Assembly: GCF_037042905.1 (NCBI RefSeq) | Contig: NC_087251.1 | Coordinates: 14,696,001 to 14,760,000 of the forward strand | DNA length: 64,000 nucleotides | From: Lytechinus pictus | Taxonomy: Eukaryota | Direction of reading: 5' to 3' | Part shown: piece by piece, positions 1 to 64,000 of the stretch | Numbering within the stretch: the first letter of the stretch is position 1 | Layout: every line of letters starts with the position of its first letter | The notes under the pieces: generated by a model | Database searches by the model: none | Seen by the model: the letters and a program-made list of their open reading frames with translations, nothing else | What the model was told of the DNA's origin: nothing | Position numbers and translations under genes: made by a program

Positions 1-1399
1 CACTCTTACTTTCTATTTCTCTCTTCTTCTCCTTTCTTTTTTCTATTTCCCTCTCTCACTTTCTATCCCCCACTCTCTCAACTCATCGTTGGGGGAAAGA
101 GATTGACCTATTTCGTGCTGACATGTCCTCTACAGGGTGTTTGTCTGTTAATAAAATATGAATGTTCATGTCTCCTTTGACAATATCGATGTGGATATCA
201 CAGGAAGGAGGAGCTTGATAACAAACTGCTAATTTATATCCATCAATCATTATCTCATCCACTTCGTCATAGAGATATGTAACAATTGTAAGCTCCATTT
301 TTTATTGTGTCATGTGCTCTTAATTTTGGACCATGTCTCTTTCAACTTTGTGAGTCCAGCATGTCCGCAATTCAATTAATTCTTATTTTATTAATCCTCT
401 TAATCTAAATCCATTGTCTGATGGGCATGCAATTAAAAGACATCTATATGAAACTTTCAACATCGGTTGGCGGCATGACTCATTGATTGAACGCATATTG
501 CATAAACACCACTAAGCATTGTGGTTGGACTAGTTGGAATTCATAATTTTGAAGATACAAAGTAGCTGTGAAGGGGGACTGTGCAAAACTTCTTATTTTT
601 TTATCAAGAATGTGTTAGCTCTTTAACAACCGATCATAAAGTGTGTCCTTACCATGACGTCATTAATAAAAGTGCAAGGAGTGAGATCGTGATGTCATCC
701 CTAGGATGAGGGCAAAGCTTCATTTCCTCGGAGGATCTCTGAAGTGGAACTACCCCCACCTCCTCTTCCACACACATACATGCACTCACACACCCTTTTC
801 CCATTCTCCATCAACATCTGTTAAACTTGTTCCTTCGTTTAAATGTGTTAGATTTGGTTCGTTCAAGATCTATACCGTGTTTACCCATATCACGCATATG
901 CCTGAAAAGTTCCACAAATATCTGATACTGTTATTCTGGTTGCATACAGAATGGGATGACATCATTTATGTCAGAATCATTACTTATTCATCATGCAATT
1001 ATTATATTGGCAGAGATATCAAAATGAACTCCTATGACTCCGGCCTGTCACAAAACTGCAGACTATATTACAGCTGGTAATCCACCCGGACCATACCGCC
1101 CCCATGTTTTGAAAGTAATTTTCATTAAAAATGCAAATGCTCGTTGTGTAGAGGTGAGATACAGCTGAATGAATGACACAAGAAAATATATTTCTTATCC
1201 ATTCATATTTTGGATGATCACTTTTAAAATTCCAGAGTACTTATTGATAATGACAATGAAAGTGATATTGAAAAAAAAACGTAATCGATTAAGTTACACT
1301 GATCTAACAACATACCCTACATAAAATATTGTTATCATTATCTGCCTCCAATCTAAATAGTGAGTATTTCATGGTTAGAGCTGGATAACATACATTCCC

Positions 1400-1452
1400 G
1401 TAGTTATCAGTCTGTGGTATGACTTGCGCGAGGATCGAACCCACGACCTTCC
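1400..1452 (-). mobile_element. tRNA-derived SINE head fragment
   Basis: Minus strand reads GGAAGGTCGTGGGTTCGATCCTCGCGCAAGTCATACC, a Pol III B-box (GGTTCGATCC) in a SINE-like context; no full cloverleaf. Confidence 0.5.
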
Positions 1453-2619
1453 TGATAATCAATACATGCATATTAAGATCTATCTTTCCCTTTATCTCTC
1501 TATCTTGTTATCAACAATGTAGTTACAATTAGCATTTAAGAAAAGTCATATTTCAACTACCGAAAAAGCGAAGGGCTCTTTTCTCGACGGGATAGGTGAA
1601 CCATATTCTAAGAATAGCACTTCACCCCGTAAAATGCATTCACCTAGGTTATATCGGGGTTTTTTTCCAACAACTCTCTTGGGACTCCATGGGGAAACTT
1701 TAAGAATGGGGCAATGGGGTACAAGTTTTAGTCAAATATCTGTTCATCGGTCGAAATCAAGGGCTAGAATTGCATCAAGTGATCTTCATCTTGGTAACCT
1801 TCATTTGTTTCCTCTTGTAGAAACCAAGGCATCCTTTTTGATTCATCGATGTCGATCTCTTTTTCAATGGCCTTGCTCTATTTCAGAAGATATCTTCCTA
1901 GTAAATAGAATGAACTTAATCGTAATTGAATGTACCCATCTCTTTCTCCAGTATTGTAAAAATCAGTGTTTTAAAAACATTTCTACAATTCACTTACATC
2001 TTTGTGATCCATTGATGCCAGACGAATATTGTGTGAGAGATAACCAAAGGAGCTACATGTATACTAATTGAAAACAAATACATTGTCAGTGAAATTTTCA
2101 ATGTATAAGAATTTAGTTTAATATAACTTCTCAAGTATTTTAAATGTGTATTTTGTGTATTTATTACATCATTTGAAAATGAAACTAAATTGTATACTCA
2201 GTATTCATAATGCACAAAGAAATTCGCCCTTCCTAGCTCATTGTCTACTCTTTCGTTCTCTCACTCTCTCTCTTGGGTAAAAATTATTGTTAGATTTGTC
2301 GTTCAGAAGACATTTGAAAATTGTCTTCTTCTGTACGATAAATTTTGAATTTAAAAATCTTTGGTTTATTTTGTCTTCCTTTTTTAATTAATACAAGCTG
2401 CGGAGGTAAAGCATCCCTGGTTGATTCTCTTCTCTTTCATCAAGTGTTACTTCCGGTGGTACTATGACCACAAAAAAATATTCTCTAAATATAGGTCATT
2501 ATTGCTAAATATTTGATGGATTTCGCATCGCAATGGTCTCATTATAAACCAACTCAATTTATGTCTCTTTGAACGTTGGCTAAAAATAAAGTCGGAAACT
2601 TAAAAAAAAACGTTACTGG

Positions 2620-2960
2620 TTCCTCATCTTCTTCTTTCATCGTCCTTATTTCCCTTCCGCTTCTGTTTTCTCTCACTCTCTCTTTGAATGCTGTCTTTTC
2701 TCTTCTTAATTCTCATCTCCGTTATCTCCTTCTTTCTCTCCGTCTTCTTTCTTACCTTGTTCCACTTCGTCCTCTTCTTCTACTACGACTACCACAACAA
2801 CTGCTTTTCTTTATTTCTTTTGGTCTCTTTCTCTCTCATCGTCTTCTCCACATTCTTCTCCTCTCCTCCTACTCCCTAATCATCACACCATCTTCTCCAT
2901 TATCATTATCATCATAATTTACACCGTCATCATCTTATTCTTATCATCTTCCTTTCCTTA
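2620..2960. repeat. Low-complexity (TCT/CTT/CAT)-rich tract
   Basis: Degenerate pyrimidine-rich trinucleotide repeats; explains ORFs 2576..2917 and 2688..2879. Confidence 0.75.
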
Positions 2961-4153
2961 TAGTGTGCTGCAGTCAACCCCAGAAAACTCTTATTCTTTA
3001 CACATACTGCGCAAAAGAATGAGAGGATTTTCGCAATAAGGATTACTTCGCTAACATTGTTACTCCATTGCTTGTGATTACCGAAATGGGGTCACGACTT
3101 GGCGCTGCAGATTATTAGCGAGTTATCTGTAGGCGAGAGAATGACATTTGATTGAACGTTGTAATGCCGGTAGCTACATGATGGTGGTCAGAATGGTAAT
3201 AAGAAGATATTTGATTTCATTTCTCAGGGTATGCCTACACTCCTGACAACCAAAACACATTTATGTGTTTCTTATCGTGTTTTCTATTTTGTACTATATT
3301 TTTTATCTGTCTTCATTATTTTTAGACGATCTTCCAAGTTCCAACAATTCCCCAAAATAATTTCACATATAACTTTCCTACCCCGACATTTTCGCCAGCT
3401 ATCCCCACTCCCTCTCTCTATCTTTCTCTTAGTCATTCACTATTTCATATGATCTTCCAGATAATGTATTATCTTATTGTGAAACGACGATCTAGGAGAC
3501 ATATTTGCCATTAGAACTAATAAATAATTTTGGTGATTTTTTTTTACTCTACTACAATTTGATTATATTCCATTGAAATCAGTTTCTCATAGTCGTCAGA
3601 GTGCTGAAGATGCAATTTTAACTTTGGTCCCAAATAGACATGTTCATACTAATTTGCTACGACCCTAATGGGGGCGTTTCTTCCCCAAATGAACTTATAT
3701 ATAAAAGAAAGGCTTATGCATTCACCCCGCCCTAGATTAAAAATTCTTCGGATTAAAATCGGCTCCTTTTTAAAGAGTCTATATTTATCTCAAAACACAA
3801 ATATTTCCAAAAATTCCGTCTTATATTTCTTGTGACACGAAAGATGATTGTCGGTCTGGACAAGCCGGGGGAGTTTTAAGATTCCGAGCTAAGATTAAAC
3901 TTGTCTATAACCTCCGACGTCAATGTCTGTATGAATACCAATGTGAATATCATATGATTTGTTTCAATGTTTGATTGTTTACTTCCGAACACCCTATACA
4001 GGTAGTGCACTTTAAAGTGCTTGAATACGTCTAAAACTATTCAACTCAATTCAGCATTTATTTCCAATTCATTAAAAAACAAGTTGATATCATGATAATG
4101 TACAGACAAAGAAACAATAAAAAATAAATGCAGACGAAAGTGATAATTAACTT

Positions 4154-4566
4154 ATAAACTTAGTTGGCACACCACACATGCAGCATAAACTTCACTATAA
4201 CGTCGCGCGGACGTAGCACACACGTGAAAATTTCACATCTTTTGAGAAAATCAAATGAAGCTGCCACCGGGTGATAGGGTTTCTTCTGAACTTCAAGAAC
4301 GTAGCGGGAATTTCATCTGGAAAAAATCTGGTGTTGACATCAGCCCGGAATCTATATATGTCCACACCAGAGAAGTGCTAAACAACACCAGTTTCGTTTT
4401 GGTCCAACACCAGAAAGGTGTTTATACAACACCAATTATTAGTATTAAAACAGCATCGGTTTGATTCCAAACTGATGTTGTTTCAATACTTCTCTGGTGT
4501 GGACATATATAGATTCCGGGCTGGTGTTAAATCAACACCGGAGTTTTTGCAGTGAAGGGGGTATTA
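4154..4566 (-). mobile_element. Non-autonomous DNA transposon fragment (TACCCC-type end) carrying a truncated CACTG MITE (~4325-4554)
   Basis: 4154-4242 is the reverse complement of 4962-5050, and ~4284-4320 is the reverse complement of ~4646-4682. The inserted segment matches the MITE at 4725-4960. Confidence 0.7.
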
Positions 4567-4724
4567 AATAGTTTCGAAGTAGGTGCTCTATAATCTGATC
4601 CCATACAAATACGCATAGCTTTTTTTTTGTAATACCCTCTTTACACCAGATGAAGTTCCTGCTACGTTCTTAAAGTCCAGAAGAAGCCCTCGGACGTGGC
4701 GCCAACTTTGTTTGATTTTCTCCA

Positions 4725-4960
4725 CACTGCAAAAGATCTGGTGTTGATTTAACACCAGCCCGGAATCTATATATGTCCACACCAGAGAAGTGTTACAAAG
4801 TTTCGTTTTGGTCTAACATCAGATAGGTTTTTATACAACACCAATTAGTATTAGAACAGCATCGGTTTGATTCCAAACTGGTGTTGTTTCAATACTTCTC
4901 TGGTGTGGACATATATAGATTCAGGGCTGGTGTTAATTCAACACCGGAGTTTTTGCAGTG
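4725..4960. mobile_element. Palindromic MITE with CACTG termini (EnSpm/CACTA-like)
   Basis: CACTGCAAAA...TTTTGCAGTG with ~70 bp inverted arms; 2-bp CA direct repeat on both flanks (4723-4724, 4961-4962). Confidence 0.8.
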
Positions 4961-5165
4961 CAAAGATGTGAAATTGTCACGTGCGTGCTATGTCCGCGCG
5001 ACGTTATTGTGAAGTCTATGCTGCGTGCGTGGTGTGCCCACTAAGTTTATTCTACGCACAGAACAGCTCCATGCTGCGTCGAAACGGTTCCCGCTACGTT
5101 CTGACTACAGCCAGAATATTGCGTGACTTGCTCTATTTCATGGATTTGGACGTAGTGCCAACTGA

Positions 5166-5747
5166 TACCCCATTACACCAACGCTTCGTCCATGCAGTTC
5201 TCGCCGCGTCAAAGAAAAATGGTCATGGCGCAGTGGGAACTGCAACATCGTATTGAGAGCGTAGCGAGAACTGTTGTTGAGGTGGCATAGTCTGCATGAT
5301 CTCCGGAGACCAATTTTCCGCATCATGGACTTTGAACATGTCCAAAGTCCACGTAGCGGGAGCGCCGTCTGAAGAGTGCGTAATAATGACACAGTAAGGA
5401 CCTACTAACAACTCCACCGACCTAGCATAGACGTAGAGGACACGGGAAGAACGTGGTAACAACTCTGTCCATGTCTACCGTATTGCTACTACGCGTAGGT
5501 CCTAAGGAGGTCCTTGTTGCGTCATTACTACGCACTGTTCTAACGGCGCTCCTGCTACGTGAATTTTGGACATGTCCAAAGTCCACGTAGTGGAAAATGG
5601 GTCTCCGGAGATCAGGCAGACTATGCCACGTCAATAGCAGCTCTCGCTACGTTCTAAGTCCGCTGTAGCAGCTCCCATTGCGTCATGGCCATTTTGCCGT
5701 TGGCGTAGCGAGAAATGCATGGATGTAGCGTTGTTGAAAAGGGGGTA
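5166..5747. mobile_element. ~580 bp foldback MITE
   Basis: TACCCCATTACACCAACGC...GCGTTGTTGAAAAGGGGGTA; the two halves are imperfect reverse complements over most of the length. Confidence 0.75.
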
Positions 5748-6039
5748 TGATAGAAACAGTTTGTGTAGATTGCAAGAATATGTATTTCCCCAAATTTAGT
5801 TACAATAGTTCAAATGTGATAAAATAAAAGTGTTATAAAGAATAAATAATGTGTTTTGGCAAGTCATATTTGAGTCGATTTAGAACTCCAACAAAACGAG
5901 AAACCTTATTACAAATGAAATTAATATGAACATCCCACAGAGTGTGTTACTCAATATAACACCTAGAAATTGCGGAGTCATAGAATTGGAGAAGGGTTCC
6001 GTCTACCTTTAAAATTATGTCGCAAGAATTATATTGCAC

Positions 6040-6830
6040 ACCCCTCTCTCGAAAGATCACACATTGCGTTTTACTTTTATTTAATGAAAGTTGACTGCAC
6101 TTGAACAATGAAGATTATCGGGCAGGATTTCTATTCAGAATTTCAGTTAAGATATCAATATTTTCATGAGAGGCAAGAAAAAAGTGATGTGTCATCTGCA
6201 TATAATATAAAATTAGATTCATGGCAAGAATAAACAATATCATTTATGTGTAATGAAAATAATAAGGGTCTTAGAATGGATCATTGGGGCACAACCGTAT
6301 TAACATTTCTAAATATGATTTAGTTTATAGTGAAGTGTTCTCTATTCAATAAATATGATCTAAACCAATTAAAAGGTACACCTCTAATACCATAATATTT
6401 CAATTTGTCCAATAAAATATCATGTGAAAGGGAATCAAACGCCTTTGAAAATTTCATGAAAATACCAACAACCTTGTTTATCTTTATTTAATTCACTAAT
6501 TATTCTGTCTTGTATTTCGATAACTACCATAGGCCATATCTGTTGGAAAATTCTTGCAAAATCCATATTGACTTTCGTATAAAATATCATGTGAAAGTTT
6601 AAAAATGTACATAATCTGTTAAAAACCAATTTCTCTAATGTTTTTTACATACAAGGCGATATTGGGCGATAATTAGTAAATTCTTTTTAAATACAGGTAC
6701 TACCTTAGCTATCTTCAATTTGGAAGGTACATATCCAGAACTTAAGGAACAATTAAAAATATGGCTAAGAGGATCTACAATATAACATATTAATTGTCTT
6801 ACAACAGAAGGATCGATTTCATCGAAGCCA
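6040..6830 (-). mobile_element. Decayed CR1/L2-group LINE ORF2 (reverse transcriptase) fragment
   Basis: Minus-strand translation gives RT motifs broken by stops and frameshifts: LVDPLSHIFNCSLSSGYVPSKLKIAKVVPVFKK, NYRPIS, FSKAFDSLSHDILLDKLKYYGIRGVPFNWFRSYL, VPQ*SILRPLLF, FILYADDT (YADD at 6191-6202). Confidence 0.88.
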
Positions 6831-9800
6831 CGACTTTTCCAGACTGAAAAGATTTACATATCTCTAGTACTTCACTATATAGCGATGTTTATTATGCTTT
6901 ACTGTTTAAATTTGCTTGAGGTATCTGTATTCAGATAATTTGTATCAATTGGGTTATTACTGACATTGAAAAGAAATGAAACAAAGGAAATTAAATTTAA
7001 AACAAGAAAATAGATACACAAAGGAATAATTACGAATAGATGAATAAATAAAATAAAGTAAGATATTACGCAATGTAAAGCATTTTCACGTCTACTTTGT
7101 AACTGACACATTATTATACTTACATGTATTTGGTTTTATAGATTTTTTAATGGGACACGCAATCCATAACTAAAATTGAAAATAACGAGGTATTATTCCC
7201 TCCGCACTGTTCTTCTTCATTTTCCACTTTTTACAATTATGTCAATTTTTGCAGTTTATTTTGGGCGCATTGAAGCGATTTTTAAAGTCTTTTATAGTCT
7301 TTTGCGTATTTTTTTCTTGCGTTCTGACATTTGTTTCGTTCCAATACACTTTCCTAATAATATGTTACCCCTTAGAATGACGATAAAGCGTTCTTACCTG
7401 TATTAAGAAACACACATTATTAATGTAATTCATACTATACTATCAATCCATATTCATGAGTAACTGCAATTTAAATTACTCATGTTTCAATATGCGCGCT
7501 GAAGCTAGTCCCAAATGGAATACATAAAATTGACTCGATCAGTATCAAAGTCATGTCTCCTTTTTTCATGATTATTCCCAAATGCTTTTTGATAATGTAT
7601 TTCTTACATTGACATGAATGAGATGCCGGTATGTACCTGAGAAAATAATTTCAGTAATTATTAACTTTAATTTGAGATATCCATTTCATTTGATCGCTTA
7701 TCTCCCACCTCTTTCTCTGTTCTACTTCCAAGACTTTCCAACCAAAGAAGTAGAAACCCTGAAGTGTTAGCCTTTATATATCTTTAAAAAAAAACATCCT
7801 TTGATAAAGCAATTCAAAAGAAAATTATTTATAGGATAAACATCAAACCATTTCTCCTCTTGTAGAATAAAAACTTTATCCAAGTGTATTGTGATAATTA
7901 TACTCCTTTCGATGAATGTTGAAAATAGTAGGAATTCAATCAATTCGAGTTTACATATAGTGCATATGATGCGAGGGTACACTATGAATATTGCATTCTG
8001 GGTAGGGAAACGGAAACAGAAGAATAGTAGAGGGCTGAAGCTGATGTTTTCCAAGATGACGGTGATATGTTGCCTTTAACTATTTTAGCAGTTAAGAGGC
8101 CTAAACCGCTCAAAATTCAGGTTTGTTGTTGCGATAAATTGTAAATCGATCTTATATACATATGTTTTTATGACTATTGGTTTGGTCTGAGTTTGAAATC
8201 CGAGAAACTGAAATCACATCTTCTATCCATATATTATGATCCAACAACAACCACAATGTATGCCTCCCAATCGTGTCAAGTTTGATATGCATATCGTGTA
8301 AAGGTGCAACCACACTACATGCGATATGTGGAGTAAAATAACACTGACGTTACATATAAATGTTTGCAATACAAAAATATAAATTGAATGTAGTATATAA
8401 CCGATACTTTTTTGAAGATATATATAAACATGTATTATCATTTGGAAGGAACTTTGAATCAACACAAATATGTAGAATGTTTACAATGAAGCAGAAAAAA
8501 TAAAATCGAACTGCATGAAAAATAGTACTGGACATTCGTAGGATAGTATGCTGCAAAGATGCATTGAATCTTGAGTTGGTAATTAGTACATATTGATGCA
8601 AAGAGAAATTTTTATTATGATTTTCACAAGAAATATATGACAAGCATGTACTAAACTATTTTTTATAAAAGTTGGTGAGTAAGAAGTCATTTAAATTTAA
8701 TTAAAATAGGCACTTAGGACAAAATTAATTTCTTTAAATTATGATTATTGATAAAGAAAATAGAATGAAAATGATGTATAACGACTGTGGTTGAACTTAA
8801 AATTCTTTCACTGTATACCTCTTATAATAAACCACTTTTCCACCATCACTTTCGCTGAATATGTAATTGGATAAAGGATGCTACTTCTCTCAAATTGTAT
8901 AAATTGAATACAAATTAAATTTGTAGTTTATATACTTCTACGTGGTTTTATACATGCGTTGCTCTGTAGTAGGATTTTTATAAATAGGATTCCGAGAACT
9001 TACATATAAAGTGGCTTTTAACCAATAAAGATTCTACTCCGACAAATAGTTGAGGGCAAATTCGAACTAAAAATGGACTTCCCCCATTTTTTTAAGAGGA
9101 AAACAGCATGCATTAAAATAAACTAGGTTCATCATGCTGGTTTTTTTTTAAATATATTTAAAAAAACCTTTGAATCTATATTTTATGATTGTATGGACTT
9201 GGCAAAATAAAAAGCCACAATTGTTGTCGCAGTTACAAGAGTAATATTTTATTCAATATTTATTCATAATGACAAGAGAAATTTTGAAGAAATCAGACAG
9301 TGGAGAAATTCTGATAATGAAATATGTTAAATTTCAAGGAAGATATGTGAATGGAATCATGACCACTAAGTGGTGAATAAACTTGTTTAACAAGTAGACA
9401 TCGGGGCGGGGTTCAGAAATAAAGATGTTAAGATGTCAAGTTAGAAACTGAATATTCGAAATATTTATTAATGTACGGATAAATTATATTGGCACCTTTC
9501 TTATCACGCTATTGAGATACTTTGATGTAAAAAGACTCGATTGCTTCCAATTTCCTTTTAAAACTGAGCATCTTATTCTATTATCTAAAGTGATTTCCTA
9601 AATTTATCTGGCACAACAAATTTCAATGACAATAATAACAAAGAAGTTATATTTCGAAGCTGGAATTAAATACAATAGAAATAATCTGCTTTGCATCTCA
9701 TAGATACAAGAATCGCAACAAAAATATTAAAAATGCGAAAAAAATATAAAATCGAGTAGACGTGTTTTTTCATGACAGTTTCAGAAACAGATTTTGAATT

Positions 9801-10636
9801 ATCGTTTTGTTTTGTCACACCATATATGCACTGGAGAAGAATGAGACTTAACATTTAATTTTTTAGAGCTATGCTCCGTTTGCTTTTAAAATCTATGATT
9901 TTTGCTTTTATGGCATTCTATATACACATAATTATCTGTAAGAAGAGAGCTCACAAGTCACATACCATTTGCATTACCAGTTTATGTTAGATCATTATAG
10001 ATGGTATCTTTTTATCTTAAGAACCCTTTTTTAAAAGCTTTAATGTTTTTCATGTTTTCAGATTGTTCTTCTGTATTTCAGATATAAATCAATCTACGCA
10101 TGCTTAGTCGTGATTTTCCTAAGGATCGAACATGCGCAGATTTCGTCCTACTTCCCTTCCGCCGTGATTTTGAAGCTCCCTAATGTGAGCGACAGAGGAA
10201 TGACAATTTCTCTCAATTATGGTCTCAATATTGCAATAGTAGGATGGAAATAGACAACTCGGCTATTATCCCGTCGTCTAGATCAAGACGACAAGATTTG
10301 ATATCGACGATGGTGATCGAATGGAATAAGGATCAACGTTCCTCTCATCACCGGAAGTATGAAGACACATTGAGAGAAACACGGGTAATAAGATACAATC
10401 CGAGGAAGGGTGTGTGTTAACTACATGCTCCGAGCCATGCTACTAGGTTGCATCTAAACTTGGCCTTCGGGCCATTTACCTTATTACAATGTCACTGGGC
10501 TGAATTAGGCATGGACTTGCTAGCTTCATGATTTAGGAAGTGGGATTTGATATTAAAAAAACAAGATGTATCTATATTGTATACCTTTTTTGGGATTGAG
10601 AGTCCAAGAGATCTGAATGATAAAAGACTGATAGTA

Positions 10637-10673
<37 letters not shown>

Positions 10674-10686
10674 GTTGGTTGATTGG

Positions 10687-10721
<35 letters not shown>
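10637..10721. repeat. (GATT)n/(GGTT)n microsatellite
   Basis: About 21 tetranucleotide units. Confidence 0.95.
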
Positions 10722-10723
<2 letters not shown>

Positions 10724-10877
10724 AAAAGGAAAACAAAGAAAAAGAATTATGCAAACTCATGATAAATAGTATACGGAGGTAGATATTGGCGAGGGACAGA
10801 GTGAATAAAAGGGTAATATTTTAAATGGAATTTCACTCTTAAGAGTGCAACAAGAAGAAAAAAGAAAGAAGATAAAA

Positions 10878-11085
10878 TGTGTGTGTGAGGGTGTGCGTGC
10901 GTGCGTGTAGGTGGGTGCACGCGTTGCGCGTGTGTGTGCGTAAGAAGATGGGTGTGTGTGTACGTGTGTATGCGAGTGTTTTCGTTCCTGTGTATGGTAT
11001 GGATGCGAGCAGGTACATGAGTGTGTACCTGTGTGTGGTTGTGGCTGTAATTGGCTTTGAGAGAGGGTGTGGGTGTGTGTTGAGG
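10878..11085. repeat. Degenerate (GT)n-rich tract
   Basis: GTGT/GCGT runs; explains the His/Thr- and Val/Cys-rich ORFs here. Confidence 0.8.
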
Positions 11086-14000
11086 CAGAGAGAGGGGAGC
11101 ACGTCCAATCTGGAAATAATATAATTATGCTATGTAGTATACAAAGCATAGGAGAAAACTTTATGTTCAATATTTCAGTCATTCATTAGATTTATTTTCA
11201 AGAAATCAATCAAATACAAAACTAACAACCTCTTCTTAACAAGTAAAATAATTACCATTATGGAAATTAAAGAAAGAAAAATCAGAACTTACTTGATATC
11301 CTAAGTGAAGGGGGCAATTGTTACCCTTAACATTGAGCTTTATGTAATACGTATACAGTGACAGCTAAAGTAGTGTAAGAAAAATGAACTGAGCTCGATA
11401 GAAAGCAAACTTTTACAAGGACAGATGAAAGCAAGGAGTATAACAAAACCGGGGGCACACAGGTTACCAGACAGAAGCATAGTCTTATTAAAATTTGTCA
11501 TCAAATCACTATGGATAGATTAGAGGTCATTATCGAAGTTGATGGACCGGGACAACACATCGTCTTAAGATTCGGAACGGACGAATAATTGCAAATATGT
11601 CGTTTGTCCAGAGTCCAAGAAGGCACTGTTGTTTTGATACACCGATTTCGACAAAGGCTACTTTGTTATGAAGAAAATTTGACAAAAGATTGTCAGCGTT
11701 AAAGAAAGCGTATCCGAAGTGATTGCTCATGTGTTCTAATAAAGTCATCAGCATCACAGCACGACGTAATTAAACCTCAACAACATGTCACTTGATTAGC
11801 GATAGTTTTAAACACATCTTGCAATATCAATACAAATCTATGAACAATTCAGATTCTTAAAAAGTAAAAAGAAATTTAAAATTATAATTTGTTTACAAAG
11901 ATGGTTGGACAAGTCATTGCATTGTAATTCAGGGTGTTATACCACATCTTGGTAGCATGGGTTTGCCTGTGCAATTATTGTTTTAAAAAAATAAATGAGA
12001 AAGGGGGGGGGGTTTATTCTTGTAACGCTTATAAAGCGTGATGAGGGGGATGATTTCGAATTGTCTATGTCTTGCTTTGCATTGTCATGTATTATCTTGT
12101 CTTTCCTTTAGTTGAGTCACCATAATTCGGTCAGGGATTTACACATTATACTGTCATTTACACATTTACACACATCTATCATACCGCGATGTTTGTGAAT
12201 AGACGTGCTTGACAGTTGAAAAAAAATCACTGTATTAAATCCATATAATGTTATGCATTCTACAAGTCACAGTTATCATCGCCATCATTATTATCATTAT
12301 GTATTACATTTATTGTTTACTACGAGTTTTAATGGAGTTCTTAGAAGGTATATCGCTTTCTCATTGCAAGTTAGTGCCGTATATGATAATCAGTCAATTA
12401 ATTATCGGTAAAGAAAGGGAGTGTCTCTTTTTACAAGCCCACAGGTGGGGTGCTCTCTTATACCCCCTTTCTCTCTCCCTCCCCCCCCCCCCCCTCTCTC
12501 TCTCTGGCTGTATGTGCGTGTGTGGGTGTGTGTTTAAAATTGAATGCAAGGCACGATGGGCACCGTACACCCCCCCCCCCGCTCCATCGTTTTCCAATCT
12601 CAATTGAAAAGGATCATAGTAGTATTCACATAAATAATCTTTTAATGAAGGTAATAAGGTCGTGTTGGATGCGATTCATGAAATATCATAAGAATACATT
12701 TATAAATTGTCCTTACCTATTTGTACTGCTCTTCTGTCTCAATCTCCGTCTCTCTGAACTTCTAATAACTTGAGTTAAGAAACATTTACTAGTTGTATTA
12801 CGTGTCAGAAAAGGCCACGTGTAACATACAATCCAATCACTCGCCACCTGATTAATCCAAATTAAAACGCTCGTATAAGTAATGTCTCTGTGGTTTGAAA
12901 TGTCTACAACCTACGTTTATTCCTCCCAGTGCAGTTACAGTAAATTGTCCTTAAGTTAAGTAAAGTGTGCGGACATCAATTAAACCGTTATGGGGCAGCG
13001 AGGATTAAAGTCCATCTCACTTATGTTTGATCTTGTCCAAAATGAAAGCACTCAAAGTTGAGATGTTCGGGTTGAGTCCCACGAAGCAACCAGTGATTGC
13101 ATATTTCCCAAGCGATTTCAATTCGGCGGCTCGGGGATCCAAGGGAAGAGTCATGTATTGATAAGGTTGCCAAGGAAACGGTTAGGCGGGTTACTTGACA
13201 GGAGGAAGAGTACAGGCCAAATTGTGAAGAACCGACTCATCCAAGAACAAACCGAGTCGTGGCGCGCTACTTATTGTGTGGGAGGGGATCATCGCATCAC
13301 CACATCAGACGACACAATCCTATCTCTCAACCTCTACGAGCTTTTTCCTTCTTTTAGCTTCCTCAACGATGTAAATATTGACACCCTTTATCTCTTCAAT
13401 AAACTGATTATCGTGACAAGTTTTGTTTGCCTCCCTTCTCCTATCCTCCAATTTTAGCTGGAATTTGGTAAGGATCCATGGGAGGATGGCACGACAAACG
13501 TGTGGAGGTGTAGGTGACGTATGGTAACATGTTGCAATATCGGTTAAATATTGAGAGAGCGAGAGGATGGGGAGACCCAATCGCGTTTGATTAGATTTGT
13601 GTGTCAATATTAAGAAGACAGTCATTTAAACTGAATGGGAACCACTCAATCCCAAAGGAAAATGCTGACACTGAATAACCTCCAAATACCGAGAACTTAG
13701 AAGACTAAACGTGCAGAAATTTTACTGACTAACGACGGAACAAATTAACTTGTGGATAATCCCCAAAATACACAAGTAATGAAGCTTTTGCTATCGTAAT
13801 CGGTTTGAGGTACTACTGTGTTCGTGTTGTGCTTCACAGTTTTAATTCGATTTCTTCATAATGCATGATTAAACTGAATTGACATCTATATAAAATAAAT
13901 TGACAAGGACATCGAAAAAATATACGAAATATAGAATTCCTAAATGAGATGAGAGGTATTCATTTATTTGTATTCATCTTAATTGAATTTAGATTCGTAT

Positions 14001-14100
14001 CATAATCAATTTCTATTTCTTATTTATTGAGCATATTTTGTTAAATCAATTCAGTCATTTCACCTTTTCAGTTCGTCACTTTGTTATGATAAATTTATTA

Positions 14101-14106
14101 TTACTA

Positions 14107-14153
<47 letters not shown>

Positions 14154-14196
14154 TACTACTACTACTACTATATACTACTGCTGCTGCTGCTACTAC
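14101..14196. repeat. (TAC)n/(TGC)n microsatellite
   Basis: Direct trinucleotide repeats. Confidence 0.95.
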
Positions 14197-17100
14197 GTTT
14201 TCTTTTTTTACTGTTGATCCTAAAAATATTGAAGCATTAAATTCCATTATCTATCCATAACCATTCCTTTCCCATGTGTAATCGTATTACTGCAAGTAGG
14301 GAAAAAATAAAATAAATATTATGATGCTAAATAAGTGCACAAATAAGCATTTCTGATATGGTAGAATTCTCCCAAAGTCACGTTCCTCCGATCAGTTTTA
14401 TTCCTGTCGCCTATGTAGAAAATAATGCCGAGTGAAATACCGGTTTTACATTTCATTGTTATTGAGGTAGATTCCATGTTCACCGTGCTTTCCCGTGTAT
14501 TCATCTTGTCTTTACTCTCGTATGCTATATATTTCCAACAAAAGAAATCTTGTACATTACTTTTGTTTCTTCATTAACATTATTAAGATATTTTTGCGGG
14601 CCATTTGATATTATTGTAAATTCGACAGCCACATATCATTGTACATCATACTAATTAAAAATTGAAAATTGAAGGGACATTGGAAGAGTTTAACAAGCTA
14701 TCAGCTTTAAGTTTAAAAATGCATCTCTAATCATGTAAATTCCTTAGTGAGGATTACAAATAGTATCCCAAGACTGAATCTGTTACTATTCCTGTTGCAA
14801 TTATAGAATTACTGATATTCGTAATTCGATATTTAACGCTTTTTTAAGATATTAATTATATTTAGTTGAAGCAATGTTCTCCAGTAAAAATGATAGCTGC
14901 TTTAAACTCCGACTCAAATAATCTCTCTTTAAACGGAATTGTAGTTTTAATTTTATACTGAGTTTGAATCACTTTTCTTAAACAAAACAAAAATTGAATG
15001 ATAATTTTAATCATATAATTATATGTATAGCAAAAGATGAGCCAGAAGAGAGAGCGTCGGTATAAAAGACATCTAATCTATATAATTTTATATTCTAACA
15101 AATTGGTTCTACAAAGTCGTGATAAATATCAGTTGTTCCGTTCACCGTGCATGACTTTTTGGGGGGTCTTATATTGCATTATTGGAAATGCATTTGTATG
15201 GTTGTTATCTTTTTATGTTTTTTATTGTTTAAAGATAAACAAATTTATATTGTTAATTGTGTGAAAATTGTGTTGTTATTCCTGTTGAGTTAAAATGAAA
15301 TAAGCTGAAAACGTGAGACTTAAAACTACAGAGGTCCCTTTTAGTAAAAATGAATGGAGTGGAACTCGTCTATAGTTGTATTGCTAAAACCCGATGAGTG
15401 GAACACTGGTAACCCATAATTAATTTCTTTCATAAGAATAGTAATTAGCATTCCGTTGGTTAATATTGTCCTGCTCGCAAGCGAAGAGAGTGAGTACTTC
15501 CAGATTCACCTTTACCTTTCCTTTTTCCCCCTTCTTTTTGCCAACGGATTGTGCGAACGTAACCCCCCCCCCCCCCCGCGCCCCGCGCCGCCCCTAACTT
15601 CGTCTTTAATGCAGAATAAAATGGCAATTATTAAAGTATGGTCTGTTTAAACGATAAAGCTAATAAAAGATTTAATCAATTACTTTCTTTTCATTCTGGT
15701 GCACACACGAAAAATATTCTACCACAAACAATACTAACACATCCCAACACGACAAAGCTCATTTCCCTAGATTCTTTTTCAGTGTATCATTCATGTTGCT
15801 GTTTATTCTAGGTAGCATCGAGTTTAAACTGTTTATTGACCTATTTTCTTTTCTCGTACTTCCTATAATAATGTCCTCCACATTCAATTTTATTAATGAT
15901 CATCATTTACCCTCGGAATCTTCAGCGATCTATAGCTCTAAAAAACAAAGGTAAATGCTTTCTATCTAAAGTGGTTTTTCCCATCAAGACAATCAGTGTA
16001 AATATCCTGCAATTTTCCACTACGAGGCCAATCACCAGAAATAAATTGATAATTTGAAGTCATCCATATTTCATGGCTAGCATGGTTTGGCTGCCATACT
16101 GAGCTCATGAACGTGAATGATATATTCATAATTCCATTGATTCCTTTTCATTATGGATGGAGATCAAAAATACCACCAAATTTACAAGGCCTATTCTGTT
16201 TCTGTAAAAACGAAATAAAGAAATATAATTTGTTTAAATTTAAGTACACTCTTCCCGCAGAGAATCACTTAATTTGATTTGTTTTTATCTCATTGCGTCA
16301 CTGCAAGAATGCTTCCGGTTTCATCACCTTTGGTATGAATGAGTTGATTTTGTTTTAGCTCAACAACGTCTCTGCGACGGCTCGGAGACTCGTTGAAAAT
16401 GAGGGGGTGTCACATAAACGCCGTGGCCATTCATTTTGAGACGTCGTGGGGGCGTTGCACCTATTGACTTCTGTGTTATGGTCGTTTCTAAATTTTATCG
16501 AGAGGGGCCACGGAAATAATAAGCGACGTGTCTCCTTTTTTAGAACGCAAGGATTTTTTTTAATCATTTTATTTTACACGAATAGCAGTGCAGAGCAATG
16601 TGAAACCTGGCCTTCACTAAATTGTGGAGGGCACAACGTTCATTGCAGTGTCAATTATACTTCATGACCAAAATTTCCATAATAGAAGTAAAGAAATAGG
16701 TATTGATAGGTCCTGTGGAAAATGTCTTAAGCCTAGATTTTTTTCAATAGAGCTCGTTGATCACAAATATTTTGACTCTGCTGTCGACAAAAGGTGAATG
16801 TGCAGAAAATTCGCAGCCTTCACCTCTGATTTGTCATCCGAGCTGAAAGCCTCGACCAAGTTATTGTAATTATGGACATGTATGCTTTTAAGAGATGAAA
16901 ATTCTAGTAGACGGGAATATTAGAAAGAAATCAAATCTAAGATGTATTTATGTAAACGGATTTCAGATGGATATGGAATGATTTGGATTATGTGGTGCAA
17001 AACATATATTATGTCTCTTTCCGTGATGAGCGGTCTTGTCTTGCATAATATTTTTAATGTTAGAATCGAGAGAATGATATAGAACTATATTTAGAAGTAC

Positions 17101-17493
17101 TTTGTAACTTTATACTGTAAATGTTTTCGAAGTAAGTTAAGTCTTTTTTTACTTCTTAGAATCATAGCTTCATAAAATCATAAATTTCTATTACAATAAT
17201 TGTTACGGCAGTCATCATGGCTGATTCATTCAGGTTTATTTCACTTGTGTTCATTGGTTTAATTCTATTTTGTATTTATTTTCATCATTTAGTGAAGTGG
17301 CATTTAGCAAATAAAAAATATGGGAGGTTGTGTTCATGCTTAGATTAGGTGGAAGCAAATAAATTATTTTGCTCCTGTTTTTCTCCTGTACAATATGTTT
17401 CGACGGCAAATACATCCGATGGTGGTGGCATTACCTTGGCCTCTTTTTATCTTTTGTGTCCCTTTCCTTTAGCATGTTTAGCAAATCCTAGAT

Positions 17494-19115
17494 CAGTGGC
17501 GTAACAGGCGGGGGGCAGGGGGGGCAAGTTGCCCCCCCCTGGCGGATTTCACCGGGAAAATAAAAGAAAAGCGGGAAAAAGAAAAAAAAAGGAGGGAGAA
17601 AGAAAGGGAAAGGGGAAGGAAAGGGGAAAAGGAAAGGAGGAAAGGAAAGGGAAAGGAAAAAATGAAAAGAAAACGAAGAAAAAACTTTTTTAATAGAAAA
17701 GGAAGGAAAGCGGGAAAATATACGAAAGAAGAACATTTGAGAAAGAACGAATCATTCCGAAATAGGCCTATGTAATGCAATAGTACGGTGGGAAATAAAT
17801 TAAAAGATGAAAAAATGTCAAACAATAGCGGGAAACAAAGGTAGAATGTAATTAGTCAAAAGCTAATTTTTGGAAAACAAAGAAAAGGGATAAGAAAAAA
17901 AAAATAACACGACCGGGCTGCCGATGATTGAAATTAAAGAGCGGGGAGAAAGATGGACTGCATACAACATTGTGCTATAAGCTTGCTAAATTTTATGCAA
18001 ATAAGCTACCGGGGCTTTGCCCCAGACCCCATGCAGTAGGGGCTCTTCATTTATAACCTTCAAATGGCTCTATAACACCCCCCGTTCACAATCACGTTCA
18101 ATCACTGCACAGGCGCGGGGGGTCTTGGTTCCACACCCAAGAGGAAATAAAAGAAATTATAGGAGACAACGTATAGTGAAATGAATGGAAACATTGAAAT
18201 GTGTTATTTGCTGAATATAATGAAAAATCTATCACATAATTAGAATGTAATTTCAATAGGCAATTTTTTCCAGCTCGCTTTGCACGCTGGCGACGTTTTA
18301 CAGATTTTTCCCACATTACTATGTTTTGCCCCTCAAAATATTTGGTTCATTACGCAACTGGGTTGAATAAATGTGTTGTGTAAAAGCTATATCCTGTACA
18401 TGCCCGCGATTTGATCAAAATAGCGGCAATCTGCGAGGTTTAAATGGCTTTGATATCAAGAAGTTCCGGGGGCTCCGCCCAGGACCCCAACCGTACAGAA
18501 CTTCGTATGGAAGGGTTGGGCCATGGCCCCAAAAAGTTCTACAAACAAGAACAAAAAAAAAGGAGGAAAGAAAAGCAAAGGAAAGTGTAGAATATGATTT
18601 TATTTACTGAATATAATATCAAAAAATAGCTCAAAGTATGTAGTATGCAGTATGTGTATTTTGTTTCCTTTATTGCAAAGCGCGTAGAGAAACTTTCAGT
18701 TTATTATGCGCTATATAAGAGAAGTATTATTATTATCATGAAAAGGTGATTTTTTTTCTCGCTCGCTTCGCTCGCTCGGGACTTATATAAAGCAGCTTTT
18801 TAGCTCATGTGCTATACTGCGCCCCTCCTTTTTTTTTACTCTTCACGCTACTGCCACAAAGAAGAGTGAAATATATTATTCTCTTGATATCATGTCAAAA
18901 TCTATCACAAAATTTGATTTTTGTATTAAAAAGGTCAAATTTTTTGCTCGCTCGCTCCGCTCGCTCGCAACTTTTTTTAAAGATAAATTCTGCCCGATAC
19001 GCAATATATGGCCTTCTCAAAATAGTCGCCTCATTACACCTGTTCATACCATGATATGACCGGAAAATTTTGGGCTCTTGCCCCCCCCCCCCCCTGGCCA
19101 CCGACCCCGCCGCTG
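17494..19115. mobile_element. Composite non-autonomous hAT-like element with 8-bp TSD
   Basis: Begins CAGTGGCG and ends CGCCGCTG; identical TCCTAGAT at 17486-17493 and 19116-19123; internal TIR-like end TTACGCAACTG at 18350-18360; no transposase ORF. Confidence 0.8.
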
Positions 19116-19899
19116 TCCTAGATCCCTCTCTCTTCTCCCTTTCTTCGCCCATTCCCCTCTTTCTGAATATGTTTAGGTGCCACGAGCCTAATTACAACAG
19201 AGGAAGGCAAAAGATATTCATTCGACCCAACACATTCGATATTTTTTTCATTTGATACTGCTGATTGACAAGTGTCTAAATATGATTGGCTTTCTAAACA
19301 CTGATTATATGGATGGCAACTACTCAACTTCCTTTGCCCAAATTAGGACGAAATATTGATGACTTTGGAACTTTTTTTGGCTGGCGGAAGAATCAGGGCT
19401 ACTTTACTGTGTCAGGTGATAAATTTGATCCCTTGAGGAGATGTCCTCATAAATGCCAAATTATTTTTAGAATGAGCTGGCTAAGGTACCCTTTTCTGTT
19501 CGGATATGGAATGTCTGATATATGTCCTATCCACTGGTAGTAAACATTTAACCCTTTAATTTCAACTTCATTTTTTAAGAATTTTTATAACAGTGCCATT
19601 TTAACACATAGGTCTATGGGAAGTGTTTTACGCGCGTGATCCCTAGAGCGGGGGACACCGAAAATCCTAATGAGTGAGAAATCTTTGGTTTTGTTTTTAT
19701 TACTTGAAGATTCACTTTCTTGATTAGGAAGAATGTTAGTCTAGAGGCTCTGAGGATATAGCTTTACCGCTGAATGACGATATTTCATAATAAAACAAAA
19801 TTAACAGCTTGGTATGATCATAACTATGGCTGTTATAAATATTATTATCAGCATCGTCATCATCATATTATTATTACCAATAATTTTATTATCATTATC

Positions 19900-20400
19900 A
19901 TCAAATATTATTTCAATTCAATACGATTCAAAATTATTTTATTTTCCAGACCATGTATATACAAGATAAAAATCCATAATCGTTAAAATTCATTGATGAG
20001 AAAAAAGGACACAAACAGAAAGCAGGGCTTGTAAATAAAACTATTTCTTTCTTTTTTTACAAATAGCATGGATAATGAAATAACAAGGCAATGATACAAA
20101 ACACAATTAACAAAACACAAAGTAATACAATAAACAAACAAACTAGGGGAGAAACTATATATTAATCATTATATACATAGAATAATTATGTTGAGTTTCA
20201 TTTTATATTTGAATGAACTATAAGACTATTGCATTTTGTTATATTGTTGTTTAGAGAATTCCATATTCTAGGTCCCTGATGTCTAATTAATTTTAACGAC
20301 CTTGTTAATTTTGCTCTTGTTTATCTACCATGTTTTTTGTTATTTATCTTTGTCATACTTGATTAAATAATTATCTTGATTACGACGTGAGTGCAAAACA
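19900..20400 (-). mobile_element. 3' end remnant of a CR1/L2-group LINE
   Basis: Minus strand near 20250-20290 encodes IRHQGPRIWNSL, typical of the ORF2 C-terminus, followed by a T-rich 3' UTR-like stretch; boundaries approximate. Confidence 0.55.
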
Positions 20401-22493
20401 TTATTTCCAGTATCATGCTGTCGAAATGGGTATAATTGGGACTGATTGATAGACGGAGGAGGATTTTCCTCCTGATGACGAACAGGTCCTCGTAACTGAG
20501 ACAAGAGTGATGATGAAGGTAGTGCCTTCGCGAATCTTGAGCAAAGTGATCATCCCTCTTTCCTTCCGGTACGTCCTGCTTCCCGTTGCATTAATGAGTT
20601 TGACATCGCCGGTAATCTCGGCACTGCCATGTTCGGGCACACTTTGCTCTTCGGTGTCATAGCTGGGGTACAGACATTAGTTGGCACTCGGTGTCAACAG
20701 GGGCACTCTTGCACTGGGCATGCTAGATTGATGAAAACAGTCATATTGATCTGGGAAGAGAGACAGGGAAACATAAAGGCATCTTATTTTCTAGCCGCCT
20801 TCCTCAATATCACTCTTTTACCGGTGCTGAAATTCCCCTATTTATACTCCCCTCTTTCTCGAAAGTGTATAGGGTAGGGACATGACATGGTGTATATGGG
20901 GCAAAATTACTCGAGGCTGCGAGCGAGCAAAAAATAACCCTTTTAATGCAAAAATCTAATTTTTGTGATTGATTTGACATATAATATACAACAGATAGAA
21001 AAAGGATTTCATATTTTCACAACCTTTCCTTTTCTTTTTCTCCTATTTTTTCTTGGTTGTGAATCTTTTCTGAGGCATGGCCCCTCAGGCCCACACCACC
21101 CATCTGTACCCCAGTACTACCGTACAAATTTTCAACTATAAGACACAGGATTGAAAGTGCTGGTGTGTAAGACAAAGGAGTTTTTCTTTCAAATAATAAA
21201 ATATCAACAAAATACATGTATCAGGAAGGTGAAATGAACTCTTCCTCTGGTCTATAATAATCGCCGGTACATTTCCAAGTCTCGGTATTTTCGACGGGGT
21301 GGCATTCCCCTTTCCCGTAAGACTTACCAATACTACGCCATTGACAAGTATATTGGACACGGTTTGTCCTCGGAGGAGATTCTGTGCTCAAGGAACAACT
21401 TTTTTGTAATTAAGAACACAATTACATCAAAATTTAGGATGGTTCAATATCAAACGGTATTGACAATTCTTCCTGTGGTTTACGATTGGCTCGAAGGTTC
21501 GGGAAAAGCATTTCCCGACAAAAATTTCATCCCCCCCCCCACCCGCCGTTCCTGCATTTAAATTTTTTCCTTTTTTTAAAGGAAAGAAAACGAAATGAAG
21601 GGATCTAAGCTTACATCATTTAATGACGTCATTAGGGAATTGGTCAACTTATATATAGTGATCACTTAATTGGACAAAAGTTAGGTCATTTGTGACCCAT
21701 CGTGTGAATAATGAAGAGACAATATCGACAGTATTTTTTCAATGATGAAAGTAATACACGACACATAACATGCCAAGATAACCTTATTTGTTTAGGTTTG
21801 GAGATCCAACTTGATATCTTTAAAATTTAAATTACAAGTAATGGATAGATAATTTATTTTTATTTCTTTAAACAATATTATTAGACAGTGCAATTGGTTT
21901 ATGTTTTGTGGTCTACACTTCTACAAAACTTTTTTTCTTTGTAAAAGAGAAATATCTAACATCTAACTTAAAAACATTAATGGATTTCTTCATAATAACT
22001 TCATTTAGATCATGTCAGAAATCCTAATGAATGTATAAAACAAATGTTTGCATTAAAACAGAAAACAGTTTGAATTTTCCTATAACAATCAAAACAGCTT
22101 ACGTCACGTCCTATGTTGCCTACATTGGACAAATAATTTCAAAAAGCTGTCGAAATGTTTTTGATTTTCTCTTGAGTTGCATTTCAAAAATAGACACAAA
22201 TTATGTGCCTATATCAACTAATTTTCGTAAGCACTTCAAACTTGAGAGCATTTATCTAATTTTGCCGGTGTAGTATGACATCGTCAATGACTTACCAAGT
22301 TATCATTGATTAACCCATTGTGGCAATTACGGGATCTCAATTTGGAATAAGCATTTCACCATGACGTGTCATTTCTGTCTTGTTCTGGTACAAGGTGATT
22401 ATCGCCGGTCATTAATGAGAGAAATTAGCCAACGGACTCCCACTTCACCCATCGGTTGACTCGTTTGAGTCATCTTCTATCCGATGTTATCTC

Positions 22494-22507
22494 GTTTCCA
22501 TAGCAAC
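22494..22507. promoter_or_regulatory. RFX X-box motif
   Basis: GTTTCCATAGCAAC matches the canonical palindromic X-box; AP-1 (TGAGTCA) and ETS-like (ACTTCCG) motifs lie within 30 bp. Confidence 0.45.
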
Positions 22508-23979
22508 TGATTACTTCCGTACCTCGTGGATAAACATGTCATTGATAGCCTGGAAAGAGTGAAATTAAAACTTACTAAAAAAATGAGATGACATGCAGAT
22601 AACCGTTTCCGACAATATTTTTTTTTCCATTCAGCTTATCATCGATGATAAATGAAACGAGCCAGTTTCCAGATATCAATTGTTAATTATAAGTTAAATA
22701 GAAGCTTAGGGAATCCCAAGAAAACATGATATAAAAAGATATTTCGAGGTTGACTGGTTATCAGCCATATGCTTCCGGTCCATTGCCTCGGTAAGTGAAT
22801 CACGAGGATGACCTAAAGTGGATTATATTCTAACTAAATTGATATTAGGTATTATCATCAGATATTCAACCAAAAAAATAGTTCAAGGAAGGTTCAATAT
22901 CTCTTTACTCTTTTCTTCTTAAGCATTTCAGCTGCACCACTGGGATTAGGAAGCTATTAATGATCATGGCATATTGACGTATGAGCTCTGATCGACAATG
23001 AGTATGACGTCACTGGGGAGTGATGGACATAAACAAATTGATTAAAGAGTGGGAAAGTAAATAATCCACATAGCTGGAAAGAAACAAGAAGGCTATATGT
23101 CATTAAGAAATGCTAAATCAATATTTCTATCAATAAATGGCATGACATTTTGAACACAATTTCCCTCCCACTCTTTTTCATCATTCCTATTTTTCGTTGG
23201 TCATTTGTGAAGTTTTATCAAGCGGCGCCTTTTTTTTTACTATGAAGTCAGATTTTGGCATCTACAAAATATACATATGTGTATTTTTTCGAATTGCGTT
23301 GATTTTATTGAATTTAATCTTCATTTGCTCCTGTCTGCAATAGGAAAGGGAGAATTCTTAATCATTAATGAAACTATGATAAAGATAATATCTTGCCAAA
23401 TGATACAAACAGAGGGGATAATTATTTTCTCGATGTGCATGATCTAAGTATCATATGGAAAAGGGAAAGATATAGTTTTTGTGAAAATGATGCTTCAATA
23501 ATAATTATTTAGGAATTAAAAAAAAAATCCTTCATATGTCCAGACCACTTCAGTTAACACTTTTTAGTGTGTTTACTGTGAACAACATACTAAATTGCTA
23601 GCATGGCTGGAGCAAGCTGACTTCCACGCAGGCTTATCACATTCGTGGACCGAATCTCCTCCCTCTCATGTCGTAAATGCTGAATGAAATTGTCGTCGGT
23701 CAAAGACAGTTCAGTGGCTTGCTTCTTGTTATCATTAATCATTTCTATAATACGACAAGAGAAACCTCAAAGCAAGATATAATATTCATATTTCTTACCA
23801 ATTTTAGTTTGGATTCCTTGGTCAAAAGTTGTGGGGCACCACAATGAGATGTATATACAAGTAAATAACAGTTATCTTTTTTTAATTCCTTGTGAATTAT
23901 CCAGGATTTTGAACTTTGTATCCAGACTCTTCTTGTATATTTGATTTCGTTACCACCCTCTCTCCTCTATGCCCACCCC

Positions 23980-24140
23980 ATTCTCTCTTCTTCCTCTTTT
24001 TCTTCTTCTCCTCCTTCTTCTTCTCCTTCTCTCTCTCTAGCTTCTTCTTCATCTCTTTCTTCTTCTTCATCATCTTCTTCTCTTTTTTCTTCTTCTTCTA
24101 CTTCCTATCCTGTTCCTCGTCTTCTTTTCCTCCTCCTCGT
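23980..24140. repeat. (TCT/TTC)n low-complexity tract
   Basis: Explains the poly-Ser/poly-Phe ORFs at 23916-24297. Confidence 0.85.
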
Positions 24141-27100
24141 CAAATGCATGCATGGACGAGCATTGGCCCTTTTAATCAAGGAGTCAGCAGTCACTGCCCT
24201 TCTATACATCCTACTATTTTACATCGATAAATTGTTGAGGCAAAAAAATATATATCACCAGTCTAACCAAGCACCAATATTGCAGTTATTGTCATAAATT
24301 TCAGATGTCATGGGGATGCAGATTTACCAATATATCATTCGGGTCGAGTTATTAAACCTTCTGAAGTGTCAACGAGATGGGCATCGTATTTCAGAGTCTT
24401 CCTCAATATTACATGCCCATTGTGTCATTGTATTCTAGAGTTGCCATATTTTTTTCTCTCATTTTTTTTGCCTTTGGCCAAAGTTAAAGCTCTTCATGAT
24501 GAAAAAAATTGTCGTGGTTCTTTGCAAACAGTGAACTCCCGAAAGGGACTGCGCATCAAAATAAAAGATGGGGGTATAGATATTTTCATGTTTTAGCATC
24601 TTTGTTTAGAACATATACTATGCCTGTGTATATTTTCTGTCAAAAAATTAGTTGGTAAGCGTATCATCAAAATAACATTAAAATATAAGAAGCATCAACA
24701 TTGCAACTTTGAAATCATACAGTGTTGTATAGTTTCAGGGGCGCGGATCCCCGCTCACACCCCCAGAAAAGTGTATTTGATTAAAATAATATTTTGGAGG
24801 GGAACTTTGACATTTATATGATAAACCTTTTACTTGTTTGTCAGATTTAATGTGATGGGATTTTTTTCTATTTAGGGTGAGGAGAACAAATTTTTGACAA
24901 AGAACTGTCCCTTAAAGAAAATGAAAATAATAATGATGTTATTAATATCATATAATACTAATAATAACAATATCAATAACAATAATAATATAATTATAAT
25001 AATAATAACTGGAAATGTATCGATAAGAAGACAGTATGTTGAGTATTATTCAATAGACATAGACATAATTTCTTATTTTTTCTTTTACACATTTATCTAT
25101 CACTCGTTTCTCTACAGAAATAAAAGTGCCCCTCCAAGATGCCGCACCCCTCGACTTTCTCTTATTCACCATCGTACTTATTATTTTCACATGTATTCCA
25201 ATGGCCGTCTATACGATGCCTAATTCTGTCACATATAGATTTTATTCTTTCAAAATCAGTTTTACATACCAGCTGTCCAACTGTCGATTTTATGCATAAA
25301 CCATCGCATAAAAAAAAAACCTCCCAACCAAAATACCTTAAAGGGTTGTAAATCGAATATTCGTTATTGACTGCAATAACGGAGTGAGGTGCTCCTAGAT
25401 TTTTAAGAAAATATAGTTTGGCTTGACATTTAGACGACAAATTTACCCCCGAGTGTTTAGTTAGCATACTTTTTTCTTCATGAATTCGGCAATACGGTTC
25501 CTTTTTGTAACATTAGTTTAAAGGTTATATATAGCTACGAATATATTAGCCTATAAAATTTATGTTGTCATAAATGAAATATAATTTTCAATATTTTGGT
25601 GGATAAGAACGTTACATATATCTGTCATTAATAACAATTTATGCAGTCACTGAACTCTCAGATGAATTTTCCAGGCTGATGATCAAATCATACAACACTG
25701 GTGCACAAATTTGCGCCGCTAGATTATTTTATTCTCCAGACAAAAATGAATAAAAAAATTCTGAACTTCGATAAAATTAGAATCACGTTATTGAAGTATT
25801 ATCTGATAATACTACGTGTTATTTTCCAGGCGTTGTGAAAATAAACTTTGGTAACTGAGAACCAAAATCTCACAAAATGAAGGTATAAAATTTCTTGCTG
25901 GCTTTAAACATCAAGGACGATTATTTGCGAGATTCAAAGCAATTATTCGCAAATTTGAACTATACAGGAATGTGAAGCAGGTTGAACAGTTCATATCGCG
26001 CTCGACTTCATATCAAAACTGGTTATCTTGAGGATCAAATTCAAATCCTCGACCCACAATTCCTCATTCCCTCTCGAATTCGAGATTAATGAGGAGAAAG
26101 ACCTGAAAAAGCACCTAGGTTTAATGTATATTTTAGATTTCGGAATATCTATTTCCCTCGTTAATATACAATCACATCTCCGTCTTGGGCAGAAAAGCCT
26201 TCTTTATCCCCAAGACTGGGAAAACTCTTCATATTTCGGTAAGGATTTGGATGCTTCGGCGATTGATAACGATAGGGGAGACAGATAAAAATAAACATCT
26301 TCACGATCTGGGAGGGACGGAAAAATCAAACGACTTCCCTCACGCTTCTTTGCTTTTCTATCCCGAATCTGTCTCATATTCTCTCTCTCTCTCTCCTAAT
26401 TTTTAATTCTTAACTCTCTCTTCTTTTCTTTCAATTTCTTTTTTCCCTTCCTCTCGACTTCCTCTACCACTTCTAACCACGGACCTCTTCCATCCCTCTC
26501 TCATCTTCTCCATTTTCAATCTCCCCCGATACCCCTCTCCCTCCCCTTTCTTTCTCTATTCCTCCCTCCCATCTGAATATTTTAAGCATCAATTCTCTTC
26601 GAGACAAGATTTTGCGTGGTATTTCTTGTATAAAACAGCACAGCGCCAATCAACAAATTGACATCGGTTTCAATCGCATAGAACAGCAACCAAATATCAT
26701 CCATCGGACCATCTTTTTTTCTTTCCTTTCATTTTACATAGTTTTCACACTAATTCTCACGTAACGCATCGTTCAAAAGCAATATGCATTGTAATTGGAG
26801 TAGAGATCAATTCGAAAGTTATCGATTACCTTAAAACGTGTGTAATCACGGATCTCCCAAATGGTTTCTCGTGCTCCAATTAAACACAGCTGTATTTTCC
26901 CAAAAGAAATACAGCAATGACAGCGTTCACTTCTAAATCACTCATACCTTTTTCTCACTTTGAGAAGGTATTGAACCAGAAATTCTGCGATCAAACAGAT
27001 ATTTCATATCGTCTTTCTAAACGAATCGTAAACGATTTAAATTTGTTTTGCCGATGAACTTGATCTTCATCATGTTTGACAGCTCAAATGGCCATCTAGA

Positions 27101-28826
27101 TGCATTTAGATAATGGGAGTGTGTGTGGGAGGTGTGACGTCACCGCGAGTATGAACTTGAAAACACAGAGAGGCCTTCCCACATCAAAACAAAAAGATCA
27201 CATTCAAGAACTGGATTAAATTGTAGCAATTCATGTTTTTAGGATAAGTGGCAAGTAAACATATAAGCTGCTCGATGAAAATATAGGCCTACTGGAAAGT
27301 TTCTTCATCATCACAAAAGGTTGTGAGTAGAAAAGGTGAAAATTTAAAGTAGATCAATTGAAGAGCTACAAGAATAGTTTGAAAGAGAGATTCAAGGTAC
27401 TTTGGGGTGAAGAAGAATGAGAGACAGTGAACATATTGAAAAATAAGTTTATATTCAAAGCATATGAATACAATTGGAAAGTGAAAGAAGCAGAAATATT
27501 TCTGAAGATCATTTTTTTTGTACAAAATTCAGAGATACTAAATTTTCAATAACCCTCAGTGAGAACTGAAACAGTAGTATGAGGTGAGATAACAGCAACT
27601 TCCACAAACCCTACAATAATTTTTCCCAACAAAGATTTTTTTTTTTTGGCCTCACCAAAGTTTTCAAAGGGTAAATAGCTCTGGGGAAACTCGATTTAAG
27701 CTACACCTACCATTGTTCTCTTCATTCATTTCTGTCACAATATACATGTAAATAAAAAGAGTTTCTAAAGCTGTTGTACACGTATAAATCCGCACATGTA
27801 TACATACACACATATATTTATGTAGAGTAAAAATTAAGAGTTGGCATATGGCTCACCAAAATATGTGACAATGACGTTTCCTGTTCAATCAAACAGGAAC
27901 AATTCATAGGAATGAATACAAAATGAAACAGCTTTCTAATCACTCAATTCACCCACATCTTTATTTGTACTTTAATAGACTGATTTTCAAAATATTAAAT
28001 TATTTCACATGGACAAGGTAAAGACAGTAAAGCAATTCCAATAGTAATCATTGTTATTCAAATAATAGAAGCTCATCATAATGCATATTGTCAATAACAT
28101 TTACAATAACTGCACTAGTACATAAGTGCCTTACACTTCCATACATGTTGATTCATAACTGAGGTAAAGGTAGTAACATGTAAAGGGAATTTTGAAATCT
28201 TAAAAGTTTTTAACTGTAGCAATAGTCGCCTAATGGAGATGATTTGAGTACCACATATTTGAAATTTCCTTTTTCAGATTTGTATGATGATATTGGATAG
28301 ATTTACTATTTCAATACATTTGTCATGGTTGATAAATGACCCAACATAATATGTTCAATTATTTTGCCTTTACTATGCAGAAGAATATCCCCCCAAAAAA
28401 ATTGTTTCCTGTGATTTTTACTTTCCGTTATCTTGATGACATCATCAATGTATTTCAACATTTCAATTTCATTCAAGAATTTCAGTAATAAATTGCTAAA
28501 TCCTCCAATTTCAACAAATCAATGGGGGATATGGAAAGCAAATGTGAAATCCATCATCTGAACACAACCGTTGTTAAGCTTAAAACATGGCTGTACTTTC
28601 TGCCAAATCAAGATTTGATCAGGTCACAAGGTCACATGATCAGGCTAGGTGATCGGGTCAGGTGGTCAGGTCTGCCACATGAAGTAGCATCATCTAGAAT
28701 ACTGATCACTCTCTTTATACATACTGCACCATATCCATATCCTGTTTCATGTCTATCTTTCCAAGGCCACAATAAATTGCTACACAAGATGATAGTCTTT
28801 AATGCTACACTATACTTGATAGATCT

Positions 28827-28889
28827 TCATAATAACGAGTCTGGGATCTCCTTCCTGATGTAGCGCTCCTTGAAGTGTTCTTGAGTGTG
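28827..28889 (-). CDS. MRPL48: Mitochondrial ribosomal protein mL48, last coding exon
   Basis: tacag acceptor; HTQEHFKERYIRKEIPDSLL*, resembling the vertebrate MRPL48 end HTEEDFKGRF; phase 0 with the upstream exon. Confidence 0.85.
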   Translation of the reverse strand, partial: HTQEHFKERYIRKEIPDSLL

Positions 28890-29041
28890 CTGTACAGGAA
28901 AGAATGAGAGCAAGAAGAAAGAATACTGGAAAAGTTAGATCGTAATCAAAACTTAAATGTCCTATCTTATTAACAATAATCCAAATATTTTGAGTAATGA
29001 GATTATCACACACGAAAAATAATAGTTATAAAGAACATTAA

Positions 29042-29625
29042 AGGAGAATGAAACTCTTGGAGCAAGTTAGCTTTTGTGAAAGCAGAAAAATCAAAGAATA
29101 AGATCAACAAAAGTTTGAGTAAAATAGGACTAGCAATAGAAGAGTTATGAGCATTTGAATGTCGAGATCACTAATGCTATGGAGATCCTATCATTGGCAA
29201 TGCGACCAAGATCTATGATGTCACAGATGAACAACTCTCCCCTTTTGGACACTGAAAATATACCCCAAAACATATCTTTTTGCTCAATCTAATCATATGA
29301 CAAACGATTCATCAATGATATAATGTTGTGTAACCTCTGTACTTGTCCTCTCATAAAGAGAACACCTCACCTTGTGATAGACTCTATAAAAGTGAGAATA
29401 TAAGTGAAATATGTACTAAAGTAATGAGGGAGTTGTACGTGTGTGACATCACAGATCTTGGTCGCATTGCCAATGGGAGGATCTACATGGCATTAGTGAT
29501 CTCGACATTCAAATGCTCATAACTTTCTTATTATTCAATCACTCTTCCTCAAACTTTCAACAATATGTTTCTTTGATTTTTGTCTTTGATATGGATTCAG
29601 CTGGTTTCAAGGGTTTCATTCTCCT
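29042..29625. mobile_element. Kolobok-like non-autonomous element, family A, copy 1 (intronic)
   Basis: TTAA|AGGAGAATGAAAC...GTTTCATTCTCCT|TTAA with long imperfect inverted arms; reverse complement of 32623-33205. Confidence 0.88.
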
Positions 29626-29946
29626 TTAAGGGCACTAAATCTTGCCTTCAAACGCTTTTGTAATTCTAACCCCAATATGTATACATGGATTAAGTTTACA
29701 TTTGATTAGTTACTGGATTTATTGCAACTGACATAAACACAGAAAGACTAAGTATCTAGAAACTTACTACAATAGGCAGAGACATAAAAAGGAGATAAAT
29801 GCTACCTATGTTCAAGATACCAAAGTCTGATGGCCATCTTTAAAGAATTCTGGCATACATATACTTGACAATACTGTTTAAGTTCCATTTCATTACTCAA
29901 TGAAATCACTTTCAAAAAGAGTAAATTTGTTAAGAGTTCAACTTAC

Positions 29947-30036
29947 TGGTTCTATCTTCATTTGTACACCCTCAGGTAGATTTAGCTGAAGCATTTCAGT
30001 GAAGAGAGGTGCTGTGGTGCTTGGAAGATCTTGAAT
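29947..30036 (-). CDS. MRPL48: MRPL48 internal exon
   Basis: AG/GT bounded, 90 bp: IQDLPSTTAPLFTEMLQLNLPEGVQMKIEP, with the LPEGV motif of the uS10-like domain. Confidence 0.9.
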
Positions 30037-30126
30037 CTGAAAATAAAACAAAACAAAAAATATATATGCATCATGGTCCACTGGATGCATCTGCATATTA
30101 CACCTGTAGATCACTAGGGATCACTA

Positions 30127-30830
30127 GGTTCAGGGTTCAAACCCTGCAGTGGCACTTTTGTCCTTTGGTAAGACTTTAAATGTCAAGTCCACCACAGAAA
30201 AATATTGATTTGAGTCAATAGAGAAAAATCAAACAAGCATAGCGCTGAAAGATTTATCAAAATCGGATGTAATATAACATAGTTATTAAATTTTGAAATT
30301 ACACTTATATTTCATAAAACAGTTATATGCATAACTCAGTGACATGCAAATGAGCAAGTCGATGATGTCCCTCATTCACTATTTCTTTTGTTTGAATTTT
30401 ACAATACATAAATTTTTACCAATTTGAAAATAAGGCCCAACTTGACTGAACCATGAAATGTTAAAACAATTGTAATACCTCATGTTCAAGTAGAAATAAA
30501 ACTTTGTTTCACATGATGAGGAGGAAATTAGAATAATTCATATTTCACTTAATAAAATACAAATGAAATAGTGAGTGGGTGACATCATTAGTCCCCTCAT
30601 TTGCATAACGACCAGGATGTGCATACTGTTTTATGAATCTAAGTGAAACTTTAAAATATCATAACTTTCTTATTTAACACCTGATTTCGATGAAATTTTC
30701 AGCATTTTGCTTGTCTGATTTTTCTCTTTTTATTCAAATCAACTATTTGTTGAGATGGACTTGTCCTTTAATTTATATTAAAGTTTGCTACTCAAGCCAG
30801 GTTAGGTAAATGATTACCTGACAGGAACCA
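30127..30830 (+). mobile_element. SINE fragment split by a Kolobok-like insertion
   Basis: B-box-like GGTTCAAACC then GGCACTTTTGTCCTTTGGTAAGAC before the insert; SINE-body-like GCTACTCAAGCCAGGTTAGGTAAATG resumes after 30771. Confidence 0.45.
30180..30767. mobile_element. Kolobok-like non-autonomous element, family B, copy 1
   Basis: TTAA|ATGTCAAGTCC...GGACTTGTCCT|TTAA; related in opposite orientation to 32500-33643. Confidence 0.82.
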
Positions 30831-30915
30831 AGTAAAAGAAAAATATATACATACATGTATATGTATTTATTTTATGTTTGCTTTACAAACGCCCTTATCA
30901 TAAGAGAAATCTTAC

Positions 30916-31027
30916 CTGTATAACTCTTTCGTGTGTGTGTAAAGTGAAGTCTCTAACTTTCTCTTTCTCAGGTGTACCAGGTTTTTGTATTGTATGTATC
31001 AGCGTTGACTTGGTGGGCATAGCATAG
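30916..31027 (-). CDS. MRPL48: MRPL48 internal exon
   Basis: 112 bp, AG/GT bounded: (S)YAMPTKSTLIHTIQKPGTPEKEKVRDFTLHTHERVIQ; YAMPTK and THERV.Q match MRPL48. Confidence 0.92.
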
Positions 31028-31556
31028 CTGTAAATTGAATTATTTCATAAATAGCAATTGAAAAGAATCAGAAACAAGAAACTGAATATAATTCTGATTC
31101 AGAAGATATTTAAATTGTGTTCAATCCCTTAGGTTTCAATGATAATCCAAGCAATGATTAAAAAAGGGGAACGTTTCTATTTTTTACTTTATTACCAACG
31201 CAATATATTACATAAATAAAAGAAAACATTTCAAATTTCTTGACAAGATATATAAGTGCTGCATGTTTTGGTCACTTGTCAGATGTAATGATTTACATGC
31301 ACATGGTTAGTATGATGGGGGTATGAAAAATATCTCAGAAATTTGTTGGAAACTGAATGATTCTAGCACTTTTGACTCTTTATTATCTTTTTACCTATGT
31401 ACTATAAAAGAAATGAGTTAAGATGAAAAAAATCAAGGGGAAAATAAATAGTTTCTGTGTGGGGGATATTCTTTCTGCTTCAATTCTCTCCATATGTCTT
31501 TTTTATTGAACTATTAAAGGCATACTCTTCTGACTCAACCATGAAATGATAAATAC

Positions 31557-31723
31557 CTCTCAAAGATATTGAGTTCCATGTTCTTGGCTAGGTTATGGGC
31601 ATACTGAGCGAAGTGTTCAACCAATGTACAGTCATACCCTTGGACCTTGAAGTTCATGATTTCATAAACTGTAGAGTCTTTGGCTGGAGGAATCTCTTGG
31701 TCTGAAACCTGTTGTGTCTTCAT
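31557..31723 (-). CDS. MRPL48: MRPL48 internal exon
   Basis: 167 bp, AG/GT bounded: ...YEIMNFKVQGYDCTLVEHFAQYAHNLAKNMELNIFE, matching the MRPL48 YD.TL.E.YAQY.HNL motif. Confidence 0.92.
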
Positions 31724-32385
31724 CTGTATGTGAAATGAAAGATGGCAAAAAAAATGATACTGCAAACTTGAAACTATGAACTGTTCAAAATATATAAGTA
31801 CATAAAAGTGTGCTATCCCAGATTATTTGATACCATTGTTTTAATGTTATGCATTTACTTTTGAATAAACAAGAGACTTTCTTTATGCACATTAATAAAA
31901 GAGTCAAGTTGTGCCTAATTTCCCACATACTGATTGAAAGCTGCCATTCTTTATGTTAACAAATTATCATCCCCCAGTACATTTACATAGCCTATTTGGA
32001 TGGTGAACAGCTGAAATAGCTTTGTGCCATTCAAATCCAGGTTATCAATATAAAATGAAACCTATCAAACCTGTCTTAGCAGCAACCTGTTTTTAATGGC
32101 AACTAAAATCGACTCTAATTTGAAAGGAATATGTGTCAAAGAGCCTGTCTTATAAAGTTCAACTGTCTACAATGGACACTTTTTCTGTTTCCCTGTGGTG
32201 GCCTAAATAGACAGGTTTAACTGTATGTAAAACAGCAGATTTCCCACTTAATATAACAATAGGACATAAATTTGATCACAATGCAATAACAAAGGTTTAA
32301 TGCTATTCATTCAAGAGGATTTGGGAAATTTCATAGCGTTTAATTTTCAAAAGTAGACCTACATACATTATGTGAATATTTTTAC

Positions 32386-32464
32386 CTGCTCAAATTCTGT
32401 ATCAAAATCATCATAATGACGAACTTGTTGGTGAACCATGGATGGCAAGAGATTTTTGTGAACT
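32386..32464 (-). CDS. MRPL48: MRPL48 probable upstream coding exon (end of transit peptide)
   Basis: ccacag acceptor and CAG|gtaaa donor, in frame with the next exon: VHKNLLPSMVHQQVRHYDDFDTEFEQ. Start codon and upstream exon unresolved. Confidence 0.65.
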
Positions 32465-32499
32465 CTGTGGAAGAAAGAACATGGAAATAATATTTTATG

Positions 32500-33643
32500 A
32501 GGACAAGTCCACCCCAACAAAACTTTGATTTGAATAAAAAGACAAAATCCAACAAGCATAGCACTGAAAGCTTCATCAAAATCGGATGTAAAATAATAAA
32601 GTTATGGCATTTTAAAGTTTAAAGGAGAATGAAACCCTTGAAAATAGCTGAATCCATATTAAAGAGAAAAATCAAAGAAACATATTGTTGAAAGTTTGAG
32701 GAAGATTGAATGAATAATAAGAAAGTTATGAGCATTTGAATATTGAGATCACTAGTGCCATGTAGATCCTCCCATCGGCAATGCGACCAAGATCTGTGAT
32801 ATCACACACGTACAACTCCCTCATTACTTTAGTACTTATTTCATTTATATTCTCACTTTTATAGAGTCTATCACAAGGTTAGGTGTTTTCTTTATGAGAT
32901 GACAAGTACAGAGGTTTCACAACATTATATCATTGATGAATCGTTTGTCATATGATTAGAATGAGCAAAAAGAGATGTTTTGGGGTATATTTTCAGTGTC
33001 CGAATGGGAGAGTTGTACGTGTGTGACATCACAGATCTTGGTCGCATTGCCAATGGGAGGATCTCCATAGCATTAGTGATCTCGACATTCAAATGCTCAT
33101 AACTCTTTTATTGCTAGTCCTATTTTACTCAAAGTTTTGTTGATCTTATTCTTTGATTTTTCTGCTTTCATAAAAGCTAACTTGCTCCAAGAGTTTCATT
33201 CTCCTTTAATTTCACAAAACAGTTATATGCACATCATGGTTGGTATGCAAATGAGGAGACTGATGACATCATCCACTCACTATTTCTTTTGCATTTTATT
33301 ATATGAAATATTCTAATTTTCTCCTCATTGTCAAGTGACACAACGATTAATTCCTCCCTGGACATGTGGAATCAGCATTGTTTTAATGCTATATGGTTCA
33401 GTCAAGTTGGTCCTTTTTGTCAAATCTGTAAAAATCGAAATATTGTAAAATTCAAACAATAAAAAACAAAAGAAATAGTGAGGGACATCATCGACTGTCT
33501 CATTTGCATATCACTGTTTTGTGAAAAATAAGCGAAACTTTAAAATGTCATAACTTTCTTATATTACATCCGATTTTTAAGGAATTTTCAGTGTTATGCT
33601 AGTTTGATTTTTTTTCAACATTTTTTTAGGGTGGACTTGACCT
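32500..33643. mobile_element. Kolobok-like family B copy 2, interrupted by family A copy 2
   Basis: AGGACAAGTCCACCCC...GGGTGGACTTGACCT|TTAA; sequence is continuous once 32623-33205 and one TTAA are removed. Confidence 0.82.
32623..33205. mobile_element. Kolobok-like family A copy 2 (nested)
   Basis: TTAA|AGGAGAATGAAAC...GTTTCATTCTCCT|TTAA; high-identity inverted copy of 29042-29625. Confidence 0.88.
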
Positions 33644-33647
33644 TTAA

Positions 33648-34385
33648 CCCTAATTCTCCCGGGGGGGGGGGGCCATAATGGTCCCCCTCGACAATTTTCG
33701 CGATATATCTGCTGCGCCAAATTTTTTGACCTCGCCGCTCAGTGACTTTTTACTTTCAAGTCTCGCGCAAATTTTGAGACCAAATTTGTGACGCCCGGGT
33801 ACGCGGTTACGACATTACGCAACATTATGTAAGTGCATGTCAGACTCCAAATTGCTCATAAACGTGATTTCATGTACAAATCCAATGCAGATTGTGTATT
33901 AGCCAGAATTCATAAATGTATCATTATTTCTACTTTTACTGATTAAACTTAATTAATTTTGCCTTGTTTATGATCAGAATTAAGTCTGGAACGATTTCCA
34001 TCGAAAAACAATAAAAAAACAAAAAGGAAAAAAACAAAGAAATACATAAGAAATTTAAAAAACAATAAAATACAAATCGTTCTTGGTACCAGAATTTTTT
34101 TCATTCAAAATTGTTAGGAATGCTATAAAGAATATTTTCACAAAAAACAGCATTCTAGGAGCTTTATTTAGTGAATCAGAGCAAAAAGTATGATTTCATG
34201 AATAAATTAGCATAATTAATTCATATAAAACAAAAATATATGAATTCAGTGAAATTTACCAATGCAACTGCGTAGATTACGTCATTTTCTACCATCATGC
34301 AAATTTTCAATGTGATCGCGCAATCCGCGGCTGAGATCTTAAAGGGGGCCATAATGGCCCCCTCCCGGGAATGACAAGAATCAAA
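33648..34385. mobile_element. piggyBac-like non-autonomous element, right end degenerate
   Basis: TTAA|CCCTAATTCTCCCGGGG start; subterminal GGGGCCATAATGG(T/C)CCCC at both ends; no clean right TIR. Confidence 0.5.
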
Positions 34386-34487
34386 ATCCCCCCATCACCT
34401 TCTTATAATTTTAAAATTTCATAGCTGCAAGGCTAGTCTTTGAACTTGTAAACTGTATAGATTAGTTACCTAGACAAGCAACATTAA

Positions 34488-35948
34488 AGTTGAATTAAGA
34501 AGGGGGTGAGTTTCCATAAATATAGGTTCTACATACAATATATAGTATATATAAGTTGTTCAAACACATAGCATGTCACAATAATCCTCTGCCTTCTCGA
34601 TATTTTGCTTTGAAAGTCTATGAAATTAGCCACCTGTCAGAGCCCGAGAGACGAGTGTACAGAAAAGTCACTCGGAGTGTGACGTCACCGGGGGGAATTT
34701 AGTATAAGAGGTGCCTGAATGTCATACAGAAATGCTATGCAGAGAGAGAAAGATATTTTACAATTTTTTTTCAAAGCAACTCAAATCAAACAAATAGGAC
34801 TGATATGTACAAATCTTTACTTTCCCTGTATACAAAACAGTATGAATAACCACCATGAACTCTTCAATCATGATGTAAGATAGCAAACAGTGAGTTATTG
34901 AATGATATTTTCACTATTTCTCATTTATTTTATCACGATGTTCAATCAAGTGAGTAGCTGGAAAGTAATTCCGGCGGCTAGCTCAGCGCGCGCTGAACGC
35001 ATAATACTAGTATAGTACACACAACACCCAGGCATTGAGAGTACTGTTATGGTCTGGTATGTCGACTTAGTTCATGGCCGTGCAGCTATCCCCTGGCGTT
35101 TTTTTTCTTTTCTTTTGTCTTTGACTCCACTTTTATATCCTCTGGATCATTTCCACTCATAGCTCATTCCACAGAACAATCTTGAACCAAACGTATAGTA
35201 TTCTTTCTCGGCCTTCTGAGTTGTTTTCTATATTTAATTACGCTAGGGGTCACCGTCACACATACAAACGCAATTCGGAAGTGAGTTGAAGACAGAAAGA
35301 TATATAGTAATTAGTATACATCTCTATGGTTGAAGACAACAAGAACGGTACGGTAGCTCGACAGCTAGCTGCGCCGGAGCGGGCGGCCGGTCGGCACAAA
35401 GCAATTCCGCAACCAACTGTGTTTTTTTGCAAGAGCCGCGTCACACGCGGATAAACATGTCATAATAACACGTCTGCTACGTTATTGACTGGTGAGAAGA
35501 TCTCGATCAAATTTCATATTATTCACCTTGAAATTATTCCTTTAGGGTCTATGGTATCATTCTGAGGGAATTCACATATTTGGAATAATAGTACGGCCAC
35601 AAATATTTTAATCATTTCCTCTTTGCAAGTTCTATGGCTCGTGGATACAACTTCAACTGCAGTTATTCCATATGAAGGAGTACGTGCATAGTACACAAAA
35701 CGGCACTGCCTTGTTTACTACACCGGGACCGAATACCCCCCGGTGACGTCACAATCAAAGAACACCCGTCTCGGTAGGCATTGCAGGAGCGAACTCAGGG
35801 AAAATGGGTAGGGATAAATCGTTCAAATTCACTATTTTGAAAAAAGAAAATGGGGGGTCGAATCACCTATTAGTGTTTGGGGGGTTGTTTGTAAGGTTGC
35901 TATTAATGTAAATATCTCAATATTTGGAATCGTCTTCTTAATTCAACT
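34488..35948. mobile_element. 1.46 kb Kolobok-like non-autonomous element
   Basis: Perfect 15-bp TIR AGTTGAATTAAGAAG / CTTCTTAATTCAACT with TTAA on both flanks; CpG-rich interior, no long ORF. Confidence 0.85.
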
Positions 35949-36675
35949 TTAATAAAGAGTAACTTGCCCAAAATTTGACAGGTTAAGCTTTTGTGCAATG
36001 TTTTTTGTTCTAAAATATATTGTCACAAAATGAAATTTGCATCAATGTTTGTTGAATACATTTGTCTATTTTCAACTGCAATGTTTATTTTTAACTTCCA
36101 CCTCAATATTTCAGAAAATCTTGAAATGTATCGCCATATTTTGCAGCCACAATATGACAGCTCCCACCCTATGTCTGACACAACGCATTGCACATTCAAA
36201 AGCCGCTGCATGCGAGAGCAGCTGAATTGTGCTGCACCACATGCCATATGCAATCTGGAAGTTGGAGCGGCCATTCGCTCTCTCATTAAGTTTGTCAAAT
36301 AAAGGCAAACCGCTAGCATGCCGTTAACTTGATTTTTGTGCAAAGTCAACAATGCATTTGAGTTTTTCTGTGTTTTCTTTTTTTATCTGTCCTTTTGAAG
36401 ATACGATCCTAAATTTGCTCGCGAAGTTCATTAATTTGGAACAAAATCACATTTCTTCACTTACAGAGCATTTTTCGGCGACCCCACTTTCTTAAATCTG
36501 AGCTAAGCCGTCGTTTGTATTGGATACATGGCACAGATTATGCATATTTAAAGTTTGACTTGGGGACTTTGGATTTGAAATCAGGACTTTCCAAATTCTG
36601 AATGGTCAGGTCAGCAAAAAAAATGTTATTGATGGACACTAGGCCAACTGCAATGATCCGGTGAGCAATATTACA

Positions 36676-36885
36676 GGGGGGGTCGGGTGTCTGGACACTT
36701 TATATTTTTGAAGCCTTCTTTTTTGTCTTTGGATTACACTAAAAATATGAATTCAATAGTTGTAATCATCTTCTATTTTGCTCTCTATATTTCCTAACAT
36801 TTTCTACTAAAAATTTATGAAACTTCGCTTGTAATTTTTTCCAAATGACTTTCTAAAATTGATCGTCCGGACACACAACTGGGTA
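36676..36885. repeat. Dispersed ~210 bp repeat, copy 1
   Basis: Same-orientation match to ~48518-48729 (GGTCGGG.GTC.GGACACT.TATTTTTGAAGCCTTC...GATCGTCCGGACACACAAC). Confidence 0.85.
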
Positions 36886-37228
36886 TACCTGTATATAGAA
36901 CAATGTGTTTGGTGTGTGTAGTGATGACCAATTATGCTGGCTTGTGTTAACATGGCGGCCATGTCGAATGGCGCGGCAGCCATGAAAAATTCCAGGCAGG
37001 GCCAGAGTGTTATAGTCATCGCTTGTGTTAACATGGCGGCCATGAAAAATTCCAGGCATGGCCGGGGTGTAATAGTCAGACTTAGACTGATAAATCCGCT
37101 GTTTCGTAGTTTTTCTGATTTCTGACATTTTCTGATTTTTTTGTCCTCCTCCTACACAGACGGATGACGGCCATTGGGCTAGTAGTGGTGGAGCTCCACC
37201 GACGCCTCATCTACAGCATCTACGGAGA

Positions 37229-37687
37229 AAAGGGTGCAACTTTGCACCCTCCTCGATGACTCTTAAATTTTGCTCTTTGACGGGGGAAAAAGGAAGAAAT
37301 GATAAAGATACATCTAGACCCTTTATAAAATACAATCAGCTTACCACCTTTCCGAAAAATATGCTGGAATACAGCGAATTTTGATGAAAAACATCAGGAT
37401 CAGACTGGTTCTTCTTCGATCACCGTCAGCTACAGCTGAGCGTACGAACGTGCCAGCCAATCCACTGGTGCGATCGTACGCTCAGCTGTAGCCGACGGCG
37501 ATCGAAGAAGAACCTGGCTGATCCTGATCTGTTTTTCATCAAAATTCGCTATTTTCCGGCATATTTTTCGGAAAGGTGGTAAGCTGAATGTATTGAACAT
37601 AAATTTATCTGTATTATTTGTTCCCTTTTACCCCGTCAAAAAGCTAAATTTAGGAGTAATCGAGGGGGTTGCAAAATTGCACCCTTT
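37229..37687. mobile_element. ~460 bp foldback MITE
   Basis: AAAGGGTGCAACTTTGCA...TGCAAAATTGCACCCTTT; arms pair almost to a ~20 nt central loop near 37450-37470. Confidence 0.85.
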
Positions 37688-38744
37688 ATCGAACATGGAC
37701 CATAACATTAGACATATTAATTAATAGTCATATTAGATGCTGTCGAATAATCAGCGGTTGTTTGCCACTCACACGTATTGCGAGGTTAGTATAGTGACGT
37801 ATTGTATTACCGGACACTATCATGATTCCGGACGCTCATATTGCTGCATACGAAAACAATTTCGTACCGTAAGACTTCCACAATTCAATTTCACAGAGCA
37901 ATACATAGAACAGGATTGCAAAAACAAGGCGAAAAAATCCAACCTTTACCTTATTTATCTATAAAATGACAGAAAATGCTTGAAATATCAAATAACATAG
38001 TTTTGCATTAACAATTGATATATTTTCTGACGGAAATATGGGTCTGATCTGCCGAATTTCAATCCCGTCCGCTCCTTCGATCGAATGATGAGGTGTGGTG
38101 TATTGTGGGTGATCGTCGACGGCTAGTTCTCAAGGTACCCGTGCGCGAGGTTTACCGTGAGTATAGAGCCGTCGACGATCGGCAGCGCATCGATAGAACT
38201 TGATGAGCGTCACGATACGAACGAGCATAATATTGGAAAGTTCCATGAAACATGCAGCGAACAAGAAAAAATAAAATAAGTTGTCAAAGACGAATTGATT
38301 ACCAACATCTGCTCAGAATCGATATAAAAACAGCAAACAAAAACTTAGAATTTACTCATGATATGATACAGGTAAGCTTGTAACCGATTTTGCAATCGGC
38401 AACCGATTCCATTCGATTTCACAACAATCGGCGATCACTTGCCGATCTTCGATCATGCCCCTTGAAGGAAAAAATCGGATATAAAAAACGGCATAGATCT
38501 AGTTACAGTGCGGTCAGAACATATTTTAAGATTGTTCTGGAGGTGCTAGCTATTAATAGAGCTTTTTAACAATCGAATAGTTCGAACAATCAAGATTCCT
38601 GGAATGTCAGAAATGACTCATAAAAAGTTGACCTACTTATGACCTACCGGTAGCTGCGCTGACTGGTATGGTGGGAGTGGAACTTGGAATGAATGTATTG
38701 TATAATACAAACAAGGAACATGTACTTGTACTGTGTTTGTCATT

Positions 38745-39200
38745 TATCCCGCCCATGAGTGCACACAATGGCCTATAGCAATGGAGTTTGAGAGCTGTGT
38801 GTGACCGTGTGGGTGCATGAATGTGTTGTACGCATTATGTATGCTAGTGCTTACGCTGATAAATCCCGCCCATGAGTGAATACAATGGCCAATAGCAATG
38901 GAGTTTGAGAGCTGTGTGTGACCGGCTGACCGCGTGGGTGCATGAATGTGTTGTATGTATTACGTATGCCTTGCGCTGATGTTTTGTCATAAATCCCGCC
39001 CATGAGTGCACACAATGGACGAATAGCAAGGGAGTTTGAGAAATGTATATGAATGCTGGGGTGCATGGATGTGTTGTATAGTGATTGCCCTGCTTAAATC
39101 CCGCCCATAAGTGCACACACGGCCAAGGGACGAATAATTAGCAAGGGAGTTTGAGAGCAGTGTGTGACCGCAGGGTGTATGGATGTGTTGCGTGTTGTAT
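38745..39200. repeat. Tandem repeat, about 4 copies of a ~105-130 bp unit
   Basis: ATCCCGCCCATGAGTGCACACAATGG...GGAGTTTGAGAG recurs near 38747, 38863, 38993 and 39098. Confidence 0.88.
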
Positions 39201-41359
39201 GTATCATGTAAGCCATACTTGCAGTGATATATTGTAATAAATGAAGCCAGTGAGCTAACTCAAAGAATAGCACTGTTAGCAGTGCCAATCAAACCCACTA
39301 CTACCACATGCCAAAAGGTAGTGGAAAGAATTTTGCGCTAGCCCGTTCGAGTCTGGGCGGTTCCAGTTCTCGGCTCTGCCTCAAAACTATCTTGTATTGT
39401 GTAAATGCTTGCGCGCATTTGGTAATTCACTGATATTGTTGAGTGGGTGGGTATACACAAAGATCGATACGAAGGCGTGACTTAACTTTTCCGAGGACTG
39501 ATTCGGAGAAATGATGTACAAGTAAGCTATTATAACAAAATGGGTGTACTTTGGAATGGTTATTGGGCGTGGCTGTAATCACATATTAATAATGAGCGAA
39601 CTGAGCTGAGCTCAGCTTAACATAAAATTACTTATAAAAGATGTCCCGCCGATCGTTCATTGACCTGTGATCTATGAGAATTATTTTCCTTTGCGACTTT
39701 GCTCGGAAGATGCATCATTTGTTTATTTTTCTAATAAAAATCACTCATTTTATTGTAAAACAGTAACACCTCAAAACCCTTTTAAAGCATGTTCCAAACG
39801 ATCGCGCATGTCGGCGACTTCCATTCCTAAACATTTGTCTTTGTGACTTTGTCAAGAAGATGCGCGCGACCGCAATCAAAATTTTGATGTATTCCTTTGT
39901 TTTTAAACATCGCCGATTCGATTTTCGATTCGATTTCGATTTTAGAAGCTTAACTGCCGATCCGATTTTCGATCTGATTTTTGATCCGATTTACAACATT
40001 AGAAGAAAAAATAACACAAATTTGTTCTTACATCATTATAATCAAGAATAACTTTACCCGTCCGGCGCGCGTCCGGAATCATGATGTAATTTGTCACGCA
40101 CGAAAATAACTGTTTTTCGTGGAGGGGTATGCGGCAAGTGCGATGCAAAGAAAATGGTTGGTAATGGTTGGTAAATATAAAATAATTTTACCATATTCAT
40201 AATTTTCATATTTGGAATAGCAAGTGCGATTTTTCTCGATTGTATTTCCTCTAGTTGTCATTTTTAAAGCACTGAAATAAAGGTGTCCGGCAATAGGATA
40301 CACTGCCATACTATTAGTATACTAACAGGTTGTTTGCTTGACAGTGACATTGTCTTGACAGAAATAGCCCTAGGGCTAGGCCATGTAGGCCTAGCCTATT
40401 ATTATTAATCGGTCTAACGTTAAGTCACTTGTCTAGAGAATCGTTAACCTCTCTACTAGATCTACGTAAATGTTAACCTGTTGTTGCCCCTGAATCAACA
40501 TACATCTGCCCACTGACCACTCCTAGTACCAATGAGGTCCAAACATTAACATGTATGGACCTCATAGGCGACATTACCCAAATTATGGGTTGGACAATGC
40601 TGTTCTGATTTCCAACCCAAGACTTTGGTAAATGTACACCTTAATACAAGTTAGAGTTATCCGATATACCTTTCATTCGGACGGCAAACCTTTATTTAGT
40701 TGTAAAAATAGTTTAAATTAAAATCGATTATTGTTAAACTTACATTTCAGGCCCTTTTTGTTGATTTTCGGTGAGCGTTCCACACAGCTGCGACGAGTGA
40801 TCAACTCCGAAGTGATACGCATACTGGTCAGCTGATCGGTCAGGTGATCGGTTGGTTATCTTTTTGTCAGACGTTCATAATTTATGTTAAGCGTATCAAT
40901 CTTCAGTATCTTGATTTCAAAGCATCAGTATTGCAGAGAAAAGTCATTATTGATTGGAATCAGTGGCGGGGGGGGGGGGGGTTGGGGTGAGCATTTCTGC
41001 CCGTTCCCCCTTTTGAGATTTATAGTAAACATTTTGGAATTAAATATTTTGTTAATACTAGTTATGTGCCCCCCCATCCCCCCTCCCTTATGAGAATCAC
41101 AGCATTATTTGTAATGGGGATATTTCGTTCATATTCTTTTCTCTTTTTTGCCTTTTTTGTGCTTGTCAAATTTTACTGGGAACAAATTAACAATATGACT
41201 TTCTATACATCACTTTTAGGGACAAACTTTTTATAGGGGTGGGGGCTTGCCAAATATAACGGTGGAAAAAGTGACCTTCTTTTTTAGTGACAACTTTATA
41301 AAAAAATTGTCAAATTTTACGCGAGACAAAATGACCTTCGATCATTGCTATAGTTAAAA

Positions 41360-41390
<31 letters not shown>

Positions 41391-41803
41391 GGGGGGGGGG
41401 GTTGCCAAATATCACGTGGACAAAATGACTTTCCCTTTTCTTATTTTTGTGGGGGGGGGGGCTTGCCGAATATTACGCGGACAAAATGACTTTCATTTTG
41501 AGTGACCATTTTTTTTTTAACTTGTCAAACTTTACGCGAGACAATATAATGACCGGTTTTTTTTTTTTTTTCAAAGCATCAGTATTGCAGAGAAAAGTCA
41601 TTATTGATTGGAATCAGTGGCGGGGGGGGAAAAGAGAAAAGAATATGAACGAAATATCCCCATTACAAATAATGCTGTGATTCTCATAAGGGAGGGGGGA
41701 TGGGGGGGCACCTACTTAATTTGGAAAATCTTGGATGCGCCTCTATATAGTTTGAATCATAATGAAGATTAAGATCATGCGTATATATAGCTTACATCCA
41801 CGG

Positions 41804-42719
41804 CAGAGGCGTAAACCGCCGGGGGCATGCAGGCTGGCCCTTGATCCCCGGTCCAGTGGATTTCACCAAAAAAAAAACGGGATAAGAGAAAAGGAATGAA
41901 GGAAGGAAAAGAAAGAAAGAAAGAAAGAAAGAAAGACAGAAAGAGAAAGGGAAGAGAAATAAAAGGCCATAAAAAAGCAAAAGGAAAGAAAAATGCATGC
42001 GAGAATAATTCCGAATGTTATGTCAAAATCTATTGCAAAATTGATATTTGTAATAAAAGTGACAAAGGTTTTGCTCGCTCGCCTCTTCATCTGGTAGGCG
42101 CGTAGCTAGGGGCGGTGCCCCCCGAAAAGGTCCCTCCCCCCCAAAAAAAATAAGGAGGGAATAGAGAAAATAAAAAGCAAAATGAGAAAAGGGGGATGTA
42201 TATAACTTAGTTTATAATTGTTTTTCCTTTTTTGGGGGGGAAGGGGTCAAAACATTAACGTTATGTTTTTCTATAAATAGGTCTAATTGCTAAATATCCA
42301 GAGTTATCGAGACCCACCTGCTGATATTGCACTGGGGGTACACGATGGAAGGGTTAGGCCTAGGGGCCCCCGAAAGTTCTACAACCAAGATAAAAAAGAA
42401 ATGAAGGGAATTAATGAAAAGAAAAGGAAAAGTGTAAGTTAAGATATCTATCTCAAATTTAGATTTGCACGAAAAGTTTTTTTCTCGCTTGCTTCACTCG
42501 CTTGGAACATATAAAGCAACTTTATTCCCACGCACCATGTATGCCTACATTGGCCCTCTTTCTTTCTTTTATTTTATTTTTTTTTTACTCATCACGCTAC
42601 CGTACTGCCACACACGGGTTTGCCCTAATGATCGTGGACAATCATAAAAAATATCATTTTCATACCATGTGACTGGGAAATTTTTGGCTCCACCCCCCCC
42701 CCCCCCTCTCGATCCCTGT
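41804..42719. mobile_element. Degenerate relative of the hAT-like element at 17494-19115
   Basis: Starts CAGAGGCGTAAAC; shares GGATTTCACC, purine tracts, GCTCGCT motifs, GGAAGGGTT.GGCC and a poly-C end. Confidence 0.55.
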
Positions 42720-43542
42720 ATCGATTTTGACTTGATAGGGGCCTATACCTGATGGAATTAGCTTCATTCAATATAAAATCATAACGGATAGAACGCCTTG
42801 AATACAGGCCAAACAGCCTAACGACATTGCCGTGTCACGTGACAACCAGTATTAAACGAGAATGTGCACAACCCTATGGCGACAAAATTTGCCGCAAAAG
42901 TTGAGCAAGTTCTGGACAAAAAGGCTTCAATACCCCAAGAAAAGACCAGGCGAGTACTATTTATACATTTTTTCAATTTAGTAATATCTAGAGTCTAATT
43001 TAAGAACATATTTCGTCATGGAGCTCCATGGTAAGATCAAGTAATTTAAGTCCAACATTTAATTCGCGTGCACTCACTTTTTTAACACAGGAATTAATAG
43101 CCTTGGTGCTTAGAGTGCCCACTGACATTGTCAATGATTTTAACTTTACCGGTACGCTACCGGTGCAGTAGACCAAAAGCTTCAGTCTCTGTATTTTGGT
43201 TGTTCCGCTGAACTGCGTTGGCTCACTGACAGTAAAATGTCAGAAATTGTTGAATAAATCCCCAGAAACGACGGTTATTCCTGTCTACCGGTGCAGCTGC
43301 AGTTTATTTGACGGGAAATAATAAGATGGCAAATATAGCGATCTTCAACGCTTATATATAAGCGTCGAAATTTGTAGCCATCTCCTTGTATTAGTCTATA
43401 ATATACGACGTGTCAAATTGTAGCGAACTAGTTCGCCATTTCCAGATCTCCTCTATATATATATATACGAGGGGGAATTGTAGCGAACTAGTTCGCTATT
43501 TTCCAGATCTCCTCTACACAAAGAAGAATTGTACAGGAAACC

Positions 43543-43651
43543 CGCGCATGCGCGATACGCTCGTTCGATCGCCAGCGTAGTGCGTGACGTCATGTTTCAT
43601 TCACAAATCTTGAGCTGTGATCTCATTGGGTGTTTTGGCTCTCATTTGCAT
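43543..43651 (+). promoter_or_regulatory. Promoter-like motif cluster inside the left TIR
   Basis: NRF1-like CGCGCATGCGCG (43543-43554), CRE TGACGTCA (43585-43592), inverted CCAAT (43625-43629), octamer ATTTGCAT (43644-43651); donor GTAAGT at 43834. Confidence 0.45.
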
Positions 43652-45039
43652 ATTTTCCCATAATACAAAACCTATGTAGTGCGAGAAGTTTCTCTGCGAA
43701 CCACCGATCAACCTCATACTAAACACGACGTATTTCCTTCAAGATTCCGAGTTGAAAATCTCATTTTCTTCATACGGTGTAGCTACATTACCTCGGAAAA
43801 TCTGATGATATTTTGCGGACTTCTCGTCATTTGGTAAGTCATATTTTTGAAGATATTTACCGTCGAGTAGTGAAAATCGCATGACTGTGTTCGTTGTTTA
43901 CTGTGTATCAATGTGTGCAAAGTGTATGTTAGCGACATGTATGGATACAAAGCGACATACGGAAAACCGTCTACACCGATGTTGATTTTGTGGACTGTTT
44001 TGCGGTGGTGTTTGTGCTAGCCCGCATTGGTGTATTTTAAGCATGGCGAGCGTTGCATTGTGATCGGGCTTCGCTCGGGTGTTCGTGAAGGGCCGTGGAA
44101 TGCGTGTGGAGCTCGGCCATGCGGCCTTGGGGCGTGAATGTAATGAATGGCAGCTGCACCTGTTGTTTGTATGCCTCTGAAATTGAAGCTCTCTTTCTAT
44201 TTATGGCATGGCGAATATCCTAGTGTTTTAGGAATATAAGTTTGGGCATTTTATTTGTTGGGACTTTCGTGATACTGATTTTACTTTTAAAACTGGACAC
44301 TGATTTTTTTTTTTCGGTAAAGCCAGGGACAATCAATGGAATTGTTGAGACATGATAATATATCATAGAGCTATAGCTCTATGATAATATCAATAATTAT
44401 AGACCCTACAGAAATACAGGAAATTAAATTGAAAAATAATGCAAATTATAATCACTGAAGTGCGGATGTGTACCAAATTGATATGGATGGAGATTGATTT
44501 TGATTTTGTTTCCTTCAGTATTTTTTTTTGCAAAAATCAAATATTTTCCTGCCCTGTTCTTTTTCTTATCAATTTTTTTTTTATCTTTGAATTACCAATT
44601 ATGACAGCAATAAATCAAACTCAAAAGTTCAAACTAGTATGGTCTATTTTCATTGTATAATCTACAGCATAATCCGAAGATGACTGACACTGATTGAAAG
44701 ACTGTATTTCACAAGACCCAAAGGACAAAGGTCGAGAGCTACAAGTTCATATCGCATTTTACAACTGCTCAAGAAGGTGAAGGATTTGGGGATCACTAAA
44801 TCAAGACGACGATATTCGGATATAAAAACAATTTTATTTTTATATGAGATAATCTTTCAACTTTATTTTTACTTAAAATTGAAGAAGTGAATAATCTATA
44901 AAAATTATGAATATGATGCTGAGAAGGATCGAAAACCATTATCTGTCAACAATGATGCACTGTAAAAATGCTATTATGTATATATGGTCATAATGTTCTT
45001 GTGATTTATTTGTAATTAATTTATGTATTATGTTGTTTC

Positions 45040-45262
45040 ACTGTTGAAAATAATTCAAACAATGTTTAATATGTGAATTGCATAGTAGTTTAAACATTTT
45101 AAACAAGTGTTTAAGAACTTTATAAACAACAAAGTTTAAACTCTAATATTTAATCATCAATAAATAAAGCATGGTTGTTTAAGATTTTGAACACTTATTT
45201 AAACTGTTTAAACTACTATGGGATTCACACAGTAAACAGCATTGTTTGAATTATTCTTAACA
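45040..45262. mobile_element. AT-rich foldback MITE relic
   Basis: TGTTGAAAATAATTCAAACAATG...CATTGTTTGAATTATTCTTAACA and inner ATAGTAGTTTAAACA / TGTTTAAACTACTAT arms. Confidence 0.65.
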
Positions 45263-45547
45263 TATATATATATATATGCTCAATAAATTCTTATGCATTA
45301 AATTTGCCTTCAATAAGAATTTCCAGTTCAGTATGAATTATACAAAAAACATGGAATTCTGGAATGACATTCACTTTCACGGAATACATGTAAAAACACT
45401 GTTCATGAAAAGTATAATGAAAATCATCAAAAATAAATTAAAGCCAAACTGTAAAGAGTAAGCCAACCCCTATATCATGATTTCTTTTAATAAAGATTTA
45501 ACAATTTGCAACTGCATCAACTTTATTATTTTTATATGTCACTATAA

Positions 45548-45708
45548 TACCCCAGTCACATTTCCCCTACGGCGGCCGTACGGCAAGTCGAAAACAGCAG
45601 TTTAACATTATTTTGTACCAGTGTACATATACATGGTTTGAATAAAAATGAATAAAACGGCCGTTTTCGACTCGCCGTACGACCGCCGTAGAGCAAATGT
45701 GACTACTA
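45548..45708. mobile_element. Small palindromic MITE, copy 1
   Basis: AGTCACATTT...GTACGGCAAGTCGAAAAC / GTTTTCGACTCGCCGTAC...AAATGTGACT; same family as 45923-46089. Confidence 0.8.
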
Positions 45709-45922
45709 TACTAAGGACGTCAAAATTTAAAGAACATCTTTTAATGGAAAACTGGAAAGGATTGATATAAAGTCCAACGAAGTTACTTAAAGCCAGATTT
45801 ATTCACATATTGATCAATTAATTTACCCCATATTTTCTACATCTTTTGAAATTGTGATTTAATTTTCTGAATGCGTGTTTTAGTTCTGTCAACCATTGTT
45901 TTTCATGTCTATGACATACTCG

Positions 45923-46089
45923 TACCTCGATCGGTCACATTTGCCGCACGGCGAGTCGAAAACAGCATTTTTATTCATTTTTATACATGGATAAACCACC
46001 AATATGTAGCTGGTACAAAAACAATATTAAAACGACTGTTTTCGACTCGCCGTACGGCCGCCGGAGAGCAAAATAATGTGACCGAGGTA
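45923..46089. mobile_element. Small palindromic MITE, copy 2
   Basis: TACCTCG...GGTCACATT...ACGGCGAGTCGAAAACAG / CTGTTTTCGACTCGCCGT...AATGTGACCGAGGTA. Confidence 0.8.
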
Positions 46090-46328
46090 TAAGGACATAG
46101 CCCCTCGGTCCGTGAAATCCCAAGATCAATTGTTCCGAGGCTTCCAAATAATTAATGGACTTCTGCATTCATTAGACGGGGTCCCAAACTTCTCTTTATA
46201 AATTGAATGTTTTTCAATTTCAGATATAATTAATATAACTTTCATAAATAATAGCTTTCTGTTAAAGTTTATAATTCGTATCCAATTATTTCGTTTTTAA
46301 TATGAATTATAAGTATTTTCATTTGTTT

Positions 46329-46532
46329 CAGGGGCGGATCCAGGATTTTTTAAAGGGTTTCAACCAAAAATAATTAGGGGGATTTGGTCTTCACTTTCTA
46401 AAGGGGGGGGGGGGGCACGCTTCTGTTTTAACACCATTTTTAAATTACAAATTTTACTTGTGCCTCTCAATGGTGGGGGGGGGCGCACGGGCCGGCCGTG
46501 CCCCCCCCCCCCCCCCCCCGGATCCGCCAGTG
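46329..46532. mobile_element. hAT-like MITE
   Basis: CAGGGGCGGATCC...GGATCCGCCAGTG; flanks ATTTGTTT / ATTTTTAT (6 of 8 match). Confidence 0.7.
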
Positions 46533-48517
46533 ATTTTTATTGTTCTTTCATTTGTTCACCCATGATCACGAATGTTTTCATAATGCATACATGTACCTCA
46601 CGATTTTTTTTTAAATACGATTCTAAATGTTATGAAAATAGTTCGACAGGCCTATTTTTTTTTGCGTACCACACTCATGGAGCTATACTGTTGCTACTCT
46701 GCATCAGCGTGTAGTGTGCGAGGGGGGGGGGGGTAGGATGGTCGCAAAGAGCGATCGAGCAAAAGAGAAAGTGGTCCATAAATGAAGAGGGGATGTTGAG
46801 AATTGAGATCATGTGTGTGTGTTTGGGGGGGGGGGTGTTCGAAGCGAATGTTGTCACTGCTGATTACGATGATGGTTGATTAATGTTTACATCTTAATTT
46901 GGGCGATTTTGGAAATGTTTTCTTGTACTGGGGAGAGGTGAGTGATTCAGTAAGTTTCCATAGAAGTGCAGTTTTAAAGTTACAGAAGAGGATTTCACCC
47001 AATGAAGGGAATTCGGGAAACACCATTTTCAAGCAATACTAATTCGATCACGTGCCATCGGCTTTAGGGCCGAGTGTTCTCGTTCACATTCCAACTATCA
47101 TTTCATAAATAGGCACTCTTACAAATTAGGCCGATGCCGTTGTAAAGATAACTATTTTTGAAGCGTTATTCAGATATAAAATATATAAAGACAATTAAAA
47201 TTGAACAATTCATCGAAATTTCCAACGATATTCAAATAAAAATAGTATCAACTCGTGTAGAGATAGGGGTGAACAGACGAAATACATGCTCCTAAACGTT
47301 CAGACAAATCAATTAACTTGATATCTATATCTTTCGATGAATTGTTCAATTCCATCAGAAATATGCTGCATGAAGTCTTGTCAGATTGTTGAATGTGAAC
47401 TTCTATTGGAATCTGTTGAATCACGTACCCCTCCCGATCCAAGGTATATATTTCCCAATCACCATAGATAACATACGGTTACATAATATTGTATCTTATT
47501 TACATTGTTAGGTACTGACGATATCTTCATAAATACATTCACAATTATTTCATGAAATGTCACCATTGCCGTGGCTGTGACATGTTAAAGCCTGAAAGCT
47601 ATTACATAAAATATTGTTTGCACTTTGATATAATAGAGGTCAGATATATTCTTGTCATCGAATATAAACATTCCATTATTATGCACCATGTTTCAAAATG
47701 GGTAAGAAAATTACATTACCATCGGCATCCAGATAATTAGTCCATGATTAGACCAGGGAGATCGGAGTCTACCCCTTTTTTTGGAATTTCTATTTTCTCA
47801 GCACATCGGAGTGAGGAAAAACCACCAAAAACCCTATATTGGTATTAAATGATAACCATTTATTGTAAACAACGTTTAGGACTGAGGGAATTGGGGGAGA
47901 GGGTATGGGGAGGGAGAGTATTTCATTTTCCAATAAAATGCAAAAGTATAATATTTTCGTGAACATGAACGAAATAAACAAAAAGTTAATAGCTCAACAT
48001 CTTTATTGAATTGTTCAGTAGAACAATAATACTAGCTGTAATAATGTTAAAAACATTTCAGTCATTGTAATTACATGTGTTTCATCAATCTCAATATATT
48101 GACAATGAAAATAATTTTTTAATATAGAAAATATATTTTATATGACTATTGTGAATTTTAAATAATCCCATTTTAGATCGTTGATTAAACCACCTTTCTG
48201 AAAACAATCACTTTGATATCTCATGTAAAATCAATTTTAGATAAAAAAAATATTTTCTGTTAAAATTGATTTCTAAGATTCCTGTCTGAAAGTTGATGAA
48301 ACACCTTAGCTCGAGTAGAAATGCATAATACAAAGATATTGAATACTCAAACTCTTATAATGATATTGTCCAGCAAAACAGAAAATTGTCAAATAGTTAA
48401 TGAAAAATAATTGAATTATAAACCAACAATTAAGTCAAATAGAATATGAAAATTATAACACACAATCCCGTCACATTCGTTCTCACTCTCGTAGTTGTAG
48501 GATGGGGGGGGGGGGGT

Positions 48518-48729
48518 GGGGTCGGGCGTCCGGACACTATATTTTTGAAGCCTTCTTTTTTGTCTTTGCATTACACTAAAAGTATGAATTCAATGGTTGT
48601 AATCATCTTGTTCTCCATAATATTTCCTAATATCTTGTACTAAAAATTGATGAAACTTCGCTTGTAAATTTTTCCAAATGACTCTAAAATTGATCGTCCG
48701 GACACACAACCTGTCCATACAACTGGGTA
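48518..48729. repeat. Dispersed ~210 bp repeat, copy 2
   Basis: Match to 36676-36885. Confidence 0.85.
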
Positions 48730-49354
48730 GACTCATGCTAGTCTAGAAGCACTCCCACACTCCAGACAAAGTGTCACAAGTACATGAATTCTCGTAAGCA
48801 CACAGAAAATACAACTTATAATATGCTCTAATAAAATGTAGTAATGTACTGCCTTTCAGGGTTCAAACATCCTACAAATACACTCTTTTATAACATCAAA
48901 TGATTCTATTAAAAAACAAAGTTAATTTATGAAGTCTGCGCCGAGCATCTAATCATAAGGCAGTCTACCAGGAAATTCATCTATCGCGGGGGCAACGCAG
49001 AATTCAGTACAGACAAGCATACATGTACATTAAATACGCTGTGCACTGTACTCTATGCAAATACAATTTATGCAAGCGACCTTCGGCCTTGCGTAACCCG
49101 ATGAAAACCACATGTTTTGCTTAGACTTCGGACACTGCCTGCCGAAGTGCCGATATCATCCGAACATGCGCCCGAAATCTACACGCTGGCATCTTTACCC
49201 GACAGAGTGTTGTGCTCCGTGAGTCAGCCGATCGCGCGGTGTAAAGATTCTCACACACAGCGCTGGGCGAGGAAGGGAAGAGGGTCGCGCGATCAGCCAA
49301 TCAGCGTGCAGGGAATCCGTCTACTGTGTGCCTATGGGGAAAGTTCTTCGTGCT

Positions 49355-51240
49355 CTATATACAAACGACGGGAAATTGTAGCGAACTAGTTCGCTATTTT
49401 TCGGATCTCCTCGATATATACACGAGGGGAATTGTAGCGAACTAGTTCGCTATTTTCCAGATCTCCTCTATATACAAACGACGGGAAATTGTAGCGAACT
49501 AGTTCGCTATTTTTCGGATCTCCTCGATATATACACAAGGGGAATTGTAGCGAACTAGTTCGCTATTTTCCAGATCTCCTCTATATACATACTACGGGAT
49601 TTGTAGCGAACTAGTTCGCTATTTTTCGGATCTCCTCGATATGTACACGAGGGGGAATTGTAGCGAACTAGTTCGCTATTTTTTTATTTTTCCAGATCTC
49701 CTCTATATACATACGACGGGATTTGTAGCGAACTATATACGAGGGGGCATTGTAGCGAACTAGTTCGCTATTTTTTTTATCTCCTCTATATATACACCAG
49801 GGGGGAATTGTAGCAAACTAGTTCGCTATTTTTCGGATCTCCTCTACATGTATACGACAGGAAATTGTTGCAAACTAGTTCGCCATTTCTCATCTCCTCT
49901 CTAAAATATAAACATGGCAAACTGTAGCGAACTAGTTGGCAATTTTTCTGATCTCTTCATATACACGAGGGGGAAATTGTAGCGAACTAGTTGTCATTTT
50001 TTCCAAAGCTTACATTATTGTGAAGGCTTCAAAGTGAAAATCTGCAGGTTTTGGCTGTATATATTGATGCCATATTGTCAAATTGTAGCAGACTAGTTCG
50101 CTATTTTCCAGATCTCCTCTATATATATATACGAGGGGGAATTGTAGCGAACCAGTTCGCTATTTTCCAGATCTCCTCTATATCCATACGACGGGATTTG
50201 TAGCTAACTAGTTCGCTACTTTTCGGATCTCCTCTATAAAATTATATACACGAGGGGGAATTGTAGCGAACTAGTTCGCTACAATTCCGTCTCTTGTATA
50301 TATAAAGATTAGAAAAATAGCGAACTAGTTCACTAATTCCTCCTCGTGTATAAAATTTTATAGAGGAGATCCGAAAAATAGCAAACTAGTTCGCTACAAT
50401 TTTCCGTCGTATATATAAAGAGGAGATCCAAAAAATAGCGAACTAGTTCGCTACAAAAGAAGAGATCCGAAAAATAGCGAACTAGTTCGCTATAATTTCC
50501 CGTCGTATATATATAAAGAGGAGATCTGGAAAATAGCGAACTAGTTCGCTATGATTTCCCGTCGTATATATAGGGAGAGGAAATCCGAAAAATAGCGAAC
50601 AAATCCCGTAGTATGTATCTAGAGGAGATCTGGAAAATAGCGAACTAGTTCGCTACAATTCCCCCTCGTGTATATATCGAGGAGATCCGAAAAATAGCGA
50701 ACTAGTTCGCTACAATTTTCTGTCGTATATAGAGGAGATCCGAAAAATAGCGAACTAGTTCGCTACAAAAGAAGAGATCCGAAAAATAGCGAACTAGTTC
50801 GCTACAATTTCCCGTCGTATATATATATAGAGGAGATCTGGAAAATAGCGAACTAGTTCGCTACAATTTCCCGTCGTATATATATATAGAGGAAATCCGA
50901 AAAATAGCGAACTAGTTCGCTACAAATCCCGTACTCCGTAGTATGTATCTAGAGGAGATCTGGAAAATAGCGAACTAGTTCGCTACAATTCCCCCTCGTG
51001 TATATATATCGAGGAGATCCGAAAAATAGCGAACTAGTTCGCTACAATTTCCCGTCGTTTGTATATAGAGGAGATCTAGAAAATAGCGAACTAGTTCGCT
51101 ACAATTCCCCCTCGTATATATATATATAGAGGAGATCTGGAAAATAGCGAACTAGTTCGCTACAATTCCCCCTCGTATATATATATATATAGGCCTAGAG
51201 GAGATCTGGAAATAGCGAACTAGTTCGCTACAATTTGACA
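49355..51240. repeat. Minisatellite of ~55-60 bp units with core palindrome TAGCGAACTAGTTCGCTA; orientation inverts at 50272/50273
   Basis: About 33 full or partial cores counted by eye. Unit TTGTAGCGAACTAGTTCGCTATTTTCCAGATCTCCTC-(TA)n-linker runs forward to 50272, then as the reverse complement. Confidence 0.95.
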
Positions 51241-52029
51241 CGTCGTATATTATAGACTAATACAAGGAGATGGCTACAAATTTCGACGCTTATATATAAG
51301 CGTTGAAGATCGCTATATTTGCCATCTATAAAATACCGTATTTGACGATCTGCATATTCCCTACATGTATGATAACGTGTGGGACCGAACATAAACTCAA
51401 GATCTAAAATCGTGCTCGAAACAAGTATTTTTACCAGTTATAATGTTATTTACTCATATATTGCAACTCACATTTCTTTCCTTACAAGGACAGCGTGATT
51501 TCGAACAACATTCAATATGTTTTTCAACATTTTTATCGCAAATTTGAAACCGAATTGTGAGGAAATCCGACAGTTCTGTGACCCTCTGTTTAAGGTGTCG
51601 CCGATCATCAAAAATAAAAAAATTGTGCACTGATCTGACGTACTGGATGGAAATGTCAAAGCCCGGTTGACTCCAGTATAACGTTAGTCAGGGCTGGAAA
51701 CGGGTCGGGAACAAAAAGTTCAATAATTTCCTCTGAAATCTTCTGACGAAAATGTTATCACTCCATTCCCCCCCCCCCCCCTAATCAAGGCCAGGGGCCA
51801 AAAAAAAATGTAGACACTTTTATATAATTTAAAATATATTTTTACAATTTCACATTTTCCTTAAGAAGTGAATTTGTTTAATTGCTGCGACTGGCCTAGT
51901 GAAATTTTACACAAATATTATGACTCTCATTATTATGCGCATATACTATCAATAAAATATATTTTGATACTTTGTTACTAGACACTCATTAATTTTCTGA
52001 ATCTGCTCAGGACAAGTTCCTACTAATGA

Positions 52030-52130
52030 TACATCATCATCATCAACAACATCACCATCTTCACCATCACCATCATCCTTGTCATCATCGTCATATCATT
52101 ATCATCAACAACATCAAAATCATCATTGTA
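52030..52130. repeat. (CAT/CAC)n low-complexity tract
   Basis: Explains the poly-His ORF 52026..52295. Confidence 0.85.
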
Positions 52131-54734
52131 TTTAGGCCTACTATTACTATCATTATTAAACTCTTTAAAAAGATCTATAAAAATACACCAAAACTTTTCA
52201 GATATTATTTTCAAAATGGGCCAATACAGGAATATGAGTATGTTGTGTTTGTAAGAATCAGTCATTGTCTCATGGACAATCAGAAAGGAATCTGAATGAT
52301 TCTCTGTTCATCCAATGTACTCAATCAATTGCAAAAACAAAAAAACTTTGTACTAAAAAATTGATTTTATTTCCATCCTACGTACAAAAGGTAATATGTA
52401 CAATGGTTTGACAATTCAAGGCTTGATATAATAACTTTTAAAAATCATAATCATGAAAAATACTGCAGTATTTAGGGCCATGTTGGGAAAGATGTTACCA
52501 TGTTTATAACTAGGCCCCAAGTATAAACAATTTTAGCATCTGTTCAGACGCTATAGATTTTATAAAGACTTGTTTCTGTTTCATAAAAGATGCATCTAAG
52601 AATTGAAGATAAGAGCCAGGGACATTTTATTCTTCCAAAAACAGATGTTTATAGAAAAATTACAGGAAAAGGGTGGCTCTTTAATGGTTAAGAGCAAAAT
52701 AATGTTTTCTATCAACAAAATAGAAATTGTTATGACTTTCTAGTTTCTACAAATGTGTCACCACATGCTGGTGACAATAAATGGTGAGACAAGTACTTGA
52801 AAATAAAAAGGTATTTCTGACTTAGGAAAATTAAACATCCTCATAGTGAATATGTATTTGTACAATTGTGTCAAACATGATGTGAATGCATGCAAACACA
52901 ATCACAGCCAGCGAGAAAATACATGCCATTAAACCTACTCTTCTAACCATCTGATATACAGGTAACTCTGCAGATGTCCATTTACCAGGTATTTGGACCG
53001 AAGAAATCTGTTCAGTTTCAAACATTTCAAATAATCCAGTCTGAAATATCATAGAAGGTCGACTGATATAGACTTTAACATTAAAAACCATTGACATTTG
53101 AGAGTATAACTGTTACAGGATTTTGTTCTGGAGAATTTATTGAAAACAGATTACATTATAGGGATGTTAATATACAGTAATGAAATGCAATTCAGGGTTT
53201 AATCTTAAAATGTGATTAAATGTAGTTATGTTTATATCACTGATTTGAAATTGAAATTATCCTGAAACCATGATCCTAATGAGGATCTTGCAGCACATTG
53301 TATTTATATCAATCTCATCAACAACAGATCAGTGATGTGAGCACAAAGCAGATGGAAGCCCGAATATCTGCATTGTATTGGTTACTAAATCTTTGTAAAG
53401 ATTTATCAAACTATGATGAACAAAGGAAAAGAAGGTGAACATGATCCTTATGAGAGCACACTGCTAGCCTTAGTGAGCTTGTAAAAATTAAGCTGATTTT
53501 TGTTTACTTTACTTTTACTTGGATGTAGAGATGTAAAGCTTGTAGCTTATTTGCCCCTTTTTACTTAATCTTTTTTTAATGTAAAAATTGACTAACCAAA
53601 TCACATAAACAAAGTCCATAGATGTGAGCTTATTTTGGCATGTGAAGAGCTTGTTGATATTTTTTTCTTTCATCAAGCATTTTATTACCCAAAGTCACAA
53701 TGTTCATGTATAACATAATCTGCCTTACTTTGGTAGCAAGTAACAATAGTATAATTTACTGCAAAAGAGTAAAAAAATTTCTGAGATTTACTCAGGCTAC
53801 AATGCATTACCAAGATGGTTAACTAGCAATATCTCAAAGCATAAGTGTTTCATACAATACCTTTTTTTCCGTGAAGGAAAAAATTAATATGTAATACATA
53901 AACACATTAAAAACTGAATTTCAGTAAATATGTCAGTTGTTATCTGATTTCAAATTAAGGCAGTATGAGCCAACAGATCTCAATTTTATATAGCATATTA
54001 AAAGAGTCAAAGAGCAGTTAAAGAGTACAACCAAGCATGATCTTTTTAGGCCCATTTGTACCAAACTCCTCGGATGGCACAATGCTCTAAATTAACCTTG
54101 TATGCATCAAAGGCATAGGTAAAATTTTCCTCAGTCCCTAAAGAACTGATAAGAGCCTCAGTTGACTTGGTAATAGTTAGTCATCATCATAATCATTGAT
54201 TTTGTGGCCATCCTTGTTGTATCCTGTTGAATGTCATCACACCGTATATATTCACAAGCTGTTAAGTTTCATCCATCTTTTCAATCCTGTTTGAAAAGAA
54301 GAAAATTTAAAATTAACAGTTATAAGCCAATAACAGTGAGTTTCATTATGTTTTTATCAGGAAAACTCCAATGAGGCAACGAAGAAAGAATAAGGGGAAA
54401 ATTATCACAAGCTGCAATGAGTACCATAGGATGTTGGCAGAACAAAATTACACAGAGATCCAAGGAACAGCAATAGTCAAATGACTTGTATCATCGATGC
54501 AAATCTTTTCATATGCAAGCTTGATAATGATATAGAAGCATAATTCTTGCAGAAGCCCTCTTAATATCCTCTTAAGTCACAACTGAAATTCGGAAGGACT
54601 CCCTTGCACACACAAAAAAAAACATTGATCATAACTATAAATATCTAAATTGCTTAATTCAATTCCTGCTATCAAATTTTCCATCGTAAAATAACACCAA
54701 TACATGTATGATACAAAATCATTAAAGAAATAAC

Positions 54735-55007
54735 TTACGTATCTGATTTCTCTTTCTCCACAGTTGTCTCTACCTGCTCTTTCACTTCCTGTGTATCCTT
54801 CTTCTCATCCTCCTCCTCCCCTTCTGATTCACTGCTGCTCTCCCCTGGATGTTCTGGCATCTTGGAATGGTCCACTTCCTCCTCAGTATTTACCACCTCT
54901 TTATTGGCTTCTTCATCTAGTTTAGTCTCCATGGGTTCTTCCACCTTCTTTGGAGGGGGTTTGTAAGACACTGGAGGCTTGGCAAGACGTTCCATTCTTC
55001 TTTGGCG
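54735..55007 (-). CDS. AQR: RNA helicase Aquarius (IBP160), last coding exon
   Basis: tttag acceptor, 273 bp, phase 0, to TAA; acidic low-complexity tail RQRRMERLAKPP...EKSDT*. Confidence 0.8.
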   Translation of the reverse strand, partial: RQRRMERLAKPPVSYKPPPKKVEEPMETKLDEEANKEVVNTEEEVDHSKMPEHPGESSSESEGEEEDEKKDTQEVKEQVETTVEKEKSDT

Positions 55008-55796
55008 CTAAACAAGATCACCAAATAATTTCAAGGGTCAATAAGTTTGCGGTGTAATAAATGAAAATGCAATAACCTTTTGAAGCTACAACATAACCAT
55101 CAATAGTATAATGAATAACAACCCTACAACATCCCATTATGCTTAGGAGTACATTCAGCTCAGAAGTAATCAACAATTCACATTCCCATCAAATGATTAA
55201 TCATTCAGCATTGTGTACCATACATAAGGAAAATATTAATTCTATTAATAATTTTTATCTAAGAATATGGATGATCATGACATTAAGATCAAATTATTTG
55301 TAAAGACTATCTTGTGTCAGTTTACATAGGAAATTTGACACCTCCATGGTGATTACCCATAAACAGAAGATCATGGCAAATCAACATTATGTAGTTTCTA
55401 TGCATATTCTTCTTATTTCAAATGGCAAAGTCATATCACTAACCCTGCTCCACTTTTTACCAAATAAACAAAGGAATATTATTCAGTTTCAAGGCTGAGA
55501 TGGAGTCCCAAAATGTAGCTGGGTAACAGAGATTTCTATCGCCCTTCATTATTAAGTCTGTGGTCAGCAAAAGGAAGTATTCTTTCTATGATATCTCAAG
55601 TAAGATTCACAGTAATTTTTCTATTGTCAGCAAATCAAATGAATGTAAAATTTATCATCATTCTTTCACTTCATACTCTCACTGCTGCTATCATCATTGT
55701 GATAATGTAACATATTTTGAACAGTGATAACTATATGAAATCATGGATTTCTATTGATAATTTGATTTGGTTTGATTCAGTATATATCATACTTAC

Positions 55797-55910
55797 CCCA
55801 ATCTGTGCATGCATTCTTTGCATACCATCATTGTACATGTCAAATACAAACTGAGCCATATGAGGCATATCTTCAATCACCATCACACGACCTTGTACAG
55901 GTTGCCCAGC
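55797..55910 (-). CDS. AQR: AQR exon
   Basis: 114 bp AG/GT: AGQPVQGRVMVIEDMPHMAQFVFDMY..., matching the conserved MP.MA.FV..MY motif. Confidence 0.9.
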
Positions 55911-56553
55911 CTGAATAAACAAAACAACACAAAATTTATTGAGGAAAAATCATGATGCATTTGTCTTAGAACTAAATGCTACTTAGTGCCATACAAGTTT
56001 CCAAAACATTGTACATAAAAACTTGAGATCCAGGGCTCAGGTCAGAGGCCAGTTTCATGCCCTTCACCTTCTTAGATTGCATTTTGGATTTCATAAACAG
56101 CTGTTCTAAAGTGTTACAAATGTGTTAAAATTACTCTTTTTTATATTGTCTTGATTGATCTAAAAAATCACAATCCAAACACAATGAATCTCATGAACTG
56201 ATGTTTCAATTTCAACCATTTTTTTTCCTCTACTTAAAATAAAAACAAACAGAACTCTGAAATGCTGGGTGAGGGGTGGAAACATTGCATCAGTATCACA
56301 AATAACATTCACGGTTTTAACTGGCAAGTCAAATATTAATTCAGGATCAATCAGTACTAATACCACTATTATTACCATGCAGCAATTATATATATATAGT
56401 GCAATGGCAATACCATCACCTCAATTAAAGCATGACTACATTGATAAGGTGCATGAGCATTCAAGGAATGTCTTCCTTTAGAATTCCAATTTCCTTCTCA
56501 AGGATGGAATACACATTAATAAGAATTAAATTAGTATCAGGCTATTTACTTAC

Positions 56554-56616
56554 CTTTCTTTGTGGTGGGTAGGTCTCAGATGGAACAAGATGGAGGTGAA
56601 TTGGTCTCGACATCAG
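56554..56616 (-). CDS. AQR: AQR exon
   Basis: 63 bp AG/GT, absent from the ORF track: LMSRPIHLHLVPSETYPPQRK. Confidence 0.88.
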
Positions 56617-57080
56617 CTGCAAATAAAAAAAGATGATCAGTAAGTCATTTCTCTAATTATCCTTACTCTTTATCTATGGAACAATAAATCAAACATTAAA
56701 TCAATCTAATCATTTATCATTTTTACTTTTATTTAAGATTTTTTTTTTGTTAATTGACACGGAAATGAATTTATGGAAGCAATAACTTCAAAGAAAGTTA
56801 GATAAATTCAAGAATGCAAATTATAAAACAAGAAATACATAAAAAGATCAATAAAACTTTGGAATTAACATCCATCATTGTAGACAATGATCAAAATCCA
56901 AGATAATATAAAGTATGAACCTGTCACACCCAACTACTACATCTATAGAAGTTTGAAAAAGCTGAATTGACAGTTGCTAGAAACTAAATGATTATCAACA
57001 ACAAAGGAAGTCTATCTAAAGTTATACAATCATAACATTCTATTTCACAAATACTTTAGATTATGCATGATTGTTCTTAC

Positions 57081-57192
57081 ATTTTGGAATGTTGGTGATA
57101 GTTCAAAGCAGTTCTGGAAGAGCGACACCCTGGCAAAGACATAAAGACCAAGTCTAGCTCTAGACATGGCCACAACAAGTCTTCTCACATCT
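57081..57192 (-). CDS. AQR: AQR exon
   Basis: 112 bp: (R)[37 protein letters not shown], helicase motif VI region. Confidence 0.95.
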
Positions 57193-57773
57193 CTGAAAAC
57201 AAAGAAAACATTTTGTACAATTATCATGATGCCACCTTGATTTTCATCTAAAATATGCCCTTTTCAGAAAATAAGGTGTATTGTACAAGGAGTCAAAATT
57301 ACTGAAAAGTGCCCGACAGCCTAGCCATACACTGATTCCTAACAAAGCCCCATCAAATTTGGCAGGGATAAAATGATAATGATCACGATAATAATTTTTA
57401 TCATTGTAACAATTATTAATACCATTATCATCAACATTATTATTATAAATATCATCATCATCATCAATATCATTGCCATTGTACATCAGAAAGCTAAATA
57501 TAGATTTACTCCCATTCCATGATTGAGCAGTAGTTTCAAACCAAAGTGAAAAACCAAATACTGTACATGTATGTAAAAAAGCCCCTTTTTCAAACATCTC
57601 CGTAAATTATAATGCTTTAAAATTAGATCTGATATCAACTCTTTTACACATGTTTTGTATGATTTAATCATTCTCTCTTTTTTTCTAATAATGAATCAAA
57701 GGACTGTAAGAATAGCTGTAAATTACTCCACAATAAAGCTATAAGACATTTATAGAGTTCTATACAATCATAC

Positions 57774-57859
57774 CTGATGTGTCCAACTGCCTTTGTTCTC
57801 ACGAGAGAGAGAAGAATGTAGTCATTCTGTTGTCCCTGGAAACGATCTACTGTTGTCAC
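57774..57859 (-). CDS. AQR: AQR exon
   Basis: 86 bp: [28 protein letters not shown], Upf1-like SF1 motif V. Confidence 0.95.
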
Positions 57860-58286
57860 CTGAATTTAAACAAGAAATCAATATTGTGTTTCAATCCAAG
57901 CAAAAATTAAAGAAATTAAAATCTTAACAATTATGGATAGAATAAGGATGACAATACACTGGAATAATCTACATTTGTAACTGCTTTTCAACTATCCATC
58001 ATCTTTATGGATAGCATTCAGTTACTGTGTATGCATCTCCATGTAAAACAGGTGAATTTATGTTCTGTGTAGGTGCTGGTGTTGATGTTGGAAGCACAAA
58101 ATTGATTGCCTCCCTAGCTTTAAGCAACAAATGCGAAATTTAATATATCTTCTAAGTTACATTATTGTGAGATTTCTGCTGGGACTAGATCCATTTTAGG
58201 TTTGGTGTTGTGCTTATATAAAAACCAGCCCAACACCAACACCCAAAGGTCAACACTGAACTTGAAATCATCCAATGTGTTATTAC

Positions 58287-58457
58287 CTTGTGAGGTTGAC
58301 CAATCAGTGGATTGTCTGAGCATCGTTTGTTGATGACATCACGGATTAGATGCTTCTGACCATTGTATGTAGTGAGGATACTGATCTTCTCTGCCGGGTA
58401 TCCCAGCAATCTCATGTACATAAAGAGTGCCACCACATACTCAGCTTCAGCCAGGTT
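58287..58457 (-). CDS. AQR: AQR exon
   Basis: 171 bp: [42 protein letters not shown]... Confidence 0.96.
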
Positions 58458-59193
58458 CTAAAAGAAAATGTAAGAAAAAAAACCAGATATTAAATGAGTA
58501 CCTAGAGTAGGCAGTTCAAGAAGAATATCAACTGCACACTAAACAAACAATCTGTGACAAAATTTTGGAACAAACAATTTTAAGCAGACTTTATAGAGTT
58601 ATAAACAAATATAATTATCTTAACTGAGAATCAAAATAAACATATAAATACTGGAATCATAATTTTGGATCAACAAAACACCATAATTTATCATTAAATT
58701 TGAATCGGCTACAAGTTATTGACATGTGTAAGATTACACTGTTGCGATTAAACCTGATATTGCTGGTAAATACACATAAAGAGGGTTCATACCATGAATT
58801 ATAACTTTAGTACCCATCCAAACATTAAATATGGATATCGCAGAGGTATGTTATTTTTTTCTGTCATTACTTCACATAGAATATGTTTTTTTTTATATGA
58901 AGTATGTGGTTAGCTTAAGTAAATCATACATATGAAAATAATCTTATGAAAAGTCTACTTCTTATTCACTATCTTTTTAACTTGAATTATTTTTGACCAT
59001 CTGTTACATTAAGTAAGAATCAGATTTTTAGAACATAAACAATTCTAAATGAAAATCAATGCAATAATATCCTTCAACAAACTGATGAAAGTATTACTAC
59101 TCATTATATGGCCACCATTAGATTCATGAAGTTAGTCATGAATACAAAAATGGATTTGATATTAAGACCAAAATGGAATCTCTTGTTTTTTAC

Positions 59194-59365
59194 CTGATAG
59201 AAGTAAGGATTGGGTTCTGATTCACCGACCCCGTTGAAATTATCTACATTGATGAGTTGATAGTCAAATGCCAACCCTGGGTTTGAAGTCTGAAACTCAG
59301 GCATCCTATTCACATGAGGCAGGTTGCCTAGGCTACGATACCTCCAGTTGTAGAGAGTAGCAATG
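59194..59365 (-). CDS. AQR: AQR exon
   Basis: 172 bp: (S)[18 protein letters not shown]...[13 protein letters not shown]. Confidence 0.95.
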
Positions 59366-59958
59366 CTATCAGGAATTTCAACAACAAAAATGAGAAAGAT
59401 ATTGATGTCAAGAGGATGGTAAGGAACCCTCAAGGTACATTCATTGCACATTGTTTCCAGATTAGGAACAAAAGCAGAATATCAATTCACTGAAAGTTAA
59501 AGCAACATTTTCAACAAGAAATATGCAAATGATTGAAACCCTAAAAGAAGCTGGGTGAGTGGCCCCATAATGCACATCCCAATACTTTCCATTAAAAAAA
59601 TGTTGATGATTATAAGCGTTTATGTTAGAAAACAGCTGTATATATTTCAACTTGACCACATTATAAAGTTTGGCCAAATGACTTTTAGCGCAGAGCCTAA
59701 AATAATGAAAAATATCTTCTCACCTTAGCAATGCTAAATGTATGTAAGTTGCTGCTTTTCACACAAAGTGGCAAAATTAAAACATCTTCAGACATTTTAT
59801 CAACTTATATTAATTTCTGATGAATTAACTTTTAAATGATTAAATTTTATGTTTGCTTGTATTAATCATTATGTAAAAGCAATTAATCAATTGTAATAAA
59901 TTGGTTGTAGAACAAATTGTTTAATTTCATGCTAGAGTGAATAACTTTATTACCCTAC

Positions 59959-60146
59959 CTTGATCTTGCTCTACCCTGTGCGTCCAGATCAACAGTAGGG
60001 ACACCTAACCTGACAAACCGGGTGAAGAGAGATTGCTCCATGTTAGAGAACTTCTGGAAGGCCATGTTCTTGATGACCGGTGGCAACTGATGATGATCAC
60101 CAATCATGATCCATCGCTTCAACCGATTGAAACCATCCTCAGGATT
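59959..60146 (-). CDS. AQR: AQR exon
   Basis: 188 bp, absent from the ORF track: [62 protein letters not shown]. Confidence 0.96.
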
Positions 60147-60182
60147 CTAAATTGTCAAATATAGGCAATTCCATGAGCTGGT

Positions 60183-60340
60183 GGGTGTTTCATAATGCTG
60201 TTTGTAAGTTAAGAGCAACTTTAAGAATGACTGGTGAACCTTTCTTACGCGCTAAATAATCACCAATGAACATTTAAATGGTGAATATCATTTCCCACAA
60301 GGAAGGATCACCAGTCGTTCTTAAGGTCACTCTTTCTTGT
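60183..60340. mobile_element. Degenerate intronic MITE
   Basis: GGGTGTTTCATAA start; inverted arms TTAAGAATGACTGGTGA / TCACCAGTCGTTCTTAA. Confidence 0.6.
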
Positions 60341-60943
60341 ACAGAAGGGGTGTGAGAGATCACAAATAAAAAGAGCTGAAAAAAGCTGAAGAGTGTCAAA
60401 ATAAGCTGAAATTGAAAGAGTTCCAATACTTCTTGTAAGAGGAAAGCTAAAATAAGTAAAAATTAAGCCGTAAATCAAAAGAAAAAAAGCTAAACTCTTG
60501 CAAACCTGGTACATCTAACGCTGTATTTACTTCATGTAAAGAACTGCACAAGCCATGATTATAAGAGTATTACATGAAACCCTGAAAAGGATGTCTTAGG
60601 AACTGACTATGAGGTGTAGAATAGAGAATCTTGGAAACTACAATCACACAGGAGAAGAACAAAATTCTTAGGGAACTACAAACCTAAACGGAAGTGTGAA
60701 AATATGGGACCTTGATAACTGCATATTTGTATACATACAAATCCATAATGAACCACCTTTCTTTGGCTATAGTTTCTCACAAGTGATTGAACGGCAAAAG
60801 TATTTTTCGCGCTTGACCAAAAAAATAGGTTGCCAAAATTTGTGATGAATGATCTAAATTTGATAAATTCTTAGCAATACTTTATTCATTGTTAAATGAA
60901 TAAAGTTCCTAGATTAACCTGAATATAAAACTGGGGAAGTTAC

Positions 60944-61015
60944 CTGAAGGAGCAGAGGGATGAAGGTTTCAATCTCTAATATTTGAGCAGATTCTTCCAT
61001 CAAGATGTTATCATA
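60944..61015 (-). CDS. AQR: AQR exon
   Basis: 72 bp: [24 protein letters not shown] (Walker B, EESAQ). Confidence 0.96.
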
Positions 61016-61483
61016 CTGTCAGGGAAGATAAAGATATATAAAACATCAACAGTAACAATAAAAAAGGGAGCATGAGCCATTCTCATATAATGGGTCATTT
61101 TATACTGGAATAGAGTTAAGAGTAAGCTTTGTTAATGTATATACATGTACTTGTATTTTCAAATCCCTTTTTACATTACCAGGCAATTGGAAATATCATT
61201 GTCATTACTTGCTAGACCACTAGACAGCACTCAAAGTGTAAAGTAACAATTCCATGACAACATGAACACTTCATAGAATAAAAAATTTAAGTGAACATAC
61301 ACATTCCAATTCAAGGTCTTTGTTCAAGTAGGAATTGTGTATGAAACTCTACGTGAAAAAATTGTAAAGATATTCAAAAATTTATGTCACAACCTCCCAC
61401 CCTCATATTCTTGATAAAGAAATATCAATGTCCATTTTCACAAAAAGCTTAACCCTAGAATCAACATGAAAGGAGAAATATAC

Positions 61484-61621
61484 CTGGAATCTAACATCGA
61501 CCAAGTCTCGCCTCTTGAGGGCAGCATGCGTACATGTCATTGCGATGATCTTGGCTTCCTTGATGAGCAGGTACTTGGATCGGTCTTTCCCGCTCCGCAA
61601 TAGCTCAAATGCTCGGAATTC
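61484..61621 (-). CDS. AQR: AQR exon
   Basis: 138 bp: [46 protein letters not shown]. Confidence 0.96.
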
Positions 61622-61972
61622 CTGTTAATGTAAAAAACTCCATATTAGTCTTGTTATTTTAGCAAATTTTATCAAATTGTATTATTATAGAATGAAACCA
61701 AAAATAAATAATGAGAGCAATGCATCCCCAATGTAAAAACAGCCCTTGTAAATAGCAAAATAAGCCTCTTGAAATACATTTAGGTTCAATTCAAAATGAA
61801 ATATTAGATTTAAGAATGAAGAAAAAGTCACTGCCCTGAGTATCTTATCATTTTTTTTTAATCCAAACAAGTGGTGTTTTCAAAGATTCAAAGAATAATG
61901 AGAACACACCTCCTTGAATAATGAAATAAAGTTTCTTTAAAAAATAAAACAAAACTATTATATTACTCTTAC

Positions 61973-62014
61973 CTCAAGCTGTTGGAAGATCTTCTTGATA
62001 TGGCGATAACAACC
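61973..62014 (-). CDS. AQR: AQR small exon
   Basis: 42 bp AG/GT: GCYRHIKKIFQQLE; in frame with both neighbours. Confidence 0.93.
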
Positions 62015-62273
62015 CTGTAAAACAATGAAACACAATTCATTTTTTCCATTTTAATAAATAACATAAAATTCAAATAATTTGAGAATATGTTGGAATAATG
62101 ACAATACATTGAAAGAAACATAATATTGTACAATTTCCTTAAATAGGCAATAAACCTCCTAAAAAAGATAAGTGAATTGTGAAATACATAACTACTATCT
62201 CATGTCAATGCGACAGATGAGTAGGCAGACAAGTATTTGCCGAGGTGAGTCCTCATGTGAGAGTGAAGACCAG

Positions 62274-62429
62274 GGGGGCGTTTCATCAACATTTTCGTCC
62301 GACAAGTTGTCAGATCTGACAACTTTTCTGGATTTTGATTGGCTGAGAAGCACTGTTACTAAAGTAACTGTCGGATAAATGGGAGTTGTCGGATAAAACG
62401 TCTGACAAGTCCTTTTATGAAACGCTCCC
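62274..62429. mobile_element. Harbinger-like MITE in AQR intron
   Basis: GGGGGCGTTTCAT...ATGAAACGCTCCC flanked by a 3-bp CAG repeat. Confidence 0.7.
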
Positions 62430-62644
62430 CAGAGCTGCTGCAAGGGAAGGAATCCAAAGTGGGACTCCTCTCTCTTTTTTGATATATACCTTCATGGGAA
62501 AATGCTCAAATTTGCCACAGCCATTTTCCATCCAATTTAGAATAGAATATCAACAGTCTCAAGAATTGTACAAAGAATTTTTGTAATGTGAGCGGAATAA
62601 GAAAAAAAATCCATGTGAAGTAATGACAGAAACAATGAACATAC

Positions 62645-62812
62645 CTCTGCAATGTCCATGCCCTGAGCATAGGTCTCCCCTTTGAAGACTGGTTGTGGGG
62701 CATTCTCAAAGAACTTATGGAAAGGGAAGTGAGTGACAATGTCTTCTACTCCAACCTCCTTGCCTCCCTTAGGCTTGACCTTACTCAGAAACTTCTCCCA
62801 TCGTGCTACCAC
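62645..62812 (-). CDS. AQR: AQR exon
   Basis: 168 bp: VVARWEKFLSKVK...FPFHKFFENAPQPVFKGETYAQGMDIAE. Confidence 0.95.
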
Positions 62813-63677
62813 CTGATAAAAGAATGACAAGGGTGATTATAAGGTCAAATATTAGGAGAGTGACATTACAGGAAACCCTATTTGACTGGTGAAATATTTC
62901 ATGGAGATTCGACTGATTCACTCCTTTTAAAAAAACACAATCTTTTAACACAAGTAGAAAAAATACAGTAAGATATGTTAATAAAATATCAATTTCGAAG
63001 CCTTAATATTCCAGGTTCTTTATCCATCCATCTGAATATTATCTGTTACACCATGCTTGCTTACGTAACAAGGGGAACATCTACGTTCTGGTTCCATGGT
63101 TCCATATTTCATGAGGCAGAAGGCCAAATGGAATGTGGAACCAGAACTTAGATATTTCCCGTATTCTGTAATGATTTTATCTCTCTAAGTTTATCCTTAT
63201 ATTGTTGCAGAATAAGGGAAATAAAAATAAAAAAATTCCATAGATGTAAGCCTCTGCATTTTGTGAGTGAATCTCGAAAGAAAATTATTCATGACATCAC
63301 AATGATCACAGTAAAAAGAATGCACATTTTGCCAAAGAAATTTCTGCACAAATAGTAGTGCACACACGATGCTTAAATACGTTCCCATACCATGTAATAC
63401 GGTCTCATATCACATGGTTGAAATGAGCACCGGGCACGCGAGTAACAATGAAAACGATATTAAAACAGGTAAACATCAAATAAGTAAATACAGGTTTGTC
63501 TTACAAACAAATTGACCAATCAGATAACAGAACTCATGAACAAATGGCCCAGTTAGAGATAAACCTATATACCACAAAAATAAGAGTTTAACAGATTTCT
63601 TTCAAGCTTTGAAAATGTCTTTTATTTACTGCTGGACATTTCCACATGGGCAAGATGACTCCAGTACTAGAATTTAC

Positions 63678-63813
63678 CTGATACAGATAGAAGTGACCAG
63701 CTGTCTCACAGGTGTATGCAACATCACCAGGAACTCCAAGACTCTCCTGTAATCTCTCTACCTCTTTGAGCAGCTCAAGACGACGGCCAAGGACATAGTT
63801 CACACGGCCATAC
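63678..63813 (-). CDS. AQR: AQR exon (gene continues beyond the window end)
   Basis: 136 bp: (R)[45 protein letters not shown]. Confidence 0.95.
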
Positions 63814-64000
63814 CTGGTAATTGCACAAAATGAATTCCATTTAGGGCATGTTACAATACAAAGGGAATACTGCAACTTAATCTTGAACTGGTAACTATTT
63901 ACTTGTATCCTTAGTTCCAAGGAGATGTTTTACAGTGATTATTATACTACTACTAGTAACAATAATTGTTTATAATTGTTATGATCATTATTATCTTTAT

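What the first reader, a model, noticed from the sequence alone, without database searches (positions are those of the whole stretch)
43324..51327. 8 kb transposase-less element with ~200 bp TIRs built from palindromes; superfamily unclear
Seen: the ends are near-perfect inverted copies. Each has ~95 bp of unique sequence, including the 18-bp palindrome ACGCTTATATATAAGCGT (43348-43365), followed by units of the TAGCGAACTAGTTCGCTA repeat: 2 on the left, about 33 on the right. Termini are AG...CT and flanks are ATAATA / ATAAAA, readable as a 3-bp ATA duplication or a 6-bp duplication with one mismatch. Known: AG...CT ends, long TIRs and 6-bp TSDs describe Polinton/Maverick elements, while TIRs containing tandem subrepeats describe foldback elements such as Drosophila FB and sea urchin TU. 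Inference: a non-autonomous member of a possibly unclassified family. Near-identical TIRs around an interior holding several decayed MITEs suggest recent movement of an old cargo-laden element, or TIR homogenisation.
Basis: partly seen in the sequence, partly recalled or inferred. Interest (0 to 1): 0.8.

Follow-up and report, generated by a model that had tools for sequence, protein, structure and literature searches.

The report
Transposon nested inside a Mutator-type foldback
The 8-kb "mystery" element is two gene-less jumping-DNA elements, one inside the other: a 2.2-kb mirror-image element, likely of the known Mutator/foldback kind, whose left arm is split by a 5.8-kb insertion likely of the Transib/RAG kind, so it is an ordinary nest rather than a new family.

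Summary
The mirrored ends and repeat counts are real, but the boundaries and the one-element reading are wrong.

(1) The interior, 43517-49352 (5,836 bp), is a separate insertion. It has CAC..GTG ends and an exact 5-bp duplication (CTCTA) inside a 57-bp repeat unit. Contigs from three runs end exactly at its left end, and one carries its right end on other DNA.

(2) Without it, the outer element is a ~2.18-kb near-palindrome: 17 units one way, one hybrid unit, 17 the other way. The "2 versus 33" asymmetry disappears.

(3) AG..CT are probably not the termini. An exact 9-bp direct repeat, TATTTGACG (43305-43313 / 51339-51347), lies 10-11 bp further out, beyond short non-inverted end motifs. This is the layout of Mutator-type foldbacks such as Tm1. 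Chance estimates are 0.04-0.5% (1.5% under the loosest null). Polinton end motifs are not met.

No coding remnant was found in the inner element. No genome was available, so no empty site, second complete copy or transposase was seen, and both superfamily calls rest on one copy. Verdict: new member of a known kind, low interest.

The parts
43305..43313 (+). Left copy of the outer target-site duplication, TATTTGACG (9 bp exact; also readable as 8 bp exact or 10 bp with one mismatch)
   Evidence: the 9-mer occurs only twice in the window
43314..43323 (+). Left non-inverted end motif (GG plus 8 A/T bases) outside the TIR; inferred true left end 43313/43314
   Evidence: inference by analogy with Tm1
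43324..43420 (+). Left flanking domain of the TIR, 97/97 identical to 51231-51327, holding an 18-bp palindrome at 43348-43365
43411..43516 (+). First two ~57-bp units of the left arm (cores at 43421 and 43481), cut by the inner insertion
43512..43516 (+). Left copy of the inner 5-bp duplication CTCTA
43517..49352 (.). Inner 5,836-bp non-coding element with CAC..GTG ends (8 of the first 9 bases match), likely Transib/RAG-type; CpG-rich at both ends
45053..45251 (.). Hairpin MITE with TA flanks inside the inner element
45549..45710 (.). High-copy MITE-like repeat, copy 1 (ends approximate)
45925..46087 (.). Same MITE-like family, copy 2, opposite orientation, TA flanks
46328..46533 (.). High-depth small repeat with G/C-run inverted ends (ends approximate)
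47197..47352 (.). Small element with ~20-bp inverted ends (approximate)
48500..48712 (.). High-copy repeat, 88% identical to 36676-36879
49353..49357 (+). Right copy of the inner 5-bp duplication CTCTA
49358..50256 (+). Continuation of the LEFT arm: 15 units in left-arm orientation, with a unique ~80-bp spacer (about 49997-50075) and a restart at 50076 that copies 43411-43516
50257..50288 (.). Hybrid unit, a perfect 32-bp palindrome where unit orientation flips at the self-complementary core
50289..51230 (-). Right arm: 17 units in reverse orientation
51231..51327 (-). Right flanking domain of the TIR
51328..51338 (-). Right non-inverted end motif (reads CGG plus 8 A/T bases from outside); inferred true right end 51337/51338
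   Evidence: inference
51339..51347 (+). Right copy of the outer target-site duplication TATTTGACG

Best explanation
The 8 kb is a nest of two non-coding elements: a ~2.18-kb foldback, likely moved in trans by a Mutator-type transposase, whose left arm holds a 5.8-kb CAC..GTG insertion, likely moved by a Transib/RAG-type transposase. Shown in the sequence: the nesting, the mirror symmetry of the arms, both direct repeats and the hybrid unit. Shown by contigs of other runs: the inner right end occurs on other DNA. Inferred order: (1) A parent with arms of 57-bp units likely lost its middle. Each 18-bp core is its own reverse complement, so cores in opposite arms are also direct repeats, and a deletion between two of them would leave the hybrid unit seen at 50257-50288. 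(2) The foldback likely inserted with a staggered cut, duplicating 8-10 bp; the cores are probably transposase-binding sites. (3) A copy of the inner family, which likely already carried its MITEs, would then have landed in the second unit of the left arm and duplicated 5 bp. Whether step 3 happened at this locus or in a donor copy is not known.
For: Nesting: the mirror unit in the right arm holds CTCTA once, while here it flanks both sides of the insertion. It is the best direct repeat at offset 0 in a +/-15-bp scan. 49353-49423 mirrors 51000-51070 at 70/71, next best place 63/71. Arm identity after removal is 195/196 and 148/151 in the outer 400 bases, falling to 83-91% inward. An inverted match of 8 of 9 or better arose in 42 of 200,000 random pairs. 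Other runs (4 of 15 runs laid): a contig ends exactly at 43517 in X12, X15 and X6; X12 record 8 matches 48991-49353 and then carries 555 other bases; X6 contigs span MITE/unique junctions at depth 132-196, like the rest of the interior. X3 record 19 matches 43323-43436 with no differences after 89 other bases. Outer duplication: exact 9-mer at offsets 10/11; near-symmetric 9-bp repeats arose in 114 of 100,000 random flank pairs, 128 of 27,701 single loci, and 10 of 27,701 when all four letters were required. Tm1 has non-inverted end motifs outside composite TIRs with 8-10-bp duplications, and its motifs start CGG and end CCC, as here under the 8-bp reading (PMC3169594 passages). MULE duplications are 8-11 bp (PMC6446971 passages). 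Transib and RAGL elements have CAC ends and 5-bp duplications (PMC1131882, PMC7204232 passages).
Against: One copy only; no empty site, no second complete copy and no transposase was seen (no genome). The offset scan was made after reading the Tm1 paper; with any offsets up to 40 bp the chance is 1,527 of 100,000. X3 record 19 stops matching at 43323 and so carries neither 10-11-bp end motif exactly: either the motif varies by at least one base or it is flank. No joint skipping the inner element is among the 15 joints shown (138 hidden). The inner ends match only over 9 bp, against about 13-15 bp reported for RAGL and 38 bp for Transib. No nonamer or 12/23 pattern beats chance (437 of 1,000 shuffles), and its target is not GC-rich (2 of 5).
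Confidence: 0.72

Rival explanations
1. Same nest, but the outer element ends at AG..CT and made a 3-bp ATA duplication, like a PIF/Harbinger or Pangu-type (PHIS) element; the 9-bp repeat is chance.
For: ATA/ATA is exact at the edge of the perfect inversion. Among zero-offset readings it is favoured 1-11 fold over 6 bp with a mismatch. PIF/Harbinger TIRs usually start with A or G, and Pangu TIRs with AG or GG (PMC4482050). X3 record 19 loses similarity at 43323.
Against: A 3/3 match arises in 2.1% of random pairs, against 0.04-0.5% for the 9-mer. ATA fits neither TWA (PIF/Harbinger) nor ANT (Pangu), and Pangu TIRs are 11-40 bp.
Confidence: 0.12
2. The outer element is a Polinton/Maverick-derived remnant with AG..CT ends and a 6-bp duplication carrying one mismatch.
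For: AG..CT dinucleotides; 5/6 match, seen in 0.7% of random pairs; long TIRs.
Against: The ends are not (AG)3 or (AGT)2, the motifs reported for vertebrate Mavericks (PMC8097293 section 7). The duplication is imperfect although the outer arms are 99.5% identical. No polymerase, integrase or capsid remnant. A longer exact repeat exists.
Confidence: 0.03
3. The 8 kb is one element with its native middle, and the CAC..GTG ends and CTCTA repeat are coincidence.
For: Both outer ends are intact, so the composite could move as a unit; no contig joint skipping the middle is among those shown.
Against: The arm mirror continues across the middle. The 5-bp duplication is exact relative to the mirror unit. 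Contigs end exactly at 43517 in 3 of 4 runs, and the inner right end occurs on other DNA.
Confidence: 0.03
4. Nest and outer Mutator-type call hold, but the inner element belongs to another CAC-ended group (EnSpm/Chapaev, recalled to make 2-4-bp duplications) or to an undescribed one.
For: Very short terminal match, no nonamer, AT-rich target; no protein evidence.
Against: At zero offset only the 5-bp reading is an exact repeat, and 5 bp with CAC is the Transib/RAG signature.
Confidence: 0.1

Closest known systems
Tm1, Mutator/Foldback (Phantom-like) family of root-knot nematodes (PMC3169594; passages read)
   Same: Composite TIRs with variable numbers of tandem units; short non-inverted motifs outside the TIR, starting CGG at one end and ending CCC at the other; 8-10-bp duplication; non-coding derivatives; nested insertions in some copies.
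   Different: Unit 57 bp with an 18-bp palindromic core (Tm1: 14 bp); end motifs 10-11 bp (Tm1: 7 bp) and alike only in the terminal 3-4 bases; no middle region; no FLYWCH/MULE transposase copy seen.
Tetris and other foldbacks: Drosophila FB, sea-urchin TU (PMC4079207; passages and section 17 read; FB and TU details recalled only)
   Same: Flanking domain plus tandem-repeat outer domain; 8-10-bp duplication; assigned to Mutator on duplication length without a transposase.
   Different: Arms meet at a hybrid palindromic unit, with no clear inner or middle domain; no sequence comparison with TU or Tetris was possible.
Non-autonomous Transib / RAGL elements (PMC1131882, PMC7204232, PMC10629977; passages read), for the inner element
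   Same: CAC..GTG ends, exact 5-bp duplication, A-rich bases after the CAC, no coding capacity.
   Different: Only 8 of 9 terminal bases match; heptamers CACAAAG / CACGAAG differ from CACAATG; no supported nonamer; AT-rich target; 5.8 kb with MITE cargo.
Polinton/Maverick (PMC8097293; passages and section 7 read)
   Same: AG..CT at the edge of the perfect inversion; long TIRs.
   Different: No repeated end motif, no perfect 6-bp duplication, no genes.

Membership tests
Foldback structure (outer) | Long TIRs with a flanking domain and internal tandem repeats | tested here: met
   97-bp domain plus 17 units per arm, ~1.1-kb arms
Mutator/MULE (outer) | 8-11-bp target-site duplication | tested here: met
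   Exact 9 bp (8-10 readable) in one copy; range from PMC6446971
Mutator/MULE (outer) | Duplication abuts the TIR, or abuts short non-inverted end motifs that are conserved between copies (Tm1-type) | tested here: inconclusive
   10-11-bp motifs present; the one other end seen (X3 record 19) does not match them exactly
Mutator/MULE (outer) | MULE DDE transposase in an autonomous partner | not testable with these tools
   No genome held
Polinton/Maverick (outer) | Repeated end motif such as (AG)3 or (AGT)2 | tested here: not met
   Inversion starts AGATGG; motifs, reported for vertebrates
Polinton/Maverick (outer) | Perfect 6-bp duplication | tested here: not met
   5/6 only
PIF/Harbinger, Pangu (outer) | 3-bp duplication TWA or ANT | tested here: not met
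   ATA against PMC4482050
IS3EU/GingerRoot (outer) | TA..TA termini with 6-bp duplication | tested here: not met
   Needs a 1-bp indel and one mismatch; rule from PMC10045372
Transib/RAGL (inner) | 5'-CAC at both ends | tested here: met
Transib/RAGL (inner) | 5-bp duplication | tested here: met
   CTCTA, exact, one copy
Transib/RAGL (inner) | TIR similarity over 13-38 bp with a nonamer-like box (Transib) or TR2 block (RAGL) | tested here: inconclusive
   8/9 then divergence; best offset 9-mer 7/9, reached by 437 of 1,000 shuffles; AA rule met for 1 of 12 spacings tried
Transib/RAGL (inner) | Transib or RAG1L/RAG2L coding sequence in this copy or a parent | tested here: inconclusive
   None in this copy, as expected of a non-autonomous copy; a parent could not be sought
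Named Repbase/Dfam family | Sequence match to a library consensus | not testable with these tools
   No such library offered

The most novel reading that the evidence does not exclude
The palindromic cores make this family self-truncating: any two cores in opposite arms are direct repeats, so gene-bearing parents collapse into pure hairpin elements at a core. The parent may be the 30-kb element with 57-bp arrays and an unknown protein family noted elsewhere in this genome (e1-7880695, unchecked). That would tie an unassigned protein family to Mutator-type end chemistry. The inner element may also mark an undescribed Transib/RAG-like lineage that needs only ~9 bp of terminal match.
Probability: 0.15. 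Interest if true: 0.5.

Novelty: new member of a known kind. Interest (0 to 1): 0.2.

Why it matters
Mainly as a correction. Nested insertions make foldback arms look asymmetric, and non-inverted end motifs hide the real target-site duplication, so ends read at the edge of the perfect inversion can suggest a false new superfamily. If the hybrid unit is what it looks like, it records how a foldback loses its middle. The two families give concrete probes for finding their transposases in the host genome.

Tried and rejected
Whole-genome search: no genome held.

Collection scans: metagenome contigs gave 9 exact hits to a 19-mer of the TIR start, and all 9 diverge right after it (7-16 of the next 41 bases match), so chance. 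Viral contigs and bacterial genomes gave 0 hits to the repeat unit.

Coding capacity of the inner element: 90 of 90 stop-free frames of 36 aa or more gave no Pfam hit at its curated cut-off (best E 0.0016). Six read-through frames gave 0 Pfam families and only E of 0.2 or worse in the PDB. One exon-like stretch (44661-44855) gave 4 hits among 1.84 billion proteins, all tandem-repeat proteins with at most 13 bits per stretch, rejected. The outer arms were not scanned for coding remnants. Rfam: 0 hits in 42000-53000.

A 12/23-like asymmetry in the inner ends is not above chance.

My own reading until one search was a 3-bp ATA duplication; it was replaced when the offset scan found the 9-mer. Academ-like (TAG..CTA, recalled) and IS3EU readings need extra mutations. 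The AcademH and Phantom papers were not held, so nothing from them was read.

Bins without cover in X3 are no evidence of absence.

Paper searches listed no description of these two families. They were keyword searches, and supplements with TIR tables were not opened.
Full report
Setting. The window is AT-rich, spliced-looking animal DNA. Earlier notes on this genome call the host a sea urchin; I did not check this.

Observation. The inversion 43324-43467 / 51184-51327 is real (97%), with the outer 97 bp identical. The unit is about 57 bp. But orientation matters. Fifteen of the right-hand units face the same way as the two left ones, one at 50257-50288 is a hybrid forming a perfect 32-bp palindrome, and 17 are reversed.

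The interior is an insertion. The left array breaks off at 43516 and resumes at 49353. Between lie 5,836 bp that start with CAC and end with GTG, matching at 8 of 9 terminal bases and flanked by CTCTA on both sides. The mirror unit in the right arm holds that 5-mer once, so it is a true duplication, and it is the best repeat at the ends. The 71 bases after the insertion mirror 51000-51070 at 70/71, against 63/71 for the next best place. With the insertion and one duplicate removed, the arms are 1,108 and 1,055 bp. Identity is 195/196, 148/151, 174/191, 151/179, 146/176 and 83/96 in successive 200-base bins from the outside in. Each arm then has 17 units.

Other runs agree (4 of the 15 runs; only the best rows are shown). 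A contig ends exactly at 43517 in X12, X15 and X6, as an assembly graph does at the edge of a repeat with differing flanks. X12 record 8 matches 48991-49353 and goes on for 555 unrelated bases; I read minus-strand record coordinates from the high end, checked on X3 record 17. X6 contigs cross from MITEs into the surrounding inner sequence at depth 132-196, which suggests the MITEs are cargo of the inner family; depth here is not a copy number. No joint skipping the inner element is among the 15 shown (138 hidden), and no empty site was seen.

The outer ends. At the edge of the perfect inversion the flanks give ATA/ATA or a 5/6 match, which random pairs reach in 2.1% and 0.7% of cases. After reading that Tm1 foldbacks carry short non-inverted motifs outside their TIRs (PMC3169594), I scanned offsets up to 60 bp. 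One long exact repeat stands out: TATTTGACG at 43305-43313 and 51339-51347, 10 and 11 bp outside AG and CT, its only two occurrences in the window. Between it and the TIR each end has (G/C)GG plus eight A/T bases. The duplication can be read as 8 bp (ends GGG and CGG, 11 bp each), 9 bp, or 10 bp with one mismatch (GG..CC). Chance for a near-symmetric 9-mer is 114 of 100,000 random pairs, 128 of 27,701 single loci, and 10 of 27,701 when all four letters are required; with any offsets up to 40 bp it is 1,527 of 100,000. The test was chosen after the fact. Against this reading, X3 record 19 matches 43323-43436 without differences but not the bases further out, so it has neither motif exactly; one substitution in the right-hand motif would explain it, and so would a true end at AG. 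I put the Mutator-type reading at about 0.8. The outer element is then about 2,184 bp.

How it likely works. Neither element appears to code: the inner element gave nothing credible in Pfam, the PDB or a 1.84-billion-protein search, and the outer one is almost all tandem repeat. Both would be moved in trans. Duplications of 8-11 bp and long TIRs mark Mutator-like elements (PMC6446971), and Tetris was assigned on the same grounds (PMC4079207). The cores are the best-kept part of the unit (87-100% per column). By analogy with the extra transposase sites in Galileo's TIR repeats (cited in PMC4079207), they are probably binding sites; this is untested. Because a core is its own reverse complement, cores in opposite arms are also direct repeats. 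A deletion between two of them would remove the middle and leave a unit with a left-arm flank on one side and a right-arm flank on the other, as at 50257-50288. This is inference from one copy, and the centre is also rearranged (a unique spacer and a restart of the arm's first units at 50076). CAC ends with a 5-bp duplication are the Transib/RAG signature, but the inner ends match over only 9 bp and show no nonamer beyond chance. I put that assignment at about 0.7-0.8 given the nest.

Comparison. The outer element works like Tm1, Tetris, FB and TU. Membership of Mutator is met on duplication length, inconclusive on end motifs and untestable on transposase. Polinton fails two tests, and PIF/Harbinger, Pangu and IS3EU fail on duplication sequence. 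Earlier notes list many foldbacks and Transib copies in this genome, among them a 30-kb element with 57-bp palindrome-cored arrays and a 3.6-kb one with 18-bp palindromes. Look-ups by sequence returned no relevant match, so kinship is open. Repbase and Dfam could not be searched, so either family may already be named.

Verdict. Real but ordinary: a nest of two non-autonomous DNA transposons of known kinds. Interest 0.2.

Noticed in passing
window 43169-43287: 119-bp TAG..CTA miniature element with an exact 9-bp duplication (CCGGTGCAG), ending 17 bp left of the outer duplication; very high depth in three runs. TAG ends with 9-bp duplications recall AcademH (from memory; paper not held).
   Followed up: partly
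window 43517-44260 and 49000-49352: Both ends of the inner element are CpG-rich and show promoter-like words by eye (CRE-like and CCAAT-like, recalled motifs), with a canonical splice donor near 43832. They may be leftover inward-facing promoters, as in two-gene RAGL transposons.
   Followed up: no
window 49997-50256: A unique ~80-bp spacer is followed by a near copy of the arm's first two units (4 substitutions, 2 small gaps against 43411-43516); the centre folds as its own hairpin.
   Followed up: partly
window 41063-41714: Another element with 85-bp, 99% complementary arms; no clear duplication at zero offset.
   Followed up: partly
window 42300-43113: Near-identical long contigs in three runs (X12, X15, X3), several times deeper than much of the neighbouring unique DNA in X12 and X15; a repeat or a transcribed stretch.
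   Followed up: no
window 44361-44386: Perfect 26-bp palindrome inside the inner element.
   Followed up: no
window 58185-63929, minus strand: Exon-like frames that recall the spliceosomal helicase Aquarius (name from memory, not searched).
   Followed up: no

Follow-up and report, generated by a model that had tools for sequence, protein, structure and literature searches.

The strand switch of a palindrome-cored tandem array as the probable meeting point of the two arms of a putative, interrupted foldback DNA transposon

The tandem array at 49379-51230 of the DNA stretch analysed here (64,000 nucleotides, referred to as the window) probably represents the two mirror-image arms of a single 2,163-bp, likely non-autonomous, foldback DNA transposon. 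The change of strand within the array would be the point at which the two arms meet in the middle of this element, and it was likely produced by a template switch guided by the repeated core. The window itself reads as animal genomic DNA, with a G+C content of 35.5%, many microsatellites and palindromic repeats, no stop-to-stop frame longer than 182 amino acids and no Rfam family along its length.

Within the array, 31 sites differ at no more than four positions from an 18-bp palindromic core, TAGCGAACTAGTTCGCTA, and 22 of them are perfect. The units measure approximately 57 bp, and the cores are separated by linkers of ~39 bp which fall into several subtypes and carry a TA run in their centre. 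Judged by the arms adjoining the cores, 14 sites are oriented forward and 16 reverse, and one site (50264) shows the same arm on both sides. Together with a forward half-core at 49726 and a reverse half-core at 50593, this amounts to 15 forward and 17 reverse units, in agreement with the first-pass annotation of this DNA, which had counted about 15 and about 17; the 32-bp perfect palindrome which it had quoted for the switch is present exactly as given and surrounds the junction core 50264-50281. With Tandem Repeats Finder scores of up to 790, the array is far beyond chance.

The core had further been described as much better conserved than plain (TA)n linkers. The higher conservation was confirmed by comparing 32 units at fixed offsets, yielding 97.0% for the core and 85.1% and 89.4% for the two arms, a measure that penalises the arms for linker subtypes and slippage; the linkers themselves, however, are the ~39-bp subtypes and not simple TA runs. 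The four A's adjoining the core are kept as well as the core itself (96.9%). The motif ACTAGT occurs 30 times in the array; 22 of the 29 intervals are 53-63 bp long, and the other seven measure 39, 39, 68, 92, 104, 106 and 115 bp. A CRISPR-like array was ruled out, the linkers being near-identical subtypes instead of unique spacers. The X-box of RFX proteins was also ruled out, by comparison with its consensus, as the half-sites here face the opposite way and have one extra base. The strand is predicted to fold, with a z value of -25, which is no more than any inverted array of this kind would give. Only a small number of RNA reads, derived from both strands, covered the two units of the outer left arm, at depths of 2.9 and 2.1 (approximately 6 in 100 of one run read).

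The same core scan detected two further cores at 43421 and 43481, ~6 kb to the left of the array and inside a terminal inverted repeat: the segment 43324-43516 mirrors 51127-51327 at 95.5%, the first 113 bp of the left (43324) and the right (51327) end are identical, and so are 119 of the first 120 alignment columns. The left end of the feature consequently lies at 43324-43516 and not at 49355, where the annotation had placed its start. Beyond AGATGG on the left and CCATCT on the right, the similarity of the ends breaks off abruptly, and ATA follows directly outside both. These 3 bp are all that the flanks have in common, and taken by themselves they are weak evidence of a duplication; the chance of a 3-bp match at the local composition is 0.018, for the one copy available, and neither an empty site nor a second copy of the centre was seen. 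Alternatively, the ends could be read as a TAA duplication with ragged TAG ends.

With the insertion described below removed, the element opens and closes with a 97-bp terminal domain. Between these domains lie 16 forward cores, then the junction core, whose centre is at position 1,108 of 2,163 and so at the midpoint, and finally 16 reverse cores (Table 1). The two orientations are thus better described as the two arms of one element than as an inversion inside a satellite. Aligned with each other over ~1.1 kb, the arms show 864 identities, 66 mismatches and 303 gap columns, and the order of the linkers differs between them. Mismatches per 120 columns amount to 0-2 in the outer 460 bp and to 6-19 further in, and the near-identical ends suggest either a young insertion or a recent arm-to-arm conversion. 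The alignment of the terminal domain to two array units scored better than 300 of 300 shuffles, and judged by this alignment the domain looks like decayed array units.

Table 1. Positions of the parts of the putative foldback element and of the insertion within it (window coordinates)
Feature	Positions	Strand	Basis
Left candidate 3-bp target-site duplication, ATA	43321..43323	.	Sequence comparison of flanks
Left terminal domain, starts AGATGG	43324..43420	+	Mirror of 51231-51327
First two forward units of left arm, ending in left CTCTA copy 43512-43516	43421..43516	+	
Later insertion into linker, 5,836 bp, Transib-like	43517..49352	.	CAC...GTG ends, CTCTA duplication
GT-AG intron within insertion	43834..44667	+	Skipped in X1 and X3 contigs; donor GTAAGT, acceptor TACAG
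Right copy of 5-bp duplication, CTCTA	49353..49357	.	Sister-linker identity
Left arm continued, 11 forward cores and half-core 49726	49358..50002	+	
Non-array stretch inside forward block	~50003..50075	.	Single copy in window, best other match 14 bp
Three forward units, starting like outermost arm units	50076..50263	+	43411-43516 vs 50076-50180, 93.5% over 107 bp
32-bp palindrome, meeting point of arms	50257..50288	.	Core scan; position 1,108/2,163
Diverged first reverse linker, predicted hairpin loop	50282..50317	-	DNA fold; distance of 9 to the nearest linker
Right arm, 16 reverse cores and half-core 50593	50318..51230	-	
Right terminal domain, ends CCATCT	51231..51327	-	Mirror of left domain
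Right candidate 3-bp target-site duplication, ATA	51328..51330	.	

Reads or contigs of the runs X21, X1, X3 and X9, out of 23 listed, were compared with 42900-49340. Array units were found in contigs of two organisms, and the summed depth, which is not a copy number, was raised over 43330-43544; in X9, it reached 871 over the left end and 4-10 over 44190-44834, again not to be read as a copy number. No loose ends at 43324 occurred among the rows listed for these runs. The left flank of the element (43169-43288) consists of a repeat with very high depth in each of the four runs, and contigs of some runs differ at 43209-43235. Still further to the left, a 12-bp palindrome, TGTCACGTGACA, at 42833-42844 is followed by an ATG frame near 42877, possibly a promoter and first exon ~450 bp from the element.

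The large segment between the outermost two units and the remainder of the left arm had to be accounted for. The idea that 43324-51327 forms a single element of 8 kb whose interior is coding was rejected, as the interior splits a linker and is flanked by a 5-bp duplication, CTCTA, for which the chance is 0.0013. When the insertion and one CTCTA copy are removed, the restored linker is identical to the linker following core 49435 (39 of 39 positions). Since the restored linker equals this sister linker, the 5,836-bp insertion came later and split an existing left arm, and the order of events is foldback element first, Transib-like insertion second. Contigs of three out of three contig runs begin to match at the edge of the insertion (43517, 43517 and 43515) and are preceded there by 432, 39 and 28 other letters, as seen among the 24 pieces listed of ~10,000; this supports, without proving, the occurrence of its left end in other contexts.

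A 5-bp target duplication and CAC ends are marks of Transib transposons (PMC1131882, PMC4411706). The insertion resembles non-autonomous members of this group as described there, in its 5-bp duplication, in CAC at both ends and in having another transposon as its target, and its termini, CACAAAG and CACGAAG, are to be compared with the Transib consensus CACAATG; it differs in having an imperfect terminal inverted repeat of only ~10 bp. An A-rich nonamer 23 bp past the heptamer was found at neither end of the insertion. Searching Pfam with the six read-through frames of 43517-49354 and ten shorter pieces gave no match at the curated cut-off (best hit HTH_IclR, E 0.099), and accordingly none to a transposase related to the RAG1 core in the six frames. 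Three minus-strand frames of 46560-49352 compared with PDB sequences yielded nothing below an E value of 1.3. A 76-amino-acid frame (47251-47478) reached a best score of 0.75 in the ESM Atlas, which is a lead at most. We call the insertion no more than Transib-like because the nonamer is absent and a transposase was not found. Its intron, skipped in contigs of two runs (Table 1), suggests transcription and splicing of some of the copies; of these runs, X3 is only guessed to be RNA, and the kind of X1 is unrecorded. The CpG observed/expected ratio is 1.26 and 1.11 at the ends of the insertion compared to 0.75 for the window. Several nested palindromic repeats lie inside it, and the segment 36676-36879 recurs at 48515-48710 (88%).

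Turning to the flip, the symmetry of the core means that the switch can be placed only within 50264-50281, so that its earlier assignment to the exact centre of the core is more precise than the data allow. Palindromic arrays are prone to assembly and chimeric-read artefacts, and it was asked of the flip, too, whether it could be one. No opposite-strand joint was seen for left-arm cores among the 15 of 178 joints listed, an observation also compatible with an artefact. The two sides near the flip, on the other hand, are not copies of each other, with 119 identities, 19 mismatches and 24 gaps over 150 nt. Moreover, the inverted ends, lying 8 kb apart and placed independently, demand a flip, which is found at the midpoint, and DNA of a second organism, sequenced in run X9, contains tandem units as well (joint 43502 to 43462). 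On these indirect arguments, an artefact is very unlikely.

The centre of the element is more decayed than its outer parts. The ten central cores carry 16 mismatches in 180 bases and the 23 outer cores 1 in 414, the central zone having been chosen for this comparison after inspection of the data. In the left arm, the cores decay towards 49980, and the innermost four forward cores before 50003 have 1, 3, 2 and 4 mismatches. They are followed by the single-copy stretch 50003-50075, which may be a remnant of a middle domain or filler DNA; at the flip itself, there is no middle domain. This arrangement permits another reading, in which 50003-50075 is the true middle of the element, the three following forward units are a patch derived from the outer end of an arm, and the flip at 50264 is a later repair scar. 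The decay of the left-arm cores towards this stretch agrees with such a history, as does the likeness of 50076-50180 to the outermost units, the linker after core 50086 being of the outermost type. Mirrored decayed units would then be expected to the right of the stretch but are absent, and the terminal 87 bp were not copied there. We regard this history as possible but doubtful; its mechanism, homology-guided switches at cores, is compatible with our preferred explanation, and only the order of events would change.

In the immediate surroundings of the flip, the best mirror axis does not sit in the junction core but in the next linker, at ~50300. Over 150 nt on each side, the mirror score was 164.5 about this linker axis compared to 133 about the core. 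For the last forward linker, the alignment with the second reverse linker (40 identities, 3 mismatches, 2 gaps) is better than that with the first (30 identities, 6 mismatches, 9 gaps), and the variant AATTTTATAG occurs only in the last forward and the second reverse linker. The minimum-energy DNA fold places the loop at 50295-50305 and pairs core 50264 with core 50318. Counting against this axis, when homopolymer and TA runs were collapsed, four other linkers lay slightly closer to the last forward linker (distance 6) than the second reverse linker did (7), even though the latter had the last forward linker as its nearest neighbour. The mirror symmetry is also limited to one linker, as the next linker pair does not match.

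A second group of observations concerns breaks at the cores. Both half-cores (49726 and 50593) are broken at or beside the centre of the palindrome, so that core centres account for the breakpoints of two of three independent deletions of at least 10 bp, a pattern with a rough chance of 0.075; the third is a 20-bp linker deletion which is present twice and was counted once. The pattern hints that core centres break preferentially. It might be explained by a core extruding as a small hairpin whose tip is nicked by a structure-specific nuclease or by the element's own transposase, whereupon the end folds back and primes synthesis, giving rise to both the flip and the half-cores. The location of the flip inside a core would be consistent with such tip nicking, and so would the junction core, which is perfect among nine imperfect neighbours. 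Against it stand the rough chances, 0.075 for the deletions and 0.17 for the perfect junction core, and the 2-bp microhomology at both core-centre deletions. Fold-back at the tip of one core should moreover leave the two linkers next to the flip as mirror images, and these mirror worse than the offset pair. On balance, an origin of the flip by tip nicking is unlikely. Its more far-reaching version, in which each 18-bp core is a hairpin site nicked at its centre by an element transposase or a host nuclease, and the arms are programmed break points that spawn foldback derivatives and satellites always folding at a core, appears more improbable still.

Alternatively, the core might be recognised by a site-specific recombinase or resolvase, which would invert stretches of the array. 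Such an enzyme could account for a perfect 18-bp dyad kept with a single mismatch in the outer units and for the change of orientation at a core. A conservative inversion would leave a reciprocal junction, but a reciprocal pair of arms was found at 0 of 33 cores within the window, and the single switch in 33 cores is located at the midpoint, where any foldback element must turn. The sites loxP, FRT and dif consist of two inverted binding arms around an asymmetric spacer of 6-8 bp; the core is fully symmetric and has no such spacer. Nor was a candidate enzyme apparent, given the absence of any Pfam family in the six frames of the insertion and of long frames in the window as a whole. We thus judge a recombinase very improbable. 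Of the two mechanisms proposed in the first-pass annotation, strand exchange or template switching, a core-guided template switch fits the data; a recombinase acting at the centre of the core is not supported, in view of the missing reciprocal junction and the mirror axis in the neighbouring linker.

The explanation that we favour, a meeting of two arms by a core-guided template switch, starts from a parent element which would have lost its interior during repair or replication. The longest word common to the opposite strands of a pair of units is the 18-bp core, and elsewhere it is 6 bp. As the core has an identical sequence on its two strands, any forward core forms a direct as well as an inverted repeat with any reverse one; and because no other word longer than 6 bp is common to both orientations, a deletion or template switch that relies on homology between the arms will fall in a core. 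The join between a forward and a reverse core would then fall within the palindrome in the absence of any site-specific enzyme. The local pattern, in which a diverged linker separates the last forward linker from its mirror counterpart, the second reverse linker, indicates a pairing of neighbouring cores, with one linker as the loop, which may have taken place when the join was formed or in a later arm-to-arm conversion. The flip likely fell on the palindrome as the only long common word of the two arms, and would then reflect selfish DNA of a familiar type instead of a genetic switch.

The conservation of the cores could be due to their serving as repeated binding sites of a transposase supplied in trans, by analogy with Galileo. 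Since the array is the arm of an element with terminal inverted repeats, the earlier proposal that the core is a transposase site is a fair guess, and the core may be considered a candidate. Self-correction of the palindrome and arm-to-arm conversion could also keep the cores uniform.

Sequences beyond the window were searched as well. An exact 23-base pattern had no match in viral contigs, metagenome contigs or prokaryote genomes. The bare 18-mer was found at two metagenome loci, each with one core in unrelated flanks, and these are not relatives. At locus L001 (1057-1316), the 18-mer occurs once, within a patch of repeated inverted motifs of the type TTCGTTATA and between unrelated flanks; the patch resembles a terminus of some other small transposon.

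Several neighbouring features of the window deserve mention. Two palindromic elements of 593 bp (29037-29629 and 32619-33210), 94.8% alike, mutually inverted and with TTAA edges, bracket an exon-sized frame on the minus strand (31535-31822) that matches ribosomal protein S10 with an E value of 0.0044, under the curated cut-off. At 41569-41714, there is a small templated insertion with a strand change but no palindromic core: its first part (41569-41629) repeats 40915-40975 exactly, and the second (41630-41714), which adjoins it directly, is an inverted 98.8% copy of 41063-41147. Other imperfect palindromic repeats, some of them nested, were located at 4154-5050, 5168-5744, 30176-30771, 37229-37687, 45042-45262, 45547-46090 and 60211-60334.

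As read here, the element is a clear and dated example of a foldback element collapsing to a geneless, near-perfect hairpin. It shows why joins in palindrome-cored subterminal repeats would fall in the palindrome with no dedicated enzyme, and it yields both an 18-bp sequence as a candidate site for a transposase and a nested succession of events. If core centres were indeed cut sites throughout the family, for which the present support consists of two deletions, the arms of a transposon would be linked to programmed breakage and to the birth of satellites.

Of the features by which the foldback class is recognised, the element shows long terminal inverted repeats composed of an outer domain and tandem repeats whose order differs between the ends. 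Modular inverted repeats with tandem repeats, uneven arms, geneless copies and nested insertions have been reported for Tetris, Tm1 and Galileo (PMC4079207, PMC3169594, PMC4168063), and the Tetris paper cites FB, TFB1, Galileo and the sea-urchin foldback element of Liebermann et al. 1983, as well as extra transposase sites in the Galileo repeats (PMC4079207). Like the element described here, Tetris of Drosophila virilis is a foldback element with tandemly repeated domains in its terminal inverted repeats, but it has 220-bp units, a middle domain and duplications of 8-10 bp (PMC4079207), compared to units of 57 bp, a perfect 18-bp palindrome, arms that meet directly and a candidate duplication of 3 bp in the present case. 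Tm1, a Mutator/Foldback element of root-knot nematodes, shares the composite inverted repeats with repeat numbers that differ between the ends; most of its copies are non-coding and MITE-like, and some contain nested insertions bearing their own duplications, as observed here (PMC3169594). It differs in its 14-bp units, 9-bp duplications, asymmetric terminal motifs and known MULE transposase (PMC3169594). Copies of Galileo in Drosophila willistoni likewise consist of just two long inverted repeats with internal tandem repeats and inserted transposons, but Galileo belongs to the P superfamily and has 7-8-bp duplications and 140-bp repeats (PMC4168063).

Assignment to the Mutator-type foldback elements (Tetris, Tm1) was rejected, as the flanks share 3 bp and not 8-10 bp. 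Duplications of 3 bp are described for PIF/Harbinger, Zator and AcademX (PMC4122938, PMC10045372), and the candidate duplication, known from a single copy, fits all three alike in length, and no transposase was found that would point to one of them; PMC4455052 and PMC11071193 yielded no further information on termini.

With regard to the flip, foldback inverted duplications in yeast are similar in that their centre is set by short inverted repeats and a spacer (5-bp repeats and a 35-bp spacer in one case) and does not depend on a site-specific enzyme (PMC10622511). The yeast product, however, is a near-perfect long mirror, whereas here the mirror extends over a single linker, between older arms that have slipped independently. 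The satellite macro-dyads of Tribolium madens resemble the array in that the orientation of their tandem repeats changes and a diverged unit marks the inversion site, but they are pericentromeric, extend over many kb and comprise conserved inversion sites in the thousands (PMC13081366), in contrast to one 2.2-kb element with terminal inverted repeats. The element, whose family may already be catalogued, is best placed among the foldback transposons that carry tandem subterminal repeats, as a member into which a Transib-like element was later inserted.
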